DNA from: an uncultured delta proteobacterium
GTDB lineage: Bacteria > Desulfobacterota > Syntrophia > Syntrophales > UBA2185
Assembly (NCBI GenBank): GCA_963705275.1
Contig: OY970063.1
Location: 1,026,515 to 1,090,514, forward strand
Reading direction: 5' to 3'
DNA: 64,000 nucleotides
Part shown: piece by piece, positions 1 through 64,000 of the stretch
Numbering within the stretch: position 1 is the first letter of the stretch
How the letters are laid out: each line of letters starts with the position of its first letter
The notes under the pieces: generated by a model
Seen by the model: the letters and a program-made list of their open reading frames with translations, nothing else
Database searches by the model: none
Told to the model about the DNA's origin: nothing
Translations under genes and position numbers: made by a program

Positions 1-7
1 TGCCATA

Positions 8-592
8 ATGGGGATTCTCGTTGTCTGCAAATTCCTCTTCGCCTTTTCCCTTGTTTCCGTATTCCCGATAACCCAGGGCGCCATGTTCCATCCCTCCGCC
101 CGTGTCAGGGTAAGGACAGCCCTGGATCATGTGCCAATGAAGGCGGGCGATCTTCTTGTTGATATCGGGTGCGGGGACGGGAGGGTACTCCGGGAGGCAA
201 AGCGTCGCTATGGCGTCAGGGCGCTGGGGTTTGAGGTAAACCCTATCGCTTATATGCTGGCACGCCTCGGCGCTATAGGAATGGAAGGGATTGAGGTGAG
301 ACTCACCAATTTCTGGAACGTGAATATCGGAGATGCCGATGTGGTCTTCTGTTATCTTTTCCCCGATGTCATGGACAGACTCGCCCGGAAACTTCTGAGA
401 GAACTCCGCCCCGGAACTCTCGTTATTTCCTGCAATTTCCCGCTTCCGGGATGGAGGCACAGAGAACTACTTTATCCTGAATCCTCGCTTCATGCCGATC
501 CCATCTATCTCTATCAGATTCCGGCTGTCAGTATAGGTCCAAATGATAGTTGTATGTGTAATCCCGAGCGACATCGAGTTCGTAATGCTTGA
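8..592 (+). CDS. Class I SAM-dependent methyltransferase with hydrophobic N-terminus (true start may lie upstream of the window)
   Basis: Motif I VDIGCGDGRV, acidic GFEVNP, ADVVFCYLFP and ELRPGTLVISCNF in the translated ORF. Confidence 0.85.
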   Translation: MGILVVCKFLFAFSLVSVFPITQGAMFHPSARVRVRTALDHVPMKAGDLLVDIGCGDGRVLREAKRRYGVRALGFEVNPIAYMLARLGAIGMEGIEVRLTNFWNVNIGDADVVFCYLFPDVMDRLARKLLRELRPGTLVISCNFPLPGWRHRELLYPESSLHADPIYLYQIPAVSIGPNDSCMCNPERHRVRNA

Positions 593-875
593 TGTTGTAA
601 AACAGCGCGAATTCGTAATTGTTAATGGCATAGTAGGATCTGCTCAAACCCAGGCAAGCCTCCGCGAAAAAAGGATCGGCTGCAATCGCTTTTCTAAATT
701 GGCTAATCGCGTCTCTATGCATGCCCTGCGAAGCGAGGCTTAGAGCACTCGTGTAATAGGCCATTGCCTCATCGCCGCTCTGAGGATTGACATTGACGTA
801 GTATGATTGCGGCGTAGCACAGCCCATTGCAACAAGCAAAAAAACCAGAAATAAACATGAATGAACTTTTCTCAT
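528..875 (-). CDS. TPR-repeat lipoprotein
   Basis: Start MRKVHS with AAAGGAGA RBS; lipobox-like AMGC; TPR pattern AISQFRKAIAADPFFAEACLGLSRSYY. Overlaps the 3' end of the convergent methyltransferase. Confidence 0.75.
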   Translation of the reverse strand: MRKVHSCLFLVFLLVAMGCATPQSYYVNVNPQSGDEAMAYYTSALSLASQGMHRDAISQFRKAIAADPFFAEACLGLSRSYYAINNYEFALFYNIKHYELDVARDYTYNYHLDLY

Positions 876-996
876 TGCCCATCTCCTTTCATTGCGGTGC
901 TTTATTGACGTATTCAAACTTCGTGTGAAGTTTACACCTATATGTCAAAAAATACTACAAGTATTGCAGGCAAGTATAGGATAAATAGAGTTTTGT

Positions 997-1089
997 GTCA
1001 AAGAAAATGATCCCGCTATTTTCATCGGCGCATCGGGATGGAATTACCGTCACTGAAAGGATATCTCCTATCCTCCGGGCTCAGACTGA
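997..1089 (+). pseudogene. 5' remnant of a DUF72 (YecE-like) gene
   Basis: Frame from 997 reads ...AIFIGASGWNYRH*KDISYPPG, matching the DUF72 N-terminal pattern IGTSGWxYxHWxxxFYP. The Trp codon is TGA (1054-1056) and the frame ends at 1089. Confidence 0.6.
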
Positions 1090-1130
1090 TTCTTGCTCTT
1101 CCATTAAGAGATCCATCGCCTGGCTATCCT

Positions 1131-1886
1131 TCATCTGTCCTCAAAACCATCATCACCTGCATCTATATCTTTCCATTCCCCCGTATCAAAATCCAGGAGT
1201 TCTGCGGGCCGGAATAATCCCTTGTATCGCATAGCGCTGATCTCGTTTATACAATAACCCAGGTAGTAATATTTGAGACCTCTCCCGCTGGCCCACTCAA
1301 TCTCCTTCATGATGGAATAGTTTCCGGGAGAGAAGGAACTGAACCGCGGCTCAAAAGAGAAGTAGATCGTTGAGAGGGATTCTTCCCCCAGATCAAGGAA
1401 TCCATTCCCTGCGAGCCTGCCATCTATGAACAATGCGGAGACGAGGAGCCGCGTCGGCGACACAAAGAACTCACTCAAGTATCCGTCTAAATCACACGGA
1501 GGTCTGCGATAACGAACACGCAGGAACCTGTTGTAAAGCAAAAGGCTTTTTTTGATATACTTGGCTGCAAACTCCGCAGGCTCAAACATCTTGAATTCAG
1601 TCTCTGCGTTTTTTCTGAGAACGCGACGCTGGCTCTTTGAAGGTTCGAACATACCGACAGGCACGCGGATGGGAAGACAGCGCCGGCAATTGCCGCAGCT
1701 GTTGCGGTAGAAATATGACGAGACATGACGCCAGCCCCGCGCAAGAAATTCATCAGTCTGCCGGGGAGAAAGATTCATATTCCACAAAAAGGCCTCTTCC
1801 ACGGGGGCCGTAATTTCCGGGAAATACGTGCACGGCCTGTGAGTTATACTGCTCAGATATCTAAGGAAGTCACGGTTCCTTTTCAT
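1131..1886 (-). CDS. bpt: Bacterial ATE1-like aminoacyl-tRNA-protein transferase (Bpt, Asp/Glu leucyltransferase/arginyltransferase family)
   Basis: PCTYF, GWRH..YFYR..CxxCxxC, FEPSKSQRRVLRKN, SPGNYSIMKEI and YYYLGY..MRYK motifs of the ATE_N/ATE_C domains. Confidence 0.85.
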   Translation of the reverse strand: MKRNRDFLRYLSSITHRPCTYFPEITAPVEEAFLWNMNLSPRQTDEFLARGWRHVSSYFYRNSCGNCRRCLPIRVPVGMFEPSKSQRRVLRKNAETEFKMFEPAEFAAKYIKKSLLLYNRFLRVRYRRPPCDLDGYLSEFFVSPTRLLVSALFIDGRLAGNGFLDLGEESLSTIYFSFEPRFSSFSPGNYSIMKEIEWASGRGLKYYYLGYCINEISAMRYKGLFRPAELLDFDTGEWKDIDAGDDGFEDR

Positions 1887-1959
1887 CGCTCTTGTCGTGC
1901 TCTCTAAATCTTTTATGCGGCTCCCGTTGTGCGCCGCCGTCTTTACATTCCTTGAAAGA

Positions 1960-4935
1960 TTAAACGAGCGGCTCTATTTCGAGCTTCGGCTCCAGTGTCT
2001 CGTTGGCCCTCTCCAGGTTTTCGTATGAAGAATATACGGCAATGACTGCGGTATTCGTCGCCCTTGCGAAATAACGGGACGCGGCTTCCAGCAGCAGTTC
2101 CGGTGTCAAGTCAAGGATGATATGTCTGAATTCCAGGCGGTCTTCATCTGTGAGACCTGTGAAATCACGAATCATTGCGATGTATCCCCGGCTCGAAGGG
2201 TCCATGGGTTTATCGAGAGAACCTATCGTTCCGATAACCGTCTTCTCAAGCTCCTCGCCGGTAATCTTATTCTGTGAGATAAACTCCTCTGCCTTGGAGT
2301 AAATATTCAGGGTGTTGATTATGTTCGGATCCCTGTATGAGAGCAAGGCGAAGATGCCGCTAGTCGGGTCATACTGCGACATGCCTCCATACGCTCCTCC
2401 CTGAACCCTGATATTCTTGTACAGATACCCGCTCGACAATTCCCGGGCCAGAACAAACATGGGGGCGGACAAGGTATCCTTGTATGCAGGCGCCTGAAGA
2501 ACCTTAGCCACATACGATACCTGAGCAGGAATCGCGATGCCAAAATTAACGCTGGAGGAAGAGGGAATGCTGGGATTTCCGACGCCCCCATCGGAGGATA
2601 AACGTCCGACAAGATCGGCTGTACTTTCTCTCAAGAGAGAAAGCCCTTCTGCGTCTGCTGTTAAATTAATGTGGAGCCGGTCCTTTCTGAAAACCATATG
2701 CTGCAGAAAAGTCAGCTTATCCAGAAGCTCCTTTTTTCTTTCGTCAAATTTATCTGCCAGCATATTGACAAACTTAAGCTGGGTTCTACCGTGCCACAAC
2801 TCGTCTCTGTATGCAGCTATAGATAAAGCCCGGCCGGCAGATCTCCGTGCAAAAGCGTGAGCAGAAGGTATGACAGAAGCATGGAGGTCGTTTTTTCTTT
2901 CCGCAATCAAGTCCCGCATCCGGGTTTCATTCGACATATCTCCTTTCAGGATAATATCGGAAATTATGCCGACCGCATCTGCGATATTTCTCTCCAGGGT
3001 TTTGACCCGAAAGATCAGCTTTTGCCAGTTCTTATTACCGTCCACGGTCATGCCTGCGGACAGGTGATAACCGATTCCTCCCGTCTTCAATACAATGCGC
3101 TTTGCCATTTCCTCATAGTTGAGCCCCGCTGCTCCCATATTTGCAAGTAACTTTGCCAGGATGGGGAGATAGGGCTGAAGGTCTTCCGGCACGTCAGACA
3201 CATCAAACGCCAGATCGAGATAGGCAATGCCATTGGCAAAGATGTCATGCATCATGACCGGGACATCTTCAATTGCAGCCTTTGTCGTGGGAATCGTTTC
3301 TATCGAACGCGATATATCGCTGATGCTGAGTCTCGGCAGTCCCGACGCAGCGCCGGGCGCATCCGGCTCCGCCTGGAATTTTTTCAAGGCCCGGGCATCT
3401 GTCCGGATATTCTCCAGATCATCAACGGAAAGTGATGCCTTAAAGAGAGACATCTTCTTTTTGAACGCCTCATCCTGCTCCGCCTGATAGGTCGTGCTGG
3501 GTTCCATAACGGATAGCAGTCGGTGTGGATTGTCAAGAAACCATTTCTGGACGATCTCCTGAAAGAGCTCAGGGTTCGCTTCCCATTTCCTGCGAATATT
3601 TTCGATGGCGTGTGGGAAATTTAGGCCTTCCAGAGGATCACCATCATACAGCCAGGTATGGTAGGCCCTTCCCATGAGTACGATCCCATACGGATACATA
3701 CTGCGGACGATCTCCTTGCCGTTGAATTCCACCTGATGAAGAGTGCCTTCGATGAGCGCCCGGTCAAAGCCGGATTTTGCTATCCCTTTTAGCGTATCGA
3801 TGATCACTGCCTCGATGCGCGCCGTTTTATCAGGATCTGTACCCCGCAACCCTACGACAAATGCTATCTGCTTAAGGTCAGGCTCTATCCCTGTGAGGGG
3901 GGACAGGTCTTCACCGAGCCCGGAATCAATGAGGGCCTTGCGGAGAGGACCGGCAGCGCTTCCAACCAGCATGCCCGATATTATCTGAAGGAGAAGGGCT
4001 GTTTCATATTGGATGTTTTCCGCCATCATCCATGCAATATTCACAGCCGTTTTCCCTTTCGGGTTATCCTCTCTGGCAATCGGATAAGCGCCGTGTATGG
4101 ACGATGGGGTTTGCCATCGTGACTGACTCTTGATAGTTGAGTCTACCTCCACGCGATCGAACCCTGCAAGCATCTCTGCCAGAAATGCCAGGTGGTCTGC
4201 CGTTGGCATGTCGCCATAGAGGAAGAAGCGCGCGTTTGTGGGCGAGTAATAGGCTTGATGAAATGCCTTGAACTGCTCATATGTAAGAAGCGGGATGTCG
4301 TCGGGATTTCCTCCTGAATCGAAGGAATAGGGGGTATCGGGGTAGAGATGCTGCTGGATGGCCTTGTACATCAGGGCCTCCGGAGAGGAATAAGCACCCT
4401 TCATTTCATTGAAGACTATTCCCGAGATGATGAGCTCGCTTGTTGCATCTTCCGGATTGGAGAATTCCAGGTGGTGCCCTTCCTGACAGAACGTCTCCTT
4501 CAATAGGCGTGGTCGCAGCACCAGATCCGTATACACGCGGGCGAGATTGAAGAAATCTCTCCGTACCTGGCTTGCCACAGGATAGATCGTCTTGTCAGGG
4601 TAGGTAAAGGCGTTGATGAAGGTCTGCAGCGTTCCCCTGTGCAACTCGTTGAAGACGTCCCTCAGCGGATATCGCTCCGAACCGGCAAGTACAGAGTGCT
4701 CAAGAATGTGGGGTACGCCCGTAGAATCTTCCGGCGGTGTGCGAAACCCCACGGAATAGAGGTTCTCGCGGTCATCGCAGTGGAGGTGGAGGACCTTCGC
4801 ACCTGTTCTTGCGTGCTCCATTTCATAGGCAGTTATCCGTATTTCTGAAATCGGCTCGACGCGGAGTATACGAAATCCGTTAACGAATGCCCCTGCGGCG
4901 AGTGTCGGGAGAGGACATCTATTGGATACTGTCAT
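1960..4935 (-). CDS. M16C presequence-protease (PreP)-like insulinase family metallopeptidase
   Basis: Inverted zincin GVPHILEHSVL, FINAFTYPD, GIVFNEMKG, IRVQGGAYGG, SYRDP; ~990 aa; ATG at 4935 with AGGAG RBS. Confidence 0.92.
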   Translation of the reverse strand: MTVSNRCPLPTLAAGAFVNGFRILRVEPISEIRITAYEMEHARTGAKVLHLHCDDRENLYSVGFRTPPEDSTGVPHILEHSVLAGSERYPLRDVFNELHRGTLQTFINAFTYPDKTIYPVASQVRRDFFNLARVYTDLVLRPRLLKETFCQEGHHLEFSNPEDATSELIISGIVFNEMKGAYSSPEALMYKAIQQHLYPDTPYSFDSGGNPDDIPLLTYEQFKAFHQAYYSPTNARFFLYGDMPTADHLAFLAEMLAGFDRVEVDSTIKSQSRWQTPSSIHGAYPIAREDNPKGKTAVNIAWMMAENIQYETALLLQIISGMLVGSAAGPLRKALIDSGLGEDLSPLTGIEPDLKQIAFVVGLRGTDPDKTARIEAVIIDTLKGIAKSGFDRALIEGTLHQVEFNGKEIVRSMYPYGIVLMGRAYHTWLYDGDPLEGLNFPHAIENIRRKWEANPELFQEIVQKWFLDNPHRLLSVMEPSTTYQAEQDEAFKKKMSLFKASLSVDDLENIRTDARALKKFQAEPDAPGAASGLPRLSISDISRSIETIPTTKAAIEDVPVMMHDIFANGIAYLDLAFDVSDVPEDLQPYLPILAKLLANMGAAGLNYEEMAKRIVLKTGGIGYHLSAGMTVDGNKNWQKLIFRVKTLERNIADAVGIISDIILKGDMSNETRMRDLIAERKNDLHASVIPSAHAFARRSAGRALSIAAYRDELWHGRTQLKFVNMLADKFDERKKELLDKLTFLQHMVFRKDRLHINLTADAEGLSLLRESTADLVGRLSSDGGVGNPSIPSSSSVNFGIAIPAQVSYVAKVLQAPAYKDTLSAPMFVLARELSSGYLYKNIRVQGGAYGGMSQYDPTSGIFALLSYRDPNIINTLNIYSKAEEFISQNKITGEELEKTVIGTIGSLDKPMDPSSRGYIAMIRDFTGLTDEDRLEFRHIILDLTPELLLEAASRYFARATNTAVIAVYSSYENLERANETLEPKLEIEPLV

Positions 4936-5043
4936 CTCGTCGCTCCTATACACTTGTCAGTTCTTCTGCGGGTAGTACTCAACAGATATAAATTGACCAT
5001 GTGATTATTCCCCTATGATTGTTTATTGTAGCGATCCGGGCGC

Positions 5044-5187
5044 GGTCTGCTTCAACCATCTCTTTCTTGAGGGCAAATCACCCGGAAAAAGACGGACCCG
5101 ATGAATTAAATATACCAAAGTCACTGTGGGCAATGAAAGACAATTTTTGTGGAATCGCGAGACATGTGGCGGGAGGAAGTAAATGCT
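5044..5187. repeat. Diverged direct repeat, copy 1 (~144 bp)
   Basis: Aligns with 5963-6106; identical 40-bp core ATATACCAAAGTCACTGTGGGCAATGAAAGACAATTTTTG (5110-5149). Confidence 0.9.
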
Positions 5188-5229
5188 CCTGATCCGGTAG
5201 GCGACATCCGAGCATTCATAGATTCAAAT

Positions 5230-5544
5230 TCATGCTGCACGCAGGGGCTTGATTCTTTTAATGTCTCGCTGGTAACTTTTCTGCGCTTGCCATAGGTCAT
5301 AGGCCCGTTGGGCGTTAAGCCAGAATTCCGGGGTGTTGCCAAACAGACGAGACAGCCTTAGAGCCATTGCCGGGCTCATCGCCCGACGCTCTCGTAAAAT
5401 CTCATTAACAGTCTGGCGAGACACGCCAAGCGCTTCAGCTAAAGCAGCCGTAGTCAGCCCGTAATCGGGCATGAAGTCCTCCCGGAGTATTTCTCCCGGA
5501 TGGGTGGGCGGTATCTCGCGTACTCCCTTATTTTCGATACTCAT
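5230..5544 (-). CDS. higA: HigA family antitoxin (Xre HTH)
   Basis: PPTHPGEILREDFM, LAEALGVSRQTVNEI, AMALRLSRLFGNTPEFWLNAQ. Confidence 0.92.
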   Translation of the reverse strand: MSIENKGVREIPPTHPGEILREDFMPDYGLTTAALAEALGVSRQTVNEILRERRAMSPAMALRLSRLFGNTPEFWLNAQRAYDLWQAQKSYQRDIKRIKPLRAA

Positions 5545-5554
5545 AAAGTTCTCC

Positions 5555-5836
5555 TTAATGGTAATCAGTAATTTCAACATCATACGCATCGCCATCTTGA
5601 AAGCGGAAACATATTCGCCACTGATCGTTGATGGAAATTGCGTAAAGCCCTTCTCGATCTCCTTTCAAGGCATGAAGGCGATTACTCGGGGGTACCTTCA
5701 AGTCATCCAAGCATGTGGCAAGATCAATGAATTCCAGACGGCGAACGGCTCTTCTTAGCAGATCAGGTTGAATCCTTCTTGACTTGCCTGTGATGAAGAG
5801 TTCCCTTGTATGTTTGTCGGCAAACGATTTAATCAC
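5555..5836 (-). CDS. higB: HigB family (RelE/ParE-like) toxin
   Basis: GTG start MIKSFADK; DLKVPPSNRLHALKGDREG, SINDQWRICFRF, VEITDYH; toxin-first gene order. Confidence 0.92.
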   Translation of the reverse strand: MIKSFADKHTRELFITGKSRRIQPDLLRRAVRRLEFIDLATCLDDLKVPPSNRLHALKGDREGLYAISINDQWRICFRFQDGDAYDVEITDYH

Positions 5837-5842
5837 GATGAT

Positions 5843-5871
5843 ACTATAACTTGTCACGTGACGCTTGTCAA
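5843..5871 (-). promoter_or_regulatory. Sigma70 promoter of higBA with palindromic operator
   Basis: Minus strand TTGACA-N17-TATAGT, 6 nt before the GTG (probably leaderless). The spacer contains the perfect palindrome GTCACGTGAC (5853-5862). Confidence 0.75.
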
Positions 5872-5962
5872 GGGTTTTGTTCTCCATAAACAAATATAAG
5901 AGGCCGATATGCATAATTGCTAATGGGATTAATTCATTGAATACGGGATGAAATGCGGATTT

Positions 5963-6106
5963 GGTCTGCTTCAACCATCTTTTTTCGTAAGAACAAATCG
6001 CCTGGAAAAAAATGGCTCAGATAAATTAGATATACCAAAGTCACTGTGGGCAATGAAAGACAATTTTTGCGCAGACGCGAGACATGGGTGGGATGAAGGA
6101 AATGCT
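5963..6106. repeat. Diverged direct repeat, copy 2 (~144 bp)
   Basis: Aligns with 5044-5187; identical 40-bp core at 6030-6069. Confidence 0.9.
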
Positions 6107-6349
6107 GCTTGTCCGGGACTAACAAAGGTTCATCCGGTTCTTGCGTACTTCCTGTATTATTGCTTTTCTAATTGAAATCATCCATGCAACATTTCAATCT
6201 GATAGTAATCAAGAAAGTAACCACATTCACTATTTATATATTGAAACATGAAGAACTGTGACTTAAAATGCACGTATAAGCTGACGGCGGATTAAAGCAT
6301 TTGAAATATATTTAAATTTACTACACCCCGAGTTATGGAAGGAGGCATT

Positions 6350-6612
6350 ATGAAAGGAAAGCATGAGCACAAGCATTTACATGGACACCCGCACACCCAT
6401 GACCACGAGCATGACCACGCCCATGGTGATACGAAGCACAGCCACGATCATAAGCATAAACGCACGCCCACGAACATTTGCATGAGCATAAACATATGGG
6501 GGACACTCATGTGCATGACCATGAACATAAGGGAGATCATGGTACCCATGAGCACGATCATCCGATCCATGATGCAGAATTCCACGAGCATACCAATGCC
6601 AAGAAGAAATGA
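6350..6612 (+). CDS. Histidine-rich (HxH repeat) putative nickel-binding protein, split by a 1-nt deletion near 6458-6462
   Basis: AGGAGG RBS; MKGKHEHKHLHGHPHTHDHEHDHAH...HKHK continues in the shifted frame as HAHEHLHEHKHMGDTHVHDHEH...HEHTNAKKK*. Repaired length 87 aa with 32 His. Confidence 0.8.
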
Positions 6613-6688
6613 GGAGGCTGGCGGCTAAAATAACATTTTGCCATGTAACAGTAATCATACATATTCTGCTTGACAGGTATGTGTAATT

Positions 6689-6715
6689 GTGTTACGAATT
6701 TTACATTAATAATAC
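6689..6715. promoter_or_regulatory. Putative NikR operator upstream of nikR
   Basis: GTGTTA-N15-TAATAC inverted repeat just downstream of TTGACA (6670-6675), resembling the deltaproteobacterial NikR box GTGTTA-N15-TAACAC as I recall it. Confidence 0.7.
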
Positions 6716-6726
6716 CGAGGTAAAGC

Positions 6727-7140
6727 ATGTCTGGCGTAGTCCGATTTGGGATTTCATTAGAAAATGAATTGCTTGATAATTTTGATAACCTGATCAAGCG
6801 GCGTAAATATTCAAACCGGTCGGAAGCGATTCGTGATTTAATCCGTCAGGAATTGTTAAAGAAGGATTTGGAAGAAGACCGGGAAGTTGCCGGCGCAATC
6901 ACTTTCATCTATGACCATCATCAGCGCGACCTTTTGAATAAAATTATTGACGTCCAGCATGACTATCAGGACATCATCCAGTCCTCACAACACATCCATC
7001 TGGATCATCATAATTGCCTGGAGATCGTGGCGGTAAAAGGTAATTCCAAGAAGGTCAGCAAACTTTCGGACACCTTAAAGGCTCTTAAGGGAGTCAAGCA
7101 CGGCTCATTAAGCATGTCCGGTACCGGTAAAATCAAATAA
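6727..7140 (+). CDS. nikR: Nickel-responsive transcriptional regulator NikR
   Basis: RHH N-terminus RFGISL...YSNRSEAIRDLIR; YDHH and HIHLDHHNCLE Ni-binding motif. Confidence 0.96.
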   Translation: MSGVVRFGISLENELLDNFDNLIKRRKYSNRSEAIRDLIRQELLKKDLEEDREVAGAITFIYDHHQRDLLNKIIDVQHDYQDIIQSSQHIHLDHHNCLEIVAVKGNSKKVSKLSDTLKALKGVKHGSLSMSGTGKIK

Positions 7141-7169
7141 AGAAATAAGTATTATTTTTTTGTCATTAG

Positions 7170-7196
7170 GTAGCACGATTATTAATATAGTAACAC
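7170..7196. promoter_or_regulatory. Second putative NikR operator downstream of nikR
   Basis: GTAGCA-N15-TAACAC, same spacing as the upstream box, with an AT-rich spacer. Confidence 0.6.
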
Positions 7197-7912
7197 AAAT
7201 GATGGTAAAAATATTACCAGCGAAACAGCAGTAAGGCGGAATCAGTATGAATGAGCAGCGTATAGGGACTCGGCGCTGATTATTACACCATAGATGACTT
7301 AAAGGCTGACTATCTTACGGGAATCGTTCAAACCAAGAAAGCGGAACTATTTTGAGCTACGATCAGTCCCTTCTGCAAAACTTTCAATCTATATCAAAAA
7401 CTCTCAATATGTGTATTTTGGAAAGGCTGGTTCGGATAATCAGAGGAAAATATGTCATAAAAACTTCACGCAAATCTCTCGTCGTGATGAAGGCTTGTTT
7501 CCTCATAATTTTTTACCTATTTATCTTTCCGGTACTGCCTTACAGGCTCTTAATCTGTCAGATCGGGACGATCGGTTTGCGGTAAAGCGGGTATTGTGAG
7601 CATTATATTGTGGTAGCGGGATTGCAGAAATCCTCCTTCATATCAACTCCGGCTTAGGCAACATAATCTTTACACATCCAATCCCACCTCAGTCGGATTT
7701 TCAATCCGAAAAATTTTCTTGATACTCTTCTTTGACTGTAAAATGAACTGCGATTCTTTTTTTGTAAATATCGTGAATTGATTGAGCAATAAACATTCTC
7801 ACCGTCCGGCATATATTTAAACACTACAAACGGTTATCATCAATTTTTCAAATTTGCACTTTCAAGGACTTGCAGGTGATCGAGAGAGAAGTACGCATGA
7901 ACCGGATGAACC

Positions 7913-7952
7913 AAAAAAATTAAGCCCCTCTATTGGATAGCAGAGGGGCTTT
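7913..7952 (-). terminator. Rho-independent terminator for the minus-strand atpZ-like operon
   Basis: AAGCCCCTCT...AGAGGGGCTT stem followed by a T-tract on the minus strand. Confidence 0.7.
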
Positions 7953-8010
7953 GGCGAGGATCGCAGATCGTGAAAAGATCTTCTATGTTATCCGCGTGCG
8001 GAGGATGATC

Positions 8011-8247
8011 TCAGACATCCTTTCTCTTCAACCAGGCATCCTGATATAACCTGCCGATACACGCAAATATGGCCAGGAAGAACAGCCCGAACATAAAGTT
8101 GGGAGAAGTGCCCAGAAGTTCATCCAGTTTGTGACCCGCATAGAGGAAGAGGAAAGAGGCAATCACAATCACAAACCCCCACGAACTCAGCATGAAAATC
8201 GCTCTGTACATCTTGCGGTCTTGGTTTGTTTTGTGAGTCGCTAACAT
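8011..8247 (-). CDS. AtpZ/AtpI-family small membrane protein
   Basis: Two TM helices flanking GHKLDELLGTSP (GxxLDxxxGT.P motif). Confidence 0.75.
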   Translation of the reverse strand: MLATHKTNQDRKMYRAIFMLSSWGFVIVIASFLFLYAGHKLDELLGTSPNFMFGLFFLAIFACIGRLYQDAWLKRKDV

Positions 8248-8313
8248 CGCCTTATCCTCCTTTCCTCAAGATCTGATAACCATACTGCCCTAAACGCGGG
8301 CTCGTTAATTTCC

Positions 8314-8589
8314 TTAGCTTACAAAGTCTTGATGGCATTGAAAACCGGCGCCGTGAAGAGGGCAATGAGAATTGTGTACATCGTGAAGACGCCCATCAGC
8401 TCGCCCGTATATATCTTCTGATATTTCTGCTTCAGAGAGATGATCGTCATCCCGCCAACAATGAGACATCCAAGCTGAAAATACGGGAATTCGCTCACAC
8501 CGGTAGCTGCATACTCGGCGAAACCAAATGTAGCTGTCATCAGCACCACAAATAACGCCAGGCCTAATGTCTTGAACTGTTTTCTTCAT
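8314..8589 (-). CDS. Hypothetical small membrane protein (probable indels near 8580 and 8322)
   Basis: AGGAGG RBS. Removing one A from the A-run gives MKKQFKTLGLALFVVLMTATFGFAEYAATG...FTAPVFNAIKT with three hydrophobic segments. Confidence 0.6.
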   Translation of the reverse strand: MKKTVQDIRPGVICGADDSYIWFRRVCSYRCERIPVFSAWMSHCWRDDDHLSEAEISEDIYGRADGRLHDVHNSHCPLHGAGFQCHQDFVS

Positions 8590-8634
8590 GATCTGTTTCC
8601 TCCTTTGTTTCTGATTTGTTTTGCCTTATACAAA

Positions 8635-8651
8635 TGAAATATCCGTGCCAA
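8635..8651 (-). promoter_or_regulatory. Possible sigma54 promoter
   Basis: TTGGCACGGATATTTCA: perfect -24 TGGCACG, imperfect -12; about 45 nt upstream of the 8589 start. Confidence 0.5.
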
Positions 8652-8930
8652 CCTTATGAATTTCCGGATAAAAAATTGTAACATATTAATTATACAAGGC
8701 TATTGTCAATGTGGATGAATTTATGGCTGGCCTGCAGAGACTTAAAATAGGAGGATTATTTAAAGAAATATTAAACGACGTTGAATGAATTGTGCAAAGA
8801 GGGGTAAAAAATTCTGAGCACTGTTCTTTGCTTCAAAGAGGATCAGACAAAGACATAAGGCGAATTAAGGAACAGCTTGTGCGGAATATCTAGATCGGAG
8901 AGAAGTATTGCCGGCAGTCTATGTGAGGCA

Positions 8931-9632
8931 TCATTTGCTTATTTCAAAAAGAGCCGGCAAGGCTCTGCCGGCATTTTCTCGGATGGCTTTGTCATACAGA
9001 GATGACATTTCATTTGGTTCGGGGTTGATTTCTATGCAATAGGCTCCGCTGTCCTTGGCGATTCTGGGAAAGCCTGCTACGGGCCAGACCACGCCGGATG
9101 TGCCGATACTGATAAAAAGATCACATCGCCTGACCATTAGATTAGCTTCGCTGATGACATCCTGATTCAGCATGTCGCCAAACCATACAATATCGGGGCG
9201 GAGCCAACTCCCGCATTGGTCGCATTTGTAGCTTTTAAAGGTTTCTCCCATATCCTCGACTATTCCGTGAGTGGGGCAGCGGACGCGCCAGAGACTGCCG
9301 TGCAATTCTGTGACGTTTCGGTTCCCCGCCCGCTGGTGCATTCCGTCGATATTCTGGGTCACTACTCTTACCGGGGGATGGCTCTTTTCCAGTTCTGCTA
9401 TAACATGGTGCCCTGAATGCGGTTGGCATGCCAATACTGATCGCCTTCTCAACTCATGGAACTGGAGCACCTTTTGCGGGTCCCTGTCAAATGCCTCCTG
9501 GCAGGCATATTCCTCCCAGTTGTACTGACTCCAGATGCCGCCCCTGCCGCGATAAGTGGGGACGCCGCTTTCGGCAGACATCCCCGCGCCGGTAAAAAAA
9601 ACGATGCTTTTATAGTTGTCAGAGAGAGTCAT
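8931..9632 (-). CDS. cobB: NAD-dependent protein deacylase (sirtuin)
   Basis: FTGAGMSAESGVPTYRG, VTQNIDG, ELHGS, LRPDIVWFG, IGTSG, EINPE. Confidence 0.93.
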   Translation of the reverse strand: MTLSDNYKSIVFFTGAGMSAESGVPTYRGRGGIWSQYNWEEYACQEAFDRDPQKVLQFHELRRRSVLACQPHSGHHVIAELEKSHPPVRVVTQNIDGMHQRAGNRNVTELHGSLWRVRCPTHGIVEDMGETFKSYKCDQCGSWLRPDIVWFGDMLNQDVISEANLMVRRCDLFISIGTSGVVWPVAGFPRIAKDSGAYCIEINPEPNEMSSLYDKAIRENAGRALPALFEISK

Positions 9633-9636
9633 TATT

Positions 9637-9972
9637 TTAACCTCTAAGCATCCATTGGTGGACGAACGCTCCTACCAACCACGTACCGAAGCTCACGCAC
9701 AGCACAATCCCGATTGGATAGTGCTTCACAAAAGAGACATAGGCGACCACAAAAAATAGAATGCTCGGAATTATCCCCCAGAGAGCCGCCTTCGTAAAAT
9801 CTTCCATAAGCTTGAAATTTCCCGGATTGTCCGAATAAATCCAGACCAGAATAATCACGCTTACAATAGGCATAGTCGCAATTAGACCGCTTAGTGCGGG
9901 AAAGTTCCTGCCGATCTGCGTGCAGATAATGATGATGGCAACGCTCACTGCTATCTTTACGAAAAATTCCAT
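9637..9972 (-). CDS. DUF3147-like 4-TM membrane protein
   Basis: LSGLIATMP pattern and four hydrophobic helices. Confidence 0.65.
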   Translation of the reverse strand: MEFFVKIAVSVAIIIICTQIGRNFPALSGLIATMPIVSVIILVWIYSDNPGNFKLMEDFTKAALWGIIPSILFFVVAYVSFVKHYPIGIVLCVSFGTWLVGAFVHQWMLRG

Positions 9973-10016
9973 ACGCCTTCCCTGTACTCCGATTTGTCAG
10001 GAATAGTTGAAGATGT

Positions 10017-10226
10017 CTATTTGTCCGGCTCTCTAAGTGCGGCATTAGGATTTATGAAAGGATCGTGGGCGCATGCAAAACAATAGTACGCGGGCCAGAC
10101 ACAGCCGCAACCGGAGCCTATCAATTCGAAGCACGCACACTTTTCACACAGAGATACGGAGCAACCAAGACACTTTACAAAAACTCTTGTCTTTACACAG
10201 ATTTCACAAAGAACTTCGTTTTCCAT
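10017..10226 (-). CDS. Small Cys-rich (11 Cys) putative zinc-binding protein
   Basis: CxxC...CxxC....CxxCxC...GCGC...CxxC in 69 aa; co-oriented within the operon. Confidence 0.6.
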   Translation of the reverse strand: MENEVLCEICVKTRVFVKCLGCSVSLCEKCACFELIGSGCGCVWPAYYCFACAHDPFINPNAALREPDK

Positions 10227-10254
10227 AATACTTTTCCGGCCAAATGATCGGGAT

Positions 10255-10827
10255 TCAGCGCATGTAAGTCGTTATCTCCTTGATCCCCTTCCGGGGAGTC
10301 GGTGAAGAAACGGCTGCAGATTTGCCGAGGCATATAAGTGCAATAGGCTCCTTTGCCTGATCGATTTTCAGGATCTTCCTTATCGTTTCCTTCTCAAAGA
10401 GGGTGAACCAGAGGGTCCCTAATCCCAGGGCATGGGCCGCAAGAAGCATGTTCTGAATGGCAGCTGCACACCCGTGCTGGTAAGCGAGACCTCCTCCTTC
10501 CAGGAACATATCCGCTCCCGTCTTCTTAGGGTCTCCGATGACAGCTATGATTGCCGGCGCCTCATTGACGAATCCGATCTTATAACGGTCAACCCATTTC
10601 CACCCGCTTTTTTCAAACAGGTTTTTTTTGCATTTTTCCGACTCGGTGAATATGTCCTTCTTGATCTCACCATTCGTAACAACGATAAATTCCCAGGGCT
10701 GGTTATTCGCTGGTGACGGCGCCCATGTACCCGCCTCCAGTATCTGCTCCAGCGCTTCACTGCTCACCGGATCAGGCATAAAATTCCGGCAGCTTCGCCT
10801 TTCCTTCAGTGCGGTGAAAATGTCCAT
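10255..10827 (-). CDS. Nitroreductase family protein
   Basis: ERRSCRNF, WAPSPANNQPWEF, AAIQNMLLAAHALGLGT. Confidence 0.92.
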   Translation of the reverse strand: MDIFTALKERRSCRNFMPDPVSSEALEQILEAGTWAPSPANNQPWEFIVVTNGEIKKDIFTESEKCKKNLFEKSGWKWVDRYKIGFVNEAPAIIAVIGDPKKTGADMFLEGGGLAYQHGCAAAIQNMLLAAHALGLGTLWFTLFEKETIRKILKIDQAKEPIALICLGKSAAVSSPTPRKGIKEITTYMR

Positions 10828-11069
10828 AACTGTCCCCCTTATCAGAATAGTTGAATCTTACGTATTGACAAAAAGCTTTACAGGTCACGTGCGATTGCAT
10901 GTAACCCTTATAAACTATCGTATAGCTTTATCCAATATTAAAACAAGGAAAAAGTAGCCCAAATTTTGGTGGAAGTATTAACCTGCTGTTTTACGTCCCT
11001 TTAACTACTATTGTATCTCGACGCTTACCCGTTAAGATAGATATAATTTTACATGACGAAGGGGCACTT

Positions 11070-11636
11070 ATGAAAAAGTCATTCGGCGCGAAAACACTAA
11101 TATATCCGACGCCTGTATGGGTGATAGGGACATATGACAAGGTCGGCAAGGCTAATGCCATGACCATAGCCTGGGGAGGAGTCTGCAGTTCCAGTCCTCC
11201 GTGCGTGGCTGTTTCAATAAGAAAAGCAACATATACCCATGGCAGCATCTTGGACCGCAAGGCATTCACGGTAAACGTTCCCTCTTCTGCGCAGGCCAGG
11301 ATAGCCGATTATCTCGGAATGGTTTCGGGGAGGACTGTGGATAAATTTGCCGCCGCAGAGCTCACTGCCGTAAAGGGTGACAAAGTTGACGCCCCTTATA
11401 TACAGGAATTCCCCTTGATTTTGGAGTGCAAGCTCCTGACCTCGAGTGAAATCGGGATCCATACGCATTTCATAGGCGAGATCATGGATGTCAAAGCCGA
11501 AGATTCCGTCATCGGGGAAAATGGCTTGCCGGATATCCTAAAAGTAAGGCCTGTACTCTTTGGCCCGGAGATACAATCCTATTATGGCGTCGGGAAGCAC
11601 CTGGGACAAGCTTTCAAAATAGGAAAAGAGATCTGA
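11070..11636 (+). CDS. Flavin reductase family protein (flavoredoxin-like)
   Basis: YPTPV.VIGTYD, NAMT.AWGG, FTVN.P, DYLG.VSG, THFIGEI. Confidence 0.88.
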   Translation: MKKSFGAKTLIYPTPVWVIGTYDKVGKANAMTIAWGGVCSSSPPCVAVSIRKATYTHGSILDRKAFTVNVPSSAQARIADYLGMVSGRTVDKFAAAELTAVKGDKVDAPYIQEFPLILECKLLTSSEIGIHTHFIGEIMDVKAEDSVIGENGLPDILKVRPVLFGPEIQSYYGVGKHLGQAFKIGKEI

Positions 11637-11766
11637 TGAGGAGAATAAGTCTATCCATTTTCGCGGCGCTTTGCACTGAGCAGATTTTTATAAACGAGGC
11701 CTGAGAATGTCTGACTAATGTGTAACGGGCTTGTTGAGAGGGCATATCAGGAAGCAAAGGACGTTT

Positions 11767-11860
11767 GAAAAAAACCCGAGGTCGTGAGTCGCCATCCTCT
11801 CCCTTTCGTCTCATCGGGTTAAGGGTCCCCGGTTCTACCTCCTTTTCCGGGGACCCATGC
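11767..11860 (-). ncRNA. Candidate small RNA: two hairpins with GGA-rich loops and a terminal U-tract
   Basis: Minus strand GGGTCCCCGG-AAAAGGAGGTAGAA-CCGGGGACCC, then AACCCGA/TGAGACG-AAAGGGAGAGGATGG-CGACTCA/TCGGGTT-TTTTT; intergenic between two plus-strand genes. Confidence 0.45.
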
Positions 11861-11944
11861 TATAATCTATATAATCTAATTGAAAATCGTTTGTTACAGA
11901 TACGAGTTAAGGAATAAATTAATTGATCTCAGGAAGGGGTTAAT

Positions 11945-12610
11945 ATGGAATTAAGAACAGCAATCGAAGGAAGGCGGAGCATTAGAAAATTCAAGGGAAA
12001 AGAGATCCCAGGGGAAATGATTCGCGATATACTGGAGACGGCACGCTGGGCTCCGTCCTGGGGCAATACGCAGCTGTGGGAATTTTATGTCCTTACAGGA
12101 AGACCGCTCGATGATTTCAGAGAGGCTAACCGCCGCTCATTCGTCGACGGTCAAACATTCCCCCTCGATGTCCCCATGCACGAGGTCTGGCCTGAGCGCC
12201 TGAAAGCAAGGTACGGGGAATTGGGAAAGATCATGCTGACTGCCATGAACGTCAAACGTGATGACAAGAACGCCCGCAATAGGCTGTACGAAGAAATGAC
12301 CACGCTATTCGGTGCGCCATGCCTTATTGTAGCCTGCATTCCCGGAGACATCCTTGTCGAATATGCCATGCTCGACATAGGCCTCATTATCCAGACCATA
12401 TGCCTTCTCGCCTATGACAAGGGCATCGGAACCTGCATAATGGCCATGTCTATCCGCAATCCGGGACTCCTCCGCAAGATTCTATCCGTTCCGGCAGATC
12501 GGAAAATCGTCATAGGGGTAGCCATGGGATATCCGGATGAAAACTTTCCTCTCAATAACTTTGAAAGAAAAAGGGCGGATGTTAGCGAATACATTAAGTG
12601 GGTTGGCTAA
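11945..12610 (+). CDS. Nitroreductase family protein
   Basis: GRRSIRKF, WAPSWGNTQ.W, FGAP, DIG...QTICLLA..KGIGTC, AMGYPD. Confidence 0.9.
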   Translation: MELRTAIEGRRSIRKFKGKEIPGEMIRDILETARWAPSWGNTQLWEFYVLTGRPLDDFREANRRSFVDGQTFPLDVPMHEVWPERLKARYGELGKIMLTAMNVKRDDKNARNRLYEEMTTLFGAPCLIVACIPGDILVEYAMLDIGLIIQTICLLAYDKGIGTCIMAMSIRNPGLLRKILSVPADRKIVIGVAMGYPDENFPLNNFERKRADVSEYIKWVG

Positions 12611-12625
12611 AAGAGACATGGCGTC

Positions 12626-13201
12626 TCATGCCCGGACTTTTTTTAAAAGCCACCCCATGTTCTCCCCGAGGGTCTTCATGGTCTGTACGCCCTCTTCATC
12701 CTTCAAGACTTCCCCCGGATCCCTCCCAATTGCTATATTCCAATAGCTCGAACCGGGAATCATCATCTGCATATAGTGGAGAAACAGCATGATGGAGTTG
12801 AACGCAGGGATTGCCCCTGCCCTGCGGACGGCAACTACGCCTGCCCCGACCTTGTGCTTGAACATGTAGTCATTTGCACGCGCGACAAAGCCGCATCTTT
12901 CGATAAACGCCCTCATACCGGATGTGACATCGGCGAAATATGTCGGCGACCCCAGGATTACTCCGTCTGCCTGCAACATTTTCTCGATAATGTCATTGAG
13001 CATATCCTTGTCAACAGAGCACCTGCGGTTTTTATTCTTGAAACACTTATAGCAGGCAATACATCCTGCAATCGGATGCCCTGCAAGCTGTATCAATTCC
13101 GTCTCAATTCCTTCTTTTTTCAACTCATCGAAAACCAGGTTGATAAGAATTGCCGTATTGCCGTCTTTGCGGGCGCTTCCGTTCAACGCTACTACTTTCA
13201 T
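12626..13201 (-). CDS. Iron-sulfur flavoprotein (Isf)/flavodoxin-fold NADPH-dependent FMN reductase
   Basis: NGSARKDGNT, compact CIACYKC..NKNRRC cluster motif, ADGVILGSPTYF, RRAGA; AGGAGG RBS. Confidence 0.88.
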   Translation of the reverse strand: MKVVALNGSARKDGNTAILINLVFDELKKEGIETELIQLAGHPIAGCIACYKCFKNKNRRCSVDKDMLNDIIEKMLQADGVILGSPTYFADVTSGMRAFIERCGFVARANDYMFKHKVGAGVVAVRRAGAIPAFNSIMLFLHYMQMMIPGSSYWNIAIGRDPGEVLKDEEGVQTMKTLGENMGWLLKKVRA

Positions 13202-13632
13202 TATGATCCTCCTTCGTTTAAGATGCATTGCACATATGCATTGCTTTCTTAGACAGTTTTCTTTAAAAATACAAGGGGGAAAGAGCAACTGACAAACTTC
13301 GTTAGTACTGTCTTCTGATTTCGTTTGTTAAGGAAAATCGTGAGTATCGAATCAGGAGAGGAGAACCACCCTCTTATGGTCGTATTGCTCGGATTTAATG
13401 CATAAAAAGCAACTTCTTATCAGGTCATTCTTTCATTGGCGCAGAATACTGCCCAGCCGACGGGTTGACCTCGCAAGAGCCATTTTTATCAAGAAACATT
13501 AATCTTTACTTTCTGCCGCTGGTAGGTTTTGGCTACCATTATGACTTCATTTTTTTATTATTCAGTTAAGCGATCTAATAGGGTATCGTTAAAAAATAAA
13601 GGAGTTCATCTGTTGCGCACGATAGGTGAGGT

Positions 13633-14205
13633 GTGCTCCATCCTAAAGCGAGCAAAGCTTGCGATTTGCATTTATTACCAAAGGCTTTTTGTATGCGGCA
13701 TGTGAGCGGTCATGGCAAGGGAAAGGTCGGCGTCATACTGCAGATTGCGGCTATGGTCATGCTACTCTGTATGCCTCATTTGCCTCTTCTGGCCCATACC
13801 CTGGCTGTCCCAGCGCAACCGGGGCGCTGTGCCATGGACCACCGTATCTGCCGATGTTCGCCGGAGAGAATTGCCTTGCGCACTTGTTGCTGCTTTAAAA
13901 GCATGAAGCGCGCTGAAACATCCGTCAAGCTGCGATGTCATGATTTGCGAGCCAAGCCTCATGAACAGCACGACCTCGATGAGGATATCCCACGCGCTTC
14001 CCACAGGTTGAGTTCCCTGCCGTGCGGCCAGGATCCCCAGTTGATTTCGCATGCAACCTCGGAGATGAAATACGTGCGTTCGGCCCTGGCGCCGCTGCTG
14101 ACGCATAGGTTGGTGCCTTATAATATACCTCACCGCGGGAACAGCTATCACAGCCCGTCCCTGGAACCTCTCGTTCCACCCCCGGAAACCTCTGCTTTCG
14201 TCTGA
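13633..14205 (+). CDS. Cys-rich hypothetical protein with signal-like segment and Pro-rich C-terminus (start uncertain)
   Basis: Hydrophobic stretch, C-x6-CxC-x9-CCC, LPC, and C-terminal SLEPLVPPPE. Confidence 0.55.
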   Translation: MLHPKASKACDLHLLPKAFCMRHVSGHGKGKVGVILQIAAMVMLLCMPHLPLLAHTLAVPAQPGRCAMDHRICRCSPERIALRTCCCFKSMKRAETSVKLRCHDLRAKPHEQHDLDEDIPRASHRLSSLPCGQDPQLISHATSEMKYVRSALAPLLTHRLVPYNIPHRGNSYHSPSLEPLVPPPETSAFV

Positions 14206-14606
14206 TTCCCGCCAGATATTTGTCTTTCGATACGGTTTGACAGTACCCTTACCGGTATGGTCATGCACCATAAGGGTGCAGTTTCGTATCCTATGATACG
14301 CAGATCAACACTCTTATGACGGGAAGAAGCGATTTAATACAAAACAGCAAATCTCTAGAAGTAACCAGCGAAGGCGCTGTCAGTGCTTTCCTTGCTGTCA
14401 TGAGGAGTTCTGCGCGACACTCTTGCCTGGTTAATTCTTAATACGTTCCGGGACATCTCAGGATTACTAATAAGGAAGGAAATCATATGCGAAAAATAGT
14501 AACTTGTTTGATATGGATTACCAAAAGCCACATGAGCCCGTGCGTGCCGGCCATTGAGAAAGCAAACATTTATGCCAGATGTATCTTATAGAGAGGAGGA
14601 GATGAC

Positions 14607-15125
14607 ATGAAAAGAATATTGGTTTATTCCGTATTGGCAGTATTTTGTCTACTGCCTGTGGGCGCTCTTTGGGCGCTCGACAAGGATGTCAAGGAAATGC
14701 CCGCATGCAAGCATTGCGGCATGAGCAGAGATACCTTCGCACACAGCAGGATGTTGATTGAATATGAAGACGGTTCAACAGTTGCCGCCTGCAGCCTCCA
14801 CTGCGCCGCCCTTGATCTCGCCCTTAACTTGGATAAGGCGCCGAAGGCCATCCGTGTGGCGGATTACAACACAAAAGAATTGATCAATGCGGAAACAGCG
14901 ACATGGGTCATCGGGGGCAAAAAGCCCGGGGTTATGACAAGGAATGCAAAATGGGCCTTTGCAAAAAAGGAAGATGCGGAGAAATTCTCTCTGGAAAACA
15001 GCGGACGCATCGCCGGATTCGATGAGGCCCTCGAAGCCGCCTACAAGGATCTCGCCAGTGATACTAAGATGATCCGTGAGAAAAGAAAAATGATGAAGAA
15101 AAAAATGATGGAGAAGAAGGGATGA
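14607..15125 (+). CDS. NosL-family copper-binding periplasmic protein
   Basis: Signal peptide, CKHCGM, CSLHC, ADYNT..LI.A..A.WVIG...GVMT; AGGAGG RBS. Confidence 0.8.
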   Translation: MKRILVYSVLAVFCLLPVGALWALDKDVKEMPACKHCGMSRDTFAHSRMLIEYEDGSTVAACSLHCAALDLALNLDKAPKAIRVADYNTKELINAETATWVIGGKKPGVMTRNAKWAFAKKEDAEKFSLENSGRIAGFDEALEAAYKDLASDTKMIREKRKMMKKKMMEKKG

Positions 15126-15359
15126 TGCGCGCGGAAGGACTTAACCCGGATAGCTCCGCAAAACTTCCTATATGGTACCTGCCTGGCTTTCTGCTTTTGG
15201 TCTCACCTGCAGAGGCAGCGGAAAGATGAATAATGGGAGTTCCTATCAAGAATAGCCAAATCAAATTGTCTTGACAGGTTGGGAGATATACTCTATTTTT
15301 TGGCGACGTTAGAAATATCATCGTCAATTTCCAAGAAATACTGTCTGGAGGAGAATGAA

Positions 15360-15752
15360 ATGAAGAAAGCATTAACGATCGGTATGGCGATCCTTTTATG
15401 TCTGGTTATGACTGGCATAGCCTTTGGGGCGCTCAAGGACGGCCAGATGAAGCTAAAAGTGGGAGATGAAGTGTATGTTTGCGGTTGCGGCGATGCTTGC
15501 CCCTGTCTAACCATGTCAAAAAACCAGGGTAAATGCTCTTGCGGCAAGGATCTGGTTAAGGCCAAAGTCACCAAGGTTGAAAAAGGTAAGGCCACAGTAA
15601 TGGTAAACGGCAAGGAGCAGATATTCCCGACTAAGGGAAAATACGCCTGTGCATGTGGGCCAAAGTGCAACTGCGATACGATAAGCCAGAGCCCCGGAAA
15701 ATGCGGCTGCGGCTCTGAAATGAAGCCTGTCGAAGGAGGAAAAGCCAAGTAA
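15360..15752 (+). CDS. Exported Cys-rich protein with two 6-Cys metal-binding repeats
   Basis: Signal peptide; YVCGCGDACPCLTMSKNQGKCSCG and YACACGPKCNCDTISQSPGKCGCG; GGAGGAG RBS; TTGACA-N17-TATTTT upstream. Confidence 0.75.
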   Translation: MKKALTIGMAILLCLVMTGIAFGALKDGQMKLKVGDEVYVCGCGDACPCLTMSKNQGKCSCGKDLVKAKVTKVEKGKATVMVNGKEQIFPTKGKYACACGPKCNCDTISQSPGKCGCGSEMKPVEGGKAK

Positions 15753-16228
15753 CATTAAACCTGAAGCCTGGATGTATTCTCAAAAAGAAATTCGCAGATT
15801 TTGAAGGTGCTGCCCCGATTCCTCATGAGGCCAGGACGTGGGGAAGAGGGACAGCTGATCATGGAACACCATCAGATGATACAGTTCGAATGTTAATCCT
15901 CGCTTGATTTGAAAATTGATAGTTGTGTAGTTGTTGGTTTAGCAGACAATCGGCCTCTTCCTACAACTATGATATTGGTACTCAGCACACCTCCATAGTA
16001 TCTCCATCGCAAATAAATAAGCATGTTCGCTATAATAGAAGCGGCTCTTTATTTATCCCGTCAAGAAATTTTTCTGCCCGCGATTATACATGGCATAATT
16101 TGTGCGGAAGCCCGAAAAAGACGAAAAAATAGCTATTATATTATAACTTACTTATATTATTGCGCTTCTCTCTGCCCATATTTTGTGCAATTTGGTAGGA
16201 ATACAGACCAGATAAGCAACGGCTAGAA

Positions 16229-16261
16229 TTATCAACATACTTATCAACAGGTTTATCTACA
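16229..16261 (+). repeat. Three tandem DnaA-box-like 9-mers
   Basis: TTATCAACA-tac-TTATCAACA-ggt-TTATCTACA, each one mismatch from TTATCCACA, with a 12-bp period. Confidence 0.6.
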
Positions 16262-16597
16262 GGTTTGGGGATTGCGGCTAACAACTATCGATTATCCTTT
16301 ATAATTTTTCGCAAGGAATCCTCTTAGAGTGACGTAGGGTTTCTTGAAGTCAAAAATAAGAGAATGCTCTATATAATTTCATCAGCTAAAATAGTATAAA
16401 ATGACATTATGTGACGATAGCCTCATTTCAGAGGAGATGTTTACATAAGAATAAAAAAGCCCCTGCTTGGCCCGGGTAGATTTTACAACTGCATGCAAGA
16501 TAGGGGCTATGGAAGCCTGTAGAAGGGCGCTGCCGGGAGATAAGGTAACCGCGCAAGGCAGTTGAAAGAAGACAGGATACAAGAGGTGCTCTGAGAG

Positions 16598-17470
16598 ATG
16601 AATATCACCGAGACGATGCGCAAGAAACTGCTCCGTTTTCAGAAGAATGAAATCACCGAGCATCATATCTATAACAAACTCGCGCGAACTGTCAAATCAC
16701 CTGAGAACCAAAAAATTCTTGCAGACATCGCCGATGATGAGTTGCGGCATTATCGAAAGTGGCGTGAATATACCGATCATGATGTAGAACCTGACAGACT
16801 GCGAATCTGGAAATACTATCTGATCAGCCGTATCTTCGGATTCACCTTCGGCCTCAAGCTCTTGGAGAAAGGCGAAGAGGACGCACAGGACAGTTACGGA
16901 CACTTTCGAGAGACAATCCCTGAAGCCGACGCTATCATAAGAAATGAGGGCGAGCACGAGATAGCCCTCCTGGGACTGCTGGATGAAGAAAGGCTGCGCT
17001 ACACGGGATCCATGGTGTTGGGTCTGAATGACGCACTTATGGAGATGACGGGGGTGCTCGCCGGTCTCACTTTAGCGTTGCGAGACACAAAGCTTATAGC
17101 CCTGGCCGGCTCGATCACCGGCATTGCAGCGGCCTTGTCTATGGGGGCATCCCAGTATCTGGCCACGAAGACGGAAGATACAGCCAAGAACCCGGTGAGA
17201 GCGTCGCTCTACACCGTCGGCGCGTATATGATCACCATCCTGGTCCTGATTGCACCCTACCTGCTCTTGAATAACTTTTATCTCTCCCTGGGTTGCGCAT
17301 TTACCGGAGCGGTCTTCATCATAGCTGCTTTTACATACTATATTTCGATTGCGAGGGATCTTCCCTTCAGAAGACATTTTTTCGAGATGGCGGGACTGAG
17401 TTTTGCTGTGGCTGCTTTCAGTTTTCTAATCGGCTATATCATGCGCGCTTTCCTCGGTGTTGAAGTCTGA
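16598..17470 (+). CDS. Rubrerythrin-like domain + VIT1/CCC1 transporter (MbfA-like iron exporter)
   Basis: Ferritin-like E..E..H motifs (DELRH, NEGEH), then GSMVLGLNDAL, AAALSMGASQYL and TM helices. Confidence 0.85.
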   Translation: MNITETMRKKLLRFQKNEITEHHIYNKLARTVKSPENQKILADIADDELRHYRKWREYTDHDVEPDRLRIWKYYLISRIFGFTFGLKLLEKGEEDAQDSYGHFRETIPEADAIIRNEGEHEIALLGLLDEERLRYTGSMVLGLNDALMEMTGVLAGLTLALRDTKLIALAGSITGIAAALSMGASQYLATKTEDTAKNPVRASLYTVGAYMITILVLIAPYLLLNNFYLSLGCAFTGAVFIIAAFTYYISIARDLPFRRHFFEMAGLSFAVAAFSFLIGYIMRAFLGVEV

Positions 17471-17509
17471 AAACTTCTTCGGCTTGCTTCTTCTTTTCTT
17501 TACTGCAAA

Positions 17510-18013
17510 TTAACTCTTAAGCCTTCTCGGCACGTTCACCTCGGGCGATAATATCAAATGGGGTGGAACCTCCTGGGCCCCCAGGATCTGAACAAGTTCA
17601 TCCAGGGCGGAGGCTATATCTATGAGCCTGTGAGCGGGCAGCACTTCCAGACCGGCGGCCAGAAGACCCTGAGCCACCTCGGGTGCCCTCGCAACCAGCG
17701 CTTTTCCCTCCGGCGTGAGATTTACATCGACAACGCGCCGGTCTTCGCGCGCCCTTACCCGCAAGACAAGACTTTGCTCTTCCAGACGGTTCAGTATGCC
17801 CACAACGGTTGCGGGATGAAGATACATCCTATGCGCCAGCTCAGATACCTGAACAGGAGAGGACTCAGCAATCATCTTGATGGCCCAGAGCTGCGGCCCC
17901 GTAATTCCCGTCTGTTTCTTCGCCTTCTTGGACTGCTCGTTAATGACCTGGTAAACCCTTCTCAGATTATCAAAGATGTCAGCAATGGCCTTCTGCTTTT
18001 TTCGCACGTTCAT
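17510..18013 (-). CDS. MarR family transcriptional regulator
   Basis: GITGPQLW, SELAHRMYLHPATVVGILNRLE, DRRVVDVNLTPEG. Confidence 0.9.
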   Translation of the reverse strand: MNVRKKQKAIADIFDNLRRVYQVINEQSKKAKKQTGITGPQLWAIKMIAESSPVQVSELAHRMYLHPATVVGILNRLEEQSLVLRVRAREDRRVVDVNLTPEGKALVARAPEVAQGLLAAGLEVLPAHRLIDIASALDELVQILGAQEVPPHLILSPEVNVPRRLKS

Positions 18014-18155
18014 ACTCCCCGCTGATAAATTGCATATAGTTTCTGTGCTGATTGTTACTATACAAATTATTTTTATAAAAAACAATTGACTTTTTTTGAA
18101 AAAGTAATAAAAGGGAGGTATTATATTTCTAATATTATAGAAAGGAGTTTTTCGT

Positions 18156-18647
18156 ATGAAGAGACGAAACGCACTTTATGGGCTAATGGCATTTATTATG
18201 TGCCTCACGCTGATTTTCGCCGGCGCGTGCGCAAAGATGGCGACTGTGAAGGACGGCGGAGCCGAACAGCAGCAAGCGGCTCAGAAGGAGTCAGCAGCCG
18301 GCGTTCAGGGCGCCGCAGGCCAGAAAGTTTCGCCTGGGAGTGAAGCAATGGCAGGGGCGAAGGGCAAGGCAGAAGCCGGCAAACTGGAGACTTATGTTGT
18401 CAAAAAGGGTGACTCCCTGTGGGCAATAGCCAAGAAGAAGAATATCTACAATGATCCCTTCCTCTGGCCCGTCATTTTTGATGCTAACAAGGGAAAGATT
18501 AAGAAAGCAAATCTGATCTACCCGGGCCAGAAACTGAAGATTCCCCGCAGTGGCATAAGCATGGATGCCCTCAAGGATGCCAGGAAAAAAGCTGGTGCGA
18601 AGAAACCTTATCTTCCCCCGCAGGCTGCGGTAGTTCCAAAAAGTTAG
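18156..18647 (+). CDS. LysM domain lipoprotein
   Basis: Lipobox AGAC; YVVKKGDSLWAIA...IFDAN...NLIYPGQKLKIP. Confidence 0.88.
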   Translation: MKRRNALYGLMAFIMCLTLIFAGACAKMATVKDGGAEQQQAAQKESAAGVQGAAGQKVSPGSEAMAGAKGKAEAGKLETYVVKKGDSLWAIAKKKNIYNDPFLWPVIFDANKGKIKKANLIYPGQKLKIPRSGISMDALKDARKKAGAKKPYLPPQAAVVPKS

Positions 18648-18744
18648 GCATCAGCAGAAATTTATTAGTCAGAAGATTGCTCCGCATTCAACGCATTTAT
18701 TTGCGCGTGCGGAGCTGTTCATACCTGAATATATTGTCGATAAC

Positions 18745-18791
18745 AAATGGGGCTGGGGATTGCTTTGCGAAACCATGTGCCCCATTTTTTT
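18745..18791 (+). terminator. Putative terminator after the LysM gene
   Basis: AAATGGGGC...GCCCCATTT followed by a T-tract. Confidence 0.55.
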
Positions 18792-18885
18792 ATGCCGGAT
18801 GACAATGCAATTCTCTCCCCAATCTCCGCCTTCCCAATAATCTGTTTCTATTGTATACGTTTAACAAGATGAGAGGAAATATAGT

Positions 18886-20361
18886 ATGAGTTTCACCGAT
18901 TATGGACATCGTTCCTTTCTCCGGACAATAGCCCGGCGGGCTATGATTGAGAAGGGATTGCTCCCTGATTTTTCCCGTGAAGCAATAGCTGAAGTTGCCG
19001 GTATAGAGATGCCTGCAGTAGCCGACGGCGAGAAGGTTCGTGACCTTAGAAATATTATATGGGCTTCCATTGACAATGATGATACCCGTGACATTGATCA
19101 GGTCACAGCTGCGCGGGAGATGTCCGGCAACTCCGTAATGATTCTTGTCGCAGTCGCCGATGTAGACGCCATAGTCAGGAGCGGTTCAGCTATCGACGAC
19201 CATGCCCGGCGTAACGCCACCTCCGTATACACAGCTGCCGAGATATTCCCGATGCTTCCCGAAAGACTTTCTACAAATCTCACATCGTTGGGCTTTAATG
19301 AGGACAGACTGGCGATGGTCGTCGAAATGGTCATAGGACGGGACGGGTCATTCCTGGCCTCCGATATTTACCGGGCCTATGTGCGCAATCGCGCAAAGCT
19401 CGCCTATAACAGTGTTGCAGCCTGGCTGGAAGGAGTCGGAGATGCGCCTGAAGCCCTCGCCTCTGTAAACGGACTCGATGAAAATATACGCTTGCAGGAA
19501 AGAACGGCCCAAACCATGAAGAATCATCGCCGCCGTCAGGGGGCTCTCAGTTTCGAAACCGTCGAGGCAAGGCCCGTATTTCACGGCGACGAGGTCCGCG
19601 GCCTCGCAGTCGAGAGGAAGAAACGGGCCAGAACTATTATCGAGGAATTCATGGTAGCTGCAAACGTCACAGCTGCCCGGTATCTCTCGTCGAGGAAATT
19701 TCCTTCTCTCCGCCGCGCGGTCCGCACTCCGAAAAGGTGGGAGAGGATCGTGGAGATCGCAGGGGAACACGGCTTTGAGCTTCCGCAAGAACCTGATTCA
19801 AGAGCGTTGGAGGAGTTCCTGCTAAAGGAGAAGAAAAGCGATCCGCAAAGATTCCCCGATCTCTCCCTCTCCGTAATTAAACTCATAGGACCGGGCGAAT
19901 ATGTTGCGGATACTTCGGGAGACACTGCGGCCCCCGGACACTTTGGTCTCGCTGCCGGCGCCTACACCCATTCCACGGCTCCCAATCGCCGTTACGCGGA
20001 CCTTGTCGTGCACCGTCTATTGAAGGCGGCCGTGGGAGGCATGCCTGCGCCTTACAACGGTGATGAACTTCAAGCCCTCGCTATCGACTGTACAGAGAAA
20101 GAGAATGCCGCGAACAAGGTGGAACGGCAGGTATTCAAATCAGCGGCGGCAATCCTGCTCGAGTCAAGAATAGGAGAGCAGTTCGATGCCATCGTCACAG
20201 GCGCCGCCTCGAAAGGCACATGGGTGCGCCTTACCCATCCGCCTGTTGAAGGCAAGCTCGTAGAAGATTTCCATGGCATCGATGTGGGTGAAAGAATTCG
20301 TGTGCAGCTTATTCATACCGATGCGGAGTCGGGACACATCGACTTCAAGAAGGTGGAATAA
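18886..20361 (+). CDS. RNB-domain exoribonuclease (RNase II/R family, short form)
   Basis: SIDNDDTRDIDQ, TSVY..PMLP, IEEFMVAAN, HFGL..YTHSTAPNRRYADL, C-terminal S1-like region. Confidence 0.9.
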   Translation: MSFTDYGHRSFLRTIARRAMIEKGLLPDFSREAIAEVAGIEMPAVADGEKVRDLRNIIWASIDNDDTRDIDQVTAAREMSGNSVMILVAVADVDAIVRSGSAIDDHARRNATSVYTAAEIFPMLPERLSTNLTSLGFNEDRLAMVVEMVIGRDGSFLASDIYRAYVRNRAKLAYNSVAAWLEGVGDAPEALASVNGLDENIRLQERTAQTMKNHRRRQGALSFETVEARPVFHGDEVRGLAVERKKRARTIIEEFMVAANVTAARYLSSRKFPSLRRAVRTPKRWERIVEIAGEHGFELPQEPDSRALEEFLLKEKKSDPQRFPDLSLSVIKLIGPGEYVADTSGDTAAPGHFGLAAGAYTHSTAPNRRYADLVVHRLLKAAVGGMPAPYNGDELQALAIDCTEKENAANKVERQVFKSAAAILLESRIGEQFDAIVTGAASKGTWVRLTHPPVEGKLVEDFHGIDVGERIRVQLIHTDAESGHIDFKKVE

Positions 20362-20439
20362 TCGAAAATAATCCTATCAGGATGAGGTCTTGTCCTCGTT
20401 ATTCAAGGATAGAGGGAGGCCCCGCCGGCTTTCCCCCCA

Positions 20440-23400
20440 TCAGACCCCGCCCTTTTCTGCAGCGGCCTGATCTTCGCTCGCCTGGGCTCCGGCATGTTCC
20501 GCAGCAAGGAATACATACATGGCCGGTACCACAAACAGCGTAAAGAGCGTGCCGATGGCGATGCCGGCCATAATCACCAGCCCCATATTGAAGCGGCCCA
20601 CCGCGCCCGCGCCGGAAGCGGTTACCAGCGGCAGCACGCCGAGTACCATCGCCGCAGTAGTCATCAGTATCGGTCGCAGGCGGATGGTCGCCGCCATTTC
20701 CACTGCCTCGCGCTTGCCTTTCCCCTCCTTCTGTAGGTCGTTGGCAAACTGGACGATCAGGATGCCGTGCTTGCTGATAAGGCCGATCAGGGTCACCAAT
20801 CCAACCTCGGTATAGATGTTGAGGGTTGCACCGCCAATGCCCAGGCTGATGAATATCATGGCCCCGCAAATCGACATGGGCACGCTCACGAGCACGATGA
20901 AAGGATCACGGAAGCTTTCGAAGAGCGCCGCCAGTGCCAAGAAGATGATAATCAGTGCAAAGAAGAATGTCACTATGAGCGCGCTGGACTCCTGCATAAA
21001 CTGACGTGACTGGCCGCTGTAATCAATGCTGTAGCCCTGGGGCAGTACGTCTTTCGCTAGTTTTCTTAACGTATCCAACGCCTCCCCGAGAGTAACGCCA
21101 GCGGCGGGCACGGCGGATATTGTGGCTGAATTAAGCTGCTGGAAATGGTTGAGCGACTCCGGCGCCACGTCTGTTCTGAGGCGCACAAAAGTTGAAACGG
21201 GAATGGATGCCCCGCTGGCTGTATTGATGTAGTAGTTCCGCAGCTGCCCTGCGTTGAGCCGTTCGCTCTGCATCACCTGCGGAATCACTTTGTAAGAGCG
21301 CCCGGCAAGGCTGAAGTAGTTGACATAGCCCCCGCCCAGCATGGATCCCAGTGCATCGCCTACATCACGCATCGTAAGACCCAGTTGTGCAGCCTTATCG
21401 CGATCTATCTCTACTGTTGTCTGCGGCTTATCTACCTTCAGATCCGTGTCCACGAACGCGAATGCTCCGCTTGCATATGCCTTTTGCATGAGTGCCTGTG
21501 ACACCTCATTCAGGCGTTCGTACGATTCCGTGGTGCCGACCACAAATTGTACGGGTAGGCCGCTCGTGCCGGGGAGCGGCGGCCGCTGGAACGCAACGGC
21601 GCGGACGCCCGATATCTCTCCGAATCGGATCTGTACCTCAGGCTGCAGATCCATGGTTGTGCGCTTCCGTTCGTCCCATGGTTTAAACACCATACCCGCG
21701 ACGCCCGTGTTGAGCCCGGCGATGCCGTCGAGCTGAAATACGTGATCCGTCTCCGGATAACTGCTGAATATCTTATATACCTGCCGCGAATACAGTTGCG
21801 TCTGCTGCAACGAGGCATTAGGCGCCGCCGTAATTAAAGAAATGATAATCCCCTGATCCTCTATGGGCGAGAGTTCACTCTTTGCGATTCTGTAGAGGAA
21901 ATAATTGCTGCAGAGGATGATTACGGCAAATACGGCAGTCACCACCCGGTAATCGAGTGCTCCGCGAAGGAGTACTTCGTAGCCGCCGCGAGTTCGTCTG
22001 AACTGACGGTCGATAAAACCCAGGAGGCGATTTTGGCCGCAATCTTCCGCTGACTTGAGGAGGCGCGAGCACATCATTGGCGAAAGCGTGAGTGCAATGA
22101 CAGCCGACACGCCCACAGTTCCTGCCAGAGTATAGGCGAACTCGGTAAAAAGCGCACCTGTCAGGCCGCCCATGAAACCGATCGGCACATACACTGCCAC
22201 GAGCACGACCGATATCGCAATAATAGGCGCTGCCAACTCGCGCGCACCTTGGATCGCGGCCTGCATGGGCGGCATGCCTCCCTCTATATGACGTTGTGCA
22301 TTTTCTACAACGATTATGGCGTCGTCCACGACGAGGCCTATCGCCAGGACCAGCGAGAGCAGCGTCAAGAGATTAATTGTATAACCAAGGACAAGCATGA
22401 TGAAGAACGCCCCGATGAGCGACAGCGGCATCGCGATGGTAGGAATTATGACCGATCGTACCGAGCACAGAAAAAGGAAGATCACTGCCGTCACGATAAC
22501 CAGGGCCTTGATCAGGGTGCTAACCACCTCTTTGATGGAACTGTTTACATACTTTGTGGCGTCGTAGACAATTTTCCCGTTCAGCCCTTCCGGCAGCTGC
22601 TCCTCGATAGGGGGGAATGCCTCGCGCACATTGCGAATTACTGTAAGCAGGTTGGCGTTCGGGGCCACTTTGATGCCGATATAGACGGCGCTCTCCCCAT
22701 CGAAGCTTACGGCAGTGTCGTAATCTTCGGAGCCAAGCGTAATTTTGGCGACATCGCCCAGACGGATGATTGCACCGTTTTGCGACTTTAGAATAAGGTT
22801 GCGGAACTCGTCGACTGAGTGGAGACCTGTATAGGCAATGAGATTTACTGTAACCATCTGCCCCTGGGTGCGCCCGACAGCGGAGATGAAATCATTATTG
22901 GCAAGGGCGGTGCTTACATCCGTGGCAGTCAGGCCATATGCTGCCATTTTCCCCGGATCCAGCCATGCCCGCAGGGCAAATGTACGTTTGCCGAGAACCT
23001 CCGCAGTCTGCACGCCCTCAACCGCCTGCAGCTTAGGCTGTACCACCCTTATCAGATAGTCGGTGATCTTGTTGGTAGGCAGCACATTGCTGTAGAACCC
23101 GATGTACATCGAATCTATCGTTTCGCCCACGGCGACCGTGATTATAGGCAGTTGTGAATCTTTCGGAAGTTGGTTCAGCACCGCGTTAACCTTGGTGTTG
23201 ATTTCGGTCAGCGCCTTGTTCGGGTCATAGTTCAGACGCAGGTTGGCCTGGATAGTACTCAGACTCTGCGTGCTCGACGAGGTGAGATAGTCTATTCCAT
23301 TCGCTTGCGCGATCGAGTTTTCGAGCGGGGTACTGATGAAACCCGCGACCAGCGCCGGGTCTGCCCCTGTATAGACAGTTGAGACGGTCACCACAGCATT

Positions 23401-23523
23401 CTGGGTGAAGGGATATTGGCGTACCTGCAAGAGCCCGAGAGAACGCAAGCCCAGAACCAGGATCAGCAGGCTCACAACAGTGGCAAGTACGGGGCGGCGA
23501 ATGAAAATATCCGTGAAGCGCAT
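20440..23523 (-). CDS. RND efflux permease (MexI/MexW-like)
   Basis: FIRRPVLA, AIGLVVDDAIIVVEN, ALTLSPMMCS, RLRPILMTT; 1027 aa. Confidence 0.95.
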   Translation of the reverse strand: MRFTDIFIRRPVLATVVSLLILVLGLRSLGLLQVRQYPFTQNAVVTVSTVYTGADPALVAGFISTPLENSIAQANGIDYLTSSSTQSLSTIQANLRLNYDPNKALTEINTKVNAVLNQLPKDSQLPIITVAVGETIDSMYIGFYSNVLPTNKITDYLIRVVQPKLQAVEGVQTAEVLGKRTFALRAWLDPGKMAAYGLTATDVSTALANNDFISAVGRTQGQMVTVNLIAYTGLHSVDEFRNLILKSQNGAIIRLGDVAKITLGSEDYDTAVSFDGESAVYIGIKVAPNANLLTVIRNVREAFPPIEEQLPEGLNGKIVYDATKYVNSSIKEVVSTLIKALVIVTAVIFLFLCSVRSVIIPTIAMPLSLIGAFFIMLVLGYTINLLTLLSLVLAIGLVVDDAIIVVENAQRHIEGGMPPMQAAIQGARELAAPIIAISVVLVAVYVPIGFMGGLTGALFTEFAYTLAGTVGVSAVIALTLSPMMCSRLLKSAEDCGQNRLLGFIDRQFRRTRGGYEVLLRGALDYRVVTAVFAVIILCSNYFLYRIAKSELSPIEDQGIIISLITAAPNASLQQTQLYSRQVYKIFSSYPETDHVFQLDGIAGLNTGVAGMVFKPWDERKRTTMDLQPEVQIRFGEISGVRAVAFQRPPLPGTSGLPVQFVVGTTESYERLNEVSQALMQKAYASGAFAFVDTDLKVDKPQTTVEIDRDKAAQLGLTMRDVGDALGSMLGGGYVNYFSLAGRSYKVIPQVMQSERLNAGQLRNYYINTASGASIPVSTFVRLRTDVAPESLNHFQQLNSATISAVPAAGVTLGEALDTLRKLAKDVLPQGYSIDYSGQSRQFMQESSALIVTFFFALIIIFLALAALFESFRDPFIVLVSVPMSICGAMIFISLGIGGATLNIYTEVGLVTLIGLISKHGILIVQFANDLQKEGKGKREAVEMAATIRLRPILMTTAAMVLGVLPLVTASGAGAVGRFNMGLVIMAGIAIGTLFTLFVVPAMYVFLAAEHAGAQASEDQAAAEKGGV

Positions 23524-23539
23524 GCGTGCACCTTCCGTA

Positions 23540-24670
23540 TTACTCGTCCACCGGCTGGGGGGCGGCTTCGTTGGTCGGCTGTACCTGATTATTGATGGTT
23601 ACCGGGCTCCCGTTCTTTAGTTTAATCTGCCCGCTCGTTACCACGACATCTCCTTCTTTTATACCCTTAAGGACGGCTACCTGGTCGCCGCGGGCGATGC
23701 CGACGGTTACAAAAGTCTGTCTGGCTGTCAGATGAGGCTGGCCCTCCGGCCCCTTCCCGCCCTCCTCCACGATAAACACCGTGTCGCCATAGGGGTTGTA
23801 TGTCACTGCTGTCTGCGGCAGTGTAAGGTGGCGCTCCACAGAGCCGGCCTGAACCTCGACCGACGCGTACATCCCCGGCAACAGCTCATGTTTGGAATTG
23901 GCGAGTGTCGCCTCGACCTGGAAGTTGCGTGTGGCGGCATCCACCTGAGGGTTGATGGCAGTTATTCGGCCATCGAACCTGCGGCCGGGGTATGTGTCTG
24001 ATGCGACGGTGATCTTCTGACCGAGCGATATCCTTGAAAGCTCCTGCTGCGGCAGTAAGAAGTCACAGTAAATAGAGTCGAGCGATTGCAGCGTGACGAT
24101 CTTGTCGCCGGGATTTATATATTGCCCGGGATTCACAGTGCTAATGCCGAGCCGCCCGGCAAACGGGGCACGAATGGTCTTCTTGCTGACGAGGGCCTCT
24201 TGTTGTGCGACCTGGGCGCGTTTGCTCTTGAGATCGGCGATGTCAGCGTCCAGAGTGGCCTGACTTATGGCCTGCACGTCAAATTGTTTTCGGTCTCGCA
24301 TATAAACCGTGCCTGCCAATTCTGCAGCAGCCTCAAGCGAGCGCAATTGGGCGATGTCGGCATCAGCGTTGAGCTGCACCAGCACTTGACCGGCCTTGAC
24401 CGTGTCCCCTGACTTGAAGCGCAAGGTCCGTACAAGTCCTGAAATTTCGCTGGTCACGTCAACACCCCGCACGGCACGAAGAGAGCCGACGGCTTTCAGC
24501 TGCGGCTGCCAGGCGTGCAATTCGGCCTTTATCGTCGTTACCGTAACCGGCGGCATCTGCATACCGGCCATGGATTTCTTGAGCATATGCTCCTTGAAGG
24601 CATGATAGCCGAAAATGCCGCCAAACAGCAGGCCGACGACCGCCAGCATGATTAACATCCGCCTTCCCAT
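23540..24670 (-). CDS. RND efflux periplasmic adaptor (MFP)
   Basis: N-terminal TM, lipoyl-like F.SGD.V.AGQ.LVQL, IRAPFAG, LLPGMYA. Confidence 0.92.
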   Translation of the reverse strand: MGRRMLIMLAVVGLLFGGIFGYHAFKEHMLKKSMAGMQMPPVTVTTIKAELHAWQPQLKAVGSLRAVRGVDVTSEISGLVRTLRFKSGDTVKAGQVLVQLNADADIAQLRSLEAAAELAGTVYMRDRKQFDVQAISQATLDADIADLKSKRAQVAQQEALVSKKTIRAPFAGRLGISTVNPGQYINPGDKIVTLQSLDSIYCDFLLPQQELSRISLGQKITVASDTYPGRRFDGRITAINPQVDAATRNFQVEATLANSKHELLPGMYASVEVQAGSVERHLTLPQTAVTYNPYGDTVFIVEEGGKGPEGQPHLTARQTFVTVGIARGDQVAVLKGIKEGDVVVTSGQIKLKNGSPVTINNQVQPTNEAAPQPVDE

Positions 24671-24859
24671 CAGAAGCCCCTCCCTTTCTACATGCGTGTT
24701 ACTTGCGTTGTCACTTGCGTGATAGACATCATGGACCCGGAGCGCATTCCGTATCCATTCTCCTGCTGTGCACGGCCGCGGGAACGGGCCGCCGTCTGAA
24801 CTCAAAATATATTGAGGCTCTCCGCGGCAGGCTGTGAGTGAATGCGCTCGCTACCGAAA

Positions 24860-26416
24860 TCATTCTGACTTCATTTCAGCCGCCGCCTCTGCCTTGGGAT
24901 TGCGGTTCCACCAGCCGCCGCCCAGGGCCTGATATAATGCCGCCGTGTCAGCGAAGCGCGCCGCCTGCGCTTGAACCAGACCCAATCGCGCCTGCTCATA
25001 CTGGCGTTCGGCATTGAGCAGCGAGAGATAGCTTACAGCACCGAGTTCATACTGTTTCTCCGTGAGATCGAGCGTGCCGCGGGCAGCCGCCTCGGCTTCC
25101 GCCTGTGCCTTAAGCGTGCTCGCATCCCCCGCAAGGGCGCGAAGCACGTCAGCAACATTCTGAAACGCCTGCAAAACCGTGTCGCGATATTGTGCCAGCG
25201 CCTGCTCGTAAACGGCAATCGCGGCGCGGTGCTTCGCAGTGAGCTCCCCGCCATGGAATATAGGCTGAAGCACACCGGCGCCCAAGCTCCAGATAGCCGC
25301 ACTGCCATTGAAAAGATCGCCGACGGTACTCGCCTGCAGGCCGAAACTGCCCGTCAGTGTGATCTGCGGGTACAAGTTTGCCGTCGACACGCCGACCTGC
25401 GCGCTCGCCGCGTGGAGTATCTCTTCCGCTGCCCTTATGTCGGGCCGCTGGCGCACCAGTAATGAAGGCAGGCTCACGGGCAGTTCCTCAGGCAGGTCAA
25501 AATCGTTCAAATCGAATTCGGGCAACGCCGCCTCGGAGGGCATTCTGCCTGCAAGCACCGCGAGTTGGTGGCGCGTCTGGGCAAGCTGCTTTTCCAGTGG
25601 CGGCAGGACGGCACGGGTCTGCGCAAGCTGCGCGCGCTGAGCAAGCACGTCCGAGCGCGGCGCCCCCCCAAGCCGGAACTGCTCTTCTACTACCCTGAGC
25701 TGTTTCTGCTGCGCCTCTATGATCTGCATCATTGCCGTTATCTGGGCGCGCAGTGACGCTTCTTTCACTGCCGTCGTGACAATATTGGCAGTAAGTGTAA
25801 GATAGACGCCTTCCAACTGAAACCGCTGGTAGTCTATCTGGGATTGCAGCGCTTCGAGTTTGCGCCGGGTGCCGCCGAAAAGGTCGAGTGCATACGAGAC
25901 ATTTACGGAGGCGTTGTAAAGATTGAAGGCGCTGATATCGATGTCCGGCTGACCTTGCGCGGCGCCGGAGATCTTCTGCCGCAAAGCGGAGATGTTGGCA
26001 TCCGCGACAGGGAAGAGAGAGCCGTATTGGGCCCGTCTGTTCTCGTCCGCCTCCCGGAGCCTTGCCTTCGCTGCTGCGACTGTCGGGCTATCTGCCAGTG
26101 CCTGCCGGATCAGCTGATCCAATTCCTCGGAATGAAGGAGCGTCCACCATTCCTCCGGAATATCTTTCCCCTCGGTGAAACGCTGTGCCGCGCCGGCAAT
26201 TCCGGGCGCTCTCTCAGTCTCCGCCGGAAGCACATCCGCAGTATAGGCTTTGGCGGTTGGGGCCTTCGGAGACTGAAAGTCGGGACCCACGGCGCATCCT
26301 GAGAGGACGCCGATAATCATCGCCGACACGGCCATCACGGAGAGCACATGGCCTTTCGGGCGCTTGCACACCAAAGCTCTCTCTCCACCCACACACATAG
26401 TGCTATCCTCACGCAT
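24860..26416 (-). CDS. NodT/TolC-family outer membrane efflux lipoprotein
   Basis: LSGCAVGPDF lipobox, WW, PSLLVRQRPDIRAAE, LYQALGGGWW. Confidence 0.93.
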   Translation of the reverse strand: MREDSTMCVGGERALVCKRPKGHVLSVMAVSAMIIGVLSGCAVGPDFQSPKAPTAKAYTADVLPAETERAPGIAGAAQRFTEGKDIPEEWWTLLHSEELDQLIRQALADSPTVAAAKARLREADENRRAQYGSLFPVADANISALRQKISGAAQGQPDIDISAFNLYNASVNVSYALDLFGGTRRKLEALQSQIDYQRFQLEGVYLTLTANIVTTAVKEASLRAQITAMMQIIEAQQKQLRVVEEQFRLGGAPRSDVLAQRAQLAQTRAVLPPLEKQLAQTRHQLAVLAGRMPSEAALPEFDLNDFDLPEELPVSLPSLLVRQRPDIRAAEEILHAASAQVGVSTANLYPQITLTGSFGLQASTVGDLFNGSAAIWSLGAGVLQPIFHGGELTAKHRAAIAVYEQALAQYRDTVLQAFQNVADVLRALAGDASTLKAQAEAEAAARGTLDLTEKQYELGAVSYLSLLNAERQYEQARLGLVQAQAARFADTAALYQALGGGWWNRNPKAEAAAEMKSE

Positions 26417-26428
26417 AGGGCTTTAAAA

Positions 26429-27109
26429 TCACCTTTTCAGACTGGCCACTGCCCTCGCATTATAATGGCGGCGTATCGAGTCCTCTTTCATGCCGATTCC
26501 AAGCAGCAGAAACCAGACGACATGTTTAACGAGCTTATCCCGCGAAACGCCGTAATTCAAGACAGGGGTCCTCGGCACAAAATCCGTCATGATTACGAAG
26601 GGCAAACGGTCTGTAAACCAGGCGCGCAAGTGATGCGGAACCGGGCTGTCTACCACATCCCCCGATGCGACAGCGGCCTTTATATTTGCCCGGAGCATCG
26701 GGATCAGCCGTCTCTCAGTCTCTTCCAGTACATAACGCGCGAATTCCCCGTCCCCCGCGAGACTGCGGAGGTAAAGACGGATAAAATCGTCTCGCTCAGT
26801 CAGTTTGACCGATATCAGTTCAGACGCCAGCAAGTGGACGATAAGCACGAGCGTTGAGGTAGAAGGCTTGAAAGACATTATATTCTTCGTTTTCTCCGAG
26901 ATGTTGTCAGTGAACAAGGCAAGCATGGCATGATAGAGGGTATCTTTGTCGGGGAATATCTTGAATAGCAGGCCTTCCGAAATACCGGCTGCCTGCGCCA
27001 GTTCCCGTGTCGTCGCCCCCTGGAGACCCTTCTGCGCAAAGAGTTCGCGAACCTTTATGAGTATGAGTTTTCGCCTCTCTTCACGAGACATTCTTCCCTT
27101 GGTTTTCAT
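26429..27109 (-). CDS. TetR/AcrR family regulator of the efflux operon
   Basis: LFAQKG..GATTRELAQAAGISEGLLFKIFPDK HTH. Confidence 0.88.
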   Translation of the reverse strand: MKTKGRMSREERRKLILIKVRELFAQKGLQGATTRELAQAAGISEGLLFKIFPDKDTLYHAMLALFTDNISEKTKNIMSFKPSTSTLVLIVHLLASELISVKLTERDDFIRLYLRSLAGDGEFARYVLEETERRLIPMLRANIKAAVASGDVVDSPVPHHLRAWFTDRLPFVIMTDFVPRTPVLNYGVSRDKLVKHVVWFLLLGIGMKEDSIRRHYNARAVASLKR

Positions 27110-27118
27110 GACCTTAAT

Positions 27119-27148
27119 TATATAGCAAGTGCTCACTTTCTCGTCAAC
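27119..27148 (-). promoter_or_regulatory. Sigma70 promoter with TetR-like operator
   Basis: Minus strand TTGACG-N17-TATATA(AT); the spacer contains the near-palindrome AAGTGAGCACTT (27127-27138). Confidence 0.6.
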
Positions 27149-27636
27149 GCCGGAAACGATATCTTGATAATGATATAAGATATGCAGAATAGTTCTATAA
27201 GGGATTCACTCATTTATTGGTTCATAATCTCTTAGACGGGCAAAAAAATTGGAAAACGGAAAGTGCGCTTCCGAAGTATTCTGATATCCGCTGAGGCGGC
27301 AGGCGTAGACGCATTCTACGAGCCGTCATATATCGCGAGATGATCCGCGCCTTCCCCTAAGGGGGGATATCAATTGCCCTATCCTTTCCTCCTTTCCTTT
27401 AGAAGAAATAAGTCAGATGAACATCGAATATCAAGTATATCGGAGCGGATAATCAGGGATTGCAGGATAGAAATTTGCCGTGAGAAGAGTTAAGATGAGA
27501 GCCATGACAAGTCGTAATATCTGCAATTTCAGGATCAAGTTTGTGACCTCAAGCTCGCGGGCAGACAGCAAGGTTATGTCCCGATGCCGGCCAGAGACTT
27601 GGTCTCTATAATGGAAATATTTCATGAGAGGAGTAA

Positions 27637-27894
27637 ATGGCTATGACTTATTCATTTGCCTGTCCCCTGCCCTGTGATTACGAAATAAAGGTCCATGCTA
27701 ATAACAATGACGATGCGGTGAATACTATCATCAGGGCAGGCGCCATGCGCTGCCGCAATATCGAAAAAAATTGCCGTTGTGAAAAAGCCCGTGTCCATTT
27801 GCCGCCGGTAACAGCAGAACAGTTGAGAAGCATTGTGCGATTATGCATGAAGGAAGAACATGACCCATCAAGCCGTCATGCAGGTGGCGGATGA
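27637..27894 (+). CDS. Small hypothetical protein (DUF1059-like, Cys-containing)
   Basis: GAGGAG RBS; YSFACP.PC.YEI.V.A.N.DDAV pattern. Confidence 0.55.
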   Translation: MAMTYSFACPLPCDYEIKVHANNNDDAVNTIIRAGAMRCRNIEKNCRCEKARVHLPPVTAEQLRSIVRLCMKEEHDPSSRHAGGG

Positions 27895-27991
27895 CATATA
27901 GACGCAGTTTAGGGTGCTCAAGGCCGCCTTTTCCTGAGTAAATGTGTCGGTTCAAGAAGACCCCCCTCTTGTGGCAATATCAAAATTGCCG

Positions 27992-30691
27992 TTACCTGGG
28001 AAAGGGCCCTTGAGTAACCTGGACCATGTCACCGATACGAAGCCACTTCGAAAAAGCAGCCTGTACATCTCGAGCGGTTATCTTCAAGAATCTTCCCGCG
28101 GCGATTGCGGGCTCGTCGAGGGGCAGGTCATGAGTCGCCCTGTAAATAAGTCCCAGCGCTATGCTGTCGGCGCTTGCCTCCGCAAGCTGGATCTCTCGAA
28201 GCGTGAGAGACTGGGCTTTCCTCAGTTCATCGGGTGTGACTGGCTCTTGTTGCATCTTTTTCAGATCATGCTCGATGATGGCACGCGCCTTAGACACATT
28301 GTCAGGGTCGCAGGAGTACCTCACTTCATAAAGGGATCGCGTCTTGCCCACGTCGAAGGATGAAGAAACATGATATACGAGCCCCGTTTTTTCTCTCAGA
28401 TCACGGTAAAGCCACGTTGAGTAAAATGCGCCTCCCAACACGTGGTTCCCCAATTCCAGAGCGTAGTAGTCCGGATGAGACCTGGTCAGGCCGAGCGTTT
28501 CCGCGAGAACCACTCTAGTCTGAGACCGGCTTAGATCCGGCACGGCCGTGGCGGATGCCGTATTTAACGGAACAGGAGGCAGCAGCGTTTCAGGTGTCGG
28601 TCCTTCGGCTCGCCATGCTCCGAAGTATTTCCCGATCACCTTCCTGACCTCCTCCGGCGCCACCTTGCCGATAAAGACGATCGTCGTCACGTCCGGGCGG
28701 AAGACCTTGCGGTAGTATGATTTCAAATCATCCAAAGTCAGAGAAGAAACAGTCGACGGCGTGGCCTCGCGCAGTGTTGCGTCGTTCTTGGGAAAGAGGG
28801 AAGTTCGGAGTGTACGCTTCGTCAGGTAGTCGGGACTCTCAAGTTCGCCCGCCACTTCATCAGCAACCTGTTTCCGCAATGTTTTGAAGGCCTCTTCGGG
28901 CAGTGCCGGATGAAGCAGATTATCCGCAAGGAGCTCGACGCCGCGCTCAAATTGTTTGGCGAGCGTCTGTAGTGAGAAATCAGTGTCCACTGATACTTCC
29001 GCCCCTATGTCATCCAGAGCTTTCTGGAAGGAGAGCCTGTCGAGTGAAGCAGTACCGAAAGAAAATAGCGGTCCCAGCACACGATCCACTCCTTCCTTTC
29101 CCTCCGGGGTCTCAAGGTGAGGATTGTTCTTCACATGGCCGTACACGCTTGCAGTGTCGCTCACAGAAGCATATTGAACGATAATTTTGAGTCCATTGGG
29201 AAGAACTATGACCTCCGGATTAACCGTGGAAGGCGGCACGGAAAGCCTATTCAATGACTTTTCCGCCCACCCGGGAAGTTCAACGCTCTTTGTCTCTTTC
29301 GGCGCGAAGGACTCCATCACGGCGCGGGGTCTCGCGGAGACAGGCCTGCCTGCCGCTTCCGGAACGAGAATCGCTTCTATAGATTGATGAAGCTGCAGAT
29401 ACTTCACAGCCACCCTATTCACATCGGCTACAGAAACCTTCTGAATGGCCCGTAATGCGTCATCCGGTGATTGCCTTCCTTCCACTGCCAGCGCCTGCGA
29501 CCAGGCCATAGCAAGACCAGGGACTGAATTTTTTTGCAGTTCGGCCCTGGTCAGTCTGCCGCGTTTGGCCGCCTCAACAAGGTCGGCGGAAAATCCCTTC
29601 TTCACATTGTCTGCAAGGATCCTCCTGATCTCCTTAATCAGAGGTTGAGGATCGGCTCCCTTCGGGAAGGAAGCTGCCGCATAGGCAAGGCCCGCCTCAG
29701 GGAGTGTGAGCAGGCTAAAATCGATGTCCAGGGCTTTTCCTTCAACGACCAATTCGAACAGACTTCCTCGCTGGCTGCTCAACACGTCCGCAAGCACTTC
29801 GCTCGCCGTGTAATCGCGGCTTCCGTAGCCGGGCATGCGGAAAGAAATGGCCACAAGCCCATGCGCCTGGTCCGTCCTCATAGTGAAGGATTCCGGCTTC
29901 AGTATTCCAAGCCGTACATCAGGACGCTTCGGGATATTCTTGCGCGGTATGGAAGCAAAATACTTATCGACTTCCTTGAGTGCAGCCCGGGGCTCGACAT
30001 GGCCCACAATGACCAAAATTGCATTGTTGGGCGCATACCAGGTGTCATGAAATGTCTTGAGCATCGCCCCAGTTGTCTTCTCAAAGGACGGAACGGTTCC
30101 GAGAGGTGTATGCGCATACGGCGTACCCTTAAACATAATTTCGAGAAGGCGTGCATAAAATATATAGTCCGGATCGGACAGGTCCTGCGCCACCTCCTGC
30201 TCGATGGCACCCCTTTCCTCCTTCCATGACTCCTCACTGTCAAGCACGCCCTTCATTCGGATTGATTCTATTTGCAGGGCCATGTCCAGATCTTCCCGGG
30301 CGCAGGTAAAGGAATATTGTGTGACCGTCTGTTGCGTGTCCGCATTGAAATTTCCACCCATCAGGGCGACGATGTCTGCAAGCTGGTCCGCTGAAAGACC
30401 CGGGCTGCCCCTGAACATCATGTGCTCCTGTGCGTGGGCCATGCCGGGAAACCCTGCCGGCGCCTCGTTTGAACCAACAAGGTAATTTACTATTGTTGTG
30501 ACAACCGGAGCCTGGGTGTTCCTCACAATAACAAACCGCAAGCCATTTGCCAGCGTGGCTCTTAATATATCTTCATCCCCCGCTCTTGCTTCGACCGATA
30601 CCCGGGGCGCAGGAAACAGCGAAATCAAAACGGCTGCAAGGATCAGAATGACGAGGCGGATTCCCGAGATTCGTGGATGGACTCTTTTCAA
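27992..30691 (-). CDS. Exported M16B zinc protease (pitrilysin family)
   Basis: Signal peptide, LANGL, GMAHAQEHMMFRG (HxxEH), WYAPNNA, LREKTGLVY. Confidence 0.92.
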   Translation of the reverse strand: MKRVHPRISGIRLVILILAAVLISLFPAPRVSVEARAGDEDILRATLANGLRFVIVRNTQAPVVTTIVNYLVGSNEAPAGFPGMAHAQEHMMFRGSPGLSADQLADIVALMGGNFNADTQQTVTQYSFTCAREDLDMALQIESIRMKGVLDSEESWKEERGAIEQEVAQDLSDPDYIFYARLLEIMFKGTPYAHTPLGTVPSFEKTTGAMLKTFHDTWYAPNNAILVIVGHVEPRAALKEVDKYFASIPRKNIPKRPDVRLGILKPESFTMRTDQAHGLVAISFRMPGYGSRDYTASEVLADVLSSQRGSLFELVVEGKALDIDFSLLTLPEAGLAYAAASFPKGADPQPLIKEIRRILADNVKKGFSADLVEAAKRGRLTRAELQKNSVPGLAMAWSQALAVEGRQSPDDALRAIQKVSVADVNRVAVKYLQLHQSIEAILVPEAAGRPVSARPRAVMESFAPKETKSVELPGWAEKSLNRLSVPPSTVNPEVIVLPNGLKIIVQYASVSDTASVYGHVKNNPHLETPEGKEGVDRVLGPLFSFGTASLDRLSFQKALDDIGAEVSVDTDFSLQTLAKQFERGVELLADNLLHPALPEEAFKTLRKQVADEVAGELESPDYLTKRTLRTSLFPKNDATLREATPSTVSSLTLDDLKSYYRKVFRPDVTTIVFIGKVAPEEVRKVIGKYFGAWRAEGPTPETLLPPVPLNTASATAVPDLSRSQTRVVLAETLGLTRSHPDYYALELGNHVLGGAFYSTWLYRDLREKTGLVYHVSSSFDVGKTRSLYEVRYSCDPDNVSKARAIIEHDLKKMQQEPVTPDELRKAQSLTLREIQLAEASADSIALGLIYRATHDLPLDEPAIAAGRFLKITARDVQAAFSKWLRIGDMVQVTQGPFPR

Positions 30692-31048
30692 AATGGCCTC
30701 CTTCCAATGTTTCTTATGCCCTTATCCTATGCGTAGATTACAGGCTAGTCAATGCTTCTCTGGAAGACTTCGCGGGGGAAAAATAATTCATAGCTGGTAA
30801 CATCTGGAGGATGGCCCACTGCACTAACCTCTCTTGCAAGAGAAAATTCACACGAACTTCTCATCGATAACCGACATCATAATTAAGGCATATAGCGCCT
30901 TGAAATCAGTCATTGACGCATTTCATTTATTTGCATGTAAGCTATACTATACAAAAGATGCTGATCGCGTGAGGCGCTGCGAATGCCGTGTGAAAAGAAA
31001 CAGTCGAGTCTGTTATCTCGCAGCACGTGAAAAAGAGGTAAATTATCG

Positions 31049-31483
31049 ATGGAAGACATGTCCGATATTCTTCTTGTGGAAGACAACAAATACAACGTGG
31101 AGTTCATTCTCGATGCCCTAAGTAAGCATAACCTGGCCCAGGGGGTAAAGGTTTTTCGTGACGGCGGGGAAGCTCTGGACTATCTGTTTGCAGCCGGGGA
31201 GTATTCTGACCGCGATTCCTTTAAACGACCCAAAGTGATCCTACTGGACCTGAGGTTGCCGAAGGTGGACGGGCTTGAATTCCTGCGGATAATCAGAGCC
31301 AATGAGACGACCAAGATGATCCCGGTAGTGGTTTTCTCATCTTCGACCAGAGACGAGGACAGGATAGAGAGCTACAGGCTGGGAGCAAACAGCTTCATCG
31401 TAAAGCCCATAGGGTATGACAGATTTGTTGAGACCGTCACCGAGATAGGTTCCTATTGGGCATTGCAGAACGCGCCGCCATAA
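31049..31483 (+). CDS. Single-domain response regulator (Rcp1-like)
   Basis: ILLVED, ILLDLRLPKVDG, YRLGANSFIVKP. Confidence 0.92.
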   Translation: MEDMSDILLVEDNKYNVEFILDALSKHNLAQGVKVFRDGGEALDYLFAAGEYSDRDSFKRPKVILLDLRLPKVDGLEFLRIIRANETTKMIPVVVFSSSTRDEDRIESYRLGANSFIVKPIGYDRFVETVTEIGSYWALQNAPP

Positions 31484-31761
31484 TGAGAACTGATTGAGAA
31501 TAACCGAGCCTCGCCCAATTGCGCTTGATGAAATATTGATGCCTCAAATCACAGCGTCCAAGCCGGCTTCTTGCCCTTCCTCCCATAGTCTGAGATATCC
31601 GGAGGCATAACGAGGTCTCCCCGATTGAACAGACAATCGGAGACTGCGTGATAACTTATTCGAGTGGCCATATGAGGAAAACTCCGGTTTAATCTCATTG
31701 ACATGCCGACGGTTTCTCTTTATAAACCTCGCATCTTGCTTCTTATTGCCGGGCCTTGACA

Positions 31762-32961
31762 ATGAGCAAATTCAATCTGAAAATCCTCCTCGTCCTGTCC
31801 TTGGGACACCTTGTAACGGATATATACCAGAGCGCACTTCCCGCCATACTCCCCTTCCTGAAGGAGAACCTTTCCCTCTCATACACTATGGCCGGTGTCA
31901 TCCTGATGGCAGCCAACTTCACTTCATCTCTGATCCAGCCCCTCTTCGGATATCTTTCAGACAGACAGGAAAAGGCTTTTCTTCTGCCTCTGGGGTGCTT
32001 ATGCGCCGGTGTTGGATTCTCTTTATTGTCCCTCCCTTCAAGTTATGCACTTATTCTCATGCTTGTCATAGTGAGCGGATTCGGGATTGCATCATACCAT
32101 CCCGAAGGATACAAGACCGCCCATTTTTTTACGGGCGAGAAACGGGTTACCGGGATGGCCATATTTGCCGTTGGCGGAAATCTGGGATTTGCCTTGGGTC
32201 CGATAATCGCAATCTACATAATCAAGTATATGGGATTTTCATCACTGCCCGTTATTGTTGTCCCATCGGTGGTTTTTCTTGCTGTCATAATCTTCTATTG
32301 GCGGGACATATCCATTACCGAAATCAGAAAAGACAGGGCAGCGGACGGCAAGGTTCAACGCGAACGGCGAAAGGGCGCTTACATATCTTTATCGATGGTG
32401 ATTGCAATCGTAATTATGAGATCATGGACACAGATGGGACTCATGAGCTACATCCCGTTTTACTACATAAACCATCTCAGGGGAGATCCGCTTTACGCAG
32501 GCAAACTCGTGTTTGTCCTTCTTCTCGGTGGAGTCATCGGCACCTTGGGTGGAGCGCCTTTGGCCGACAGGTGGGGTCACAAGCGCTATCTCATGCTGTC
32601 CATGTTTCTCAGCGCCCTTATTCTGCCCCTGATATTCATCACCGATGGCTACATGCTGTTTGCTGTCCTCGGATTTCTCGGCATGACCATGATATCAACC
32701 TTTTCTGTCACCGTTGTCATGGCGCAGCAGTTACTACCGAAGAATCTCGGCGTTGCCTCAGGCCTCATGGTAGGTTTTGCTATCGGGGCAGGCGGCATTT
32801 GCGTTACGCTCCTGGGAGTCATTGCCGACCATTTTGGCGTGCCGGTAGCCCTGAAATCGATCATGATCCTCCCCTTCGTCGGCTTCCTGCTCAGCGCCAT
32901 CTTACGATACCCGGAGGACAGCAAGACAAGGATAACAGCCGAGCCCTCTTCCATTCCATAG
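31762..32961 (+). CDS. MFS transporter (Fsr-like)
   Basis: GHLVTD, SSLIQPLFGYLSDR, YHPEG, GGNLGFALGP; about 12 TM helices. Confidence 0.88.
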   Translation: MSKFNLKILLVLSLGHLVTDIYQSALPAILPFLKENLSLSYTMAGVILMAANFTSSLIQPLFGYLSDRQEKAFLLPLGCLCAGVGFSLLSLPSSYALILMLVIVSGFGIASYHPEGYKTAHFFTGEKRVTGMAIFAVGGNLGFALGPIIAIYIIKYMGFSSLPVIVVPSVVFLAVIIFYWRDISITEIRKDRAADGKVQRERRKGAYISLSMVIAIVIMRSWTQMGLMSYIPFYYINHLRGDPLYAGKLVFVLLLGGVIGTLGGAPLADRWGHKRYLMLSMFLSALILPLIFITDGYMLFAVLGFLGMTMISTFSVTVVMAQQLLPKNLGVASGLMVGFAIGAGGICVTLLGVIADHFGVPVALKSIMILPFVGFLLSAILRYPEDSKTRITAEPSSIP

Positions 32962-33090
32962 TTATATACTCCTATTTTACAGCTATTTTCCGCCTATTGA
33001 TTCCGGTTACATTGGGAGTTATCTTCTTCCATCATAATTCTAATCCCGCATCGCCGCATATGACGACGGCCGTTGGGTATGGAGGGACAC

Positions 33091-33615
33091 ATGGAAATCA
33101 AAGGCAAGCGGCTAGTATTACTCGTGGAAGACCGGTATCAGGTTCTGGAACTGTGGTATCCGTTGATCCGTCTGCGCGAGGCCGGAGCAGACGTGACGGT
33201 TGTCGGTCCGGAAGGAGGACACGTTTATAAGAGCGGCAATGGTTATGAGATTACTGCAGACGCCTCTGTAGCAGATATCCGGATTCAAGAATATGACGGC
33301 GTCATTGTGCCCGGCGGATACGCCCCCGATTTAATGAGGCGCAATCCTGCGATGATCGCCATCGTAAGGGATGCCTATAATCAGGGCAAGGTCGTGGCGG
33401 CGATCTGCCACGCAGGCTGGATGCTGGCTTCAGCCGGAATAGTGCGGGAGAGGAAAGTGACCAGCTTTTACAGCATGAAAGATGATATGATCAATGCCGG
33501 GGCGATCTGGCGCGATGAACCGGTCGTCCGTGACGGCCTGATAATAACCTCGCGCAAACCCGAAGATCTGCCCTTCTTCTGCCGCGAAATTATCGCTGCC
33601 TTATCCGGGAAGTAG
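33091..33615 (+). CDS. PfpI/DJ-1 family protein
   Basis: ELWYP, VPGGYAPD, AAICHAGW, ITSRKPEDL. Confidence 0.92.
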   Translation: MEIKGKRLVLLVEDRYQVLELWYPLIRLREAGADVTVVGPEGGHVYKSGNGYEITADASVADIRIQEYDGVIVPGGYAPDLMRRNPAMIAIVRDAYNQGKVVAAICHAGWMLASAGIVRERKVTSFYSMKDDMINAGAIWRDEPVVRDGLIITSRKPEDLPFFCREIIAALSGK

Positions 33616-33621
33616 CCGGAG

Positions 33622-36156
33622 ATGGCAAGCGAAAGGATCCAACAGCCGTCCGATTTCTGGAGCATCCCGCAGGCCGAGATGCTGGCGGCGCTTGATACCC
33701 GGCAGGAGGGCTTGGAGAGCGGCGAGGCAAAGAGGCGGCTGATCAGCTACGGAGCAAATCTCCTCAAGCCGCCAAAGCGTTCCGACACAGTCGCTCTCTT
33801 GATCTCCCAATTCAAGAGCCCCATTATCCTCACCCTTATTTTTGCCGCCGGATTATCCTTCTTCCTGCAAGATCACGTGGATGGCGCCATCATTCTCTTT
33901 ATCGTCCTGATGAGCGGCCTTCTCGGATTCTGGCAGGAGCGGGGCGCCGTTGATGCTGTAGAAAAGCTCCTCTCCATCGTTAGAATAAGGACGACGGTTC
34001 TCCGTGATGGCAGCCCCAACGAGATTCCCGTCGAAGATGTTGTCCCGGGAGACATCGTCATCCTGAATGCCGGGGATGCCATCCCCGCAGACTGCCTGAT
34101 TCTGGAATCAAGAGACCTCTTTGTGGATGAGGCAACCCTAACGGGCGAAACGTATCCCGTCGATAAGGAGGCAGGCCAATTGCCGGCGGAGACACCTCTT
34201 AGCGGGCGCGCCAACTGCCTCTTCATGGGAACTCATGTCATCAGCGGCACGGCCAAAGCCGTTGCGGTTCTCACAGGAACGCAGGCGGAGTTCGGCCGGA
34301 TTTCAGAAAGATTGAAATTAATAAATAAGGAAACAGAGTTTGAACATGGTGTCCGGCATTTCGGATATCTGCTCCTGGAAGTGACGCTGGCCCTGGTTTT
34401 TCTCATTTTTGCCGTCAATGTCTATTTCCACCGCCCTGTCCTGGAATCGTTTCTTTTTTCTCTGGCCCTGGCAGTGGGATTGACGCCTCAGCTCTTGCCC
34501 GCCATCATCAGCATCAATCTGGCTCACGGCGCCAAGAAGATGGCACGCCAAAAGGTCATTGTAAAAAGGCTCGCTGCCATAGAAAATTTCGGAAGCATGG
34601 ATGTTCTCTGCTCGGATAAGACGGGGACGCTGACGGAGGGAAAAGTAACTCTCCACTCCGTACTGGATGTGGAAGGTAATCCCAGCGAACGCGTCTTCAT
34701 TCACGCATATCTCAATGCCTTTTTTGAAAAAGGCTTCTCCAATCCGATCGACGAGGCGATCTGCTCACGCAAAGAGCCTGATATCTCAGGATATGAGAAG
34801 ACAGATGAGGTTCCTTACGACTTCATCAGGAAACGCTTGAGTATCCTGGTTGCAAAGGATGGCCGTTCTTTGATGGTAACCAAAGGCCCTATCCCGAACG
34901 TCCTTGCCGTCTGCAGCGCAGCCGAGACTCCCCCAGGTTCCAAAGCGGATATTGTCCAGGCCAAAGGGGGTATTTTAAAGAGATTTGAAGAATTGAGCAG
35001 CGGTGGTTTTCGTCTTTTAGGGGTTGCCTATAAGGATATGGGTGCAAAGTCTGCAATTGACAAAGACAGCGAAGAAGACATGACGTTTCTCGGTTTTCTG
35101 GTGTTTTTCGACCCGCCAAAGGCCGGGATCGCTGAAACGATCAACCGCCTCAGGCAGCTGGGCATTGCCCTGAAGATCATTACGGGAGATAATCGCCTCG
35201 TCGCTCGGAAGGTCAGTCAGGACGTAGGGATTGCCGATGCAAAGATAGTTGCGGGAGGAGAGCTGCACGAGATAAGCAATGACGCCCTCCTGCTCAAGGT
35301 GAAGGAAACGGATATCTTCGCAGAGGTCGAGCCCAATCAAAAAGAGCGGATCATCCTGGCCTTAAGAAAGGCGGGCCATGTAGTGGGTTATATGGGGGAT
35401 GGAATCAATGACGCCTCCGCGCTTCATGCGGCGGATGTGGGTATTTCCGTGGATACTGCCGTGGATGTGGCCAAAGAATCGGCAGACATAGTCCTTTTGG
35501 AAAAAAATCTCGCTGTTTTGGTGCAGGGCGTACGCGAGGGAAGGACGACCTTTGCCAATACCTTGAAGTATGTCTTTATGGCCACGAGCGCTAATTTCGG
35601 AAACATGTTCAGCATGGCCGGCGCATCGCTCTTTCTGTCCTTTCTCCCCCTGTTGCCCAAACAGATTCTTCTAACAAATCTGATGACGGATTTCCCGGAA
35701 ATGACGATCGCCGCGGACCATGTAGACAGGGAAATGGTGGATCAACCCAGGAGGTGGAATATCGCCTTTATCCGGAAATTCATGTTCACCTTCGGCCTTG
35801 TCAGTTCAATCTTTGACTACCTCACCTTTGTAATTCTGCTTCTTATTCTTAATGCCACACCGGAGCAGTTCAGAACGGGGTGGTTCATGGAGTCCGTTAT
35901 TTCTGCGTCCATCATCGTGCTGGTGATTAGGAGCCGCAGGCCTTTCTATAAGAGCAGGCCGGGGAGGCTGCTCTCCGTCGCCACTGTTGTCGTTGTCCTT
36001 GCCACGCTCATCCTACCCTTAACACCTCTCGGAGAGGTCTTCGGGTTTACACCCTTGCCTGTATCATTTCTACTAATGATGGGTCTCATTGTGATGTTTT
36101 ATATCCTGTCTGCGGAACTCGCAAAAAAGATATTTTATCAAAGGGTTAATCTCTGA
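33622..36156 (+). CDS. mgtA: Magnesium-translocating P-type ATPase
   Basis: LTGE, ALAVGLTP, CSDKTGTLT, TGDN, MGDGINDA, SANFGNMFS. Confidence 0.9.
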   Translation: MASERIQQPSDFWSIPQAEMLAALDTRQEGLESGEAKRRLISYGANLLKPPKRSDTVALLISQFKSPIILTLIFAAGLSFFLQDHVDGAIILFIVLMSGLLGFWQERGAVDAVEKLLSIVRIRTTVLRDGSPNEIPVEDVVPGDIVILNAGDAIPADCLILESRDLFVDEATLTGETYPVDKEAGQLPAETPLSGRANCLFMGTHVISGTAKAVAVLTGTQAEFGRISERLKLINKETEFEHGVRHFGYLLLEVTLALVFLIFAVNVYFHRPVLESFLFSLALAVGLTPQLLPAIISINLAHGAKKMARQKVIVKRLAAIENFGSMDVLCSDKTGTLTEGKVTLHSVLDVEGNPSERVFIHAYLNAFFEKGFSNPIDEAICSRKEPDISGYEKTDEVPYDFIRKRLSILVAKDGRSLMVTKGPIPNVLAVCSAAETPPGSKADIVQAKGGILKRFEELSSGGFRLLGVAYKDMGAKSAIDKDSEEDMTFLGFLVFFDPPKAGIAETINRLRQLGIALKIITGDNRLVARKVSQDVGIADAKIVAGGELHEISNDALLLKVKETDIFAEVEPNQKERIILALRKAGHVVGYMGDGINDASALHAADVGISVDTAVDVAKESADIVLLEKNLAVLVQGVREGRTTFANTLKYVFMATSANFGNMFSMAGASLFLSFLPLLPKQILLTNLMTDFPEMTIAADHVDREMVDQPRRWNIAFIRKFMFTFGLVSSIFDYLTFVILLLILNATPEQFRTGWFMESVISASIIVLVIRSRRPFYKSRPGRLLSVATVVVVLATLILPLTPLGEVFGFTPLPVSFLLMMGLIVMFYILSAELAKKIFYQRVNL

Positions 36157-36322
36157 CAGGCTTCGTGCATGTGCAGCTGATCCTGCAATCAGGCCAATTA
36201 ATGAGACTGGACCGGTTGCTATTTCTCGCGCAGCCTATTTAAGTCTTGACATACTACAATTTGACACTAAAAATAAACATAGGTAGGGACATTGATGCGG
36301 GAATAATCTAAGGGGGGCTACT

Positions 36323-36664
36323 ATGAAAAAGGGTTTCATCTATCCCATAATACTGGCATTGGGAGGAATGCTGGTTTTTCTTGCCGGAACTGCCGGGAGT
36401 GACGATTACAGCGCTGGGCAAACGCTGTTTAAGAAGAACTGTCAATTCTGCCACAATCTCAAGGGTGACGATAATTACCCTTCCGCCTACTGGCGCCAAT
36501 TCAGGCCGAAGGATTTCACCGACCCTGATTCCTGGAAGGGACTCGACGGGCAGAAGATCGAACAGGTTATCAAGAAGGGCAAGGGCGTGATGCCGGCTAT
36601 AAATCTCAAGCCCGAAGACACTAAGGCAATAATCGATTACATGACCCATGTACTGAAAAAATAA
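36323..36664 (+). CDS. Monoheme c-type cytochrome
   Basis: Signal peptide, CQFCH, distal GKGVMPA. Confidence 0.85.
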   Translation: MKKGFIYPIILALGGMLVFLAGTAGSDDYSAGQTLFKKNCQFCHNLKGDDNYPSAYWRQFRPKDFTDPDSWKGLDGQKIEQVIKKGKGVMPAINLKPEDTKAIIDYMTHVLKK

Positions 36665-36826
36665 GTGAGATGATTCCCTTTCTTTGGAAAGTTTCAGAGC
36701 TCCCTCATTGTCATTCTGCGCGAAACAGGTAGTTATTGTTGCGGTGCGATCGTCGCACCAGTCTTTCCCGGTCGCCCTGTTCTTATAAGATAACATAACC
36801 TTTTACACGAAGACGGCAACCGAAAG

Positions 36827-38224
36827 ATGACAGGGATGAGAATCGAACATGACACCTTCGGAGAGATCGAAGTTCCCGCGGATCGGTTATGGGGTGCGCA
36901 GACGCAGCGGTCTTTGTTGAACTTCAAGATATCGGAAGAACGTATGCCCCTGGATCTGATCTATGCCCTTGCCCTGATTAAGCGGGCTGCAGCCCAGGTA
37001 AACGCCGAACTCAGCCTATTGGATGGAGACAAAGCCAAAGCTATAATCGCCGCTGCCGACGAGATCATGGAAGGAAAGCACGATAAAGAGTTTCCGCTCC
37101 TCGTTTGGCAAACCGGTTCGGGCACGCAGACCAACATGAACATGAACGAAGTCCTGGCCAACCGGGCGAGTGAAATTCAAGGCGGCATGAGGGGCCAAGC
37201 CCGGAAGATTCACCCGAACGATGACGTCAATAAGTGCCAATCAACGAATGACGTTTTCCCGACGGCCATGCACGTCTCGGCTGTCAAGGCCCTGTGTTCC
37301 AGGCTCATACCGGCCATCGGCACCCTTACGGAAACGCTGGAATACAAGGCTGCCCTGTTTGACGACATCATCAAGACGGGCCGGACGCATCTCCAGGATG
37401 CGGTGCCGCTCACCCTGGGGCAGGAGTTCTCCGGTTATGTTGCCCAGATGAATAAAAGCCTTTCATACATAGAGACATCATTCCCTCACCTCTATGAGGT
37501 GGCAATCGGAGGGACTGCCGTAGGGACAGGGCTGAATGCGCATCCCGAGTTCGGTGCCCGTGTCGCTTTCGAGCTGGCGCGGACTTCAGGCTTCCCTTTT
37601 GTCAGCGCACCTAACAGGTTTAAGGCCATTGCCTCTCATGACGCCCTCGTCCATGCCCACGGGACGCTGAAGACCCTCGCCACCTCCCTCGTGAAGATCG
37701 CCAATGACATACGCTGGCTCGCATCAGGGCCGCGCTCCGGTCTGGGGGAGTTGAAGATCCCCGAGAACGAACCGGGAAGTTCAATAATGCCGGGCAAGGT
37801 CAATCCGACGCAGTCGGAGGCAATGATGATGCTGTGCTTCCAGGTCATGGGAAATGACGTCGCGATCAACATAGGCGGTTCCATGGGAAACTTTGAATTG
37901 AATGTATTCAAGCCTCTCATCATCTACAACTTCCTGCAAAGCGTGCGCCTGCTTGCGGACGGCCTGATAAGTTTCAACGACAACTGTGCTAAAGGCATCG
38001 AAGCCGACCGTGTTCGCATCGAACAGCTGATGAAAAATTCTCTCATGCTTGTTACCGCGCTGACGCCACACATCGGTTACGAGAAGGCCGCCCGGATTGC
38101 CATCCTGGCCCACAAGGAGGGCACCACGCTTCGCGATGCAGCCCTCTCGCTCGGCTACGTCACAGGTGAAGAATTCGACGAGTGGGTGCGGCCCGAAGCG
38201 ATGGTTGGAAAGACGGCCGAGTAA
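36827..38224 (+). CDS. fumC: Class II fumarate hydratase
   Basis: [36 protein letters not shown]. Confidence 0.96.
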
Positions 38225-38326
38225 ACGGCCTGCGGGATCGGGTGATTGCAGCTTAGTCGTAAGAACAGTAGTAATCTTCATTGATAGGCATAAATATTAT
38301 CTGCTATTCTAAAAAGGAGTAAACTT

Positions 38327-39151
38327 ATGTGGGAATATACTGACAAGGTCAAGGAGCACTTCCTCAATCCACGCAACGTCGGAGAAGTTGAGAACCCAGA
38401 TGGCATAGCCGAAGTCGGTTCCATTGCCTGCGGAGACGCCCTCAAACTTTCCTTCAAATTAGACGAGAACAAGAGGATCAAGGACATCAAGTTCAAGACC
38501 TTTGGCTGCGCCAGCGCGATCGCGACATCATCCGCATTGACAGAGATGGTCAAAGGGATGACCCTCGATGAAGCCATGAAGGTAACAAATCAGGACATTG
38601 CGGCTTATCTCGGAGGTCTGCCCCAAGAGAAAATGCACTGTTCTGTCATGGGAAAGCAGGCCATGGAGAAGGCTATTGAAAATTATAGGGGCGGCCCGCC
38701 GGCAGAGCCTGCGGCACAGATTATCTGTGAGTGCTTCGGCGTGACGGAACGCGAAATCGAGCAGGCTGTGAGAGAAAACAATCTCTCCACTGTCGAAGAG
38801 GTAACGAACTACACCAAAGCCGGCGGCGGCTGCGGGGGCTGTCATGACGCCATCAAGCAGATCATCGAGAGAGTACGGGCCGAAGCTGCGCCCGCAGCCA
38901 GACCGAAGCTCTCCAACATCCAGAAGATCAAGATGATCGAGGAAACTATCGATCGCGAAATCCGGCCATCCCTGAAGAAGGACGGCGGCGACATCGAACT
39001 CGTCGATGTCATCGGCAACCGCGTCCTTGTTGCCACAAGAGGAACCTGTGCAACCTGTAAGGCCGCCGATATCACATTGAAACATTTCGTTGAATTAAAA
39101 CTCCGGGATTTCGTATCGCCGGAGCTTGTTATTGAAGAGGTGACCACATGA
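38327..39151 (+). CDS. nifU: Fe-S cluster scaffold NifU (U + Bfd-like + Nfu domains)
   Basis: ACGD, TFGCASA, KMHCS; ICEC...GGCGGC; DGGD...GTCATC. Confidence 0.94.
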   Translation: MWEYTDKVKEHFLNPRNVGEVENPDGIAEVGSIACGDALKLSFKLDENKRIKDIKFKTFGCASAIATSSALTEMVKGMTLDEAMKVTNQDIAAYLGGLPQEKMHCSVMGKQAMEKAIENYRGGPPAEPAAQIICECFGVTEREIEQAVRENNLSTVEEVTNYTKAGGGCGGCHDAIKQIIERVRAEAAPAARPKLSNIQKIKMIEETIDREIRPSLKKDGGDIELVDVIGNRVLVATRGTCATCKAADITLKHFVELKLRDFVSPELVIEEVTT

Positions 39152-40329
39152 AGACTATCTATCTCGACAACAATGCGACAACACAGGTCGCAGAAGAGGT
39201 TCTCGATGCCATGCTGCCCTATTTCCGCGACCTTTACGGGAACCCGTCCAGCATGCATACCTTTGGAGGTCAAGTCGGACGGAGCATCCGTGAGGCCCGC
39301 GAACAAGCCGCATCCCTGATCGGCGCCCAACCGGAGGAGATTATCTTCACGAGCTGCGGTACGGAAAGCGATAATGCAGCCATCCGTTCAGCCCTGACTG
39401 CCCATCCCGACAGGCGCCACATCTTGACAAGCCGGGTCGAGCATCCCGCAGTCAAGTCCCTATGCGCCCATCTGTCAAGGCAGGGCTATCGCATAACAGA
39501 GCTCCCCGTTGACAAGGACGGCATCCTGGACATGGCCCAGTACGAAAGGGCTCTCACACCGGATACGGCCATCGTCAGCCTCATGTGGGCGAACAACGAA
39601 ACAGGGGTGCTCTTTCCCGTGGAAAAGGCATCAGAGCTTGCAACGGAAAGAGGCATTCTGTTTCATACAGACGCCGTCCAGGCAGTGGGAAAGATTCCCA
39701 TAAACATGAGGGCCAATGCCATTGATATGCTCTCCATATCCGGTCACAAGCTTCATGCGCCAAAGGGCATCGGAATCCTTTATGTCCGCAAAGGAACGAA
39801 ATTCTCTCCTTTTCTTATAGGCGGGCATCAGGAAAAGGAACGACGGGGCGGTACGGAAAACACGCCCAGCATTATCGGACTGGGGAAGGCCTGCGAATTG
39901 GCGGCCGGCAATATGCAAAAAGAGAACAAGATGGTGTTGCTCCTCCGGGACAAACTGGAGGCTGAGATTATCTCACGTATTCCCAACAGCCGGGTGAATG
40001 GAAACCGCCTGCACAGACTCCCCAACACGACGAATATCAGCTTTGAGTTCGTCGAGGGCGAGGCCATCCTCCTCCTTATGGACGATTACGGAATTTGCGC
40101 GTCGTCCGGTTCCGCCTGCACTTCAGGGTCATTGCAGCCCTCCCATGTGCTCCGCGCCATGGGCGTCCCATTCACTATGGCCCATGGCTCCATCAGGTTT
40201 AGCCTCTCAATCTATAACACGGAAGAAGATATAGACTTCGTGATAGAAAAGCTGCCTTCCATAATCGAACGGTTGCGCAGTATGTCGCCGTATTGGAATG
40301 TAGGCGACCAGGTATGCTCTGTCCAGTAA
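39148..40329 (+). CDS. nifS: Cysteine desulfurase NifS
   Basis: YLDNNATT, HTDAVQ, SGHK, SSGSACTS; ATGA overlap with nifU. Confidence 0.94.
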   Translation: MKTIYLDNNATTQVAEEVLDAMLPYFRDLYGNPSSMHTFGGQVGRSIREAREQAASLIGAQPEEIIFTSCGTESDNAAIRSALTAHPDRRHILTSRVEHPAVKSLCAHLSRQGYRITELPVDKDGILDMAQYERALTPDTAIVSLMWANNETGVLFPVEKASELATERGILFHTDAVQAVGKIPINMRANAIDMLSISGHKLHAPKGIGILYVRKGTKFSPFLIGGHQEKERRGGTENTPSIIGLGKACELAAGNMQKENKMVLLLRDKLEAEIISRIPNSRVNGNRLHRLPNTTNISFEFVEGEAILLLMDDYGICASSGSACTSGSLQPSHVLRAMGVPFTMAHGSIRFSLSIYNTEEDIDFVIEKLPSIIERLRSMSPYWNVGDQVCSVQ

Positions 40330-40345
40330 AGGAGGAAAAATCACC

Positions 40346-41308
40346 ATGGAGGATGACAAGGCTAAAACGGATCAGTGCAAAGCTAATATTGATATTACCC
40401 GGACATTTCGCGATGAAATACCGGCTATCGTTGAAGAGCTTGCGTCGTCCTGCGCCCGCCACGACTGTTTTGACCACGTGGGCCCGGAACCCATTCCTTC
40501 TCGGGAGGCCATCATCGACACCGTGCACATGGCGTGCCGCATTCTCTACCCCGGCTACTTTATCCGCACACGCGTAGATCAGGTCAATGTGGGATACTAT
40601 TTCGGCCAGGAATTGACCGCTCTTTTTGAAGCCCTTGCCGAACAGATTATGCTCGCCATACGGCATGACTGCATCCGGCACGATCAGCCCTGCACTCACT
40701 GCGAAGAGCGTGGCCAGCAGGCTGCCATCGGCTTTCTGCGCAGTATGCCGCAATTGCGTGTTTTGCTTGCCACGGATATTAAAGCGGCCTATGAAGGAGA
40801 TCCAGCCGCCAAGAGTTTCGATGAAATCATATTCAGTTATCCGGGGCTTTTCGCAATCACAGTATATCGCATCGCTCATCTGCTGCACCACAACGACATT
40901 CCCCTTATCCCGCGCATCATGACTGAATACGCCCATAGCAGAACGGGCATAGATATACATCCCGGGGCCGATATCGGAGAAAGTTTCTTTATCGATCACG
41001 GTACGGGTGTCGTAATCGGGGAGACGACCACCATCGGCAAACGTGTCAGAATATATCAGGGAGTAACTTTGGGCGCCCTGTCGCTCGGCCGTGACGAACT
41101 GGAAAGTCTGCGAAACAAGAAGCGTCATCCAACGATTGAGGATGATGCTATCATCTATTCAAATGCAACCGTGCTGGGCGGGAAGACCGTCATCGGAGCC
41201 CGTTCGGTAATCGGCGGAAACGTCTGGATTACTGACTCGGTGCCGCCGGATACGGAGATATTCCTGAAAAAGCAGGATCTCGTGCTGAGAGAAAAGACTG
41301 CCAAATAG
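40346..41308 (+). CDS. cysE: Serine O-acetyltransferase (long form)
   Basis: GDPAA, GIDIHPGA.IG, FIDHGTGVVIGET, YQGVTLG, KRHPT. Confidence 0.9.
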   Translation: MEDDKAKTDQCKANIDITRTFRDEIPAIVEELASSCARHDCFDHVGPEPIPSREAIIDTVHMACRILYPGYFIRTRVDQVNVGYYFGQELTALFEALAEQIMLAIRHDCIRHDQPCTHCEERGQQAAIGFLRSMPQLRVLLATDIKAAYEGDPAAKSFDEIIFSYPGLFAITVYRIAHLLHHNDIPLIPRIMTEYAHSRTGIDIHPGADIGESFFIDHGTGVVIGETTTIGKRVRIYQGVTLGALSLGRDELESLRNKKRHPTIEDDAIIYSNATVLGGKTVIGARSVIGGNVWITDSVPPDTEIFLKKQDLVLREKTAK

Positions 41309-41525
41309 GCCGCTTGCTTAAGCCGACTGATATAATTGCGGTTCCTCCACATCTGCCAAACCCTTAGGTAGCTTATGCCTACCATTACTCTTCCATTTAA
41401 TACTCATTGCTTAGCACTGCCAAACGCATTAGTGTGATTGTGGTAAATTGCCCTGACATATGGGGCACTGTAGCGAGTGATCCCTTCTAACAGCAGAAGG
41501 CTATTCGTTATCGCACGAAGGAAAT

Positions 41526-43208
41526 GTGCCGCGAGGATTGCCGGTGGAAAAAAGACTGCATAAATCTCAAATGAATGTGACTTCCGGATATAAGGCGGAT
41601 AACCCTGCGAGCAACTATGTAAAGACCAGGCCGCGCCGGCGTCACGGGAGCCGTCCTGCGAAGGTGATAAGGAACATAAAGCGCTTTGAGATCCTGAAGA
41701 AGGCGGGGAAGACGACAGTACTCCTTGTGGCCCCGGAGACGGGCAGGCTGCCGGAAGATATGGGAAGCCTGGCGAGATATATATCCGGCAAATCAGGAGG
41801 CCTGGGAGAGGTGGTCTCCGCGCTATCTGAGGGGCTCAGGGCAAGGGGAATCAACTGCCACCTGGCGACGCTTAATCTTAAAAGGCGCTTTCAAGAGGAG
41901 AGCGGCATGGATGAACATGCATGGCGTCAGGTCAGATACAAGGTAGACCCTGACAAGATCCATCTGGTAAGCTCATCTATCTATGCAAACCTCCCCAGCG
42001 CATATTCGGGGAATCCACTTTCCAATGCCGCTGAATTTCAGAAGGAACTGGTAAATAATACCATCAAGACAGTGCGGGCAAGAAGCGGTGGGATGCTTAT
42101 CGTGCATAGCCACGACTGGATGGCAGGCGGTGTTGTCACGGCGTATGCGAAATCGAGGGACTGCCCCGTGCTGCATACGGTGCACAACGTCCATACAGGC
42201 CACATCCCTTTGGATATGCTTTTCGGAGTAGATATTGATAGCCTCGCATGGAATATCTACTTCTCCGAGTATAACGGGAGGACATGTATCGACTCCCAGG
42301 CTACAGCCATTAAGAGCGCCACCATGGTAAATTTCGTGGGGGAAAAGTTTCTCAGGGAAATCATCGAAGATTATTTCCTGGACAGGTCATTCATCCCCCC
42401 GAGCGTGAGGCAGGAGGTCAAGGCAAAGTACAATCACGGTGCGGCATTCTGCATCATCAATGCGCCATCCCCCAGGATGTATCCGGAGCGCTGCGAGCAC
42501 CTCGCGAGGAAGTACAATCCCGATGACGATGTTCTGGCAGCAAAGAGGGAGAACCTGGTGGAGTTTCAGAAGAGGACGGGTCTTATGACAAATCCGGATG
42601 CGATTCTTCTCTACTGGCCGTCGAGACTGGACGAAATGCAGAAGGGATGTGAGCTTCTCGAAGACATTGCCCTTAGATTTGTCATAGAAAACGCCGACGC
42701 CCAGATTGCCGTTGTCGGTAACGGCGTTGAAGGTGATCGGAAGCACGAGGAGATTATGGGAAGGATCGCTTGCGCCTCGGGCGGGAAGATAACATACCAG
42801 CGCTTCAGCGAACCTCTCTCCATGCTCGGCTACGCCGCGGCAAGCGACGTCTTCGGCGCGTCCCTTTATGAGCCCTGCGGTCAGATAGACCAGATAGGCA
42901 ACCTCTTCGGCGCCACAGCGACGAACCGCGACACCGGCGGTTATCATGACAAGATAAAAGAACTGCAATTAAGGTGCGAGGGCGCATCTTGCGATACCGG
43001 AAACGGATTCCTCTTCTGCAATTATGATCCCGGCGGCTTATGGCACGGACTCACGAGGAGTATACAGTTTCACAGGAACCCGCCGGAGCAAAGAGAAGAG
43101 CAGATGAAGAGGATCATGAGGGAGGCGAGGGAAAGATACGGCTTAGACACCATGATCGATGAATACGTGAAGGCTTACGAGAGGCTCAACGGCAGGCCGC
43201 TTAACTGA
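41526..43208 (+). CDS. Glycogen/starch-synthase-like GT-B glycosyltransferase (divergent; start uncertain)
   Basis: KSGGLGEV, HSHDW, TVHN, PSRL..QKG, SLYEPCG, DTGG. Confidence 0.8.
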   Translation: MPRGLPVEKRLHKSQMNVTSGYKADNPASNYVKTRPRRRHGSRPAKVIRNIKRFEILKKAGKTTVLLVAPETGRLPEDMGSLARYISGKSGGLGEVVSALSEGLRARGINCHLATLNLKRRFQEESGMDEHAWRQVRYKVDPDKIHLVSSSIYANLPSAYSGNPLSNAAEFQKELVNNTIKTVRARSGGMLIVHSHDWMAGGVVTAYAKSRDCPVLHTVHNVHTGHIPLDMLFGVDIDSLAWNIYFSEYNGRTCIDSQATAIKSATMVNFVGEKFLREIIEDYFLDRSFIPPSVRQEVKAKYNHGAAFCIINAPSPRMYPERCEHLARKYNPDDDVLAAKRENLVEFQKRTGLMTNPDAILLYWPSRLDEMQKGCELLEDIALRFVIENADAQIAVVGNGVEGDRKHEEIMGRIACASGGKITYQRFSEPLSMLGYAAASDVFGASLYEPCGQIDQIGNLFGATATNRDTGGYHDKIKELQLRCEGASCDTGNGFLFCNYDPGGLWHGLTRSIQFHRNPPEQREEQMKRIMREARERYGLDTMIDEYVKAYERLNGRPLN

Positions 43209-43231
43209 ATGCACATCAAGAGGACAGGACT

Positions 43232-44227
43232 ATGGAAAATGCATTAAAGATACTGCTTGTCGAGGATAATAGAACGGACGCTGTATTGATTGAAGAAATG
43301 ATCCATCAGCCGGACGCAGATGGTTCTTACGACATCAGTTACGAATTAATACATAAGGAACTGCTCCGTGACGCCTTGAAATATTTGGCCGAAAATACGG
43401 TTGATGTAATTCTCCTGGACCTGTCTCTTCCCGACAGCAAAGGTCTTGAGACGATAAGAAAAATGGGCGAGAGGGAAAAGAATGCGCCTATTATCGTCCT
43501 CACAGGTCTCGATAATGAAGCCACTGCCATACGAGCGCTGCAACACAGCGTTCAGGACTATCTAAATAAGAACAAGACGGACAGCATCCTGCTTCATCGT
43601 TCCATAAAATATTCCATGGAACGCTTCAACAATATAAGAGAGAAAGAAAGACTAATAACGGAACTGAAGGAGGCGCTCGATAATATAAAGACGCTGCGAG
43701 GGCTGCTCCCCATCTGCGCCGGTTGCAAGAATATACGCGATGATGACGGATACTGGATACAGGTTGAATCCTATCTCACGAGCCACTCCGATCTCAATTT
43801 TACTCACAGCATCTGCCCTGATTGCGTGAAGAAGCTGTATCCCGAATTTACCAGGAATAAGAAGGTGGATGTAGAAAAACGCCAGCACCCGAGAAAGAAC
43901 GTCTCTTTTCCCGCTCTGGTAAGCGGATGCGGATCGGAGGATAAGACGCTGTTGCAGAACGGATTAGTCGTAGATATTTCTCAGGGGGGATTGCAGATAT
44001 TAATCCCGAGCACCTATGAGTGCAAGAAGGAAGGCGACGGGGAAGCTTCCAGGATAACCATTACCTTCGCACTGCCCGGTAGTAAGAAACCCATTACTAT
44101 AGAGTGTGTGCCCCAAAGTGTATTTCGGTCTGATCAAGAAACCAAGATCGGAGCTTCTTTTGTCGACACTGACATTGAGACGTATCAAGCCATTCAGAAC
44201 TACCTGATGAACTCAATATCGGCATAA
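43232..44227 (+). CDS. Response regulator with Cys-rich central domain and C-terminal PilZ
   Basis: REC (LLVED, LLDLSLPD); LLPICAGCKNIRDDDGYW...THSICPDC; RQHPR...DISQGG. Confidence 0.85.
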   Translation: MENALKILLVEDNRTDAVLIEEMIHQPDADGSYDISYELIHKELLRDALKYLAENTVDVILLDLSLPDSKGLETIRKMGEREKNAPIIVLTGLDNEATAIRALQHSVQDYLNKNKTDSILLHRSIKYSMERFNNIREKERLITELKEALDNIKTLRGLLPICAGCKNIRDDDGYWIQVESYLTSHSDLNFTHSICPDCVKKLYPEFTRNKKVDVEKRQHPRKNVSFPALVSGCGSEDKTLLQNGLVVDISQGGLQILIPSTYECKKEGDGEASRITITFALPGSKKPITIECVPQSVFRSDQETKIGASFVDTDIETYQAIQNYLMNSISA

Positions 44228-44285
44228 ATTTCATCGCCCGACATACCCTTTTGTTCTGCGGAAAAGGCTCTCAAGCACGGGTTCT

Positions 44286-45660
44286 ATGGCAATATTCAAA
44301 GACCGGATCATCGACGTTACCACGGGAAATATCTGGACCGGCATCTGGAAACTTTCCTGGCCCATGCTTGTAATGATGATCCTTGGCTTCCTGGTCGGCT
44401 TTACCGATGTATATGTTGCCGGTCTTATCAGCCCGAATGTCCAGGCGGCAGTCGGTTTCATAACTCAGATATATTTCCTTGTCATTATTGTTGCAAACGC
44501 TATCAGCATAGGCTCACTGGCAGTGATTTCCAGGGCCATCGGCGCCGGAGACGAGGGCAGGGCCATTGATGCCGCAAAGCAATCTCTCTTCCTCGGCCTG
44601 TTGATTTCCATTGCCTTCACTGCGGTTTGTCTCATATTTTATCGCGGCATCATTTCAGGAGCCGGATTCCCGCCGGAGATTACTGACATTGCCGAAAATT
44701 TCCTGCTGATTTTTGCCTTCGCTCTGGGACCTAATTACCTCCTCGTCATCTCGAACACCATTTTCCGTGCAGGTGCCGAGGTGAAAAAACCACTCGTGAC
44801 AATGTTTGTCATCAGTGTGGTGAATATTGCCCTGGATTTCCTGCTCGTTTTCGGCATTCACCCTTTTCCAAAACTCGGCTATGCAGGAATCGCCTATTCG
44901 ACGGCCATCTCGACGCTCTTAGGAACCATGATTAACCTAACGTTCCTGGGGCTCAGCGACAGATGGCGACCTGTCTATTCTAATTTCGGGATCGTATCTT
45001 CTGAAATGGTCAAGACCCATTCTCAATGTTGGATGGCCTGCGGGATTTCTCCAGGTCGCCTGGAATATGGCGAGCATACTTATGTTTAATGTTCTGGGAA
45101 GACTGAAAGAGGCAAGTATCACCGCCCTCGCGTCTATTGCCAACGGGCTCCGGATTGAGGCGATAATCTTCCTCCCCGCCTTTGCGCTCAACATGGCCGC
45201 GTCGGTCATTGTGGGCCAGAACCTGGGCGCCGGCGATCCGGAAAGGGCGGAAAAGATGGGCTGGAAGCTGGCCGGTTTGGGGATAGCGATTACCAGCATC
45301 ATGGCTGTTATCATCTTCATATGGGCGGAGAGCTTCGCCTCCACCCTGACTTCGGAACCCGCAGTCCTTGCCGAAACGGCGCGGTATCTCAGGTTCAATA
45401 TGGTTTCCGAGCCCTTCCTTGCCTTGAGTACGGTGATGGGAGGCGGTCTTCAGGGCGCGGGTGATACGAGGGGGACAATGTGGGTCATCATTATTTCCAT
45501 GTGGTTTATCCGGCTCCCCCTTGCCGTGTTCTTTGCGCTCCATGCGGGGTTGGGCGCCCCCGGCGTCTGGACGGCCATGGTAATTTCCATGGCCTGCCAG
45601 GGACTCATGATGGCCTGGTGGTTTCACCAAGGGAAATGGAAGAGGCTGGAATTGAAATAA
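44286..45660 (+). CDS. MATE efflux transporter, frameshifted by an extra C at 45016-45018
   Basis: Both MATE halves are present. Removing one C gives ...MVKTILNVGWPAGFLQVAWNMAS..., joining the two ORFs. Confidence 0.85.
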
Positions 45661-45721
45661 ATGTAAAATCCGGAACGTCGGACTCCGTGATTTAAGAACC
45701 GGTGAAAGGAGACAAAGATAA

Positions 45722-46940
45722 ATGCTGCACCTCTACAATTCCATGGGAAAACGATTGGAGGTTTTTCGTCCCGTTAACTCCAAGGTCGTGAACATATTCA
45801 CCTGCGGCCCTTCCGTCTACCAGAGGGCGCATATCGGCAATTTCAGGACATTCTTATTCGAAGACGTCTTGGTCAAATATCTTGAATATTCCGGTTACAA
45901 GGTCAAACGGGGCATGAATTTCACCGATATCGAAGACAAGGCTGTAGCGGAAGCGGAAAAAAAACATACGACGGTGAAGCGCCTGACAGAGGAGAATATT
46001 GCATCATTCCTCGATGAAATGGCCTTGCTCAAGATCAAGAAACCTGATTATCTTCCGCGCGCTTCCCGTTCGGTCGGCGAGGCGGTAAAAATCATCGAGG
46101 GTCTCGCCGCGCGCGGCACGGCATACTGGCATCGTGGTGACGTATATTTTGATCCGTTAAAATTCAAGGGATTCGGAAAAATTTACGGCCTTGATATGAC
46201 GCGGTGGCCGAAGGCGAAGAGACGACTTCAGCAAAGACACCTATCCGGGCATGCGCTGGAATCTCGGCGATTTCATACTCTGGCACGGCTGCAGGGAAGG
46301 TGAAAGGGACTGCTGGAAGACATCAATTGGAGCGGGCAGGCCCGCCTGGAACATACAGGATGCAAGCATGGTAAACCGGTATTTCCATGAGACCCTCTCC
46401 ATCTACTGCGGAGGGATCGATAATCTGATCCGCCACCACGACTATACGCGCGCCGTCCTGGAATCTGTGAGACCCTATGCCATGGCGCGATACTGGCTCC
46501 ACTGTCAGCATCTATTTGTAAACGGAAAGAAGATGTCCAAGAGCAAGGGGAATATCTACTATACGGATACATTACTTGCCGATGGGTATAGCCCCGCCGA
46601 AATAAGGTTCTTCCTGATCTCAAATCACTACCGGAAGAGGATAAACTATACGGAGAAAAATATGCGCCGTGCCAAAGACAAGCTTCATGAGCTGAAAGGC
46701 CTGACGCACGGTATTACAGAAAGAGCCGCGGGGAAGCCCCGGCGGGGTTCCCGGAAAGCCCAGAGCCTCCGGGATGTCTTTATCCGGCACATGGATAATG
46801 ATTTGCGGCTCGGTGAGGCTATCGATGCCGTGCAGTTTCTTCTATCGGGGATCAGACCGGAGGCCCTGAAACCGGACGAGGCTGCGGATATCCTCGCCTC
46901 GCTCAAGGATATGGACAAGGTATTAAATGTCTTGTTCTAG
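45722..46940 (+). CDS. Divergent, C-terminally truncated cysteinyl-tRNA synthetase paralog (frameshift near 46223-46226)
   Basis: TCGPSVY..AHIGN, DFILW, GRPAW, KMSKSKGN. Removing one base joins the ORFs (RRFSKDTYPGMRWN) to give ~405 aa. Confidence 0.8.
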
Positions 46941-47020
46941 AATAAGAGCAGCAAGACTGAGAAAGACTCCGGTGCTCTCAGGATGCAAAGGCAAAATAAA
47001 AAATGCAAGAGGAGAATGTC

Positions 47021-47827
47021 ATGAAGAAATTATTCGGAATGCTCGCCGTCTTTGTATTGATTCTGATAGTCGCGGGTATCGCACAGGCGGCAACGAAGAT
47101 CGCGGGGAAGGACGTGGCCTATAGCGCCCAGGGTGTCGTGATGAAAGGCTACCTTGCATATGACGAGAATATCAAGGGCAGACGCCCGGGAGTGTTGGTG
47201 GTCCACGAATGGTGGGGGCTCAATGACTACGCCCGCAAGCGGGCCCGCATGCTGGCAGGACTTGGTTATACGGCCCTCGCCGTGGACATGTACGGTGAAG
47301 GCAAGATGGCCAAGCACCCTGATGATGCGGGAAAATTTTCATCAGAGCTCATGAAGAATTTTGACGTGGGAAAGGCGCGCTTTGTCGCAGCGATGGATTT
47401 CCTTAAAGGGCAGCCCTCCGTCGACCCAGCGCAGATCGCCGCCATCGGCTATTGCTTCGGCGGCGGCATTGTGCTCAACATGGCGCGGCAGGGGGTTGAT
47501 CTTGCGGGTGTTGCAAGCTTTCATGGAAGTTTGACGGCAGTGAAACCCGCCCAGCCCGGCGCGGTGAAGGCAAGTATACTGGTCCTTCACGGCGAGGATG
47601 ACAAGTTTATAACGGGAGCGCAGATTGAGGCTTTCAAGAACGAGATGAAAGCCGCGGGCGCCGACTACAAGTTTATCTCCTACCCGGGCGCAGTTCACAG
47701 CTTCACCAACCCTCAGGCTGATGAATTAGGGAAAAAGTATAATATCCCGATCGCGTACAACCGCGACGCAGACAAGAAATCATGGGAAGAACTGAAGAAA
47801 TTTCTGCGCACCATTTTCAGAAGATAG
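47021..47827 (+). CDS. Exported dienelactone hydrolase family protein
   Basis: Signal peptide, HEWWGLN, GYCFGG, FHG, HSFTNP. Confidence 0.9.
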   Translation: MKKLFGMLAVFVLILIVAGIAQAATKIAGKDVAYSAQGVVMKGYLAYDENIKGRRPGVLVVHEWWGLNDYARKRARMLAGLGYTALAVDMYGEGKMAKHPDDAGKFSSELMKNFDVGKARFVAAMDFLKGQPSVDPAQIAAIGYCFGGGIVLNMARQGVDLAGVASFHGSLTAVKPAQPGAVKASILVLHGEDDKFITGAQIEAFKNEMKAAGADYKFISYPGAVHSFTNPQADELGKKYNIPIAYNRDADKKSWEELKKFLRTIFRR

Positions 47828-47837
47828 CATAGTGCAC

Positions 47838-48968
47838 CTATCTCCTTATGCCTCCGCCTCCGCCAGCGGACGGATGCATAGTCCCTCCCTCGTGAGCGGG
47901 CGGGCCGAATACCCTCCCTTCACTCGGTGGGGGGCCGGGCATTCCAGCGGGTGCACGGAACCTTTCTCCCTCACGTACGCGAGGGCCCGGCGCCCTTCCC
48001 TCTTGGTGAGCGGGGCTCATCATCCTGTGCTCGCCGACAGGAGGACTAACCACCGTGCCACCCGCAGGTGGGCCCGCTGGCCGGACGCCACCGCTTGGCA
48101 CGCCCGTCACACTGCTGCCGCGCGGGGGTGGGCTAACTACTCTTGTGCCGGGAGGCATTTGTTCGCGGGGACCGTGAAAAATTCTTGTTTCACCGCGAGG
48201 AACACCCGTCGAGATAAAACCCTTCCTGCTCTTTACGCCGATCCCGGCAAATGTCCTCCCGTTGAATCTCGCCCCCGGATCGATCCGAAAGACACGGTGC
48301 TTCCTCACATCGTTGAAGTGATTTGAGACAAAAATCACTCTTCCATTTGAGACAATGGTCCTATGGAAATCATGGAGGACGAAGAATCCCGGAAACCAAA
48401 AACCGGAGCACCAGAAGGGATAAGGAATCCACGTATAAAGGTAATAAAAATCAGGAGGCGGATAGTAGTATGTGACTACAGGTGGACCCTGGTCAGAGTA
48501 ATAACCGTTTATATCCTGCGGATTCGGATAGTCCTGGGAACCCGATGACTCCGCTCCGTAAGTGGCGCCGCCCGTGTAAGGGCTGATCGGCAAGCCGGAG
48601 GCGGCGGCAACATCGTAGAACCTCTTTAAGGCCTCATCCTTGCCGAGAGCCAGCTTATTGGCATCCGCGGCATCGCCTACCGCTTTCTGCAGCTCACCTA
48701 TGATATCGGGAGTCACGGGATAATCGGCAATCCACCCGTTCCGGGGCGTGATGCCGGCTTCTCCAAGCCGGCTTTCCGCTTCAACCTCTTCGTCTGTCGT
48801 CCCTATGCCCAAAGCGGAGGCAAGCCTGACAGCGAAGTCCCCCTCGCGGACGAGTTGCTGCTCTATCGGTGGCGGGCTCCCTGATTGGGCCCATGCGACT
48901 ACCGGAATCAAAAACAAGAAAAGACCCGCGATGAACACTATAATATCTCTTGGGGATAGCTTTTTCAT
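47838..48968 (-). CDS. Exported hypothetical protein with aromatic/Pro-rich middle and Gly/Pro-rich disordered tail
   Basis: Signal peptide (AWA), YYYPPPDFYYLY, low-complexity tail; AAGGAG RBS. Confidence 0.7.
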   Translation of the reverse strand: MKKLSPRDIIVFIAGLFLFLIPVVAWAQSGSPPPIEQQLVREGDFAVRLASALGIGTTDEEVEAESRLGEAGITPRNGWIADYPVTPDIIGELQKAVGDAADANKLALGKDEALKRFYDVAAASGLPISPYTGGATYGAESSGSQDYPNPQDINGYYSDQGPPVVTYYYPPPDFYYLYTWIPYPFWCSGFWFPGFFVLHDFHRTIVSNGRVIFVSNHFNDVRKHRVFRIDPGARFNGRTFAGIGVKSRKGFISTGVPRGETRIFHGPREQMPPGTRVVSPPPRGSSVTGVPSGGVRPAGPPAGGTVVSPPVGEHRMMSPAHQEGRAPGPRVREGERFRAPAGMPGPPPSEGRVFGPPAHEGGTMHPSAGGGGGIRR

Positions 48969-49236
48969 GCGGCAGTTCTCCTTTCTACTCCGATAACGAT
49001 TTCTCTAGTGAAAGGATATTACATATTATCGCAGGATGCCATAGGCAGGATTACTCATTATGGACTGCGAAATGTCTTATTGCAAAACAAGAAAAAGGAT
49101 GAGGGGGTAAAAGAGAAAAGGAGCGTAGTGCAAACATATATGTCTTCTCACGCGGCGGGACCAAAGTCCTGCACTACGACTCTTTGCGGCGCATGATATT
49201 GCTTCTCCTCGCCCGCAATGAGAATCACGATAGAGC

Positions 49237-49677
49237 TCAGAACGGCAGTTTATTGAGCAGAACCCAGTAAAATCCTATGTCGGCTACGGCCTGTGCGAAG
49301 TTATTAAACTCAACGGGTTTCACGATATAACTGTTCACCCCGAGTTCATAACTGTCAATCCGGTCCTTCTGCTCATTGGAAGAAGTGAGAACCACGACAG
49401 GCAGAGTCTTCGTCCGCTCGTCAGATCTGATTCTGCGCAAGACCTCAATGCCGTCTACCTTCGGAAGCTTAAGGTCAAGGAGAATCACCTTCGGACGGAC
49501 ACATATATTCCTGCCCGCAAACTGGCCCGTACAAAATATGTAATCGAGCGCCTCCTCACCGTCCCGCAATACCTTGACACGGTTGGCAAGTTTATGCACC
49601 TTAAGGGCATCAATGGTCAGCTCCACATCGTCAGGGTTATCCTCTATGAGCAAGACATCGACAATATTATCAGCCAA
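49237..49677 (-). CDS. Single-domain response regulator (Rcp1-like)
   Basis: TTG start with AGGAG RBS; [26 protein letters not shown]; overlaps the kinase stop. Confidence 0.9.
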
Positions 49678-52303
49678 ATTTCTTCTCCTTTCCGGCAATG
49701 GTAAAGTAAAATGTTGCTCCCCCGTCCACTTTGCCTTCAGCCCAAACCCGGCCGCCATGGCGATGAATAATACGCTGGACAATAGCAAGCCCGACACCAG
49801 TCCCTTCAAACTCGTCCGGACGATGCAACCGCTCGAAGACACCGAAGAGCTTGTCAGAATATCTCATGTCGAAGCCGGCCCCGTTATCCTTCACGTAATA
49901 AGTTATCTCGCTTCCCTCGTTGCGACTGCCTATTTGAATCACAGCCGGTTTTCTGTCTCTCGTAAACTTGACGGCATTGGAAAGCAGATTGACAACGACC
50001 TGTCTGATGAGAGATGCATCGGCGAAGACGGGTATCATATTGACGATTGTGAAGTCAAGCTCCCGGTTCGGGTTTAGTTCCTTGATCTCTCCCCATACAT
50101 CGCGTGCCACTGCTTCCATATTGACCCTCGACATATGCATTTCCTTGCGGCTCAATCTCGAAAACGAAAGGAGGTCATCGATCAACTGTCCCATCTGCTG
50201 CGCGTTTCTGCTTATAGCATGCAGCTTTCTTACGCCTTCTTCTTCAAGCTTATCTTCGAAGTCACGGATGAGCCTCAAAGAAAAGCCGTCGATCGCCCTG
50301 AGAGGCGCCCTGAGGTCGTGGGAGACCGAGTAGCTGAAGCCCTCCAGTTCCTTGTTCGCCGCTTCCAGCTGAACCGTCCTCTCCTTGAGTTCCATCTCTG
50401 CCGCCCTGCGCTCGGTGATGTCCAGTCCGTATATCCGGATGCGCTCAGCTTGTCTTACATAATTTATCGATTGCAGGTACCATCTCCCGGAAACGGTCAC
50501 TTCCCGCACGCTGCATTCCGTTTCTGACTCACGGCAGGCGCTCACTAGCGCCTCCCAGTCGGCAAGCCACGGATGCGCAAGCCCGCTCTTTCGGATGCCA
50601 GGGAACAACATCTCAGCGGCTGGGTTTACGAACTGTATATTGCCCGCCATATCAGTCTCCACTATAGGATTCGGGTTCAGCCTGGGGAACGTTGCCAGGC
50701 GCTCCATTTCCGCTTCCGCCTGCTTGCGCTCGGTAATATCCCTCACGAGGCCGACCATAGATACGACTTCACCCATTTCGTTTCGCCTGGGCATTCCCTG
50801 CGCCCATATCCAGCGGACGACCCCGTCAGTCGTTCTTATGCGGCATTCAAAATTCCATTCCGTGCCTGTGGATATCGCCTGCCCGAACTTCTCGTCCACC
50901 TCCTTGCGGTCGGAAGTTAGCACGTGTTCGAGGAACATCTGATATGACCATTCGGGAAGAAGCGTCTTATAGCCGAAGATCTGATCATGGCGGAGCGACC
51001 GCCAGGCCTTTCCTGTTCTCGTGTCGAGTCCCCATATGCCGAGCTCGCCTGCTTCGAGCGCATGCGTGAGGCGCTCTTCACTTTCTTTAAGCTCTGCCGT
51101 TCTTTCCTCAACCCGATCTTCCAATTCATCGTATGATCTCTGCAATGCCTTCTGCGCTGCTCTGAGCGCCGTTACGTCCCGGGCTGCCGCGAATACGCCC
51201 TGTACTTCTCCCTTATCGTCCTTAAAGGTTGCGGCATTGTAGAGAACCTCTGTTATCTCGCCTGACGCATGGCGGATGGCGAGGGGATAGTCTTTAACAA
51301 AACCCTGTGAGAAGACCTTGCTGTAGCCCTCCCGAGCCTTGCCGGGTTCTGTAAAGTAATCGGAAAAATCACTGCCGATGAGCTTCTCGCGGGAGACGCC
51401 GGTGACATCCTCCGCAGCCTTGTTTACGTCCATCACCTTGCCTTCGGCGCTGATCGTAACCAGGGGGTCCAGGCTCACTTCGATGAGGCTCCGTGTATAA
51501 AGGCCGGCGATACGGAGCGCTTCCCGGGCCTTTTCCTTTTCCTCTATACCCGCCCGCAGACTTGCATTGGCATCCTTCAGTCTGCCGGCCATTTCATTGA
51601 AGGAAAGGGACAAGGACGCAATCTCATCCCGGCCTCTTACGGGCACCCTGTATTCGAGGTCGCCCCGGGCAATTATCTCCGTTCCGTTCTTGAGGGTCTT
51701 GATGGATGCCGTTATATTCCCACTCAAAAAGTATGATATGGCGCCTGCGATCACTATCATGATGAGGAGCGTAACCGTGATAAACCAGATAGACCATGTC
51801 AGCGTTTTTTGAATGGAGGCGTCGCTCTCACGGGAGAGAGAGTATGCATCACCGGCCATGATCTGGGACCTGGCCATGAGCTGCGTCACGTTCCTCTCGT
51901 TGTTTTCATCTAGAAGGGCCCGCATGGAGGCGGAGGCGTGTTTCTTTCTCTCGTCGTTCTCGACGAGCTTCCCAAAGAACAGGACCGTATCCTCGTGGTT
52001 CTTCATGATCCTCGTGAGGATAATGCCCTCTTTTTCACCGGCGAATCTTGCGCCTCTGATGAGGTCCTCAAGCGAGGCATGCTTCATTTCCCATTGCTGA
52101 CGGGCGCGTTTGCCGGGTTTCATCAGGTAGTCGTAGGTGATAGTGTTCATATCGGAGACACCTATGACGAGCTGGTCGGCGAGCGCCCCCGTCGCCACGG
52201 AGTCTGCCACTTTATCTCTCGCGATATTGAGGACAAGCCCTGTAATTACCAGGGAACAGACGAGAAGGAGGACATTGATCAGGAGTTTGGTTCTTATGGA
52301 CAT
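49670..52303 (-). CDS. Membrane sensor histidine kinase (periplasmic helical domain, HAMP, 3 PAS, HisKA/HATPase)
   Basis: 2 TM, DEIASL..SFNEM, PAS/PAC repeats, [32 protein letters not shown]. Confidence 0.95.
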
Positions 52304-52310
52304 GATGACC

Positions 52311-53324
52311 TCAATGGATGATTCTCACTGCCTCCGGTTTTATCCTCTCGAGACTTTCCCAATGGATGAACCGAAGGTAATTGGGCATCTCCTTTGCCCC
52401 GGTGAGTCTGCGGCGCATGGCCCACTTTGCCTCGTCCTCCATCAGGATAACGAGGTCCTGGTCGAGCCTTACCCGGAGGTCACACCGCCTCCATACTGAC
52501 TGTAATAAAGCAGGATCGTAGCCCAACCGCGCTGCAATCAAGTTCTGGGCGTCCGTTGCGTGCTCCGACCAATACTTTTCCGCCTCCAAGAGGGCTTCGA
52601 GCATGCGTTTGACCGCACGCGGACGTTCTTTGATGAACTCCTCTTTGGCCACCAGCATTAACTGATAATTCTGGCCGCTTTGTCCAGGCCAGGTCACTGC
52701 ATTGGGACCAAGGCTGTCTCTGATTTTTCCGGCATATGGCTCCCATGTAATGGCGGCCTCCACAGCGCCGGAGGAGATAGCCTCCGGCATTTCGTAAGGC
52801 TTCAGGTCCACGAGCTTGACACTTCCAATAGCAATGCCATGCAGGGAGAGGAACGTCTCCAGGAAGAAATCTCCCACGGTGTTGCGCGTGAATCCGATCC
52901 TCCTGCCTTTTAAATGGGCGGGTTCAGTAATCCCGCGATCTTTCCTCGCGCTGATTTCCACAGTGTCACCACGGAAGATAGATGCAAGTATCCTGAGATC
53001 GTCCCGCTGGAAACTCTTGGTTACGAATACGAAGGCCGATACCGCTGTTACATCGACCCTGTTCTTCAGAAGATCGTCCGTCGCCTTTGGTCCATCCGGG
53101 AAATCTATGATCGTCACATCAAGTCCGTGCTCTTTGAACATGCCCCTGGCATCTGCAATGTACGCAAGAGATGAGCTTTCTATGACCACTAGACCCAGGG
53201 TGATCTTTTCGACGGCGCCGGTAAATTTTGCCCCGGTCCCTTTCTGGCAGTGCAGGCAGAAAAGGGCAATCGCCGAAAGGGCGATTAAGATGACGGCTCT
53301 TTTTGTCTGTCTTGATTTGAGCAT
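52311..53324 (-). CDS. SsuA/NMT1-type substrate-binding protein, copy 1 (intact)
   Basis: N-terminal signal with Cys, YIA..GMFKEHGLDV, LKGRRIG, TWEPY, MEDEAKW, PNYLRFI. Confidence 0.88.
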   Translation of the reverse strand: MLKSRQTKRAVILIALSAIALFCLHCQKGTGAKFTGAVEKITLGLVVIESSSLAYIADARGMFKEHGLDVTIIDFPDGPKATDDLLKNRVDVTAVSAFVFVTKSFQRDDLRILASIFRGDTVEISARKDRGITEPAHLKGRRIGFTRNTVGDFFLETFLSLHGIAIGSVKLVDLKPYEMPEAISSGAVEAAITWEPYAGKIRDSLGPNAVTWPGQSGQNYQLMLVAKEEFIKERPRAVKRMLEALLEAEKYWSEHATDAQNLIAARLGYDPALLQSVWRRCDLRVRLDQDLVILMEDEAKWAMRRRLTGAKEMPNYLRFIHWESLERIKPEAVRIIH

Positions 53325-53472
53325 GTCACGTACCGGCTGCTTATAAAGAATTATTATCCCGTTGCCCTCTTGCAGATCAATCCTCTGAGCGTCAAAGTAT
53401 AGGGATACGGTTTCTGCACGTCAAGCAGCAATATGTTCCATGTTCCGGGGAAAAAATCTCTCCCCGCTTTTT

Positions 53473-54482
53473 CTAATGAATCAATCCGATGGTGTCCGGC
53501 CTTATCTTTTCCAGGGGCCGCCAATCGATATACCTGATGTAGTTCGGTATGTCCGGGCGATCTCCCTTCTGCTTCAGAAGCCATTTTGCCTCGTCCTCCA
53601 TCAGGGTCACGAGGTCCTGATCGAGTCTCACCCGGAAATCAACCCGTTTCCATAATGACTGTAATGAGGCGGGATCGTAGCCCCGCCGCGAGGCGACCAG
53701 GTTCTGTGCATCCGCAGTGCGCTCCGTACAATATTTTTCCGCCTCCAACAGGGCCTTGAGGAGGCGTTCAACTGCAAGCGGTCGTTCTTTGATGAATTCC
53801 TCTTTGGCCATCAGCACGAATTGATAGCGCTGGCCGCTTTGCCCCGGCCAGATCAAAGCATTGGCACCAAGGCTGTCTCTGATCTTTTTAGCATAAGGCT
53901 CCCAGGCAATAACGGCGTCCACGGAGCCGGAGGAAATAGCATCCGTGATCTCAGAAGGCCGGAGGTCCACGAGCCTGGCACCTCCTGAGGCGATGCCATG
54001 CAGGGAAAGGAACGTCGCCATGAAGAAATCCAGAACTGTACCTTTCGTCAGTCCGATCCGCCTGCCTCTTAAGTGGCGGGTTTAGTGATCCCGCGGTCTT
54101 TCCTCGCAATCACTTCAAATGTGTCTCCACGGAAGATAGACCCGAATATCCTGAGATCATTCACGTGGAGACTCCTGGTGACGAATATGAAGTCCGCCAC
54201 CACTGCCACATCGACCCTGTTTTTCAGAAGGTCGTCTGAAGCCTTTACCCCATCGGGGAAATCTATGATCGTCACATCGAGTCCATGCTCTTTGAACATG
54301 CCTTTGGCGTCGGCGATGTACACAAGGGACGAGCTTTCTATAGCAACCACACCCAGGGTGATCTTTTCGACGGGCCCGGCATATTTCCCTCCGCTCCCCT
54401 TCTGGCAGCAGATGAAAAAAAGGGCCGTCGCGGAAAATACGATTAAGATCAATGCTGCTTTTATTTTTCTGGATTCAGGCAT
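53473..54482 (-). CDS. SsuA/NMT1-type substrate-binding protein, copy 2 (1-nt deletion near 54075)
   Basis: Close paralog of copy 1; adding one C (KPAHLRGRRIG) joins the 137-aa and 182-aa ORFs. Confidence 0.85.
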
Positions 54483-54496
54483 GTCTTGTCCCGCTG

Positions 54497-54827
54497 CTAA
54501 TGAATTATTCCGACGGCGTCCGGCTTAATCTTTTCCAGGGGCCGCCAATCGAGATACTTCGAGGTAATTGGGTATATCGCGGCGTTCTCCCTTCAGCTGC
54601 AGAAGCCATTTCGTCTCGTCCTCCATCAGCCTGAGTAGGTGCTGGTCCATGCGCACCTCGTAAGCCTGCTGCGGCCATATTGAGGAGAGGAGCGACTTGG
54701 TAGTCATAGGTAGCCCTAATCCTAATTTCTCCGGAGCGGGACGTTGCAGATAGGGCCGCAAAAAAAACAGCGCCACCAGGCAAAGGGCGATGCCCGTTGA
54801 AAGAATAATCCAGGTTATTTTCTTCAT
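54497..54827 (-). pseudogene. Substrate-binding protein copy 3, internally deleted and frameshifted
   Basis: N-terminal TM...PEKLGLG fused directly to C-terminal SIW..YEVRMDQ.LL.LMEDETKW...PNYL, with ...PDAVGIIH* in the next frame. Confidence 0.75.
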
Positions 54828-54973
54828 CTTTCATATTCTCCGGACAAGCTGTATGGACAGGCTGATTTGGAGGAAGACCGCGAAAAGTTACAGGTGGCGG
54901 TATCATATTTTTTCTGTTCGCGTCAAGCCCGATCTCACGCGATGCATTGCGAAATGTCAAGGCAGGAAGCGTC

Positions 54974-55630
54974 CTATTTTCCAGCGGGCTGATGCATCTT
55001 TTTCAATATCGATATTACCTCTCGATCCTCCATATCCGGGAAGCTCCGGTAGAAGGAGGCGACGGCAAAGGAGTAGCCCCTGTCGACATGTAAGCATACG
55101 ATGGAATCAACCTCATGGCTCACCAGATCGTACGCATCGTTATGGGCGACAGGAACTGCGCATATTATTTTCAGGGCGTGGTTGTCCCTCGCGAAGCTGA
55201 TGGCGGCAAGCATGGTGAAGCCTGTGGCAAGTCCGTCATCAGCGATGACAACAGTGCGTCCGCCGAGGTCGGGAAACGGCTTTGACCCGCGGTACAGCCT
55301 GTCCCTTCTCAGCACCTCTTCGTACACTTCATCCACAATGGCGTCTATCTCATCCTTTCTTACATATCTCGCATCGACAAGCCTCTTGTTCAGCATGACC
55401 TTCTTACCGAGAGTGACGGCGCCGAAGCCCATCTGATCGTTCTGCGGTATGGGGAGCTTGCGAAGCGTTATCGGCTCCAAAGGACAATTCAACTTGACAG
55501 CAATGGGATAGCCTACGGAGATCCCGCCTCTCGGTATGCCGAGGACGATGGGATTCTTATCGTCCTTTCCGAGATGAATTTTTTCCGCAAGTTTGGCCCC
55601 CGCGTCAAGTCTGTTCTTAAAGAGAATCAT
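54974..55630 (-). CDS. Phosphoribosyltransferase family protein (Rv0571c/Rv2030c N-domain-like)
   Basis: FKNRLDAG..LA, LGIPRGG, RKL, ADDGLATGFT, AVPVA. Confidence 0.88.
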   Translation of the reverse strand: MILFKNRLDAGAKLAEKIHLGKDDKNPIVLGIPRGGISVGYPIAVKLNCPLEPITLRKLPIPQNDQMGFGAVTLGKKVMLNKRLVDARYVRKDEIDAIVDEVYEEVLRRDRLYRGSKPFPDLGGRTVVIADDGLATGFTMLAAISFARDNHALKIICAVPVAHNDAYDLVSHEVDSIVCLHVDRGYSFAVASFYRSFPDMEDREVISILKKMHQPAGK

Positions 55631-55669
55631 GGCATATACTCCTGATGTTCCCAACCAAACGCATTCAAT

Positions 55670-56899
55670 TCACTCGAAGATTCTTACCCTCCCGTATTCG
55701 CCGTCAAATCCGGGCTTGATCGCGACGTCACCCCTGCGCATGCGCGAGACGGCCTCCGTGAAGCGGGGCGAGCCGGCGCGCTCCAAATCTTCCAGAGGTA
55801 TCGTTGTGAGGATGCTCAATTCATTGCCCAGTTCCTGCAGCAATCTAGTATATTCACGATCAACCATACTGCTCTTCGCGCCCGCATTTATAGTTTCGGC
55901 GATAATCTCCCGGAGGGGCATTACAGAATAGAAAGGCGGCCGGCCTTTCGGCCTGATGCCCATTTTCCTGTCCGCAAGCTCTTCTATTCTATGCATAACG
56001 CCCATGGTCAATTTCCTGCCGCACACGGGGCACAAATACTTATGCCGGATCGTTTCGTCCGGGCTCATGCTTACAGCGCACGAACGGTGGCCGTCGTAAT
56101 AGTATTTCCCCTCCTGCGGAAAGAATTCGATCGTGCCTACTAAACCTCTTTTCGATTTTATGGCATCGATAATCGCCGCATACGAGACTTCGCAATCGAA
56201 TATGTTTGCCTCACGGCCGATGGTATTGGGGGAATGCGCATCGGAATTGGATAATAAGGTTATCTTTGCAAGAAATGAAATCCGCCAATTCATGGCCGGG
56301 TCCGAGGAAAGTCCTGTTTCAATCGCATGAATATGCGGCGTCGATTCTTCAAAGCATTCCTCAAGGGAGGAAAATCCCGATACTGCGCCTAACACCGAGA
56401 AATGCGGCGTCCATGCATGTGCAGGAACGAGCATGGCCTCTGCACATGAATCCAGCACTATTTTCAAGAGACCCTTTGCATCCAGTTTCAAGACGGGTCT
56501 CCCATCCGAGGCGAGTCTCCCTATTTTTGCAAGCGCCCTGCTTAATTTCGCGGCATCGGAGAAGTCACGGACAAATACGATGGAGTGGACCTTCCTGGTC
56601 CTCCCTTCCTTTTTGTAGACGCAGCTTATCTCCGCTGACGGCAGGAAGAATACGGGGGCTTTGCAGGAATCCGGGATTTCATGAGATTGAAACTTTTTTT
56701 TCAGGGAGTACAACCCATTTCCCGCAAGTTCAAGTTTCTTTCTTAAGTCGCTGAGCCATGCAGGATGAGTGAAATCCCCCGTGCCAATCACCGTGATTCC
56801 TTTCAGCTGCGCCCATTTCCAGATAATCTCGGGGGAAAGGTCTTTGCTTGTTGCTATGGAGTATCTTGAATGGATGTGAAGGTCTGCAGTGAAACGCAT
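55670..56899 (-). CDS. Endonuclease Q family (PHP domain + zinc ribbon)
   Basis: DLHIHSRYS, GTGDFTHP, PAHAWTP, IETGLSSD, SNSDAHS, GKYYYDGHRSC, CPVCG, PGFDGEYG. Confidence 0.88.
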   Translation of the reverse strand: MRFTADLHIHSRYSIATSKDLSPEIIWKWAQLKGITVIGTGDFTHPAWLSDLRKKLELAGNGLYSLKKKFQSHEIPDSCKAPVFFLPSAEISCVYKKEGRTRKVHSIVFVRDFSDAAKLSRALAKIGRLASDGRPVLKLDAKGLLKIVLDSCAEAMLVPAHAWTPHFSVLGAVSGFSSLEECFEESTPHIHAIETGLSSDPAMNWRISFLAKITLLSNSDAHSPNTIGREANIFDCEVSYAAIIDAIKSKRGLVGTIEFFPQEGKYYYDGHRSCAVSMSPDETIRHKYLCPVCGRKLTMGVMHRIEELADRKMGIRPKGRPPFYSVMPLREIIAETINAGAKSSMVDREYTRLLQELGNELSILTTIPLEDLERAGSPRFTEAVSRMRRGDVAIKPGFDGEYGRVRIFE

Positions 56900-56905
56900 G
56901 AGTGC

Positions 56906-57562
56906 CTATTTCTTCGTACCCATGTGTTTGAGAAACCATGCCGCAGCGAGTCTGGCCACTTCATCGAGGGCGCCCGGCTCTTCAAAGAGATGGGTCGCTC
57001 CCGGTATGACGACTATATCTTTCTTACACTTGAGATTTTCAAAGGCCTCCCTGTTCATGGCAATGACAGGCCTGTCATTGCCTCCGACGATAAGCAAGGT
57101 CGGCGCCTTGACTTTGTCAAGATAATTCATGGCAAGGTCAGGACGTCCTCCCCTTGACACTATGGCGGCAACGCCCTTCGGCTCCTTAGCTGCGGCCTCA
57201 AGAGCGGCTGCCGCGCCCGTGCTTGCTCCGAAGTAGCCGAGCTTTAGTCCTTGAGTCCCACGCTCATTTTGCAGCCATATGACCCCCGCGAGGAGCCTAT
57301 CGGCAAGGAGACCGATATCGAATACTTTTCTCCGATCGAGTTCTTCAGATTCATCAAGCAGATCAAAAAGAAGCGTCGCCAGACCGGCCTCCTGCAATAC
57401 GCGGGCAACGAATGCATTGCGCGGGCTGAGACGCCCGCTCCCGCTTCCATGTGCGAAGGCGACTACACCGGCCGGCTTAGGGGGAAGACCGAAAATCCCC
57501 GCCAGTTTCATATTGCCTGCCGGGATGAGAACTTCCTTTTCACGAGTCTTGGTCACGACCAC
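56906..57562 (-). CDS. Alpha/beta hydrolase of the PRT-associated type
   Basis: FAHGSGS.R.SPRN, GYFGASTGAAAA, VSRGGRPDLA, PGATHLFEEPG. Confidence 0.88.
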   Translation of the reverse strand: MVVTKTREKEVLIPAGNMKLAGIFGLPPKPAGVVAFAHGSGSGRLSPRNAFVARVLQEAGLATLLFDLLDESEELDRRKVFDIGLLADRLLAGVIWLQNERGTQGLKLGYFGASTGAAAALEAAAKEPKGVAAIVSRGGRPDLAMNYLDKVKAPTLLIVGGNDRPVIAMNREAFENLKCKKDIVVIPGATHLFEEPGALDEVARLAAAWFLKHMGTKK

Positions 57563-57633
57563 AATTATTCTCGCCTTTCCATGCAGGTCTCAACTGAATC
57601 CGCATAATTGGGTCCCGCTCTTTATCCCGTAGT

Positions 57634-57870
57634 TTACTTAAAAAGACACTTCTCGCCTTTTTCGTTGATGAAATACGTCTTTGACCCGTCATAGAAGATC
57701 ACGGATATCTGCCTGTGCTGCCCGTGTTTCCTCAGCAACTTATGAAATTGCTTCTTTTCCTGCTCCGACTGCCATTGCACCGGACCGTATATTCCCCGCG
57801 ACTCTACAGGCAAATGAATGATGGCCTGACAGAAAAGAGCGACAATAAAAAATATCAATACAAATCTCAT
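57634..57870 (-). CDS. Small exported hypothetical protein
   Basis: GGAGG RBS and signal-like N-terminus. Confidence 0.5.
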   Translation of the reverse strand: MRFVLIFFIVALFCQAIIHLPVESRGIYGPVQWQSEQEKKQFHKLLRKHGQHRQISVIFYDGSKTYFINEKGEKCLFK

Positions 57871-57971
57871 GGCTGGTCCTCCGCAAAGAGAGCGCCGCAC
57901 TTCGCAATCCCCAAACCGGCCGCATCAATCAAAGGCCTCCGGTTCAGAACAGAATCTCCGGGAGATGTGTC

Positions 57972-58004
57972 TGGCGGAGGGTGAAGAGGCAACACCCTCC
58001 GCCA
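57972..58004. other. Perfect 12-bp inverted repeat
   Basis: TGGCGGAGGGTG-N9-CACCCTCCGCCA. Confidence 0.8.
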
Positions 58005-58113
58005 CAGGAGAGAAGAACAACACGAGTTGGCGCTAGAGGATTGTTCTTTCCGCGTTCACCTCAATATGACCGGCCTCCTGTGCCCGCGGTTAATAAAATA
58101 AAACATCTTAAGA

Positions 58114-58374
58114 TCAGCACTTATAAGCATAAAAGTGGTTATAGCAGAATGACTCCGGATCACTTTGCTTTAATTCCGCTTCCGACAGACACTGCCCTAT
58201 CATCCTCTTTGAAACTTCTTCATAGTCAGGCCGCTTTTCCTCAGTCTTCTTGCATGTCATACATATGGCTTCATGATCGTAGCTCGAAAGAATCCTTTGA
58301 TCCTTCTGCTTGAGCGACCTATGGCACCTTGAACATTCCGCTGCACAAAATAATTTTTCTTTCCAGTCCTTCAT
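58114..58374 (-). CDS. Small Cys-rich putative zinc-binding protein
   Basis: CSRC...RILS.Y....ICMTCK..E..RPDY; no signal peptide. Confidence 0.65.
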   Translation of the reverse strand: MKDWKEKLFCAAECSRCHRSLKQKDQRILSSYDHEAICMTCKKTEEKRPDYEEVSKRMIGQCLSEAELKQSDPESFCYNHFYAYKC

Positions 58375-58381
58375 TTTCTCA

Positions 58382-58804
58382 TCAGCTCCTTTCGATATCC
58401 GTGTGCGGCCTTAATTTGAAATCAAGAATTTTCTCAATTTGGACGGTCACTTTTCTTTGAATTTGAGGGACAGCATCTTTCTTTCTCAAGTCAGACGCGT
58501 AGCCGTTTAAATATGCCACGTCCTCTTCTTTTTTCGTCTTGCCTATTAACTGATAACCCTTGTCCTTCTTGGCATCCCAGATGGCGATTGCCAGATGGTT
58601 GTTTTCCCCCATCAGGTTTTCCATGGTTCCCGGACAGAACCACTCAGTAAGAACGACGTTATTTTTTGAGTCAAGGGAAAGCCCCTTCGAAGCCGCTATG
58701 TGCGGTATGCCATCCCCGTTTACCGATGCCAGAAAGACGTGCTTCGTCTTTTCCGCAAGGAGAGCCGCATCCCTCAATAATTCTGTTTTTGTTTCCTGCT
58801 TCAT
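58382..58804 (-). CDS. Pyridoxamine 5'-phosphate oxidase-like (FMN split-barrel) protein
   Basis: FLASVNGDGIPHIA, WFCPGT.ENL, GYQLIG. Confidence 0.8.
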   Translation of the reverse strand: MKQETKTELLRDAALLAEKTKHVFLASVNGDGIPHIAASKGLSLDSKNNVVLTEWFCPGTMENLMGENNHLAIAIWDAKKDKGYQLIGKTKKEEDVAYLNGYASDLRKKDAVPQIQRKVTVQIEKILDFKLRPHTDIERS

Positions 58805-59475
58805 TTTCTCTCTTCAATCAAGACCTGTAATACTTCCTCATCTTCCGTCTGATCAAATTTCTGATAGAATTGCCCGACGGCGGAAAAGAATTCCGGTACC
58901 TTCAGGCAGAGCACATAATCGGCGTCGTTTGCCAGTCTTCTCAGGCTGTCTTCAGGTCCTACCGGCAGGGCAACCATTAACGTCCGGGGCTTTTCCTCCC
59001 TGATGGACCATACCGTCGCCTCCATGGTGGCGCCGGTGGCTATGCCGTCATCAACTATAATCACGTATCTCCCCTTCAGATTTATTTTGGGAAAGTCCTT
59101 TCGAAAATACGAAACGCGCTCTGCAATCACTCTCTGCTGCTTTCCCTTTTCCTGTTCAATGTACTGAGACCGTACACCGATCTGGGATGCTATCTTTTCG
59201 TTTATGAATAATTCGCCGTTTTCGCTTATTGCACCTATGGCCAATTCCGGATTGAAGGGAGAGCCAAGTTTTCGGGAAAGTACGATATCCAGATCGCCCT
59301 TCAATATGCGCACGACCTCGCGGGCAACAATTATCCCTCCTCGCAAGATAGCCACCACGGCCGGCTTTTCTTTTTCAACGCCAAGTTTTTTCAGTTCATT
59401 GCCCAGGAGGACGCCCGCCTCTTTTCTATCGGAGAACGGATGGCTGCTTGTTGATATGATGTGTAGCTTGCCCAT
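58801..59475 (-). CDS. Phosphoribosyltransferase family protein (second paralog)
   Basis: FSDRKEAG, ILRGG, RKLGSP.NPELAIGA, VDDGIATGAT, AVGQFY..F.Q..DEEV. Confidence 0.9.
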   Translation of the reverse strand: MGKLHIISTSSHPFSDRKEAGVLLGNELKKLGVEKEKPAVVAILRGGIIVAREVVRILKGDLDIVLSRKLGSPFNPELAIGAISENGELFINEKIASQIGVRSQYIEQEKGKQQRVIAERVSYFRKDFPKINLKGRYVIIVDDGIATGATMEATVWSIREEKPRTLMVALPVGPEDSLRRLANDADYVLCLKVPEFFSAVGQFYQKFDQTEDEEVLQVLIEERK

Positions 59476-59567
59476 CAAATCCGATGCCCTTTATCTACCC
59501 TGACGCATTTTAACTGTTGCCGGTCTATTGGCCATATTAGGATGGCAGGATAAGATGCCTAGAATCA

Positions 59568-59750
59568 TCAGACGTTAAGGCAGTCTTCCTTCCACAGACA
59601 ATCCTCTGCGCATGAATCCTTCGTATGGAAACACGGCGAATAGCCCTCAATCATCTGATAGTCGCGGATCATGTCCTCTCTCTTGCGGCCCACCTCGATA
59701 CCAACGCCCTTTTTCTTTACTATCTCGCGGACTTTCTTGATATTCATCAT
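59568..59750 (-). CDS. Small SAP/Rho-N-like protein with Cys-rich tail
   Basis: IR..Q..EGYSPCF....C...CLWK.DC; AAGGAGG RBS. Confidence 0.65.
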   Translation of the reverse strand: MMNIKKVREIVKKKGVGIEVGRKREDMIRDYQMIEGYSPCFHTKDSCAEDCLWKEDCLNV

Positions 59751-60137
59751 GATCCTCCTTCGCAATCCCGCATCAATTGTCAAATATTATGATGCGGACA
59801 ACCTGACTCGGTTCTCTCGGGCCGGTATATCCATGCCCGGATTGAGCGAACGAGTATTTTGTTTTTGTAGACTACTGTGCTGAACAACGGAAGGCAATGA
59901 GGATAAAATAGAAGAACAATGGTAGGCATAAGCTACCTATCGATAAGAATGGTGATATGACCTGATATTAAATGGTTTGCGGCCTGTTATTTTGCAAATA
60001 TCATCTTCAATAAAATAAGGAGAATGCCTATGAGCCCGCTGAGAATCCCTGCAACAAACCCCAGCAGTATATATGAAACAGCGTTCCTGACACACGCCTC
60101 CGGTCATCCGTGACTGTTTCCCTTACCGAGGTCTACG

Positions 60138-60515
60138 CTACTTCTTCCCAACAGTCAAATTAACCGTCTTATATCCGTACATGCTGCACGTGGCCGTCAC
60201 CTCCAGCGTTTCACCCTCGGCAACCGGTATCTTGTATGTGTATGAAAAAGTGTCCATGTCAGGTTGATTCTCATAAGTGTTTTTCATCGCGTCGGCGCCG
60301 CTCTTCTTGATCTCGACATATTTTATGTAGTGATAACTGGGGAAAGAAGACGGGTGCGTGATCGTGACCGTCAGCATTTGCGTGCCTGCATCATATTCAA
60401 GCTTCATATCCTGAGGCGAATTGGCGAAAGACATCTGGGGATACAGACAGCAAAGGATCAATAAGATTAGAAATGCCTTCCATGTAAGAATCAAGGGTCT
60501 CGCTTGTCGCTTCAT
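60138..60515 (-). CDS. Exported protein, desulfoferrodoxin/superoxide-reductase-like beta domain (degenerate)
   Basis: Signal peptide; TVTITH...HYIKYVEI...ATCSMYG; AGGAGG RBS. Confidence 0.55.
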   Translation of the reverse strand: MKRQARPLILTWKAFLILLILCCLYPQMSFANSPQDMKLEYDAGTQMLTVTITHPSSFPSYHYIKYVEIKKSGADAMKNTYENQPDMDTFSYTYKIPVAEGETLEVTATCSMYGYKTVNLTVGKK

Positions 60516-60766
60516 CGTACACCTCCTTATTTTCAAGTATAGTGGTTAGGAACAGCACATACGCGATGGGTCGGCATAAAGTAGGCGTGTCGCATGCGGG
60601 AAAGCAATGAGTATTAAATGGAAGAGGAATAGGAGCTATTTCCTCCCAATTCACGACCATTTTATCCTCATTGTATATGATGGTAGTATGAACTAATCGT
60701 TTTATTGTCTCTAAGAATATCCGCAGCAGTGGCTCATCGGATGATGAGTTTTCATAGGAGGTCAAC

Positions 60767-63295
60767 ATGGCAACGGCACCGGCAAACTATTTCTTACCTC
60801 CCATGCCGGAGGGACTGGAAGGGCTCACGGAACTGGCCCTTAACCTCAGGTGGTCATGGAGCCATACGGCAGATCCGTTGTGGGAGTATATCGATCCTGC
60901 TATCTGGAATCTCACCGGCAATCCCTGGCTCATCCTGCAGACGGTCTCCCGCACCAGGCTTGAGGCGCTAAAGAGCGATGCGCGGTTTCACGAGCTGATG
61001 GAGAAATATGTCACGGCCCACCGGGAGTCTCTGCAAACAATCCGATGGTTTCAGCAGGCTTATCCCCTGTCACCGGTAACTGTAGCCTATTTCAGCATGG
61101 AGTACGGCCTTGGCGAAGCCCTTCCCATCTACTCCGGAGGACTTGGAATACTTGCCGGTGATTACCTTAAGACTGCGAGTGACCTCGGGGTAGCAGCCGT
61201 AGGAATAGGTCTCCTCTATCAGCAGGGTTATTTCCGCCAGACGCTGAATGCAGACGGCAGCCAGAGAGAAGTCTATCCTTACAACGACCCGACCCAGCTG
61301 CCCGTCGTGCCTGTCCGCGATCAGGAGGGGGAGTGGCTGCACGTGGAGGTTGAATTACCCGGACGTATGGTGCGTTTGCGCGTATGGGAAGCCACAGTCG
61401 GGCAGGCGAAGCTCTACCTCCTGGACAGTAATGACCTAACCAATAGCGCCGTTGACCGGGGCATTACAAGCGAACTTTACGCAGGCGGGCCGGAACTCCG
61501 TCTGCAGCAGGAGATCGCCCTCGGCATCGGCGGGTGGCGCGTCCTCTCTAAGCTCAGCATTCAACCTCAGATATGCCATCTCAATGAGGGACACGCGTCG
61601 CTCGCCATATTGGAGAGGGCGCGAAACTTCATGGCTGCCACAGGGCACACCTTCGACGTCGCCTTAACGGCGACGCGCAGCGCCAACGTCTTCACAACGC
61701 ACACACCTGTCGAAGCCGGTTTTGACAGATTTCCGCCGGACATGATAGACCGCTATCTCGCTGTTTACGCAAATGAACTTGGAATCGGCCTGGATGGCCT
61801 CTTTGCACTGGGCCGCAAGAACCCCACGGATAAGGAAGAACCCCTCAACATGGCATATCTCGCCATCAGAGGATCGGGAACCGTCAACGCCGTGAGCCGG
61901 TTGCATGGCGAGGTCAGCCGCGGCATCTTCCAGCCGCTATTCCCCCGCATCCCTCAGCATGAAGTCCCCGTCACTCACGTCACCAATGGAGTTCATGTGC
62001 CTTCCTGGGATTCTGCCGTAGCCGATACACTGTGGACTGATTTCTGCGGTGATGCGCGCTGGCAGGGAACGCTGGAATTGATTGAACAGAATCTGAAAGA
62101 GGTGCCGGAAGAGAACCTGTGGACCTTCCGGACAGAAAGTGTCAAGGAGTTGATCCGGTATGTGCGGGAAAGACTTTCGAGGCAGCTCGCCTCTGTCGGC
62201 GCCCCCGGCCGGGACATCCGGCAATGCAAAGAGCTTCTCGACCATAAGAGCCTCACCATCGGCTTCGCCCGGAGGTTCACAGGCTACAAGAGGCCGAATC
62301 TCCTCCTCCACGATCCCGAACGGCTTGTCCGTCTCCTTACGCATCCAGAGAGGCCCGTACAGCTGATAATCGCCGGTAAGGCCCATCCGCAGGATAATGA
62401 AGGCAAGGACATGATTCGGGCGTGGTCCCGGTTCATAAGGCGATCGGAGGTGCGGCCCCATGTGGTATTTCTCGCAGACTACGACATGACCCTGGCGCAG
62501 AAGCTGGTGCAGGGAGTGGACCTGTGGATCAATACGCCGCGCCGCCCGTGGGAAGCCTGCGGCACCAGCGGCATGAAGGTTCTCGTCAATGGAGGACTGA
62601 ATCTGTCTGAGATAGACGGATGGTGGGCCGAGGCCTATCGCCCTGAGGTGGGATGGGCTCTGGGCGACGGCCATGAACACGGAGATGACCCGAATTGGGA
62701 CGCATATGAAGCGGGAGAGTTATACCGTCTCCTTGAGTCGGAGATTGTTCCCTCCTTCTACAACAGAAACGAAAAAGGCATTCCGGTTGAGTGGGTGGCG
62801 CGCATGCGCGCAAGCATGTCAGAACTGACGCCGGCCTTCAGCTCCAACAGAATGGTAAGGGAATATGTGGAGCGCATTTACATGCCGGCGATTGAAGCCA
62901 CTGCAAAACGACAGGCAAATGATGGACAAATCGCAAAACAGATCAGCCAATGGCGAAAGTCGATGGAAATGCTCTGGCCGCAGTTGTCAATCCGCAATCT
63001 CACATTCGAAAAAACGGGCGCGGACTCGTATGCGTTCAGGGTGGATGTCGAGCTCGGCGCCTTGAATCCCGGCACAGTGGAGGTGCAGCTCTACGCCGAT
63101 CCCTTGTTGGACAGGCCCCATGAGGTTCAAACTATGACCCGCGCCGAAGCCGTCAGGGTTGCCATAAATACATATCGTTATGAAGCAAGCGTCAAGACCG
63201 ACCGGCCAGCCACAGACTTCACGCCCCGCGTGGTTCCCGTTCTCGGCGGCGCCATGGTGCCCCTCGAGGCGCCGCAGGTTCTGTGGTACAGATGA
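60767..63295 (+). CDS. glgP: Alpha-glucan (glycogen) phosphorylase
   Basis: YFSMEYG, YSGGLG.LAGD, HLNEGH, ARRF..YKR, EACGTSGMK (PLP Lys). Confidence 0.95.
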   Translation: MATAPANYFLPPMPEGLEGLTELALNLRWSWSHTADPLWEYIDPAIWNLTGNPWLILQTVSRTRLEALKSDARFHELMEKYVTAHRESLQTIRWFQQAYPLSPVTVAYFSMEYGLGEALPIYSGGLGILAGDYLKTASDLGVAAVGIGLLYQQGYFRQTLNADGSQREVYPYNDPTQLPVVPVRDQEGEWLHVEVELPGRMVRLRVWEATVGQAKLYLLDSNDLTNSAVDRGITSELYAGGPELRLQQEIALGIGGWRVLSKLSIQPQICHLNEGHASLAILERARNFMAATGHTFDVALTATRSANVFTTHTPVEAGFDRFPPDMIDRYLAVYANELGIGLDGLFALGRKNPTDKEEPLNMAYLAIRGSGTVNAVSRLHGEVSRGIFQPLFPRIPQHEVPVTHVTNGVHVPSWDSAVADTLWTDFCGDARWQGTLELIEQNLKEVPEENLWTFRTESVKELIRYVRERLSRQLASVGAPGRDIRQCKELLDHKSLTIGFARRFTGYKRPNLLLHDPERLVRLLTHPERPVQLIIAGKAHPQDNEGKDMIRAWSRFIRRSEVRPHVVFLADYDMTLAQKLVQGVDLWINTPRRPWEACGTSGMKVLVNGGLNLSEIDGWWAEAYRPEVGWALGDGHEHGDDPNWDAYEAGELYRLLESEIVPSFYNRNEKGIPVEWVARMRASMSELTPAFSSNRMVREYVERIYMPAIEATAKRQANDGQIAKQISQWRKSMEMLWPQLSIRNLTFEKTGADSYAFRVDVELGALNPGTVEVQLYADPLLDRPHEVQTMTRAEAVRVAINTYRYEASVKTDRPATDFTPRVVPVLGGAMVPLEAPQVLWYR

Positions 63296-63326
63296 TGCGC
63301 CGTTGAGAAACTCGCAGGAAACCAAG

Positions 63327-63806
63327 ATGGGAAAGAAAAGCGCAGGATTGCTTTTATACAGGTATCGCAACGGCGCCCTCGAGGTATTTCTCGTGCATCC
63401 GGGCGGACCGATATGGGCCAACAAAGATACGGGGTCGTGGTCAATTCCCAAAGGAGAGTTCGGCCCGGATGAGGACCCGCTCGCCGCCGCCAGGAGAGAA
63501 TTTGAAGAGGAAACGGGCTTTAAAGTGGAAGGCCGCTTCACGCCGCTAAAACCGGTCAGGCAACGGAACAAGAAACTCGTTTTCGCCTGGGCGGTTGAGG
63601 GCGACTGCGATGCTGCTCTTGCCAAGAGCAATACATTTCCCCTGGAATGGCCGCCGCATTCGGGCATCACACGCGAATTCCCGGAGATCGACCGTGCCGC
63701 ATGGTTTTCAATGGCAACGGCCAGAGAGAAAATCTTCGATGGCCAGATCGGACTTCTGGACGAGCTGGAAGAGATCCTCACAGGCGATTCACAAATGGTT
63801 CACTAA
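63327..63806 (+). CDS. NUDIX hydrolase
   Basis: VHPGGP, WSIPKGE...AARREFEEETG Nudix box, EWPP.SG...FPEIDR. Confidence 0.9.
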   Translation: MGKKSAGLLLYRYRNGALEVFLVHPGGPIWANKDTGSWSIPKGEFGPDEDPLAAARREFEEETGFKVEGRFTPLKPVRQRNKKLVFAWAVEGDCDAALAKSNTFPLEWPPHSGITREFPEIDRAAWFSMATAREKIFDGQIGLLDELEEILTGDSQMVH

Positions 63807-63880
63807 TGATCACTCCACGCCCGGAGCAAAGTCAAACAGTCATTGCTGGCGGACCCGCGACCTATATGCCTCAAGCATAA

Positions 63881-63960
63881 ACCCCCTTTGACAAAGGGGT
63901 CAATGGGGGATTTGTTTTTCCATACCAAGTCCCCCTTGATGCCCCTTAGCAAAAAAAGGC
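63881..63960. repeat. REP-like inverted pair of palindromic units
   Basis: CCCCCTTTGACAAAGGGGTCAATGGGGGATTT followed by a diverged inverted copy AAGTCCCCCTTGATGCCCCTTAGCAAAAAAAGG. Confidence 0.55.
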
Positions 63961-64000
63961 TGCGTGAGAAAACAATATTTTTATCTCTGCCGCGTTACGC

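Follow-up and report, generated by a model that had tools for sequence, protein, structure and literature searches.

A conserved clade of putative ligases derived from cysteinyl-tRNA synthetase, with a rebuilt amino-acid pocket

A split CysRS-like gene lies beside a MATE transporter gene

We analysed a stretch of 64,000 nucleotides, referred to here as the window, in which one gene resembling cysteinyl-tRNA synthetase (CysRS) is spread over two open reading frames on the forward strand (45722-46303 and 46251-46940). Both halves match the Pfam family PF01406, the 5' half over profile positions 2-148 (E = 2e-35) and the 3' half over positions 164-300 (E = 3e-34), and they score 146.8 and 148.5 bits, respectively, against TIGR00435. 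The reference for comparison was L032, a contig from a metagenome that is about 93% identical to the window at the nucleotide level. The features of the locus are as follows:

44286..45660, + strand: MATE-family efflux transporter, the partner gene, split by an extra base at 45016; Pfam MatE matches on both halves
45706..45711, + strand: Shine-Dalgarno-like AAGGAG, 10 nt 5' of the ATG, read from the sequence
45722..46224, + strand: N-terminal part of the ligase, residues 1 to about 168, with Cys28 (45803-45805), HIGN (45830-45841) and the TDIEDK motif
46225, + strand: single extra base giving a +1 frame shift, located by blastn against L032
46226..46940, + strand: C-terminal part of the ligase, residues about 169-405 and the stop codon, with WNIQD (46347-46361), RHHDYT (46431-46448), KMSKS (46530-46544) and the helical bundle

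The original prediction had described a split CysRS-like gene with altered motifs and proposed that its frame be repaired. When one four-letter step at 46225 is read as X, the gene yields a protein of 405 residues, 386 of which are identical to the intact homolog P0003; the open reading frames, the Pfam matches and this translation bear the description out. The repaired ligase reads AHIGNF, GRPAWNIQDASM, SIYCGGIDNLIRHHDYT and KMSKS, with GRPAWNIQD in place of GRPGWHIEC and RHHDYT in place of PHHENE, and the part encoded by 46226..46940 stops where the anticodon domain of a CysRS would start. HIGN is shared with many full-length CysRS representatives and is hence not unusual.

The reading-frame break is probably an assembly error

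Only two frame-breaking indels occur in the roughly 21 kb that align to L032, one at 45016 in the MATE gene and one at 46225 in the ligase gene. A one-base insertion in each of two neighbouring genes, with no other such indel over the aligned region, favours the reading that this copy is a true pseudogene, inactivated in this strain along with the neighbouring MATE gene. We consider this unlikely. The available sequencing runs (X1 to X4) derive from relatives or near relatives rather than from the source strain, the closest being X1 (98-100% identical), which has no cover at 46225. The base at 46225 is absent from short-read contigs of X2 and X4 (94-95% identical), the only two of the four runs that bridge the site, and the base at 45016 is absent from contigs of X1 (98% identical at that site) and X4. 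Neither insertion was carried by any public run contig covering its site.

The state of other genes in the assembly points the same way. We took 198 open reading frames of at least 200 aa from a genome of the same genus, 119 of which have an ortholog here at 65% identity or more. Among these orthologs, 96 are intact, frameshifts split 9, in-frame stops interrupt 7 and the other 7 are partial; the broken ones thus number 16 of 119, and disruption on this scale in a free-living genome makes consensus errors their likely source. The frameshift junctions of this assembly show no concentration in long homopolymers. The ligase orthologs of relatives are intact in all 14 cases. Read through the shift, the ligase gene has a dN/dS of 0.078 relative to L032 (15 non-synonymous and 48 synonymous differences); the value 3' of the shift is 0.067, so that constraint is not relaxed beyond it, and a pair of intact orthologs yields about 0.10. 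We conclude that the break in the ligase gene is probably an assembly artefact and, if it is not, at most a very recent lesion. Whichever origin the break has, the substitution pattern indicates that selection still acted on the gene in the very recent past.

The amino-acid pocket is rebuilt in a fixed pattern

HMMER alignment of an intact homolog with E. coli CysRS (1li5) spans residues 1-391 of 461 at about 30% identity and pairs Cys28 with Cys28, Asp213 with Cys209, His238 with His234 and Thr242 with Glu238. The zinc ligands of the E. coli enzyme, as Newberry and colleagues are said to have reported in 2002, are Cys28, Cys209, His234 and Glu238. The zinc-site positions Cys28 and His234 are therefore retained, Cys209 is replaced by Asp and Glu238 by Thr, which agrees with what had been read earlier from the motifs alone. 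The claim that the protein is truncated also holds, since the alignment stops at E. coli residue 391, before the anticodon domain.

We searched for homologs among proteins of 135-431 aa and obtained 3448 at E ≤1e-10. The best 120 of these 3448 are 56-97% identical to the query, and 76 of the 120 are exactly 405 aa long. Within this set W[NS][IV]QD and KMSKS are each present in 119 proteins and RHHDY[TSN] in at least 116; CGPS.Y...H.GN is found in 108, with 12 lacking a match, and 13 of the 120 are fragments shorter than 380 aa. The pocket motifs extend to at least 12 of the first 60 matches among 50%-identity representatives, down to 42-49% identity. A metagenome scan recovered at least 593 relatives, 80 of which (44-95% identity) were kept. 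The WNIQD and HHDY motifs, whose conservation the original prediction had proposed to check, are hence present family-wide.

Comparison of 110 family members with 10 forms that have a canonical zinc site identified 17 positions that differ in a fixed manner, ten of them around the active site. These ten (family/canonical: F26/Y, H188/K, N210/H, Q212/E, D213/C, S226/D, Y228/H, R237/P, D240/E and Y241/N) are each fixed in at least 93% of the 110 family members. In E. coli numbering the changes include H206N, E208Q, C209D, DIH to SIY, P233R, E236D, N237Y and E238T/S/N; the full-length CysRS P0134, for comparison, reads GRPGWHIEC. Asp213 is found in 110 of 110 members, and Cys28 and His234 are invariant, which suggests a surviving metal site and leaves cysteine a possible substrate. 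The motifs for adenylation (HIGN, KMSKS, GG.D and T68/D69) are kept. That the pocket substitutions do not reflect decay, as the original prediction had held, is supported by their conservation together with the dN/dS of 0.078.

The ligases form a separate, sparsely distributed clade

In an 83-row tree built without MshC and CysRS* sequences, the ligase family forms one clade apart from CysRS (SH-aLRT 99), the outcome that the earlier call for an alignment and tree had left to be seen. The nearest branches are P0140, followed by P0149, P0145 and P0147, all of which are short proteins that lack the anticodon domain and keep WHIEC and HHENE; two of these short forms are named cysteine--tRNA ligase by NCBI and come from DPANN archaea. 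P0140, P0147 and P0149 resemble the ligase family in length, end point (a VL.V.F tail), basicity and position in the tree, but differ from it in their canonical zinc motifs and in passing the cysS cut-off at 352-393 bits. By contrast, the TIGR00435 score is 297.4 bits for P0003 and 270-316 bits for other family members, below the cysS threshold of 340. Against the MshC model TIGR03447 (cut-off 485.1), P0003 scores 172.3 bits and other members 164-189 bits, again below threshold. P0248 lies on a long branch within the clade and has lost C28 and KMSKS; it was kept out of the family description.

Of 40 relatives within the order, 14 carry the paralog. It also occurs in 6 of 300 other genomes sampled from its own phylum, the six belonging to six different families, and, at 54-60% identity, in 6 of 200 other genomes sampled from the phylum of L031 (labelled Nitrospiraceae). 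These low counts in sampled genomes describe a rare and patchy accessory gene across phyla, consistent with horizontal transfer. The ESM Atlas lists look-alike clusters of about 400 aa in Spirochaetota, Chloroflexota and archaea as candidate relatives.

The genome encodes a canonical CysRS elsewhere

The host genome, a single contig of 2.92 Mb that is 99.3% complete, holds a canonical cysS whose 493-aa product scores 560.9 bits against the cut-off of 340 and reads GRPGWHIEC and PHHENE. It further encodes a protein of 769 aa (398 bits) in which a CysM-type cysteine synthase is joined to a full-length CysRS. Two distant metagenome-assembled genomes that bear the paralog also hold a canonical cysS (575.7 and 571.4 bits). 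One tRNA-Cys gene and one tRNA-Sec-like gene are the only ones of their kinds in the genome, and SepRS was not found in it (best match 22.9 bits). The original prediction had held that the window ligase is not the housekeeping CysRS and had pointed to a second cysS as the check; the canonical copy, the CysRS fusion and the sub-cut-off score of the paralog together support this view, and the paralog is not the only copy in the genome.

The model retains the CysRS catalytic fold and the protein is strongly basic

An AlphaFold2 model of P0003, computed from a 120-row alignment, reached a pLDDT of 94.1 and a pTM of 0.93. Low confidence is limited to residues 175-177, the only ones with pLDDT below 50 (the block 171-180 averages 60), which lie in a basic loop that is peculiar to the CP domain of this family. 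Foldseek ranked the CysRS structures 8qhp, 1li5 and 1u0b first (TM 0.86-0.89), followed by MshC (0.82-0.84), with MetRS far lower. The modelled chain runs from the Rossmann domain through the helical bundle and then ends, without an anticodon-binding domain. Its C-terminus is a VLNVLF tail, the same end point as in the short canonical forms, whereas full-length CysRS continues into the anticodon domain.

Across 110 family members the median pI is 9.52 and the median net charge +18, compared with a pI of 6.06 and a net charge of -7 for 96 full-length CysRS; the cysS product of the host genome also carries -7. The window ligase, at +22, is equalled or exceeded by 2% of 956 open reading frames of 300-600 aa in its genome. 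The short proteins that retain the canonical zinc site are as basic as the ligase family. The positive charge would suit contact with a polyanion, which might be RNA or an anionic membrane beside the MATE partner, and it keeps an RNA-directed role in contention.

A MATE gene is a recurrent neighbour of the ligase gene

In close relatives the genes are arranged as NifU-NifS-serine acetyltransferase-glycosyltransferase-response regulator/PilZ-MATE-ligase-dienelactone hydrolase, a synteny that reflects kinship only. We compared 88 loci. Clustering at 75% identity gave 49 groups, of which 33 have a usable upstream open reading frame. In 8 of these 33 a MATE gene occupies the -1 position on the same strand; one of the eight is the window's own group, and the other seven have gaps of 8-24 nt. 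A PrxQ-type peroxiredoxin gene lies at -1 in 4 of 33 (gaps 11-19 nt), and these two are the only recurrent neighbours. Rubrerythrin is found at -1 in two groups and superoxide dismutase upstream in L030. Next to single family members lie genes for a CDF-type cation efflux protein and for a CNNM/CorC protein.

Intact MATE orthologs pass TIGR00797 at 241 bits. Among the 40 relatives of the same order, 13 of the 14 carriers have the MATE gene next to the ligase gene, and it is present in only 1 of the 26 non-carriers; MATE identities rise and fall with ligase identities, and the next best match in the genome is only 24% identical. By these patterns the MATE neighbour is a specific ortholog dedicated to the ligase in its own clade. 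A 45-row family tree resolves two major clades. The MATE link is spread over the clade of the window and needs at least two changes, with starred branches that leave a single origin possible, and the peroxiredoxin link is confined to one subclade of the other major clade, with a single origin. Since each link may have arisen once, we regard the neighbourhood evidence as suggestive rather than strong.

Several kinds of linked element were sought and not found. There are no tRNA genes in the window and two in 834 kb of 91 loci, neither of them adjacent to the ligase gene. Rfam searches revealed no T-box, riboswitch or other RNA family in positions 40000-50000 of the window (E ≤0.1) and nothing at gathering scores in 7 distant loci (138 kb). 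PADLOC assigned neither the ligase nor the MATE protein to a defence system, and selB is not linked to the ligase at the loci scanned. COG0523, zinc-uptake and Zur-type genes are missing among the Pfam-scanned neighbours, as are mshA, mshB and mshD among the neighbours scanned, at the loci only, and no conserved biosynthetic partner was found among the ligase loci.

Comparison with known CysRS relatives

The ligase family differs from each CysRS relative considered here. With canonical CysRS (1li5/1u0b, TIGR00435) it shares the fold from the Rossmann domain to the helical bundle, at the TM values and identity given above, and keeps HIGN, KMSKS and the equivalents of Cys28, Thr68, Trp205 and His234. 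It differs in lacking the anticodon domain, in C209D, E238T and about eight further fixed changes, in its score below the cut-off and in its charge (+18 against -7), and it is an accessory gene beside a true cysS. MshC, the cysteine:GlcN-Ins ligase of mycothiol synthesis, which reviews describe as tRNA-independent, is likewise derived from CysRS, about 410 aa long and without an anticodon domain (3c8z, 8hfm; TIGR03447; TM 0.82-0.84). The ligase family, however, reaches just 164-189 bits against the MshC cut-off of 485, is nearer CysRS by sequence and occurs in other host phyla.

CysRS* (Mukai et al. 2017, PMC5389517) is found in some Desulfobacterales downstream of selC*-selB*, carries PTVS in CP1, lacks the anticodon domain and is proposed to charge a tRNA. 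It resembles the ligase family in being a second CysRS copy without an anticodon domain in related anaerobic bacteria. The ligase family has no linked tRNA or selB, PTVS is found in none of the compared proteins and the pocket is rebuilt. Zur-regulated CysRS paralogs, reported from Cupriavidus (PMC10882993), are also extra copies beside a housekeeping CysRS. Zur-linked CysRS paralogs keep the zinc-binding residues according to Haas et al. 2009 (PMC2770081), whereas two of these residues are changed in the ligase family; the family is for this reason a different class, and the loci examined show no zinc-regulon context. The reviews consulted list MshC and CysRS* as the only functions of CysRS paralogs, and searches of open-access papers and bioRxiv preprints turned up no description of a CysRS-like family with these motifs.

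Proposed function and competing explanations

By sequence comparison, the protein encoded at the window locus belongs to a conserved and so far uncharacterised clade of CysRS-derived class I ligases, which are about 405 aa long. With its adenylation motifs intact, the enzyme would still make an aminoacyl-adenylate. The amino acid may be chosen by a remodelled Cys-Asp-His metal site with a coordination position left open by the absence of Glu238, in a pocket that has lost three acidic residues and gained Arg237 beside the metal site. The loss of Glu238 and of the acidic residues and the gain of Arg237 suggest that the substrate is not cysteine itself but another amino acid or an analogue of cysteine, perhaps with an extra polar or anionic group; ThrRS offers a parallel in reading a hydroxyl group by zinc. 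The acceptor would not be recognised through a tRNA anticodon and might most plausibly be a small molecule or an envelope component, and the product may be handled by the MATE exporter in a stress or detoxification function. We put forward this chain of activation by a remodelled pocket, a non-anticodon acceptor and a MATE-handled product as the best explanation overall, tentatively and at a little less than even likelihood. The very basic protein, the nearest short relatives with their canonical zinc site, the invariant Cys28 and His234, the lack of a conserved biosynthetic partner and the thin neighbourhood evidence are counterpoints to it. Both a different amino acid and a non-tRNA acceptor had been suggested in the original prediction, and they are kept here as proposals.

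On the nature of the acceptor, we prefer a non-tRNA acceptor whose product is exported by MATE, itself a proposition with not quite an even chance, to a tRNA or RNA acceptor, which seems possible but on the whole unlikely. The latter enzyme would be a synthetase specialised to an acceptor stem with no need of the anticodon, the mode proposed for CysRS*, or an RNA-modifying aminoacyl ligase like GluQRS/YadB, acting with cysteine or a related amino acid. The strong positive charge of the family speaks for it, as do the equally basic short forms with canonical zinc sites, two of them labelled cysteine--tRNA ligase; the CP-domain loop that touches the acceptor end in CysRS is retained and extended by a conserved basic stretch, and the fold that contacts the stem is kept, together with the helical bundle, in the confidently predicted model. 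The missing anticodon domain does not in itself imply independence from tRNA, because CysRS*, a precedent for a CysRS without that domain, is proposed to charge one. Against an RNA acceptor stand the lack of a linked tRNA gene in the window or the 91 loci, the single tRNA-Cys and single tRNA-Sec-like gene of the genome, the rebuilt amino-acid pocket and a conserved partner that is an efflux pump rather than a translation factor; the basic surface, moreover, would suit membrane binding equally well. A special case of tRNA charging is a zinc-sparing back-up CysRS of the Zur-regulon CysS2 type, working with another metal or none. Here two of the four zinc-ligand positions are now harder or non-ligating residues, Zur-regulated CysRS paralogs exist in Cupriavidus and the CDF-type and CNNM/CorC genes lie beside single family members. 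This reading is nonetheless highly improbable: Zur-linked CysRS paralogs keep their zinc-binding residues according to Haas et al. 2009, the ligase family has no anticodon domain, no COG0523 or Zur-type neighbour appears among those scanned, and discrimination of cysteine from serine would be hard without a thiophilic metal.

Among non-tRNA acceptors, an MshC-like reaction would join cysteine to a sugar or amine and furnish anaerobes with a low-molecular-weight thiol against oxidative stress. The shared architecture of about 410 aa without an anticodon domain agrees with this, and so do the oxidative-stress genes directly upstream in some lineages (PrxQ in 4 of 33 groups, rubrerythrin in two and superoxide dismutase nearby in L030), given that such genes are rare in this genome (8 AhpC/TSA and about 10 rubrerythrin matches); serine acetyltransferase and glycosyltransferase genes lie a few genes upstream in close relatives. 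Yet only two of the four residues of the CysRS zinc site are kept, and the scores against the MshC model are far below its cut-off. On the tree the peroxiredoxin link arose once, only close relatives share the synteny with the glycosyltransferase and acetyltransferase genes, and a conserved deacetylase or MshA-type partner is missing. We judge an MshC-like role to have a small probability. The likelihoods that we attach to these readings overlap, in that the MshC-like role is a subset of the non-tRNA reading and the zinc-sparing enzyme a subset of the tRNA reading. The preferred reading of a non-tRNA acceptor could in its fullest form describe a third CysRS-derived class after MshC and CysRS*, in which a non-cysteine amino acid, possibly with an anionic or O/N-donor side chain, would be activated at the remodelled Cys-Asp-His site and joined to a non-tRNA acceptor and the product exported by MATE for stress or detoxification in uncultured anaerobes; we regard this combination, taken whole, as speculative and rather improbable.

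Truncated synthetase paralogs, MshC, GluQRS, HisZ and PoxA among them, have repeatedly proved to run unexpected chemistry. The clade described here is conserved, is under purifying selection and occurs in at least two phyla of mostly uncultured anaerobes, and the residues that give CysRS its cysteine specificity are replaced in a fixed pattern across it. Given its rebuilt pocket, this ligase clade of aminoacyl-tRNA synthetase descent probably performs a joining reaction of another kind. The amino acid and acceptor, once known, would extend the repertoire of synthetase-like ligases by a new reaction, and they may lead to an exported metabolite or a stress response not yet known. Proteins of this kind are currently named cysteinyl-tRNA synthetase by JGI, an automatic label that is probably wrong for the ligase family.

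A cysteine synthase–CysRS fusion in the same genome

The genome that carries the ligase, G000, encodes another CysRS-like protein elsewhere on its single contig (C1), joined to a cysteine synthase:

G000:C1:2356806–2359115 (L002:586–2895), + strand: cysteine synthase–CysRS fusion gene, 769 aa

The N-terminal part of the fusion is a CysM/CysK-type cysteine synthase (residues 8–298; TIGR01136, 358 bits, above the cut-off), and the C-terminal part is a full-length CysRS (residues 306–767; TIGR00435, 396 bits) with the unusual motifs VRPSWHLECAA, DIHASGADVIFPHCENV and KMSRS. Of 40 relatives from the same order, 29 have a matching open frame, 738–814 aa in length, and the representatives P0136 and P0178 of our 50%-identity protein library are counterparts as well. 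A literature search of open-access papers and bioRxiv found no paper describing a CysRS fused to cysteine synthase/CysK.

The same library contains P0248 (430 aa), a long-branch relative of the ligase family that has lost both Cys28 (reading TSGPG) and KMSKS (reading RMTARC); it may be a non-catalytic offshoot.

Neighbouring genes and assembly quality

Three further features of the window were examined:

38327–41308, + strand: NifU, NifS-type cysteine desulfurase and serine O-acetyltransferase-like gene
44286–45660, upstream of the ligase: MATE efflux gene, split by one extra base at 45016
53473–54482, − strand: NMT1/THI5-like binding-protein gene, second copy, split

The three genes of the NifU set lie a few genes 5′ of the ligase; the serine O-acetyltransferase-like product has 320 aa (EpsC/CysE models) and the GlgA-like glycosyltransferase that follows has 560 aa. 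This upstream synteny is confined to close relatives. The split NMT1/THI5-like copy adjoins an intact one (52311–53324), and the ~1.5-kb segment containing it is missing from L032, a metagenome contig with ~93% nucleotide identity to the window.

The MATE gene is broken by an additional C (CC to CCC), which is absent from the contigs of two public short-read runs, X1 and X4. The G000 assembly seems error-prone. ARAGORN found neither tRNA-His nor tRNA-Asn on its single contig and, compared with a same-genus genome, 9 of 119 orthologs are split by frameshifts and 7 of 119 carry in-frame stops.
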